From contig CAZMLI010000093.1 of the NCBI GenBank assembly GCA_964566865.1, positions 1 through 13,403 on the forward strand: DNA of 13,403 nucleotides. Reading direction: 5' to 3'. Below, one piece after another: positions 1-13,403 of the stretch (its first letter is position 1; each line of letters starts with the position of its first letter). The notes beneath the pieces were generated by a model. The model saw nothing but the letters and a program-made list of their open reading frames with translations. It searched no databases and was not told the DNA's origin. Both the position numbers and the translations under genes were made by a program. The stretch comes from an uncultured Planctomycetota bacterium (lineage in GTDB: Bacteria > Planctomycetota > JACQVV01 > CAZANL01).

Positions 1-50
1 AGGGATTGTCACGACAAACATATGACGTTCACTTGCATCGTGCAAGTGAA

Positions 51-2222
51 TTACTCGAGCAGTCGCTCGCGCGCTTCGAGCAGCGCCTCCTTGGCCGCGG
101 GGTCCTTCTCGATGTCGTAGGCGGTCTTCAGCGCCTTGCGCACCGAGCCATCGCCCAGCAACCCGAGCGCGCGCGCGGCGGCCTGCCGGGTCTCGGGCAA
201 CCCGTGGCGCAGCAACTTGACCAGCGCCGGCACCGCAGAGCTGGCCTTGATCTTGACCAGGGCGAAGGCCGCCAGGCTGGCGATCTGCTTGTCCCCCATC
301 GCGGCCAGCAGCGGTTTGATCGCGCGCTTTTCCTTGCGCCGGGCGAGGTCGTAGCAGGCCTTGATGCGCACCCCGAGATCCTCGTTGCGCAGCCGCTCGA
401 CCGTCACATCGAAGGCGCTCTTGCGCTTGTTCGAGCCGCCGTTCATCATCTGCTCGATCTTCTTGTGGTGCTGCCTGACGGTCTTCTGCAGGTTGGCCAG
501 CCTGCCGCCGAGTCCCTTGCTGCCGATCTTGTAGATGCTCATCAGCCCGCTGTCGTACATGTGTGAGGTGGCCTTGGAGGCCTCCACCCCGCAGTGCGGA
601 TCCCAGAACAACTGATTGAGCCGCTTGAAGGCCGCGGCCACCGGCACCAGCACACAGTAGGCCACCGCGGCGCAGCGAAGTTCGTGGTCCTCGTTATGCA
701 GCAGCTTGACCAGCGCCTCGTCGAACGGGCGCGGCTGCTTGATGTGCGGCATGATCTTCAGCAGCGAGAGCTGCAGCGCCTTGGGACCCTCGCTCAGGTA
801 GCCGGCCAGGTTCGGCACCAGCGCGGGCGCCAGCTCGAGCCGCACCAGCGGAATCTGCAGGTGCTTTTTCAGATGCTCGACCAGCTGCAGCTTGAGCGCC
901 TTGTCGGCCTTCGGCCCCGAGACCTTGAGGATGATGGGCAGAACCCGGGCGCGCTCCTGGTCATCGAACTGGTCGGTATGATAGCCCGCCAGCAGCGCGC
1001 CGAACGAGGCCTGCCGCGTCGCGGGAGTGGCCAGCCCCTCCTCCAGCGCGTCGATCTTGTCCGGGCCGAGCTGGCTGACGATCAGAATCGCGATCAACGA
1101 GACGACCAGCGTGCCGCCACAGATCAGCGCAGCCAGCTTGTTCTTGCGCAGCTTGCGCTTCCAGCGGTCCAGCTTGCTCGGCGGGCGGGCGACGATCGGC
1201 TCGCCCAGCAGGAAGTTGCTGATGTCCATCGCCATCGCCTTGGCGCTGGGGTAGCGCGCCCCGGGCTCCTTGGCCATTGCCTTGAAGACGATCGCGACCA
1301 GATCCGGGTGCATGTCCCGCTGAAACTCGCGCGGGTCCTTGGGGTCGCTGTGCACCACCTTGTAGACCGTCTGCAGCGCGGTCTTGCCCTCGAACGGCGC
1401 GTGGCCGGTCAAGACGTTGTAGAGAATCGCGCCCAGCGAATAGATGTCGGTCGGCGGGCCGAGCTCCAGCGCCTCGGCCTGCTCGGGCGACATGTAGGAC
1501 GGCGTCCCGACGATCTGCCCCTCGATCGACAGCAGGCTGTCGGTGTTCGTATCCTTGGCCAGTCCGAAGTCGAGCAGCTTGAGCACACCGGCCTTGGTCA
1601 CGACCATGTTCGACGGCTTCAGATCGCGATGCAGGATGTTCTCGCTGTGGGCATATTCAATCGCCAGGCAGGCGTCGCGCACCAGCGCCAGCCGCTCATG
1701 AATCGTCACCACGCCGAGCTTCAGATACTCGTCGAGCGGGTGCCCGTCGACGTAGTCCATCGTGAAGAACGGGTTATCCTTGTACTCGCCATAGCCGTGC
1801 ACCGCGACGATGTTGGGATGCGACAGCTTGCCCATCGCCTTGACCTCGCGCTTGAGGCGGCTGATGAAGCGGGGGTCGTCGCGCGCCTCCGGCAGCAACA
1901 TCTTGATCGCCACCGTTCGCTCGATGCCCTCCTGGAAGCCCTTGTACACCACGCCCATGCCGCCCTTGGCAATCACCGAATCGATGCGGTACTTGCCCCA
2001 CTTGATCGGAAGTTTCTTCGCCCCGTCGCCTTGCAGCGGGGTGTCCGAGGCCGGCTGGGCCTGACGCTGCGACTTGCCCATGGCGCCGCTGACCAGCGTG
2101 ATCTCCGAGGAGATATCCGGCGGCGCGAGGTCGCTCATGTCCTCCGGGCAGACATAGCGCCGCTTGTGATCGTAGTTCTTGAAGGCGAAGGTCTTGCCAC
2201 AGGTGCTGCAGGTTAGTTTCAT
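51..2222 (-). CDS. Membrane-anchored Hanks-type Ser/Thr protein kinase (about 723 aa): N-terminal Cys3His zinc-ribbon-like motif, kinase domain, one TM helix, C-terminal HEAT/PBS-lyase-like repeat domain
   Basis: The track ORF 51..2642(-) reads through the true start. I take the start as the ATG at 2222 (MKLTCSTCGKTFAFKNYDHKRRYVCPED), preceded by AGGTGG. Kinase motifs are GKYRIDSVIAKGGMGVVYKG, VAIK, HRDLKPSNMVV, DFGLAKD and GTPSYMSPE. A TM segment LAALICGGTLVVSLIAILIVS follows a K/R-rich stretch. C-terminal repeats of the type ...AIKPLLAAMGD...AAFALVKI...VPALVKLL...AARALGLLGD are typical HEAT_2/PBS-lyase repeats. The stop is TAA at 51-53. Confidence 0.85.
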   Translation of the reverse strand: MKLTCSTCGKTFAFKNYDHKRRYVCPEDMSDLAPPDISSEITLVSGAMGKSQRQAQPASDTPLQGDGAKKLPIKWGKYRIDSVIAKGGMGVVYKGFQEGIERTVAIKMLLPEARDDPRFISRLKREVKAMGKLSHPNIVAVHGYGEYKDNPFFTMDYVDGHPLDEYLKLGVVTIHERLALVRDACLAIEYAHSENILHRDLKPSNMVVTKAGVLKLLDFGLAKDTNTDSLLSIEGQIVGTPSYMSPEQAEALELGPPTDIYSLGAILYNVLTGHAPFEGKTALQTVYKVVHSDPKDPREFQRDMHPDLVAIVFKAMAKEPGARYPSAKAMAMDISNFLLGEPIVARPPSKLDRWKRKLRKNKLAALICGGTLVVSLIAILIVSQLGPDKIDALEEGLATPATRQASFGALLAGYHTDQFDDQERARVLPIILKVSGPKADKALKLQLVEHLKKHLQIPLVRLELAPALVPNLAGYLSEGPKALQLSLLKIMPHIKQPRPFDEALVKLLHNEDHELRCAAVAYCVLVPVAAAFKRLNQLFWDPHCGVEASKATSHMYDSGLMSIYKIGSKGLGGRLANLQKTVRQHHKKIEQMMNGGSNKRKSAFDVTVERLRNEDLGVRIKACYDLARRKEKRAIKPLLAAMGDKQIASLAAFALVKIKASSAVPALVKLLRHGLPETRQAAARALGLLGDGSVRKALKTAYDIEKDPAAKEALLEARERLLE

Positions 2223-2258
2223 CCCACCTGAGAGTATAGCGTACAATCGATCCGCGCG

Positions 2259-5200
2259 ATGACCGAACCATGCCCTCTGACCGCGGCGGAGATGTCTCTG
2301 ATCGGGACATTGCGACTTCCGCCGGATGCGCTCAACCGGGCACTGGCGCTGCGCCGCGAGTATCCGGACCTGCGACGGGCACTGCTCGAGTCGGGCGCGA
2401 TCGGGCCCCACGAACTGCTCGCCGCCCTGACCGCGGCCGGCGTCGCCATCCAGATCGGCCGCTACAAGCTGCTGCGCGAGATTGCCCGCGGCGCGATGGG
2501 CACCGTGCATCTCGCGTTCGACCACGATCTCGACCGGGTCGTTGCGCTCAAGGTGCTCGACAACGTGCAGGACGTCCCCCGCTTCGAGCGCGAAGCCAGG
2601 CTGGCCGCCCGGCTGACGCACGCCCATATCATCCGGATCCACGAGGTGGGCGATTCACCCTGCCACTACATCGCGATGGCCTACATCGACGGCCCCACCC
2701 TGGAGCAGGCGATGCCGGACCTGTCGCAGGAGCGCAAGCTGGCGCTGCTGATCCAGATCGCCGAGGCGGTGGGCCATGGACACAGCAAGGGCGTGATCCA
2801 CCGCGACCTCAAGCCGGCCAACGTGCTGATCGACGAGTTCGAGCGGGCCGTGGTCACCGACTTCGGCCTGGCGCGCGACTACCAGACACAGGACCAGACC
2901 CAGCTGACCGCCACCGGCAGCATCCTGGGCACGCTGGCCTACATGTCGCCCGAGCAGGTTCGCGGAAAGACGGTGGGCCCGACCGCCGACGTCTGGGCTC
3001 TGGGCGTGATTCTCTACGAGATGTTGATGGGCGAGCGCCCGTTTCAGGTTGGCCGGGACCAGTCGATCTACGAGCAGATCCTCGAGAGCGATACCGATCC
3101 GCCCGACGCGCCGCAGGCCCTGCAGCGGATCGTCAGCAAGGCGCTCGACAAGGATCCCGCACGACGCTACGCCGACGGCGCGGCCTTCGCCAAGGCGCTC
3201 CACCAGTTTCAGCAGGGCGGAGCCGTCGAGCATCTGCCGCGCCACTGGCCGTGGATCGCTGCAACCGCGCTGCTGACATTGATCGCATTCGGCGCCTGGC
3301 GCAGGACACGCCCGACGGTTGTCAGCAAGCCGCGGGTTCAGCAGCCGGCGCCGAACGACCAACCGGACCTGGCCCTGCAACAGGAAGCAGAGCGGCGCCG
3401 GCAGGAGCTGGCCGCTTTCCGCCGACTGGTGGTCGAGACCCGCGCCAGTTTCTACGTCGGCCGCACGGACATCCGGGCTCGAATTACAGAACTGACCCGC
3501 GCGCTCAAACTCTGGGACCAGACCGACAGGCGCAAGCAGGACGACGTCTCCGCTCTCTGCGGCATCGGCTGGTACCTCACCGGCCAACCAGGCAAGGCGG
3601 AGCCCTGCCTGCTCGAGGCCCTGCGGCGAAATCCCGAAGACGGCTGGGTCAACCAGACGCTCGGCCGGATCCAGCTCGAGCGCGCGCTCGCCGCGCTGCT
3701 GACCAACGGTCAGGCCGAGGCGCTGCCGCTGACCGGCCGCTGGAGCAGCAAGGCCATGCAGTATCTCGGCCGTGGTAATCAGTGGCCGGACGAGCGCAAG
3801 ATCGAGCGCCACATCGCGCGAGCCTACCACGCGCTGGGCAGGAGCCGGTTCACCGAGCTGCGCCGGCTGTGTCAACAGGGCCTGGCGCGCCATCGCGGAC
3901 CGGGCACGGAGGAGTTCTGGTTCTTGCTTGGCTGGTTGCAGCCTTACAAGCAGCGCATCGTCTCCTGGAACAAGGCACTCGCGCTGCGCCCGCACTATCC
4001 CTGGCTCTCTTACGCCCGCGGCATGTCGCGCTTTCACGCGGGCAAGTTGCAGCTGGCGGCGCAGGACTTCGAGGCCGTCCTGCGGATGCATCCCCGCATG
4101 GCCTGGGGCTACCTCGCGCGCGGGTTGGTGCGCCAGCAGCTCGGGGACGGGCTCCGAGCACTCGATGATTACACCAGCGCGATCGCTCTCGATCACAGCC
4201 TCGTGCTGCCCTACAACAACCGCGGCATCCTCTACCACAACGCCGGTAACTTCACCGCGGCGGTGGCCGACTTCAATCAAGCGCTCAGGCGCGACCCACG
4301 CATGGCCAAGGCCTACAACAACCGGGGCCTGACCTACACCGCGATGGGCAATCCGCTGCGTGCGATCGACGACTTTACCAAGGCGGTCCGGCTGGAGCCC
4401 AGCTATGTCGGCGCCTTCCTCAATCGCGGGGTGGCCCATCGCGCCGCGCGTCAGAAAAAGCAAGCGATCGCGGACTTTGGGGAGGTGATCCGGCTCGATC
4501 CGACCGAGAAGAAGGCCCTGCTCAACCGGGGCGCGCTCTACCTCGAGCTGAATCCACGCCGGTTCAAGGCCGCGCTCGCCGATTTCGACCGCGTGCTGAA
4601 ACTCGACCCGAATTACCTCAAGGCACTCTACAACCGCGCAGTGACCAGACGCGCGATCCGGAACTACCAGGGCGCGCTGACCGACTTCAACCGCCTGATC
4701 AAGCTCGCGCCCATCGCCCATAATCTGGCCCAGCGCGGAATGCTGCTCTGCCTGAGGTTGGGTCAGCACGAGCGGGCAATCGCCGACTTCACCCGCGTGA
4801 TCGCCGCCGATCCAAACCACGTTCAGGCCTACAGCCATCGAGGCATCTCACGACGCGCCCTCAAACGCTTGAAGCCGGCGATCGCCGACTTCTCGCGCGC
4901 GATCGCGCTGAATCCCCGACACGCCAATGCCTACCACAACCGCGCGACGACGCGCACCGAGCTGGGCGATCAGATCGGCGCGATCGCCGACTACACCAGC
5001 GCGCTGGCGATCAACGACCAGCTGGCTTCGACCTACTTCGACCGGGGCACCGCCTACCGCAAGTGCAAGCAGTACCGCAAGGCCGCCGCAGACTACCGGC
5101 AGACCACCATCCTGCAGCCTCACTGGTGGAACAACTGGTTTCACTACGCCGCCCTGCTGGGCACCCTGCAGCGTTTCGAGGAAGCGCTGGCGCCCCTGCG

Positions 5201-5294
5201 CAAGGCCGAGGCGCTGGCCCCTCCCGAGGCCAGGAAGAGCGTGCGCGTATTGATCCGGATGATGCAGGATGCAATCAAGAAGCAGAAGCAGTGA
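2259..5294 (+). CDS. Membrane-anchored Hanks-type Ser/Thr protein kinase with a conserved about 60-aa N-terminal module and a C-terminal array of about 9-10 TPR repeats (1011 aa)
   Basis: ORF 2259..5294. Kinase motifs are IGRYKLLREIARGAMGTVHLA, VALK, HRDLKPANVLI, VTDFGLARD, YMSPEQ, DVWALGVILYEM and DPARRYA. The TM segment is WPWIAATALLTLIAFGAW. There are repeated 34-aa units with the signature AIADF..AI.L.P....AY.NRG. The N-terminal LTAAEMSLIGTL... is conserved with the paralog at 10151, which supports the 2259 start. Confidence 0.9.
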   Translation: MTEPCPLTAAEMSLIGTLRLPPDALNRALALRREYPDLRRALLESGAIGPHELLAALTAAGVAIQIGRYKLLREIARGAMGTVHLAFDHDLDRVVALKVLDNVQDVPRFEREARLAARLTHAHIIRIHEVGDSPCHYIAMAYIDGPTLEQAMPDLSQERKLALLIQIAEAVGHGHSKGVIHRDLKPANVLIDEFERAVVTDFGLARDYQTQDQTQLTATGSILGTLAYMSPEQVRGKTVGPTADVWALGVILYEMLMGERPFQVGRDQSIYEQILESDTDPPDAPQALQRIVSKALDKDPARRYADGAAFAKALHQFQQGGAVEHLPRHWPWIAATALLTLIAFGAWRRTRPTVVSKPRVQQPAPNDQPDLALQQEAERRRQELAAFRRLVVETRASFYVGRTDIRARITELTRALKLWDQTDRRKQDDVSALCGIGWYLTGQPGKAEPCLLEALRRNPEDGWVNQTLGRIQLERALAALLTNGQAEALPLTGRWSSKAMQYLGRGNQWPDERKIERHIARAYHALGRSRFTELRRLCQQGLARHRGPGTEEFWFLLGWLQPYKQRIVSWNKALALRPHYPWLSYARGMSRFHAGKLQLAAQDFEAVLRMHPRMAWGYLARGLVRQQLGDGLRALDDYTSAIALDHSLVLPYNNRGILYHNAGNFTAAVADFNQALRRDPRMAKAYNNRGLTYTAMGNPLRAIDDFTKAVRLEPSYVGAFLNRGVAHRAARQKKQAIADFGEVIRLDPTEKKALLNRGALYLELNPRRFKAALADFDRVLKLDPNYLKALYNRAVTRRAIRNYQGALTDFNRLIKLAPIAHNLAQRGMLLCLRLGQHERAIADFTRVIAADPNHVQAYSHRGISRRALKRLKPAIADFSRAIALNPRHANAYHNRATTRTELGDQIGAIADYTSALAINDQLASTYFDRGTAYRKCKQYRKAAADYRQTTILQPHWWNNWFHYAALLGTLQRFEEALAPLRKAEALAPPEARKSVRVLIRMMQDAIKKQKQ
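4465..4994 (+). repeat. Intragenic DNA-level repeats (GCGATCGC[C/G]GACT[T/A][C/T]) marking recently amplified TPR units
   Basis: Near-identical 15-mers occur at 4465-4479 (gcgatcgcggacttt), 4776-4790 (gcaatcgccgacttc), 4878-4892 (gcgatcgccgacttc) and 4980-4994 (gcgatcgccgactac). The last three are spaced exactly 102 bp apart, which is one 34-codon TPR. Each encodes the AIADF/AIADY motif. Confidence 0.8.
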
Positions 5295-5372
5295 ATCTCC
5301 TTGCAAGTCCGGCCCCGTCCGTTATTCTGCGCTCCTTTGCTAATTGACGCATTGCGTTAGAGGAGTCGGAAG

Positions 5373-6794
5373 ATGGGGCGAACAACTGGAATCCTGACAC
5401 TGCTGCTGCTGGTCTGCGCGCTCGGCTGCGAACCGGGCGAACTCGTCGCCCCGACGATCGATACGCATCCGACCCACAAGACCGCCAACGCCGGACAGAT
5501 CGTCACCCTGCAGGTCGCCGCCAGTGGTTCGGCCAAGCTGCGTTACCAGTGGACCCGGGGTGGCGTCGACATCCCCGGCGCCAGCTACTCGTTCTACATG
5601 AGCCCCGAGCTGACCCTGGCCGACGACGGCGCGCTCTATGCCTGCCGCGTGACCAACAAGGAAGGCAGCGTCACCAGCGGGTCCGCCGTCGTCAGCGTGC
5701 ACGACGCGGTGACGATCAGCCTGCACCGGATCAAGGCCGCCGACGGCTGGACCCTCGGCGTCAAACGCTACCTGCCCAGCGCGGCCATCGCCTCCTACGA
5801 GCCGGTGGTGATGACCCACGGCTTCCTCGAGAGCCACGACGTCTACGACCTGGACAGCACGCACAGCCTGGCCATGTCGGTCGCGCTCGCCGGCTTCGAC
5901 GTCTGGGTGCTCGACCTGCGCGGCAACGGTCTGTCGGCCGGTCCGAAGATCTCCGAGCTGCTCAGCTGGAGCTTCAACATCGACGACTTCATTCACAAGG
6001 ACGCCCCGGCCGTGATCGATCACGTGCTAACGCTGACCGGCAAGTCCCAGGTCTTCTGGGTCGGCCACAGCATGGGTGGACTGGTCGGCTACGCCTACGT
6101 CGAGACCGAGTCGAAGCACAAGATCAAGGGCCTGGTGACGCTCGCCGGCGCCGCCTGGATGGGTGGACCGGCGCAGTTCGATTCCAAGCCGGGCGGCTTC
6201 TTCATGGCGCTCGGCTCCGCGCTCGGCCCCTTCCTGCTGCCGGACTTCCCGGTGCCCGTCGGCTACGCCTGGAAAAAGGGCGCTACCGGCAAGCCCTGGG
6301 CCAAGGCCCTGCACGAATTCCTGCTGACCGACTTCGGCAAGTTCACCTGGTCCACCGAGAACATGGACGCCGCCAGAATCCAGGTCCTGATGGACCGCGC
6401 CGTCGACAATACCAGCGCCAACATGGTGCGCCAGTTCATCGCCTGGACCACCCACGAGGACATCTACACCTACGGCCCCTCGCCCCACGCGCCCCTGTTG
6501 CAAGAGTCCGACTACTACAAGAAACACGGCTTCTACAGCTACAAGGACCACCTCTCGGACATCACCACCCCCGCGCTGCTGATCGCCGGCGAGGTGGACC
6601 AGGTCGTGCCCGCGGCCAACGTGAAGAAGATCTTCGACGCCCTCTCGAGCAGCGACAAGACGTTGAAGATCATCGGCAAGAGTCACGGCCACCCGGTCGA
6701 CGTCGGACACGAGGACATCCTGGCCGGGATCCACTCGCCCGCGCTGGTCTATCCGCTCGTCGTCGAGTGGCTGCTCGCCCGCGCCTCGAAGTAA
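5373..6794 (+). CDS. Lipoprotein: N-terminal Ig-like (I-set-type) domain fused to an acid-lipase-family (gastric/lysosomal lipase-like) alpha/beta hydrolase (473 aa)
   Basis: GAGGAG lies 6 nt upstream of ATG 5373. The signal peptide MGRTTGILTLLLLVCALGC has an ALGC lipobox. The Ig-like signature is YQWTRGG...LTLADDGALYACRVTNKEGSVTSGSAVVSV. The hydrolase region PVVMTHGFLESHDVYDLDSTHSLAMSVALAGFDVWVLDLRGNGLS...FWVGHSMGGLVGYAY...LLIAGEVDQVVP...HGHPVDVGHEDILAG aligns motif-for-motif with human gastric lipase (PVVFLQHGLLAS...[21 protein letters not shown]...HYVGHSQG...AVWNGGNDLLAD...YNHLDFIW). The nucleophile elbow is GHSMG. Confidence 0.85.
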   Translation: MGRTTGILTLLLLVCALGCEPGELVAPTIDTHPTHKTANAGQIVTLQVAASGSAKLRYQWTRGGVDIPGASYSFYMSPELTLADDGALYACRVTNKEGSVTSGSAVVSVHDAVTISLHRIKAADGWTLGVKRYLPSAAIASYEPVVMTHGFLESHDVYDLDSTHSLAMSVALAGFDVWVLDLRGNGLSAGPKISELLSWSFNIDDFIHKDAPAVIDHVLTLTGKSQVFWVGHSMGGLVGYAYVETESKHKIKGLVTLAGAAWMGGPAQFDSKPGGFFMALGSALGPFLLPDFPVPVGYAWKKGATGKPWAKALHEFLLTDFGKFTWSTENMDAARIQVLMDRAVDNTSANMVRQFIAWTTHEDIYTYGPSPHAPLLQESDYYKKHGFYSYKDHLSDITTPALLIAGEVDQVVPAANVKKIFDALSSSDKTLKIIGKSHGHPVDVGHEDILAGIHSPALVYPLVVEWLLARASK

Positions 6795-6810
6795 CCGCAA
6801 ACTAAAACAA

Positions 6811-6866
6811 AGGCCAGGTCCACGCCGACAGTTCGGCAGGTGCCTGGCCCTCGTTCTACGGTTTTT
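6811..6866. terminator. Bidirectional intrinsic-terminator-like nested hairpin between the convergent lipase and amidase genes
   Basis: The outer stem GGCCAGG (6811-6817) pairs with CCTGGCC (6842-6848). It encloses a perfect inner hairpin GCCGA-CAGT-TCGGC (6823-6836). TTTTTT at 6861-6866 follows on the + strand and a T-rich tract (revcomp of ctaaaacaaa, 6801-6810) follows on the - strand. It sits between stop codons at 6792-6794 (+) and 6876-6878 (-). Confidence 0.5.
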
Positions 6867-6875
6867 TCGGGTGTC

Positions 6876-7883
6876 TTACTTGATGCGCGTCACGTATCCG
6901 CCGTGGACCCACTCGGCGCGGTGGTCGTACTGGATCAGCACCCAGGCGCCCGAGCGGGTGATCTCGCGATAGAGCTGTCCTCGGTAGACCGATCCGACGC
7001 GGTTGTTCGAGGCCACCTTGGCGGACCAGCGCGCGTTGAGCCTGGCGGCGGTGACCTTCACCGCTCGCGAGCCGTCGGCGCGGGTGTAGGCGCCCCAGAA
7101 GTAAGCGGTGCGACCGCGCCAGTAGAGACGACGCCAGGAGCCGGTCGTCTTGTCACTGACGTGCACCTTGCCACGCCTGGTCTGGCCCAGCAGCGAACCC
7201 CAGACGCCGGTCCTGACGTTCAAGCGACTGCTGGTCACGGCGCGGGTGGTGACACCGCTCGCCTTGGCGACCGGCTTGGGTGCGGCCTTGGGCGTGACTT
7301 TCGGCGCGGGTTTCGGAGCGGGGGCCGGCTTCGGCGCGGCCACCGGCGGCTTGCCGGTGCGCACGAGGTGGATGAAGTAGTCCCACTTGAAGTGGGGTCC
7401 CGGATCCCAGTGGCTCTGGTTGGGCACTTCCTTGTGGGCGATGATGCGGCTGCGGTCGATCGGGATCTTGTACTTGTCGCAGATGTAGCGGGTCAGCCTG
7501 GCCAGCGACCGGTACTGCGCCTCGGTCCAGAGGTTCTTGCCGGCGTAGCCCTCGTTTTCGATGCCGATCGAACTGGAGTTGTAAGTCCAGTTGCCGGCGT
7601 GCCAGGCGATGTCCTTCTCGCGAATCATCTGCGTGACCGCCCCGGTCTTGCTGACGATGTAGTGCGCGGACACCTTCGAGCCCGGGTTCTTGAACCAGGA
7701 GATCGCACCGGCGGCGCTGCCTTCGATGGTATGGATGATGACGTAGCGGATCGAACGGCTCGATCGCTTGGTGTAGTGCACGCCTTGCGTGTAGCTGGCC
7801 CCCGGATATTCCGAGCCGGCGGTCGCCGACAGCGGCAGGCCGATCAGGCAGGCGATGATCAAGAGTGTTGTTCTGGTCCCCAT
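6876..7883 (-). CDS. Secreted (Sec or lipoprotein signal) N-acetylmuramoyl-L-alanine amidase (Amidase_2/PGRP fold) with a Pro/Ala/Lys-rich linker and two C-terminal SH3b cell-wall-binding domains (335 aa)
   Basis: Only the C-terminal 335 codons of track ORF 6876..9887(-) are real. The ATG at 7883 is preceded by a perfect AAGGAGG (7889-7895, 5-nt spacer). The signal peptide is MGTRTTLLIIACLIGLPLSATAG. Amidase_2 motifs are YVIIHTIEGSAAG, SAHYIVSKTG, AWHAGNW, SIGIENEG and IIAHKEV. The linker is PPVAAPKPAPAPKPAPKVTPKAAPKP. Two SH3b-like units follow (RLNVRTGVWGS...WRRLYWRGRTAYFWGAY and RLNARWSAK...YRGQ...WVLIQYDHRAEWVHGGYV). Confidence 0.9.
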   Translation of the reverse strand: MGTRTTLLIIACLIGLPLSATAGSEYPGASYTQGVHYTKRSSRSIRYVIIHTIEGSAAGAISWFKNPGSKVSAHYIVSKTGAVTQMIREKDIAWHAGNWTYNSSSIGIENEGYAGKNLWTEAQYRSLARLTRYICDKYKIPIDRSRIIAHKEVPNQSHWDPGPHFKWDYFIHLVRTGKPPVAAPKPAPAPKPAPKVTPKAAPKPVAKASGVTTRAVTSSRLNVRTGVWGSLLGQTRRGKVHVSDKTTGSWRRLYWRGRTAYFWGAYTRADGSRAVKVTAARLNARWSAKVASNNRVGSVYRGQLYREITRSGAWVLIQYDHRAEWVHGGYVTRIK

Positions 7884-7916
7884 TTGAGCCTCCTTGGTTA
7901 GGATGCTCAGCCTATG

Positions 7917-7932
7917 AGCAATTGGCGTGCCC
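7917..7932 (-). promoter_or_regulatory. Sigma-54 (-24/-12) promoter oriented toward the amidase gene
   Basis: On the minus strand, the revcomp of 7917-7932 reads GGGCACGCCAATTGCT, which is GGCACG-N4-TTGCT against the consensus TGGCACG-N4-TTGCW. The GG is at 7931-7930 and the GC at 7919-7918. The predicted TSS is near 7906, giving a 23-nt leader (GCAUCCUAACCAAGGAGGCUCAA) that contains the SD before ATG 7883. Confidence 0.6.
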
Positions 7933-7949
7933 CTGCCGAAATAAATTCT

Positions 7950-7973
7950 CAAGTCATTGATACCAAATGACTT
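7950..7973. promoter_or_regulatory. IHF-like site inside an 8-bp perfect inverted repeat (AAGTCATT-N7-AATGACTT) in an AT-rich island
   Basis: The revcomp of 7950-7962 is TATCAATGACTTG, an exact fit to the IHF consensus WATCAANNNNTTR. It is centred about -50 relative to the predicted sigma-54 TSS. The inverted-repeat arms are at 7951-7958 and 7966-7973. The region 7938-7975 is conspicuously AT-rich in a 70% GC background. Confidence 0.45.
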
Positions 7974-7997
7974 GCATGGTTGACGGCCGCATGCGGC

Positions 7998-8044
7998 GGC
8001 GGAAAAACCGCCGTGGCGAGCGGGGCTGTGGCGGAAAAACCGCC
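7998..8044. repeat. Two tandem copies of a palindromic hairpin repeat GGCGG-AAAAA-CCGCC, candidate UAS/enhancer sites
   Basis: Copy 1 is at 7998-8012 and copy 2 at 8030-8044. The centres are 32 bp apart, about three helical turns. They lie about -99 and -131 relative to the predicted sigma-54 TSS, immediately upstream of the bEBP start codon. Flanking bases extend each stem (c7997/g8013; c8026-g8029 with c8045-g8048). Confidence 0.6.
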
Positions 8045-8066
8045 GCGGATTTGCTCTAATGGCCGC

Positions 8067-10150
<2,084 letters not shown>

Positions 10151-10154
<4 letters not shown>

Positions 10155-11221
10155 GCGATCTGACCGCGGCCGAGCTGGCCCTGGTCGCGACCCTGACACA
10201 AGAGAAGCTGCTCTCCCCAGCGGCATTGAGCGCGACCCTCGGCCGACGCCGCGAACTGCCGCACCTGATCGATGCGCTGCTCGAGACGCTCGCCATCTCG
10301 GCGAACGAGATCGAGGGCGCGCTCTCGCGCAGCGGCCTGTCGCTGCTACTGTGCAGCGCCTGCAGCCGCGACTGGCTGGCGCGCCTGGGCGAAGGCTGTC
10401 CCGACTGCGGCCAGGCCGGCGAGTCCCGACCGCTGCTGTCCCGCATCGGGCGCTATCGGGTGCTGCGCGAGCTGGGCCAGGGCGGCATGGGCGTGATCTA
10501 CGAGGCGCTCGACGAACGGCTCGGGCGCAACGTCGCGATCAAGTTGATTCGCGATCCAGGCAGTCGACATCGGCCGCACACTCGCGGCGCTGGAGAGATC
10601 TTTGAATCGGGCCGAAACGCTGGCGGCGCTGCCCGGCAGCCCCGAGCCCGTGCTCTGGCGCTTGATCGGCGCCGGCTGGTATCTGCTCGGCTGGACCGAG
10701 CGCGCCGAGCGGGCGCTGCGACTTGCCCCCGAGGATGCCAGGGCCCGCTACTACATGGCCCGCATCGCGCTCGACCGCGCGCGCATCGCGCTGGCCGGCG
10801 GCCCGAGGGGCCGGACCGCCCGCTCGCGCAGTCAACTGCGTCAGGCGCTGCAGCTACTGCAAAGCGCCAGCGCTGCGGCCAGTCCGCTGGACCGCCAGGT
10901 CTGCCAGGCCTGCAGGACTACCGGGGCGCGCTGGCCGACTTCAACCGCGCACTCGTGCTCAAACCCGATGGGCCGGCGGCGCTGTTCAATCGCGGGCGAA
11001 CCCACGCGATGATGGGCGATCTGACCGCGGCCGTCCGCGACTACCGCGCGCTGCTGGCGCGTCAGCCGAAGTTCGCAGGCGCCTGGCTCTCTCTGGATCG
11101 CGCGCTGGCCGCACTCGGCAAGCGCGAGGACGCGCTGGTGACATTGCGCACCGGCCGCGCGCTGGCCAAGGGGCCGCTACGCGCACAGTTCGACGCCTCG
11201 ATCGCGCATCTCAGCAAATAA
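10151..11221 (+). pseudogene. Decayed paralog of the 2259..5294 Ser/Thr kinase-TPR gene: intact N-terminal module, Cys4 zinc ribbon and kinase subdomains I-II, then two large internal deletions with frame changes, ending in about 2 TPRs and the conserved C-terminus
   Basis: The start GTG at 10151 overlaps the bEBP stop (GTGA). Frame 1 residues 1-134 align to kinase A residues 1-105 (LTAAELALVATL / IGRYRVLRELGQGGMGVIYEA / VAIKLIRD against LTAAEMSLIGTL / IGRYKLLREIARGAMGTVHLA / VALKVLDN). After about 10550, frame 1 becomes R/P/G-rich nonsense. Homology to A residues about 398-470 continues in frame 3 (10548-11012: DIGRTLAALERSL...LIGAGWYLLGW...APEDARARYYMARIALDRARIAL against DIRARITELTRAL...LCGIGWYLTGQ...NPEDGWVNQTLGRIQLERALAAL). 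Frame 1 is homologous again from about 10900 (QDYRGALADFNRALVLKPDGPAALFNRG... against NYQGALTDFNRLIKLAP... and the shared C-terminal LDRALAALGKREDALVTLR / YAALLGTLQRFEEALAPLR). The catalytic loop, DFG, APE and TM are absent. Confidence 0.55.
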
Positions 11222-11358
11222 CTGAACCTCAATCGATCGCCGGGGTTTAGACCTGGCCGTTACGCGTTCGCTCCCGACCAGCGGCGCGCCCGACCTCACC
11301 CTGTGATCGGTAGGGCGTGTTCCGTGAATGGACTCTGAAACGGAACGTCGTGTTTCGA

Positions 11359-11430
11359 CAATGGCTAGCTCAATGGAAGAGCACCGGCCCATTAATCCGG
11401 AAGTTGCAGGTTCGAATCCTGTGCCCACGC
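11359..11430 (+). ncRNA. tRNA-like element (probable degenerate tRNA/pseudo-tRNA): consensus D-arm and T-arm, imperfect acceptor and anticodon stems
   Basis: The D-arm TAGCTCAATGGAAGAGCA is at 11366-11383. The T-arm GCAGG-TTCGAAT-CCTGT is at 11406-11422 and is followed by GCCCACG-C. The putative 5' acceptor CAATGGC pairs with the 3' strand GCCCACG at only 4 of 7 positions. The anticodon arm CCGGC-CCATTAA-TCCGG has a C-U mismatch closing the stem, C rather than U at position 33, and a non-standard anticodon ATT. The order of D-arm before T-arm fixes the + strand. Confidence 0.4.
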
Positions 11431-11631
11431 TTGAAAGGCGATCGAGGGGTTTTGGTTGGAGGGGGGCGGCCGTCGCGCCTGCCCGTCCGCTGTCAGACCG
11501 TCAGTCGGACTGATCGCGGGCAGCATGCGACGGCGCCCTGCAGCATGCGGATACCGCCGGGACCAGAAGTCTGTGAGCAGTCGGGAACAGACGGCGGCAC
11601 CGGCTCAAGTAGTGCTCCGCGCTAGAGGTGT

Positions 11632-11668
11632 GGTGGACCGGTGGTCCGCCTCCCGAAGACCTTTTTTT
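11632..11668 (+). terminator. Terminator-like hairpin plus U7 tract inside the 5' leader of the SPFH gene (possible attenuator)
   Basis: The stem GGTGGACC (11632-11639) pairs with GGTCCGCC (11643-11650) with one G-U pair. TTTTTTT at 11662-11668 lies 11 nt downstream. Only 33 nt separate the T-run from ATG 11702. A small second hairpin CGCAC-cacga-GTGCG (11674-11688) abuts the SD GGGAGGG. Confidence 0.35.
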
Positions 11669-11701
11669 ACTCACGCACCACGAGTGCGGGAGGGTGAACC
11701 G

Positions 11702-12796
11702 ATGCTGATGATTCGTAAGTTCAAGGTTCGTGAGCACGAGCGGGGCTTCCTGTTCCGTGACCGCGAGTTCGTCAAGATCCTGCAGCCGGGCGTCTACCGC
11801 CACTTCGATCCGCTGTACAAGCTGCGTGTCGACCTGGTGAACGTGCGCAAGCCGTGGATCGAGCACGACGAGCTGGACGTGATCCTCAAGTCCGGACCCA
11901 ACGGCAAGGAGATGCGTGTGCTCGACCTGGCTGACGATCAGCGTGCGCTGGTCTGGATCGACGGCCGCTTCGCCGCGGTCGTCGGCCCGGGACTGTCGGC
12001 GCTGTGGACGGTTTTTCAGAGCGTCCAGGTCGAGATCGTCGACGCGCGTGAGGTGCGGTTCGAGCACGGTAGGCTGACGGCGATGCTGGACAGCCCGCTA
12101 CTGCACACGCACGAGGTCGCGCACGGCGAGGTCGCCCTGTACTTCCATGACGGCGCGTACCAGACGACCCTGAGTCCGGGTACGCACGCCTTCTGGACGG
12201 GCCAGGGCAAGGTCCTGTTGCGCAGTGTGGATCTGCGTGAGCGGATGCTGGATGTCAACGGTCAGGAGATGATGACCGCTGACAAGGTGACGTTGCGACT
12301 GAATGCGGTCGTGACCTTCAAGGTGACCGACCCGTTGCGGGCGGTGACCGAGACGGCCGACTTCACGCAGGCGCTGTACCGTGACGCGCAGCTGATCCTG
12401 CGGGCCGCGGTCGGTGCGCGCGAGCTGGATACCTTGCTCAGTGAGAAGACGGCGCTGGCGGAGGAGCTGGCCGAGGCGCTGGTCGGTCGTGCTGCGGAGT
12501 ATGGCGTTACAGTAGGACGGGTGGGAATCCGTGACGTGATCCTGCCCGGCGAGATGAAGGACCTGATGAACCAGGTCATCGAAGCTCGCAAGGCTGCGGA
12601 GGCGCAGCTGGTGACGCGTCGGGAGGAGACGGCCGCCATGCGGTCCCAGGCCAATACGGCCAAGATCCTGGAGGCCAACCCGACGCTGATGCGCCTGCGT
12701 GAGCTGGAGGTACTGGAGAAGGTTGCCGAGTTTGGCAAGCTGAACCTGGTGGTCGGAGAGAAGGGATTGACCGACCGGGTGATGAACCTGCTCTAG
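11702..12796 (+). CDS. SPFH/band-7 (stomatin/prohibitin-like) domain protein without a TM helix, with an N-terminal extension made of extra copies of the SPFH N-terminal beta-hairpin segment (364 aa)
   Basis: The SD GGGAGGG (11688-11694) precedes ATG 11702 (MLMIRKFKVREHERGFLF). The track ORF starts at TTG 11456, but that extension is R/A/G-rich junk. SPFH core: NGQEMMTADKVTLRLNAVVTFKVTDPLRAV...AQLILRAAVGARELDTLLSEKTALAEEL...YGVTVGRVGIRDVILPGEMKDLMNQVIEARKAAEAQ...AEFGKLNLVV. The N-terminal extension repeats a motif three times: GFLFRDREFVKILQPGVYRHFDP / ALVWIDGRFAAVVGPGLSALWTV / ALYFHDGAYQTTLSPGTHAFWTG. Confidence 0.85.
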   Translation: MLMIRKFKVREHERGFLFRDREFVKILQPGVYRHFDPLYKLRVDLVNVRKPWIEHDELDVILKSGPNGKEMRVLDLADDQRALVWIDGRFAAVVGPGLSALWTVFQSVQVEIVDAREVRFEHGRLTAMLDSPLLHTHEVAHGEVALYFHDGAYQTTLSPGTHAFWTGQGKVLLRSVDLRERMLDVNGQEMMTADKVTLRLNAVVTFKVTDPLRAVTETADFTQALYRDAQLILRAAVGARELDTLLSEKTALAEELAEALVGRAAEYGVTVGRVGIRDVILPGEMKDLMNQVIEARKAAEAQLVTRREETAAMRSQANTAKILEANPTLMRLRELEVLEKVAEFGKLNLVVGEKGLTDRVMNLL

Positions 12797-12804
12797 AGAG
12801 AGGC

Positions 12805-12831
12805 GGGGCCGGGAGCTTTGCTCCCGGCCCC
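12805..12831. terminator. Perfect 11-12 bp GC-rich hairpin (GGGGCCGGGAG-cTTTGc-CTCCCGGCCCC) between convergent SPFH and lipoprotein genes
   Basis: The perfect inverted repeat at 12805-12831 starts 9 nt after the SPFH stop (12794-12796). It has no adjacent T-tract on + and a CT-rich tract on -. A second bulged hairpin with CTTTTTCTT lies at about 12873-12900. Confidence 0.45.
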
Positions 12832-12907
12832 CTGCTCATTGGAGGCCTTTGTGGCGCGGCGAGCTCTTGTCAGGCGATGCACGACCGCCCTGCTTTTTCT
12901 TGCCTCG

Positions 12908-13267
12908 TCATGAGTTGAACGAGGTGATACGTGGTGGCGTCATCGTCGAAGCCCGCAGCGATGCCGCCACCCGTTCCAGGAGCTTCTTCAAGTCTTCCGA
13001 CGACAGCACTGTCAGGGATAGCGCCAGCGGATCGACTTCCAGGCGTTCCTTCACGTCTGCCGGCGACAGCGATACCATGGAGAGCCGCGCCAGATCGCCA
13101 GGTTCGAAAAGAACTGCGTCTAGTTCTTCCGGGGTCAGACTCTTGCCGTCGGGAATGATGACTCTCTTCCCGGCTCCGACAGGCACCAGCTGCGACATCG
13201 CAACGCGCCTGGTGCTGCATGCCGTCAAGCTCAGCAGAGCTAATAGAATGAGCGCCGGTCTGTTCAT
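12908..13267 (-). CDS. Small lipoprotein of unknown function (about 119 aa)
   Basis: Track ORF 12908..13288(-). The preferred start is Met8 (ATG at 13267), which gives MNRPALILLALLSLTAC with a classic n-region, h-region and LTAC lipobox. There is no strong SD at either candidate start. The stop TGA (revcomp) is at 12908-12910. The mature protein is acidic and L/E/D-rich with no recognisable domain. Confidence 0.55.
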   Translation of the reverse strand: MNRPALILLALLSLTACSTRRVAMSQLVPVGAGKRVIIPDGKSLTPEELDAVLFEPGDLARLSMVSLSPADVKERLEVDPLALSLTVLSSEDLKKLLERVAASLRASTMTPPRITSFNS

Positions 13268-13403
13268 TGCCCAAATGGAATCAGCCATCGGTCACCGGGA
13301 TGTCACGGGCCTGACAGGTGATGCTGGTAAAATTCCAGCATGTCCGACAGCTCGCGAATCAGTCCGACTGCGCATTACACGGGGTTTGTCTGGCATCGCC
13401 ATG

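Follow-up and report, generated by a model that had tools for sequence, protein, structure and literature searches.

The gene at positions 5373-6794 of the window (the whole 13,403-nucleotide stretch of DNA analysed here) probably codes for an exported serine esterase or lipase, likely tethered to the membrane, of a large prokaryotic family that corresponds to the acid lipases of eukaryotes. The protein is a true cousin of the animal gastric and lysosomal lipases, although a distant one, and its gene is a fairly ordinary one. The open reading frame identified by the sequence-only reading is real, 473 codons long and preceded by a ribosome-binding-site-like GAGGAG. Its product is identical to a protein in public collections (P0001), of which P0003 is a truncated copy. 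A scan of positions 5200-7000 for promoters and terminators returned nothing above chance. The features of the gene and its product are as follows:

5359..5364, forward strand: Shine-Dalgarno-like GAGGAG, read from the upstream sequence, some 8 nt before the ATG
5373..6794, forward strand: complete open reading frame, 473 residues plus stop, ATG start; signal peptide, Ig domain and acid-lipase-like alpha/beta hydrolase
5373..5426, forward strand: signal peptide, residues 1-18 (MGRTTGILTLLLLVCALG), a short n-region with Arg3 followed by a hydrophobic core
5427..5429, forward strand: Cys19, candidate lipid-modified +1 Cys, in a non-canonical lipobox A-L-G-C followed by E-P
5451..5702, forward strand: I-set-type Ig-like beta-sandwich, residues 27-110, with the core YQW...Y.C.VTN..GSVTS
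5706..6791, forward strand: alpha/beta-hydrolase domain, acid-lipase-like, residues 112-473
5715..5846, forward strand: N-terminal strand region corresponding to PF04083, residues 115-158; a sub-threshold match that contains the HG oxyanion dipeptide H149-G150
6063..6080, forward strand: nucleophile elbow GHSMGG, residues 231-236, with Ser233 at 6069-6071; invariant in 17 of 17 family members
6150..6542, forward strand: mostly helical cap or lid insertion, approximately residues 260-390, which carries the hydrophobic stretch GGFFMALGSALGPFLLPDFPVPVGY
6597..6599, forward strand: catalytic Asp409 (AGEVDQVVP), invariant, aligned with the Asp of gastric lipase NGGNDLLAD
6708..6710, forward strand: catalytic His446 (VGHEDIL), invariant, aligned with the His of gastric lipase YNHLDFI

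Among solved hydrolases, the gastric and lysosomal lipases are by far the best match to the hydrolase in both sequence profile and predicted fold. The best hydrolases in a phmmer search of the PDB were lysosomal acid lipase (6v7n; 9e-13), dog gastric lipase (1k8q; 1e-12) and human gastric lipase (1hlg; 2e-12), the next hydrolase after the acid lipases being found at 4e-5. Human gastric lipase is 32% identical by BLASTP over 157 residues (E 1e-16), in a stretch that runs from PVV..HG.L.S...SLA..LA.AG.DVW....RGN through GHSxG; the N-terminal segment PVV..HG...SLA..LA.AG.DVW...RGN is common to the animal enzymes and the window protein. A block-by-block alignment with gastric lipase had been proposed from the sequence, and the blocks are indeed present, well above chance, but pairwise significance is confined to the N-terminal half, and the C-terminal Asp and His blocks align at the level of profile and fold only (aGeeDqvvp with NGGNDLLAD, and yGHeDlv with YNHLDFI). 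In the profile search, S233, D409 and H446 align full-length to 1k8q, 6v7n and 1hlg, while HG and GHSxG are also aligned by BLASTP; moreover, HG, GHSxG, the Asp block and the His block occur in the same order and context in the three animal enzymes. The triad Ser233/Asp409/His446 is intact and invariant across 17 homologues, and the invariant residues of the family are D124, P144, G150, R183-G184, D210, GHSMGG, D409 and H446-x-D448. The predicted fold, including the large helical cap that follows the nucleophile strand region, superposes on gastric lipase. In contrast, the cap is much smaller in the monoacylglycerol lipases (Rv0183, 6eic/7ozm, and human MGLL) and in the putative lipase 2rau of Sulfolobus, which are without the N-terminal acid-lipase segment and give a profile E-value 17 orders of magnitude weaker. 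Substrate is determined by the cap, which is the least confidently modelled part (pLDDT 63-91).

The likeness to the animal enzymes extends to an extracytoplasmic location, reached in their case through the secretory pathway. Overall identity is, however, about 20%, the elbow reads GHSMG in the window protein and GHSQG in the gastric and lysosomal lipases, and, unlike the latter, the window protein starts with a bacterial signal peptide/lipobox and carries an Ig domain at its N-terminus. In the structure of gastric lipase, a disulfide in the cap domain and N-glycosylation mark the secretory-pathway animal enzymes. The cap disulfide is absent from the window protein, whose only Cys residues are C15, C19 and C91, with none in the hydrolase domain. 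Nor did assignment to the Abhydro_lipase family hold in Pfam, where PF04083 scores 12.5 bits (E 0.11) against a cut-off of 27 and the best matches of the domain are the generic Hydrolase_4 and Abhydrolase_1. PF04083 is matched at E<=0.1 in 8 of 17 relatives; two pass the cut-off (P0005, 32.3 bits, and P0206, 28.3), while others score below it (24.9, 21.2 and 20.8).

A profile of the family recovers at least 1657 clusters (at 50% identity) with E<=1e-30, the best 150 of which all lie below 1e-88. At about 113 bits, the solved acid lipases would come to approximately 1e-27 once rescaled to the same cluster library, so that the 1657 clusters would lie nearer to the family profile than any solved acid lipase. 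The named close relatives, a taxonomy that rests on few source names, are all bacterial (Planctomycetota, Deltaproteobacteria, Binatia and Hydrogenedentota) or plant; the named members are P0005 and P0043 (Planctomycetota), P0011 (Deltaproteobacteria), P0205 (Binatia) and P0210/P0215 (Hydrogenedentota). Members of the family are 28-46% identical to the window protein across the whole hydrolase domain, and have the same invariant residues; in public databases they are labelled only 'alpha/beta hydrolase', 'pimeloyl-ACP methyl ester carboxylesterase' or 'PHA synthase'. The plant homologues may include the Arabidopsis plastoglobule protein At1g73750, a link that carries no weight as evidence here. 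At1g73750 is described in papers as a plastoglobule alpha/beta hydrolase. A scan of genome contigs found only one true relative, on a Planctomycetota MAG contig (L001) carrying P0002. A search of the literature for bacterial homologues of acid lipases and for Ig-lipases of Planctomycetes returned nothing relevant. The window protein belongs to this large and mostly uncharacterised prokaryotic family, the bacterial equivalent of the acid lipases of eukaryotes.

The Ig domain is also real, of I-set type and joined to the hydrolase, as had been suggested. I-set (PF07679) passes marginally in Pfam, with 24.0 bits against a cut-off of 23.7, while Ig_3 (27.5 against 30) and Ig_2 (21.6 against 27) remain under theirs; the predicted model is a beta-sandwich with strands over residues 28-110, and its pLDDT, averaged by block, is about 85-97 across residues 21-110. 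The "vertebrate-looking" Y.C.V.N core, however, is part of an Ig repeat that is frequent in exported bacterial enzymes and in the tail proteins of phages. In the PDB the domain is matched best by two Ig-like proteins of phages, 9ncf_S and 9c2d_S (33.9-42.7 bits per repeat), with 35 of 86 residues (about 41%) identical to one repeat of 9c2d; eukaryotic Ig domains (MALT1, contactin and sidekick) match too, more weakly. The repeats compared, those of the tail protein 9c2d_S, of 9ncf_S and of the Ig modules of exported enzymes of Planctomycetota/Phycisphaerae (P0010, P0016, P0022 and P0024), have in common with the window protein the signature P.I...P......G....L.V.A.G...YQW...G..I.GA....Y......D.G.Y.C.VTN..GSVTS..A.V.V. 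Since the window Ig domain has a single Cys (C91, in the F strand, YACRV; the B strand reads VTLQVAA), a B-F intradomain disulfide is impossible, and the F-strand Cys likewise stands alone in the aligned phage repeats. Whereas the phage and bacterial I-set repeats form tandem arrays, the window protein has one copy, at the extreme N-terminus, right after the lipobox.

The same Ig module is joined to many unrelated exported enzymes (NHL, Exo_endo_phos, BNR, GSDH, GH95 and S41), and another member of the hydrolase family has a subtilase and a PKD domain ahead of the same hydrolase. The Ig-hydrolase fusion itself is found in only three proteins, the window protein, P0002 and P0004, among approximately 5.8 billion clusters. 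This architecture, rare and lineage-specific, represents ordinary shuffling of a promiscuous accessory module. The Ig domain may have been inserted between the anchor and the catalytic domain within a small lineage. Because of its position between the two, the nucleophile is shifted to about residue 230 in the Ig-fused proteins, as compared with 140-160 in other members of the family.

How the protein is held once exported is less certain than export itself. The signal peptide is the strongest hydropathy peak of the protein, and a helix is predicted over residues 3-17. The proposal of a lipoprotein with a lipobox stands as regards the export signal and the conserved Cys, but the lipobox is non-canonical and departs from the strict patterns: A-L-G-C19, with Leu at -2, does not match [LVI][ASTVI][GAS]C, and fails a PS51257-like pattern solely through the Cys at -4. 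The orthologue motifs T-L-G-C and W-L-A-C are, judged by eye, compatible with a permissive rule. It is possible, if on balance unlikely, that signal peptidase I cuts A-L-G|C instead and that the Ig-hydrolase is freed into the periplasm or the medium, not lipid-anchored. The departure from the strict patterns favours such a soluble form, and so do Ala at -3 and Gly at -1, which the AxA-type rule of signal peptidase I accommodates; moreover, the nearest Ig-less relatives (P0005, P0043, P0044 and P0007) have plain signal peptides without a Cys. Yet the Cys is invariant, and L-[GA]-C-E-P is kept, in all three Ig-fused orthologues (the window protein, P0002 and P0004) in spite of 62-67% overall identity; P0004 has a Trp at -3, a residue that does not suit signal peptidase I; the position of the Cys, 18-20, is the usual one in lipoproteins; and several other members of the family (P0008, P0021, P0110, P0146 and P0189) have canonical lipoboxes. 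Of 200 family members, 156 have a hydrophobic anchor, a signal peptide or a lipobox at the N-terminus, so that an extracytoplasmic or membrane location is a trait of the family.

A recent bacterial gain of a eukaryotic acid lipase of the gastric/lysosomal type, followed by the Ig fusion, would account for the acid lipases being the closest solved structures and for the matches, however weaker, of the I-set domain to eukaryotic Ig domains, but we consider it extremely improbable. The animal enzymes are 32% identical to the window protein in the N-terminal half and about 20% overall, against 40-46% for Planctomycetota proteins. A neighbour-joining tree of the hydrolase domain (136 sequences, 200 bootstraps, three acid lipases included) places the three Ig-fused proteins together (200/200) and the window protein inside a subclade with hydrolase-only proteins of Planctomycetota (175/200), itself part of the family of at least 1657 clusters, while the three animal acid lipases form their own branch (200/200). 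The acid lipases and the family together split from the generic abhydrolases (158/200); monophyly of the bacterial family, on which the rooting of the acid lipases against it depends, is recovered in only 25/200. The gene has a GC3 of 0.92 and its RSCU correlates with that of the neighbouring genes with an r of 0.95, a native codon usage. Also against a eukaryotic origin are the sub-threshold PF04083, the missing cap disulfide and the phage and bacterial affinities of the Ig domain. The gene is at home in a genome of Planctomycetota-like type, and nothing points to gene transfer between domains of life; on phylogeny, codon usage and family size we reject transfer from a eukaryote to a bacterium. 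Thus, of the two origins put forward in the sequence-only reading, horizontal acquisition is contradicted by the Planctomycetota subclade, the native codon usage and the size of the family, whereas an ancient bacterial branch fits the data. Nor is the claim of an unusual eukaryote-type gene supported, given a large prokaryotic family whose named relatives are bacterial or plant, a PF04083 match below threshold, and a protein that nests within that family, apart from the animal lipases. Both of the outcomes that the sequence-only reading had named in advance as refuting it were obtained, namely generic hydrolases as the best Pfam matches and a place inside a large prokaryotic family.

With regard to activity, a polyhydroxyalkanoate or polyester depolymerase or oligomer hydrolase, or an acyltransferase similar to PHA synthase, in place of a lipid esterase, seems very improbable to us. 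This reading draws on weak NCBIfam matches (class III PhaC, 2e-9, and intracellular PHA depolymerase, 1.5e-8) and on the name 'polyhydroxyalkanoate synthase' given to one relative by JGI. The NCBIfam scores, however, are far under the cut-offs (for TIGR01836, 36.8 against 365.3 bits), PHA granules are found inside the cytoplasm while the window protein is exported, and the acid lipases are a much better match in both sequence and fold. PHA synthases use a Cys nucleophile, in an elbow G-x-C-x-G, while that of the window protein is the Ser of GHSMGG; on the Ser elbow and the NCBIfam score far below cut-off, we reject a PHA synthase. That the protein is an S33-type peptidase (a proline iminopeptidase or a serine aminopeptidase), and not an esterase, has in our estimation hardly any probability, and this reading was rejected. 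Gene context is not conserved and gives no functional clue. The contigs of P0005, P0002 and P0003, in which a conserved operon context was sought, have different neighbours (xanthine-dehydrogenase-type genes with an aldehyde dehydrogenase; DUF502; and the window's Ser/Thr kinases).

The most likely function, judging from the sequence, would be that of a membrane-tethered extracytoplasmic lipid esterase. The label 'lipase' rests on homology at about 20% identity. Following Sec export, lipidation of Cys19 would leave the enzyme hanging from the membrane, with the Ig domain possibly serving as a rigid spacer and/or as a surface- or glycan-binding module. On contact with a lipid interface the hydrophobic cap would open, and the enzyme would hydrolyse, outside the cytoplasm, the carboxylic esters of hydrophobic substrates, with acylglycerols, steryl or wax esters, or lysolipids as candidates. 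It is conceivable, though we consider it a long shot, that the prokaryotic family is the stock from which the eukaryotic acid lipases and a plant/algal plastid branch arose, and that the Ig-tethered form is a surface-displayed neutral-lipid or steryl-ester hydrolase, the phage-tail-like Ig domain docking on a glycan or particle surface to harvest exogenous lipid. If so, bacteria would possess an analogue of the lipolysis of the lysosome and the stomach. Some members of the Planctomycetota have been reported to make sterols.

The value of the finding is modest. In prokaryotes, a large family of at least 1657 clusters at 50% identity, uncharacterised and for the most part anchored to membranes, parallels the animal gastric and lysosomal lipases in fold, down to the cap. 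Characterising one member would provide both a first function for this family and an outgroup for the evolution of the acid lipases.

The 473-residue window protein is an exported alpha/beta hydrolase with an intact Ser-Asp-His triad, and its core and cap match those of the acid lipases. A protein identical to it (P0001) is present in a public collection, encoded on an NCBI contig of 13,403 bp. The window has a GC content of about 65%, and GAGGAG lies about 8 nt 5' of the ATG of the gene, whose surroundings are as follows.

Features of the window (coordinates, strand, description)
51-2642, minus: Ser/Thr kinase, Pkinase + HEAT, divergent from the next gene
2259-5294, plus: Ser/Thr kinase, Pkinase + TPR repeats, upstream of the lipase gene on the same strand
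5373..6794, plus: acid-lipase-like ORF, first start, 473 aa
6876-7835, minus: secreted N-acetylmuramoyl-L-alanine (peptidoglycan) amidase, Amidase_2 128 bits, downstream of and convergent with the lipase gene
7980-10154, plus: sigma-54-dependent activator, N-terminal GAF, then AAA+
10151-11221, plus: apparently decayed paralogue of the Pkinase + TPR gene
11456-12796, plus: SPFH/Band 7 gene

The JGI call for the minus-strand kinase is 723 aa long, which places its start near 2222 and leaves an intergenic gap of only ~36 bp to 2259. The amidase also contains a Pro/Ala/Lys-rich linker, and its C-terminal domain has no Pfam match; we rejected a 1003-aa ORF at 6876-9887, which overlaps the opposite-strand sigma-54 activator gene, as an artefact of read-through in high-GC sequence. 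The activator itself carries a weak, partial GGDEF-like stretch ahead of the AAA+ domain. The decayed paralogue keeps the N-terminal region, the GxGxxG loop and VAIK, lacks the remaining kinase domain and has TPRs again at its C-terminus; frame 0 is Arg-rich past residue ~135, frame +1 resembles the middle of the intact paralogue, and the gene is probably a frameshifted pseudogene or the product of a sequencing error. Of all genes in the window, the SPFH/Band 7 gene departs furthest from typical codon usage (GC3 0.81; RSCU r 0.77 when set against the rest), and annotation from a TTG start gives it an additional Arg-rich leader, ~80 aa long and probably untranslated. We found no conserved operon, the contigs of the relatives P0005 and P0002 carrying different neighbours, and no functional hint from gene context in the window or on those contigs; a scan of 5200-7000 for a promoter or terminator around the lipase gene gave nothing convincing.

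The likeness of the window protein to the gastric lipases is real and specific. In a single-sequence search of the PDB, three acid lipases led the hydrolases: the lysosomal enzyme 6v7n (9e-13) and the gastric lipases of dog (1k8q, 1e-12) and human (1hlg, 2e-12). The hydrolase ranked after them was at 4e-5. Pairwise BLASTP aligned human gastric lipase over 157 residues (32% identity, E 1e-16), from PVV..HG...SLA..LA.AG.DVW....RGN up to GHSxG, and so recovered the blocks listed in the sequence-only reading. The C-terminal half gave no match in that comparison, although the Asp and His regions, likewise claimed to be gastric lipase-like, were aligned by a profile of 17 bacterial homologues: with this profile three acid lipases aligned full length, cap, Asp block and His block included (E 1.2e-31 to 8.9e-31), the best structure after them scoring 1.6e-14. 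With the AlphaFold model (pLDDT 89.4, pTM 0.88), Foldseek placed acid lipases at ranks 1-4 (3e-22 to 1.5e-18), and rank 5 at 3e-15. Ser233 (GHSMGG), Asp409 and His446 are invariant across the family. In Pfam, the strong matches, over residues ~144-440, are to generic alpha/beta-hydrolase models (Hydrolase_4, 86 bits; Abhydrolase_1, 81 bits), whereas PF04083, the acid-lipase N-terminal module expected from the sequence alone, is weak (12.5 bits, E 0.11, cut-off 27); no NCBIfam model came close to its own cut-off. A PHA-related enzyme is less likely than an acid-lipase-like hydrolase, as the nucleophile is Ser and not Cys, the protein is exported and the scores fall far under the cut-off; an S33 peptidase is also less likely.

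This is not an odd, eukaryote-derived gene, and recent horizontal transfer from eukaryotes is again a less likely account. A full HMMER scan with the family profile over 1.84 billion cluster representatives returned at least 1657 clusters at E<=1e-30 (the top 150 all <1e-88; lengths mostly 330-400 aa). The solved acid lipases score ~113 bits with such a profile, or ~1e-27 when rescaled to that library, so all 1657 clusters would be nearer the family profile than the animal enzymes. Named relatives come from Planctomycetes/Planctomycetota, Deltaproteobacteria, Candidatus Binatia and Hydrogenedentes/Hydrogenedentota, and, in the Viridiplantae, from Tetradesmus, Ceratodon, Iris, Rhodamnia and Escallonia; the 67%-identity orthologue P0002 is encoded on an uncultured Planctomycetota MAG contig. 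When 136 hydrolase domains were placed in a neighbour-joining tree (200 bootstraps), the three Ig-fused proteins clustered (200/200) and joined the Ig-less Planctomycetota proteins P0005, P0043, P0006, P0044, P0007, P0045 and P0196 (175/200). The three animal lipases form a separate long branch (200/200), and family plus animal lipases split from generic abhydrolases (158/200); family monophyly without the animal lipases has 25/200, so these may attach either outside or within the family base. PF04083 scores are graded in the family, P0005 (32.3 bits) and P0206 (28.3) lying above threshold, others at 20-25 and the window protein at 12.5; the whole group inherited the module from its ancestor, and it is no eukaryotic signature. 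Moreover, codon usage, proposed as a check for foreign origin, is that of the surrounding genes (GC3 0.92; synonymous usage r 0.95 against pooled neighbours). The green algal and land plant proteins P0223, P0226, P0228, P0229 and P0031 are members of this hydrolase family, and the tree places them among the bacterial ones, away from the animal acid lipases. Arabidopsis At1g73750 may be another member. Published reports describe it as a plastoglobule alpha/beta hydrolase.

The fusion to an I-set-like Ig domain holds, with a marginal Pfam match: residues 27-105 score 24.0 bits with I-set (cut-off 23.7) and 27.5 with Ig_3 (cut-off 30). Its nearest solved relatives are tandem phage Ig repeats, those of the tail protein 9c2d_S and of the Ig-like domain protein 9ncf_S, at 34-43 bits per repeat; one 9c2d repeat shares 35 of 86 residues with it, and the I-set domains of eukaryotes (MALT1, contactin, sidekick) give weaker matches. 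In the metagenomic database a like repeat (35-50% identity) is joined to exported enzymes and propellers of many unrelated kinds (NHL, Exo_endo_phos, PQQ/BamB-like, BNR, glucose/sorbosone dehydrogenase, GH95, S41 peptidase), one Phycisphaerae protein among them. The F-strand C91 is the only Cys of the domain, which leaves it without the classical Ig disulfide. Thus, the core described as vertebrate-looking is the hallmark of a promiscuous module of bacteria and phages. Within that database, the Ig-hydrolase fusion occurs only in the window protein, P0002 and P0004 (62% identity). P0003 (406 aa, truncated) is the window protein again and departs from it after residue ~315; its JGI metagenome contig, 3300033050, has one mismatch to the window up to ~6315 and is then unrelated to its end (contig 7442-7856 compared with window 6200-6500), likely a chimeric end, which explains the truncation. 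Long N-terminal extensions are also found in P0186, P0095 and P0108 (1030 aa), the last with subtilase S8 and PKD ahead of the same hydrolase, so that N-terminal beta-sandwich add-ons arose more than once; additions of any kind at the N-terminus of this hydrolase were acquired independently on several occasions.

A short signal peptide spans residues 1-18. Of the proposed lipobox, A-L-G-C19 lies outside the strict consensus and fails a PS51257-like rule owing to Cys at -4, while L-[GA]-C-E-P is invariant in all three Ig-fused orthologues; we consider the protein probably a lipoprotein, and a soluble form, not lipid-anchored, rather unlikely. A hydrophobic N-terminus (TM anchor or signal peptide) is present in 131 of 200 family members and a lipobox-like motif in 25 (10 canonical), which makes a membrane-proximal, extracytoplasmic location a family trait. 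In the nearest relatives lacking the Ig domain, the signal peptides are plain and carry no Cys, suggesting that the Ig lineage acquired lipid anchor and spacer together. In the mechanism that we propose, Cys19 would be lipidated, the Ig domain would serve as a spacer or binding module, the hydrophobic cap, GGFFMALGSALGPFLLPDFPVPVGY, would open at an interface, and hydrophobic carboxylic esters would be hydrolysed outside the cytoplasm.

The observation behind the sequence-only reading is confirmed and its interpretation only partly supported; the two outcomes it had named as speaking against it, generic abhydrolases as the best profile hits without the Abhydro_lipase module (here below threshold) and nesting within a large bacterial clade, are both what we found. 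The window protein is acid-lipase-like yet a native member of a large bacterial family, and what is new is a rare domain architecture within an already known kind of protein. Of more use is a side result: the acid lipases have a prokaryotic counterpart that is large and uncharacterised.

Follow-up and report, generated by a model that had tools for sequence, protein, structure and literature searches.

The DNA analysed here, referred to as the window, is a stretch of 13,403 nucleotides from an uncultured member of the Planctomycetota. A 183-bp gap (7884-8066) separates a divergent pair of genes: on the minus strand, a gene for a secreted zinc N-acetylmuramoyl-L-alanine amidase (6876..7883; Pfam Amidase_2, E = 3.8e-37), and on the plus strand, a gene for a sigma-54 activator, or bEBP (8067..10154; Pfam Sigma54_activat, E = 3.2e-70, with further matches to GAF, AAA_lid_14 and HTH_8 and a partial one to GGDEF). 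Both flanking genes are thus as the first-pass annotation of this DNA had described them, a secreted amidase and a sigma-54 activator encoded divergently from it. The identical sequence is also present on a 5.2-kb JGI metagenome contig. Also encoded in the window are a TPR protein, an SPFH protein, a protein combining Ig and alpha/beta-hydrolase domains, and a pair of Ser/Thr kinases that carry HEAT or TPR repeats. These neighbours indicate a chromosomal rather than a prophage context, and the label of "lysin" earlier given to the amidase, with its hint of a phage origin, was therefore not borne out.

The amidase is a protein of 335 residues, in which the signal peptide and Amidase_2 domain are followed by a linker rich in Pro, Ala and Lys and by two SH3_3-like repeats; a protein search shows that SH3_3 is likewise present in its homologues, nearly all of which come from Planctomycetota MAGs. 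Among solved structures, AmpD, AmpDh2 and AmiD come closest; the residues that bind zinc, His51, His150 and Asp160, are invariant. Downstream, in the stretch where the hydrolase and amidase genes converge, RNA folding reveals a hairpin (6864..6799) with a free energy of −37.7 kcal/mol and a z-score of −5.4, which has an A-run ahead of it and a T-run behind it and which was also picked up by the terminator scan. This hairpin is a putative bidirectional intrinsic terminator, and its position suggests that the amidase gene forms a single-gene transcription unit.

When the 13.4 kb of the window were scanned with the sigma-54 consensus TGGCACGNNNNTTGCW (TGGCACG-N4-TTGCW), only one match with no more than one mismatch was returned: the element GGGCACGCCAATTGCT on the minus strand (7932..7917). 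It lies in the non-coding gap, on the sense strand of the amidase gene, with its end 33 nt away from the ATG of that gene. Its GG (7931/7930) and GC (7919/7918) are separated by the consensus spacing, exactly one helical turn, and it agrees with TGGCAC-N5-TTGCW at 11 of the 12 specified positions, the exception being the base that precedes the GG, which is G instead of T. Transcription from this element would be predicted to start near 7906, giving a 23-nt leader. As read from the sequence, this leader contains the Shine-Dalgarno motif AAGGAGG (7895..7889, minus strand), 5 nt ahead of the amidase ATG at 7883, and the arrangement AGGAGGCTCA-ATG at the amidase start is kept in L003, the locus of a related lineage. 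The promoter scan of 6700-8200 found no sigma-70-type promoter. Both the −24/−12 element, with its consensus GG/GC spacing, and the Shine-Dalgarno motif in the leader had been called from the letters alone, and both calls hold. Every sequence-level hallmark of a sigma-54 promoter that was open to this analysis is present in this predicted element, and a bEBP carrying the GAFTGA motif in the same window indirectly implies that the organism possesses rpoN.

Further upstream lie two copies of the palindrome GGCGG-AAAAA-CCGCC, the putative upstream activating sequences (UAS). The copy proximal to the amidase promoter, UAS1, occupies 7998-8012 and is centred at about −99, while UAS2, which is identical, occupies 8030-8044 and is centred at about −131. 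The exact 15-bp core, GGCGGAAAAACCGCC, occurs only in these two copies throughout the 13.4 kb, with a start-to-start distance of 32 bp. The true repeat unit is longer: each core is embedded in a 24-nt unit (7993-8016 and 8025-8048), and the two units are 88% identical. No further site pair was found in the intergenic region. L003 has the same divergent arrangement as the window, its bEBP being 77% and its amidase 70% identical, and its intergenic gap contains two copies of GGCGG-AAAAA-GCGCC, 31 bp apart, in the midst of flanking DNA that has mostly diverged. Measured from the UAS centres, the GG of the promoter is 74.5 and 106.5 bp away in the window, compared with 84.5 and 115.5 bp in L003. 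Relative to the window, L003 thus has its sites shifted by one helical turn, which implies that the same face of the helix has been kept. The proposal of two palindromes at −99 and −131, three helical turns apart, in the geometry of NtrC-type promoters is accordingly upheld by an exact pair of palindromic sites that lies within the 80-150 bp range, is spaced by integral helical turns and has retained its phase in a relative.

Between the UAS and the −24 box, the sequence TATCAATGACTTG (7962..7950, minus strand) matches the IHF consensus WATCAANNNNTTR (WATCAA-N4-TTR) exactly. It is the sole exact match in the window, where 0.03 would be expected, and the probability of a chance match locally is estimated at about 0.005. 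Furthermore, it falls within the only AT-rich island (7940-7979), which has a GC content of 32.5% against a background of about 66%. The exact consensus, the AT-rich surroundings and the classic position between enhancer and promoter on which the earlier IHF assignment was based are therefore all present. However, the match turns out to be the right, minus-strand arm of an inverted repeat with perfect 9-bp arms, CAAGTCATT-N7-AATGACTTG (7950-7974, at about −50), a feature absent from the first-pass annotation, and it is not conserved: L003 keeps only AAGTCnTTT and GAATTTAT of the AT-rich element, and contains no match to the consensus. IHF sites in E. coli are asymmetric, in contrast to the symmetric element at −50. 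In addition, words resembling AAGTCAT recur upstream of the amidase in L003 and in two other related loci (L004 and L009), and the literature yielded nothing on IHF or its specificity in Planctomycetes. Together, these observations raise the possibility, to which we attach a weight not far below even, that the element is not an IHF site at all, but either AT-rich DNA that merely bends easily or an operator at which some other dimeric regulator, be it a repressor or a co-activator, would act. Its position and AT-richness fit a bending element. That it is specifically a site for IHF we regard as doubtful on this sequence evidence, and a second dimeric regulator acting on the palindrome appears at least as likely.

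The protein encoded on the other side of the gap carries the features expected of the activator that it had been taken for. It comprises 695 residues, arranged as a GAF domain, a degenerate GGDEF domain, an AAA+ sigma-54 interaction domain and a putative C-terminal Fis-type helix-turn-helix. The Walker A and B motifs (GESGSGKE and LFLDEIGE) and the GAFTGA motif are invariant in six orthologues. The match of the C-terminal region to HTH_8 is weak, at 16.8 bits under a gathering score of 22; in the alignment, the C-terminal segment MGLS-RRFRELRQK, with the putative recognition helix, is conserved in the orthologues. A longer reading frame for the bEBP, beginning at the TTG at 7980, was considered and rejected, as the N-termini of the orthologues align from the ATG at 8067. 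True orthologues are very rare, with about six detected among 5.8 billion clustered proteins when the full-length sequence was used as the query; a search with only the N-terminal 379 residues returned generic GAF/GGDEF proteins and no true orthologues. The bEBP genes are located in neighbourhoods rich in Ser/Thr kinases.

The bEBP gene has no Shine-Dalgarno sequence of its own. Reading the sequence upstream of its start reveals a putative extended −10 element, TGcTCTAAT (8052-8060, plus strand), which ends 6 nt before the ATG. Similar elements occur in two relatives, as TGgTTTAAT at 6 nt from the ATG in L003, and as TAGAAT at 9 nt from the ATG in L094. An extended −10 element so close to the start codon, together with the lack of a Shine-Dalgarno sequence, suggests that the bEBP mRNA is probably leaderless. 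With respect to this putative promoter, UAS2 would lie at approximately −37 to −23, and it is only 23 bp from the bEBP ATG. Occupancy of UAS2, which covers the −35 position, would be expected to hinder RNA polymerase, and autoregulation of the bEBP is therefore plausible.

The region between the GAF and AAA+ domains forms a complete GGDEF fold, as judged from the AF2 model (pLDDT of 81; TM-scores of 0.7-0.78 to GGDEF domains). Its active site is degenerate, reading RYGAQAF. The segment RESDLPARYGAQAF contains an I-site motif of the RxxD type (RESD) five residues upstream of this active site, followed by LPxRYG, with the spacing seen in PleD, and Arg258, Asp261, Arg265 and Gly267 are invariant across the orthologues. 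A dead GGDEF active site combined with an RxxD I-site is the signature of degenerate-GGDEF receptors for c-di-GMP, of which PelD and PopA are examples; PelD itself is a membrane protein and not a transcription factor. In sequence and modelled fold, the bEBP domain has the features of a candidate receptor of this class, and the bEBP resembles PelD in joining a GAF domain to a degenerate GGDEF domain, with c-di-GMP binding being a prediction here. FleQ, an activator that responds to c-di-GMP, provides a point of comparison, since it binds c-di-GMP through its AAA+ domain (PMC3424551). In the bEBP, unlike in FleQ, the candidate c-di-GMP module is a GGDEF fold. No bEBP containing a GGDEF module was found in the literature. 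It is conceivable, although at present speculative and on balance rather unlikely, that the bEBP is a c-di-GMP receptor in which the dead GGDEF domain with its I-site, together with the GAF domain, gates the AAA+ motor for transcription of the secreted, SH3-anchored amidase and, in one relative, of an M23 peptidase as well.

To judge whether the −24/−12 box exceeds chance, 175 loci with amidase homologues were collected, and the region upstream of each start codon was scanned for a box in which GG and GC keep their fixed spacing and at least 10 of the 12 consensus positions agree. A box in the sense orientation, 33-64 nt before the ATG, was found in the window and in L004, L007, L009, L090, L092 and L099 (L103 has the same promoter as L099). 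The box-bearing orthologues are 37-67% identical at the protein level, and their upstream DNA is otherwise unalignable.

These loci bear on the identity of the activator. A genuine sigma-54 promoter could be fired by an unlinked activator, with the GGCGG-A5-CCGCC palindromes serving only as an operator for the bEBP gene. L004, L007, L009, L090, L092 and L099 indeed have the box, but they have neither a bEBP within 4 kb nor GGCGG-N5-CCGCC. Other palindrome pairs stand upstream of the amidase instead, namely AACACCgGGTGTT and CGGTGTaACACCG in L090, TACACCcaGGTGTA in L004 and two copies of CACACGTGTG in L099, and these, together with the lack of an adjacent bEBP, imply that the activator is not fixed across the amidase family. 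Likewise, two bEBP paralogues, P0137 and P0138, are not adjacent to an amidase gene, and neither an amidase nor any clear site pair was found at the paralogue loci L170 and L171. The closeness of UAS2 to the bEBP start, over the putative −35 position, would also suit an operator.

Yet several observations speak against such a division of roles. Linkage of the bEBP to the amidase recurs in three lineages, with the genes arranged in one of two ways: they are divergent in the window and in L003, while L094 carries, in succession, an M23-peptidase-SH3 gene, an amidase-SH3 gene, a strong terminator and a bEBP orthologue (56% identical). This second arrangement indicates that the association of the bEBP with cell-wall hydrolases extends to two different gene orders. 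Moreover, activation from a distance would call for just such positions (−99 and −131), such a spacing (31-32 bp) and a helical phase that has been kept, none of which would be needed by a simple operator, and the intergenic region offers no alternative pair of sites. Part of this argument draws on L012, the amidase contig of the MAG that carries P0137 and P0138, where a weaker box, CGGCCCTCCCCTTGCT, is preceded at a distance of 62.5 bp by a single perfect CGGCGG-N5-CCGCCG. Across the window, L003 and L012, all UAS-to-GG distances fall within 2 bp of a common helical phase. The L012 case is only suggestive, since GGCGG-N5-CCGCC often arises by chance where DNA is rich in GC. The expectation that the same pair would recur upstream of orthologous amidases was therefore confirmed in part: a pair is present in L003, in the form GGCGG-A5-GCGCC, but L012 has a single site and the other box-bearing orthologues have none. 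The proposed connection between the UAS and the bEBP comes from two close lineages and from one single site in a GC-rich genome. On this evidence, an unlinked activator of the amidase appears unlikely, and the adjacent bEBP is the preferred candidate.

The distribution of the box also addresses the question as to whether the −24/−12 match is a coincidence, with a housekeeping sigma factor driving the amidase from an unrecognised promoter and with the bEBP unrelated to it. One 16-mer with one mismatch is not proof, and matches with two mismatches occur in the window at chance frequency (4 observed, 2.6 expected). In addition, little definition exists for the sigma-70 promoters of planctomycetes, which makes the negative sigma-70 scan weak evidence against a housekeeping promoter, and in L003 the −12 element reads TTGT, with GT in place of the near-invariant GC. 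However, among the 23 lineages with full-length Amidase_2 and SH3 domains that remained after removal of duplicate contigs, seven have a sense box within 150 nt of the start codon and none has an antisense box. The corresponding figures for 139 homologues in which the catalytic domain alone was matched are two and one. These homologues, mostly from Actinomycetota, were unusable for synteny and hence served as a negative control; to our knowledge, Actinomycetota do not possess sigma-54. When the regions upstream of the amidase genes are set aside, eight such matches occur on the two strands of 278 kb from these loci, from which about 0.06 matches would be expected by chance in the upstream windows. 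That the box recurs with its place and strand unchanged, in DNA that is otherwise unalignable, thus argues strongly for a sigma-54 promoter facing the amidase, as originally proposed, and makes a coincidental match highly improbable. Taken alone, the dependence of the amidase promoter on sigma-54 is very probable from these comparisons.

The remaining 16 of the 23 full-length lineages have no box. In some lineages its absence is attributable to the position of the gene, which lies inside an operon in L174 and behind murJ in L175; no −24/−12 box was found upstream of either of these orthologues. In L094, the upstream region, which ends at the contig edge, likewise showed no clear box. The promoter family is confined to one clade of uncultured Planctomycetota.

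That the GGCGG-A5-CCGCC units might act as RNA or DNA hairpins (a terminator, an attenuator or a REP-like element) and not as protein-binding sites is hardly credible: the terminator scan does mark CTGTGGCGGAAAAACCGCCGCGG and ATTTGCTCTA on the plus strand, but neither flank has a gene whose transcription would run into the units, they exist in just two copies in the window, Rfam gave nothing relevant in 6700-8300 even at permissive E-values, and the stem in L003 is imperfect (GGCGG/GCGCC), its sequence being conserved and not compensated. Furthermore, the strand that carries the A5 spacer differs, being that of the bEBP in the window and that of the amidase in L003. For a protein with two-fold symmetry bound to a palindrome the two forms would be equivalent, whereas for an RNA hairpin they would not, and the difference thus favours a DNA-binding site with an A-tract spacer. 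That the entire UAS segment had been inverted in one locus relative to the other was rejected as the source of this difference, as the stretch separating the two sites can be aligned without any change of orientation.

Taken as a whole, the locus is probably governed by an enhancer-dependent sigma-54 promoter and a divergent bEBP that together control a single-gene amidase transcript. In the mechanism that we propose from these sequence features, sigma-54 RNA polymerase would rest as a closed complex on GGGCAC-N5-TTGCT (7932..7917), while dimers of the bEBP, with their GAF, GGDEF-like, AAA+ and HTH domains, would bind the two GGCGG-A5-CCGCC sites three helical turns apart. Activation of the sensor module at the N-terminus would cause these dimers to assemble into an active ring, and the AT-rich DNA, possibly with the help of an IHF/HU-type protein or of another factor recognising the 9-bp palindrome, would allow this ring to loop onto the polymerase. 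Hydrolysis of ATP would then open the promoter, so that transcription would begin near 7906 and end at the hairpin at 6864..6799. As the UAS cover the −35 position of the extended −10 promoter of the bEBP gene, the activator would probably also repress its own synthesis.

This type of mechanism is already known, and in its outline it is a textbook case of the kind represented by NtrC, NifA and NorR. At the glnAp2 promoter of enteric bacteria, NtrC binds two strong dimer palindromes about three turns apart, near −108 and −140, and activates a −24/−12 promoter by DNA looping. The window resembles this system in its −24/−12 promoter and in its predicted paired sites at −99 and −131, 32 bp apart. 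NtrC sites are of the TGCACC-N5-GGTGCA type, NtrC is switched on via a phosphorylated receiver domain, and its target is glutamine synthetase. Unlike in NtrC-glnAp2, the sites here are GGCGG-A5-CCGCC, the predicted sensor consists of GAF and GGDEF-like domains, and the target is a cell-wall hydrolase.

NifA is a GAF-regulated AAA+ activator, and in nifH-type promoters an IHF site is found between the UAS and the −24/−12 box. The norR gene is divergent from norVW; NorR acts from sites in the DNA that separates them and regulates its own gene negatively. The UAS of NorR consists of three copies of GT-N7-AC, and that of NifA is TGT-N10-ACA. The bEBP has a GAF domain in common with both activators; its divergent layout is that of NorR-norVW, and the putative bend between enhancer and promoter recalls NifA-nifH, with any role for IHF in the window being only predicted. 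The differences lie in the UAS sequence, in the additional degenerate GGDEF domain between the GAF and AAA+ domains, and in the exported amidase as the target. In NorR, the AAA+ activator has been shown to be under the control of its GAF domain (PMC2941729).

What is new at this locus is therefore not the mechanism, but its target, in that the peptidoglycan amidase is a secreted one, and a sensor module of a rare kind that combines GAF with a degenerate GGDEF domain. Sigma-54 has been described as a controller of the bacterial exterior, with the cell envelope as a recurring theme (Francke et al. 2011, PMC3162934). For the Planctomycetota, predicted sigma-54 regulons have been published, with promoters and bEBPs predicted for Planctomycetia (PMC12316311). 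A peptidoglycan amidase is absent from the sigma-54 targets in both of these studies, and no sigma-54-dependent amidase was found in the literature. The predicted promoter places a cell-envelope gene behind sigma-54 and accords with that theme; with it, a peptidoglycan hydrolase joins the predicted sigma-54 targets.

The locus thus offers a concrete regulatory unit, with a predicted promoter, enhancer, activator, target and terminator, for a phylum in which hardly any promoters have been characterised. As enhancers, and the activator with them, have been exchanged from one lineage to another, the sigma-54 promoter seems, from the sequence comparisons, to be older and more widespread than any single enhancer or activator. 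The rare sensor of the bEBP is a candidate for a new route by which c-di-GMP enters sigma-54 transcription. Should this prove true, it would be an input module not previously described for a bEBP, and it would tie second-messenger signalling directly to cell-wall cleavage in Planctomycetota, be it in budding and division or in attack on neighbouring cells.

Between the GAF and AAA+ domains of the sigma-54 activator (bEBP) encoded at 8067-10154 of the window, residues about 200-340 are predicted by modelling to adopt a full GGDEF fold. The active-site motif of this domain reads GAQAF and is dead, while the RxxD I-site (R258, D261) is invariant and retains the spacing found in PleD. Together, the dead active site and the invariant I-site make the domain a possible receptor module for c-di-GMP inside a sigma-54 activator. 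Members of this bEBP family are very scarce: about 6 orthologues were found among 5.8 billion proteins.

The bEBP genes of the window (8052-8069) and of the related loci L003 (4793-4812) and L094 (2330-2351) are not preceded by a Shine-Dalgarno sequence. In all three, a -10-like hexamer lies 6-9 nt 5' of the ATG; in the window and L003 this hexamer forms part of an extended -10 element, TGnTnTAAT. As judged from these sequences, the bEBP mRNAs are probably leaderless. The word GGCCGCATG occurs on either side of the UAS pair, the two palindromes predicted to bind the bEBP, in the segments 7985-7997 and 8061-8069. Its first copy belongs to the palindrome GCCGCATGCGGC, 12 nt in length, while its second copy takes in the bEBP start codon.

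The exact IHF-consensus match of the window is included in a perfect 9-bp inverted repeat, CAAGTCATT-N7-AATGACTTG (7950-7974), which may be bound by a second regulator. Words resembling AAGTCAT are also present 5' of the amidase homologues in L004 (TAAGTCATG), L009 (CAAGTCATTG) and L003 (AAGTCCT). At loci that lack this bEBP, the promoters of orthologous amidases have palindrome pairs of another kind, built on ACAC/GTGT half-sites (L090, 3800-3880; L004, 720-760; L099, about 410-470; and L097), examples being AACACCgGGTGTT, TACACCcaGGTGTA and two copies of CACACGTGTG placed 50 bp apart. These pairs suggest, at the level of sequence, that a different activator acts on the same sigma-54 promoter where this bEBP is absent.

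Large Ser/Thr protein kinase-TPR/HEAT genes always flank the bEBP orthologues, both in the window (51-5294 and 10151-11221) and in L003, L170 and L171, and this arrangement raises the possibility of kinase input into the regulator. In the window, a 356-aa TPR gene whose kinase domain is reduced to a fragment overlaps the bEBP stop codon. An alpha/beta-hydrolase gene (5373-6794), whose product in the window has an N-terminal Ig domain, adjoins the bEBP/amidase region, and an alpha/beta-hydrolase gene also lies beside the bEBP paralogue P0137 (L170, 3186-4346); the hydrolase may be a conserved neighbour. A very stable hairpin at 6799-6864 (z = -5.4) is bordered by an A-run and, at its opposite end, by a T-run; it resembles a bidirectional terminator common to the convergent alpha/beta-hydrolase and amidase genes.

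In L094 (200-4520), three genes follow one another on the same strand: one for an M23 (LytM-type) peptidase that carries two SH3 repeats, then the amidase-SH3 gene, then the orthologue of the bEBP. A strong terminator separates the last two. This tandem arrangement links the regulator to two cell-wall hydrolases.

Follow-up and report, generated by a model that had tools for sequence, protein, structure and literature searches.

Control of sigma-54 enhancer-binding proteins (bEBPs) by Ser/Thr kinases is known from Myxococcus xanthus, where the bEBPs concerned carry an FHA domain. There, as at the locus described here, a eukaryotic-like kinase is genetically linked to the bEBP; however, the bEBP in our window (the whole 13,403-nucleotide stretch of DNA analysed) has a GAF domain and a degenerate GGDEF-like region, and its partner kinase appears to be dead. 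A literature search on links between kinases and bEBPs turned up nothing specific to this bEBP-kinase family. For the kinase domain, the reference structures are PknA and PknB of M. tuberculosis (PDB 4x3f, 6b2q and 1mru). Strands β1-β3 of the gene remnant superpose on them with 0.7-2 Å rmsd and 44-54% identity over 34-38 residues, whereas everything from the αC helix onward, including the HRD loop, DFG motif, activation loop and C-lobe, is lacking. The locus also resembles deletion and frameshift pseudogenes of high-GC genomes in having an intact ortholog at the syntenic position, deletions that are not multiples of three, lost catalytic residues, an elevated dN and an ORF that has stayed open. 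It is of the same kind, unusual in that its second deletion restores the frame and the ORF reaches the ancestral stop.

The 356-codon ORF at 10151-11221 joins three parts of a single ancestral TPR Ser/Thr kinase gene across two out-of-frame deletions, and we put the probability that it is an ordinary, recently formed pseudogene of a bEBP-coupled TPR Ser/Thr kinase at about 80%. All of its features lie on the plus strand. It begins with a GTG (10151-10153) that shares two bases with the stop codon of the bEBP gene, TGA (10152-10154), so that 10151-10154 read GTGA. Segment A (10151-10564), read in the ORF frame, encodes a four-helix N-terminal module (aa 1-63, 10151-10339), a Cys4 motif of the form CxxC-x11-CxxC (C68, C71, C83 and C86; 10352-10408) and the kinase strands β1-β3 only (10445-10552). 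At junction 1 (10548-10558), homology in the ORF frame persists until about 10555-10558 and homology in the +1 frame sets in from 10548-10554. Segment B (10548-10911) corresponds to the helical, TPR-like linker that follows the transmembrane (TM) helix, and is coding in the +1 frame only (codons at 10548+3n). The ORF frame is regained at junction 2 (10905-10913), and Segment C (10913-11221) comprises the last ~2.5 TPR units together with the ancestral C-terminus and stop codon.

Intact counterparts of this gene are present in three Planctomycetes-like assemblies, GCA_964486115.1 (contig CAZANL010000140.1; hereafter L003), GCA_002998485.1 (L004) and ENA ERZ23491287 (L005). In L003 the gene (3897-6947) encodes a kinase of 1016 aa and stands behind a bEBP gene whose product is 77% identical to that of the window; L004 and L005 also have an intact kinase gene of this length behind the 77%-identical bEBP, with the overlap and the neighbours unchanged. 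Gene order in L003 and L004 is Amidase_2 (minus strand), bEBP, the 1016-aa Pkinase and TPR gene, a tRNA-like element and Band_7, and the window shares the same neighbours, with Amidase_2 upstream on the minus strand and Band_7 downstream. An earlier note on this DNA had taken the GTGA overlap as the sign of an ancestral bEBP-kinase operon and had proposed looking for an intact operon at the syntenic locus of relatives. Indeed, such an operon is found in all three assemblies, and the kinase start in L003 overlaps the bEBP stop by 4 bp, again as GTGA. In the L003 kinase, the Pkinase domain is complete (168 bits) and is accompanied by a TM helix and a long TPR array; the protein shares with Segment A the same N-terminal module and the same Cys4 spacing. 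Thus, a full-length, functional-looking homolog occupies the syntenic position in L003, L004 and L005, and in the window its ancestral frame is disrupted and its catalytic core and TM helix are lost. The kinase gene of L005 appears split (270 + 762 aa), which we considered as a second, independent case of decay and rejected, as the split is merely a 10-N scaffold gap.

The window contains a second kinase gene of this type, an intact paralog of 1011 aa at 2259-5294 on the plus strand, identified with Pfam, which the earlier note had regarded as the parent. In a tblastn search of 10001-11400, residues 7-100 of the paralog align with 10160-10549 in the ORF frame (35% identity, E 2e-16), residues 433 to about 500 align from 10662 onward in the +1 frame, and its TPR units align with 10910-11209, again in the ORF frame. 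This reproduces the mosaic, with a frame jump and return, that had been described from the sequence. The homology of the first ~134 codons to the 2259 kinase therefore stands; its role as the parent does not. All three segments are 51-56% identical in amino acid sequence to the L003 kinase and only 29-35% identical to the 2259 kinase, which is itself 40% identical to the L003 kinase; it is thus an older paralog, and the remnant descends from its own full-length ancestor. The paralog resembles the ancestral gene in overall architecture, in its N-terminal helical module and in its aligned Gly loop and VAIK lysine. Unlike the remnant's gene, it is not adjacent to a bEBP and does not have the Cys4 motif, which Segment A carries within a 32-aa insert relative to it.

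The frame assignments rest on homology and on base composition, which agree. With tblastn, residues 1-138 of the L003 kinase match 10151-10564 in the ORF frame without gaps (51% identity, E 2e-32), residues 446-562 match 10548-10911 in the +1 frame (E 8e-29) and residues 908-1009 match 10913-11218 in the ORF frame (54% identity, E 4e-27). Independently of homology, the clear genes of the window have GC contents of ~0.7, 0.45 and 0.9 at codon positions 1, 2 and 3. This signature fits the ORF frame in 10151-~10545 and ~10900-11221, and the +1 frame in ~10550-~10900. Read in the ORF frame, Segment B consists of 21% Arg and of 64% Arg, Ala, Gly and Pro together. The ORF is therefore, as had been proposed, a chimera of real and out-of-frame sequence, its middle third matching the ortholog in the +1 frame only. 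A long open ORF at this locus needs no selection, because out-of-frame stops are rare in GC-rich DNA; in related kinase genes, about half of all 121-codon stretches are free of stops in the frame one base upstream of the true one. In their ancestral frames, all surviving pieces are free of stop codons and of small frameshifts, and the death of the gene would therefore be recent. At aa 275-308 the ORF does pass the Pfam thresholds of two TPR families (PF00515/PF07719), TPR_2 with 35.4 bits against a cut-off of 27 and TPR_1 with 31.3 bits against 27.8, and these units are the tail of the ancestral array.

In ortholog coordinates, deletion 1 removed ~309 aa (L003 aa ~137-445) and caused a frame shift of +1. 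Lost with it are the kinase domain beyond β3, the TM helix and the juxtamembrane region. The lost residues, with the αC glutamate, HRD catalytic loop, DFG motif, activation loop and C-lobe, are unmatched in any frame of 10151-11221, in agreement with the earlier claim that the catalytic core and TM helix had been deleted. Deletion 2 removed ~345 aa (L003 aa ~563-907), amounting to most of the TPR array, and returned the ORF to its frame. Two deletions, both out of frame, had been predicted correctly, although their sizes had been put at 290 and 300 aa. Together they amount to 1980 nt, or 3 x 660, so that the two frame shifts cancel. The window gene is consequently ~660 residues shorter than its counterpart in the L003-type operon and changes frame twice.

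Recombination between 102-bp-periodic TPR repeats had been suggested as the route for the second deletion. However, Tandem Repeats Finder detected no array of 102-bp or TPR period anywhere in the window, and deletion 2 starts ~75 aa ahead of the first canonical TPR, outside the array; only its right breakpoint falls inside the repetitive protein array. A comparison of the ortholog flanks allows a microhomology of at most a few bases at either junction. We therefore rejected repeat-mediated deletion. The same Tandem Repeats Finder analysis revealed a short 9-bp direct repeat, GCCAGGTCT/GCCAGGCCT, at junction 2 (10894-10913). Judging from these sequences, microhomology or illegitimate recombination probably generated both deletions.

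A contig from JGI 3300033050 (L002) carries the same locus in a different state. It is 99.2% identical to the window over 6299-10911 without a gap, and junction 1 is thus shared exactly, surrounded by 842 bp of perfect identity. An independent contig thus reproduces deletion 1. Beyond 10911 the contig no longer follows the window: it stays in the ancestral (+1) frame and matches L003 aa 562-650 colinearly at 74% nucleotide identity, the same level as in the rest of the remnant; it contains neither junction 2 nor deletion 2. The frame set by its start codon ends after 259 codons, compared with 356 in the window. At its left end, too, the contig diverges from the window: an HEMGH peptidase-like sequence is joined there, in frame, to the final 164 aa of the hydrolase. 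Since both ends depart from the window, the reliability of the contig at its ends is not beyond doubt. Deletion 2 either arose later or, with lower probability, reflects a misjoin. The 38 sites that differ between window and contig are clustered like recombination tracts. None falls in Segment A and five fall in Segment B, and the neighbouring genes, too, contain long stretches without a difference. Four of the five differences in Segment B are synonymous third positions of the ancestral frame (p of about 0.045 if random, for these few sites), a small hint that purifying selection recently acted on this frame in some lineage, or that recombination brought the sequence in from a lineage in which the gene is functional.

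To compare divergence across the locus, we obtained Nei-Gojobori estimates against L003. The dN values of Segments A, B (in its ancestral frame) and C are 0.42, 0.40 and 0.41, with dN/dS ratios of 0.32, 0.45 and 0.49, respectively, whereas dN is 0.16 for the bEBP, 0.21 for Band_7 and 0.21 for Amidase_2, with ratios of 0.22, 0.30 and 0.24. Thus, dN of the remnant is ~2x that of its neighbours (0.40-0.42 versus 0.16-0.21) and its dN/dS is higher (0.32-0.49 versus 0.22-0.30), over segments as short as 102-132 codons. The raised dN fits a recent relaxation of constraint, but the intact kinase family may simply evolve faster. Of the three segments, A has the lowest dN/dS, but by a margin that is not significant with samples of this small size; moreover, its protein divergence equals that of Segment B, which is certainly no longer read in its frame.

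The bEBP gene, on the other hand, is intact and constrained, since its product is 77% identical to that of the ortholog, its dN/dS is 0.22 and all of its domains are present. It is located at 8067-10154 on the plus strand; the ORF opens at 7980, and ATG 8067 is the probable start, judged from orthologs of 695-702 aa. Pfam identified a GAF domain, the degenerate GGDEF-like region, a Sigma54_activat AAA+ domain (235 bits), an AAA lid and a weak HTH_8, and no FHA domain. Its relatives include P0033, with 99% identity, and P0034, with 77% identity across 96% of its length and encoded on the contigs that have the intact operon, and, further off, P0035 (58%) and P0036 (55%) from Planctomycetes MAGs; many weaker homologs have FHA as well as GAF domains. 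Of the two readings offered earlier, the one that saw a pseudogene recording the decay of a kinase-bEBP signalling pair is therefore upheld for the coupled kinase, which has an intact syntenic ortholog, and fails for the pair: it is the kinase that seems to have decayed.

The N-terminal piece deserves separate consideration, as the other earlier reading was of a still-expressed kinase N-lobe that binds ATP or the bEBP as a decoy. Segment A does retain the Gly-rich loop GQGGMG (aa 109-114, 10475-10492), which aligns with the ortholog, the paralog and PknA/PknB, and the VAIK lysine (K131, 10541-10543). However, a whole N-lobe, as had been assumed, is not kept, only the 34-38 residues of β1-β3; against Pkinase (PF00069) the ORF scores 16.1 bits where the cut-off is 31.7, and of the 263 profile positions only 1-39 are matched. 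With no more than these 34-38 kinase residues left, an ATP-binding decoy is implausible, since nucleotide binding by the kinase fold also requires the αC glutamate, the hinge and the C-lobe. Segment A alone matched no Pfam family, zinc-ribbon families included. The AlphaFold model of the N-terminal 134 aa is confident (pLDDT 87, pTM 0.73), with helices at 6-17, 23-34, 39-46 and 51-61 (pLDDT about 87-93) and short predicted strands near the Cys4 motif (64-68, 74-77 and 89-92). The motif is zinc-ribbon-like, with predicted zinc binding. A Foldseek search of the model against the PDB aligned 34-38 residues with the kinase domains of PknA, PknB and CDK2 and found no match for the helical module. 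With aa 1-100 as the query, a word-based homolog search gave no match, and HMMER against 1.84 billion representatives gave two spurious ones, the first a protein of fn3 repeats and the second one of treble-clef zinc-finger repeats. Both searches missed the known L003 kinase too, so that the absence of matches is weak evidence for rarity. A metagenome scan with the frame-repaired remnant returned only TPR matches of 28-30% identity and did not recover the L002 contig itself.

Three further explanations of the ORF have to be set against the pseudogene. That it is a genuine small TPR protein, read in a single frame throughout, is barely credible. It is uninterrupted from its coupled start to its stop, and its C-terminal TPR units pass the Pfam thresholds; however, the ortholog matches 10548-10911 in the +1 frame only (E 8e-29), codon-position GC in 10550-10900 fits that frame and not that of the ORF, the composition is typical of out-of-frame GC-rich DNA and the nearest strain ends the ORF elsewhere. 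The earlier note had named a 356-aa protein conserved in relatives as the observation that would overturn its view. Among 5.8 billion sequences there is no similar protein, the matches being generic TPR proteins and kinases that cover 10-27% of the query. Together, +1-frame homology, codon-position GC and missing homologs effectively refute a genuine small TPR protein. Much less easily dismissed, but still unlikely, is that junction 2 is an assembly misjoin or collapse and the real genome has a longer, L002-like gene; the same is much less likely of junction 1. Such an artefact would account for the 99.2%-identical contig continuing with native sequence where the window has junction 2, and the right breakpoint within a repetitive protein array and the 9-bp direct repeat are features at which one might occur. 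Against it, there is no long DNA repeat and no TPR-period array, and in the ortholog the breakpoint flanks share at most a few bases, far below the k-mer length of assemblers. Moreover, an independent assembly has the same junction 1 within 842 bp of perfectly identical sequence, and this junction alone already kills the gene.

The remaining explanation concerns Segment A. Translation coupled to that of the bEBP might still produce its ~134 aa, which would act as a small regulator or decoy, for instance by binding the bEBP, with the out-of-frame tail tolerated. The GTGA coupling and the start codon are retained, Segment A is free of stops and indels relative to the ortholog, its dN/dS (0.32) is the lowest of the three, the AlphaFold model is confident and no window/L002 difference falls in it, although the neighbouring genes also have long identical blocks. 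A folded N-terminal product is physically conceivable on the strength of the model. Yet the kinase fold is reduced to 34-38 residues, dN in Segment A (0.42) is as high as in out-of-frame Segment B (0.40), and neither the word search nor HMMER against 1.84 billion representatives found free-standing relatives of the N-terminal module. The tail also differs between strains (356 versus 259 codons), and thus no defined product is conserved. We consider a translated N-terminal protein improbable, and the ATP- or bEBP-binding decoy of the earlier note is not borne out, given the Pkinase score, the β1-β3 remainder, a Segment A not clearly more constrained than Segment B and the missing free-standing homologs. 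It is more improbable still that the four-helix module and Cys4 motif (about 100-134 aa) are made and retained as a kinase-less partner or modulator of the bEBP; if they were, the locus would record a sensor kinase cut down to a small regulatory protein, not simple death. Under the favoured pseudogene reading, the 356-aa product most likely has no function and is most likely not translated, although the remnant may keep a residual role, the death of the gene being recent.

As a pseudogene, the ORF would have the following history. The ancestor would have been a membrane-spanning Hanks-type Ser/Thr kinase of ~1016 aa, co-transcribed and translationally coupled with the upstream bEBP, and ordered as N-terminal helical module, Cys4 zinc-ribbon-like insert, kinase domain, TM helix, helical linker and long TPR array. 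Deletion 1 would have taken away the kinase from just beyond the VAIK lysine as well as the TM helix, with a frame shift of +1, and would by itself abolish phosphotransfer and membrane anchoring. Deletion 2, seen in the window only, would then have stripped most of the TPR array and by chance restored the frame, leaving a 356-codon ORF from ancestral start to ancestral stop with its middle third out of frame. The order from the intact gene to deletion 1 and then to deletions 1 and 2 is the simplest reading of the sequences compared. One locus would thus be seen in three states (intact in a relative, with deletion 1 in a 99.2%-identical strain and with both deletions here), a stepwise decay next to a constrained bEBP. 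For annotation, the 356-aa ORF deserves a pseudogene flag and not the label of a TPR or kinase-like protein, even though gene callers will report a protein; in high-GC genomes, relics of this kind will often be hidden as clean ORFs.

Around the remnant, Pfam places an Amidase_2 gene at 6876-7838 on the minus strand and a Band_7 gene at 11456-12796. A search for the sigma-54 promoter TGGCAC-N5-TTGC with at most two mismatches gave 13 matches where 16 were expected, and the best-placed site (7918-7932, minus strand) is not conserved beyond the same species. A scan of 9900-11600 for promoters and terminators found nothing above chance. In a scan of a genome collection, the bEBP matched only a Bryobacteraceae AAA+ protein of 43% identity, which was useless for synteny. 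The conserved GTGA-coupled bEBP-kinase pair of these Planctomycetes-like genomes suggests that a Ser/Thr kinase provides input to a GAF-type sigma-54 activator, a link that is better studied in the intact relatives than in the window. In a further locus (L007), kinase genes likewise lie directly downstream of its bEBP gene.

The N-terminal part of the kinase remnant lies 5' of the kinase domain and forms a four-helix module of about 60 aa (window 10151-10339), which is common to the remnant, to the intact paralogous TPR Ser/Thr kinase beginning at 2259 (window 2259-2450) and to the intact kinase ortholog in the relative L003 (L003 3897-4090). Pfam holds no family for this module, and no relatives of it were detected in two large protein searches with residues 1-100 of the remnant (word-based, and HMMER of 1.84 billion representatives), both of which also missed the L003 kinase. 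It may represent a lineage-specific kinase accessory domain.

Between the remnant and the Band_7 gene lies a tRNA-like element (window 11363-11425, plus strand), with counterparts at the orthologous spots of L003 (7153-7226) and a second relative, L004 (6682-6755). The Rfam tRNA model matches the window copy with 41.2 bits, covering only model positions 5-66 of 71. ARAGORN called no tRNA in the window; at the orthologous spot in L003 and L004 it called tRNA-Asp(GTC), albeit with poor acceptor-stem pairing. The window copy is damaged: it has the anticodon loop CCAUUAA (AUU), an anticodon stem closed by a C.U mismatch and about 3 bp in the acceptor stem. Differences in the T stem and in the first anticodon-stem pair are compensatory, which is a sign that the structure has been kept. 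The element is either a tRNA gene in decay or a tRNA-like element that has been conserved.

Adjoining the bEBP gene, a sigma-54-like site, GGGCACGCCAATTGC (window 7918-7932, minus strand), is one base off the -24/-12 consensus and lies in the intergenic region 5' of the divergently transcribed amidase gene. The site was found in L002, a JGI 3300033050 contig, and was absent from more distant relatives; across the window, the count of sigma-54-like sites was not above chance.

Over window 6299-10911, L002 differs from the window at 38 positions, almost all of them synonymous. These are strongly clustered (for example, 7 in 8495-8531 and 12 in 8908-9122), with difference-free stretches of 0.8-1.1 kb between clusters, the distribution usually left by recombination tracts exchanged among related strains. 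L002 is 99.2% identical to the window over this range; its positions 1-349 depart from window 5950-6298. Here an unrelated sequence, HEMGH metallopeptidase-like, takes the place of the N-terminal 309 aa of the window's Ig-domain alpha/beta hydrolase, with an in-frame fusion where ...NRM meets AKALHEF; this is either structural variation or a chimera at the end of the contig.

Two plus-strand ORFs are shadows of minus-strand genes. A third Ser/Thr kinase (window 51-2642, minus strand; Pkinase 165 bits, C-terminal HEAT repeats) is oriented divergently to the 2259 kinase, and opposite it runs a 540-aa ORF (594-2216, plus strand) with no Pfam match and GC by codon position of 0.91/0.39/0.65. Similarly, the true gene at 6840-7901 is not the 353-aa plus-strand ORF occupying that interval; it is the minus-strand N-acetylmuramoyl-L-alanine amidase (6876-7838; Amidase_2, 128 bits), which is syntenic with L003-L006, relatives carrying the corresponding locus.
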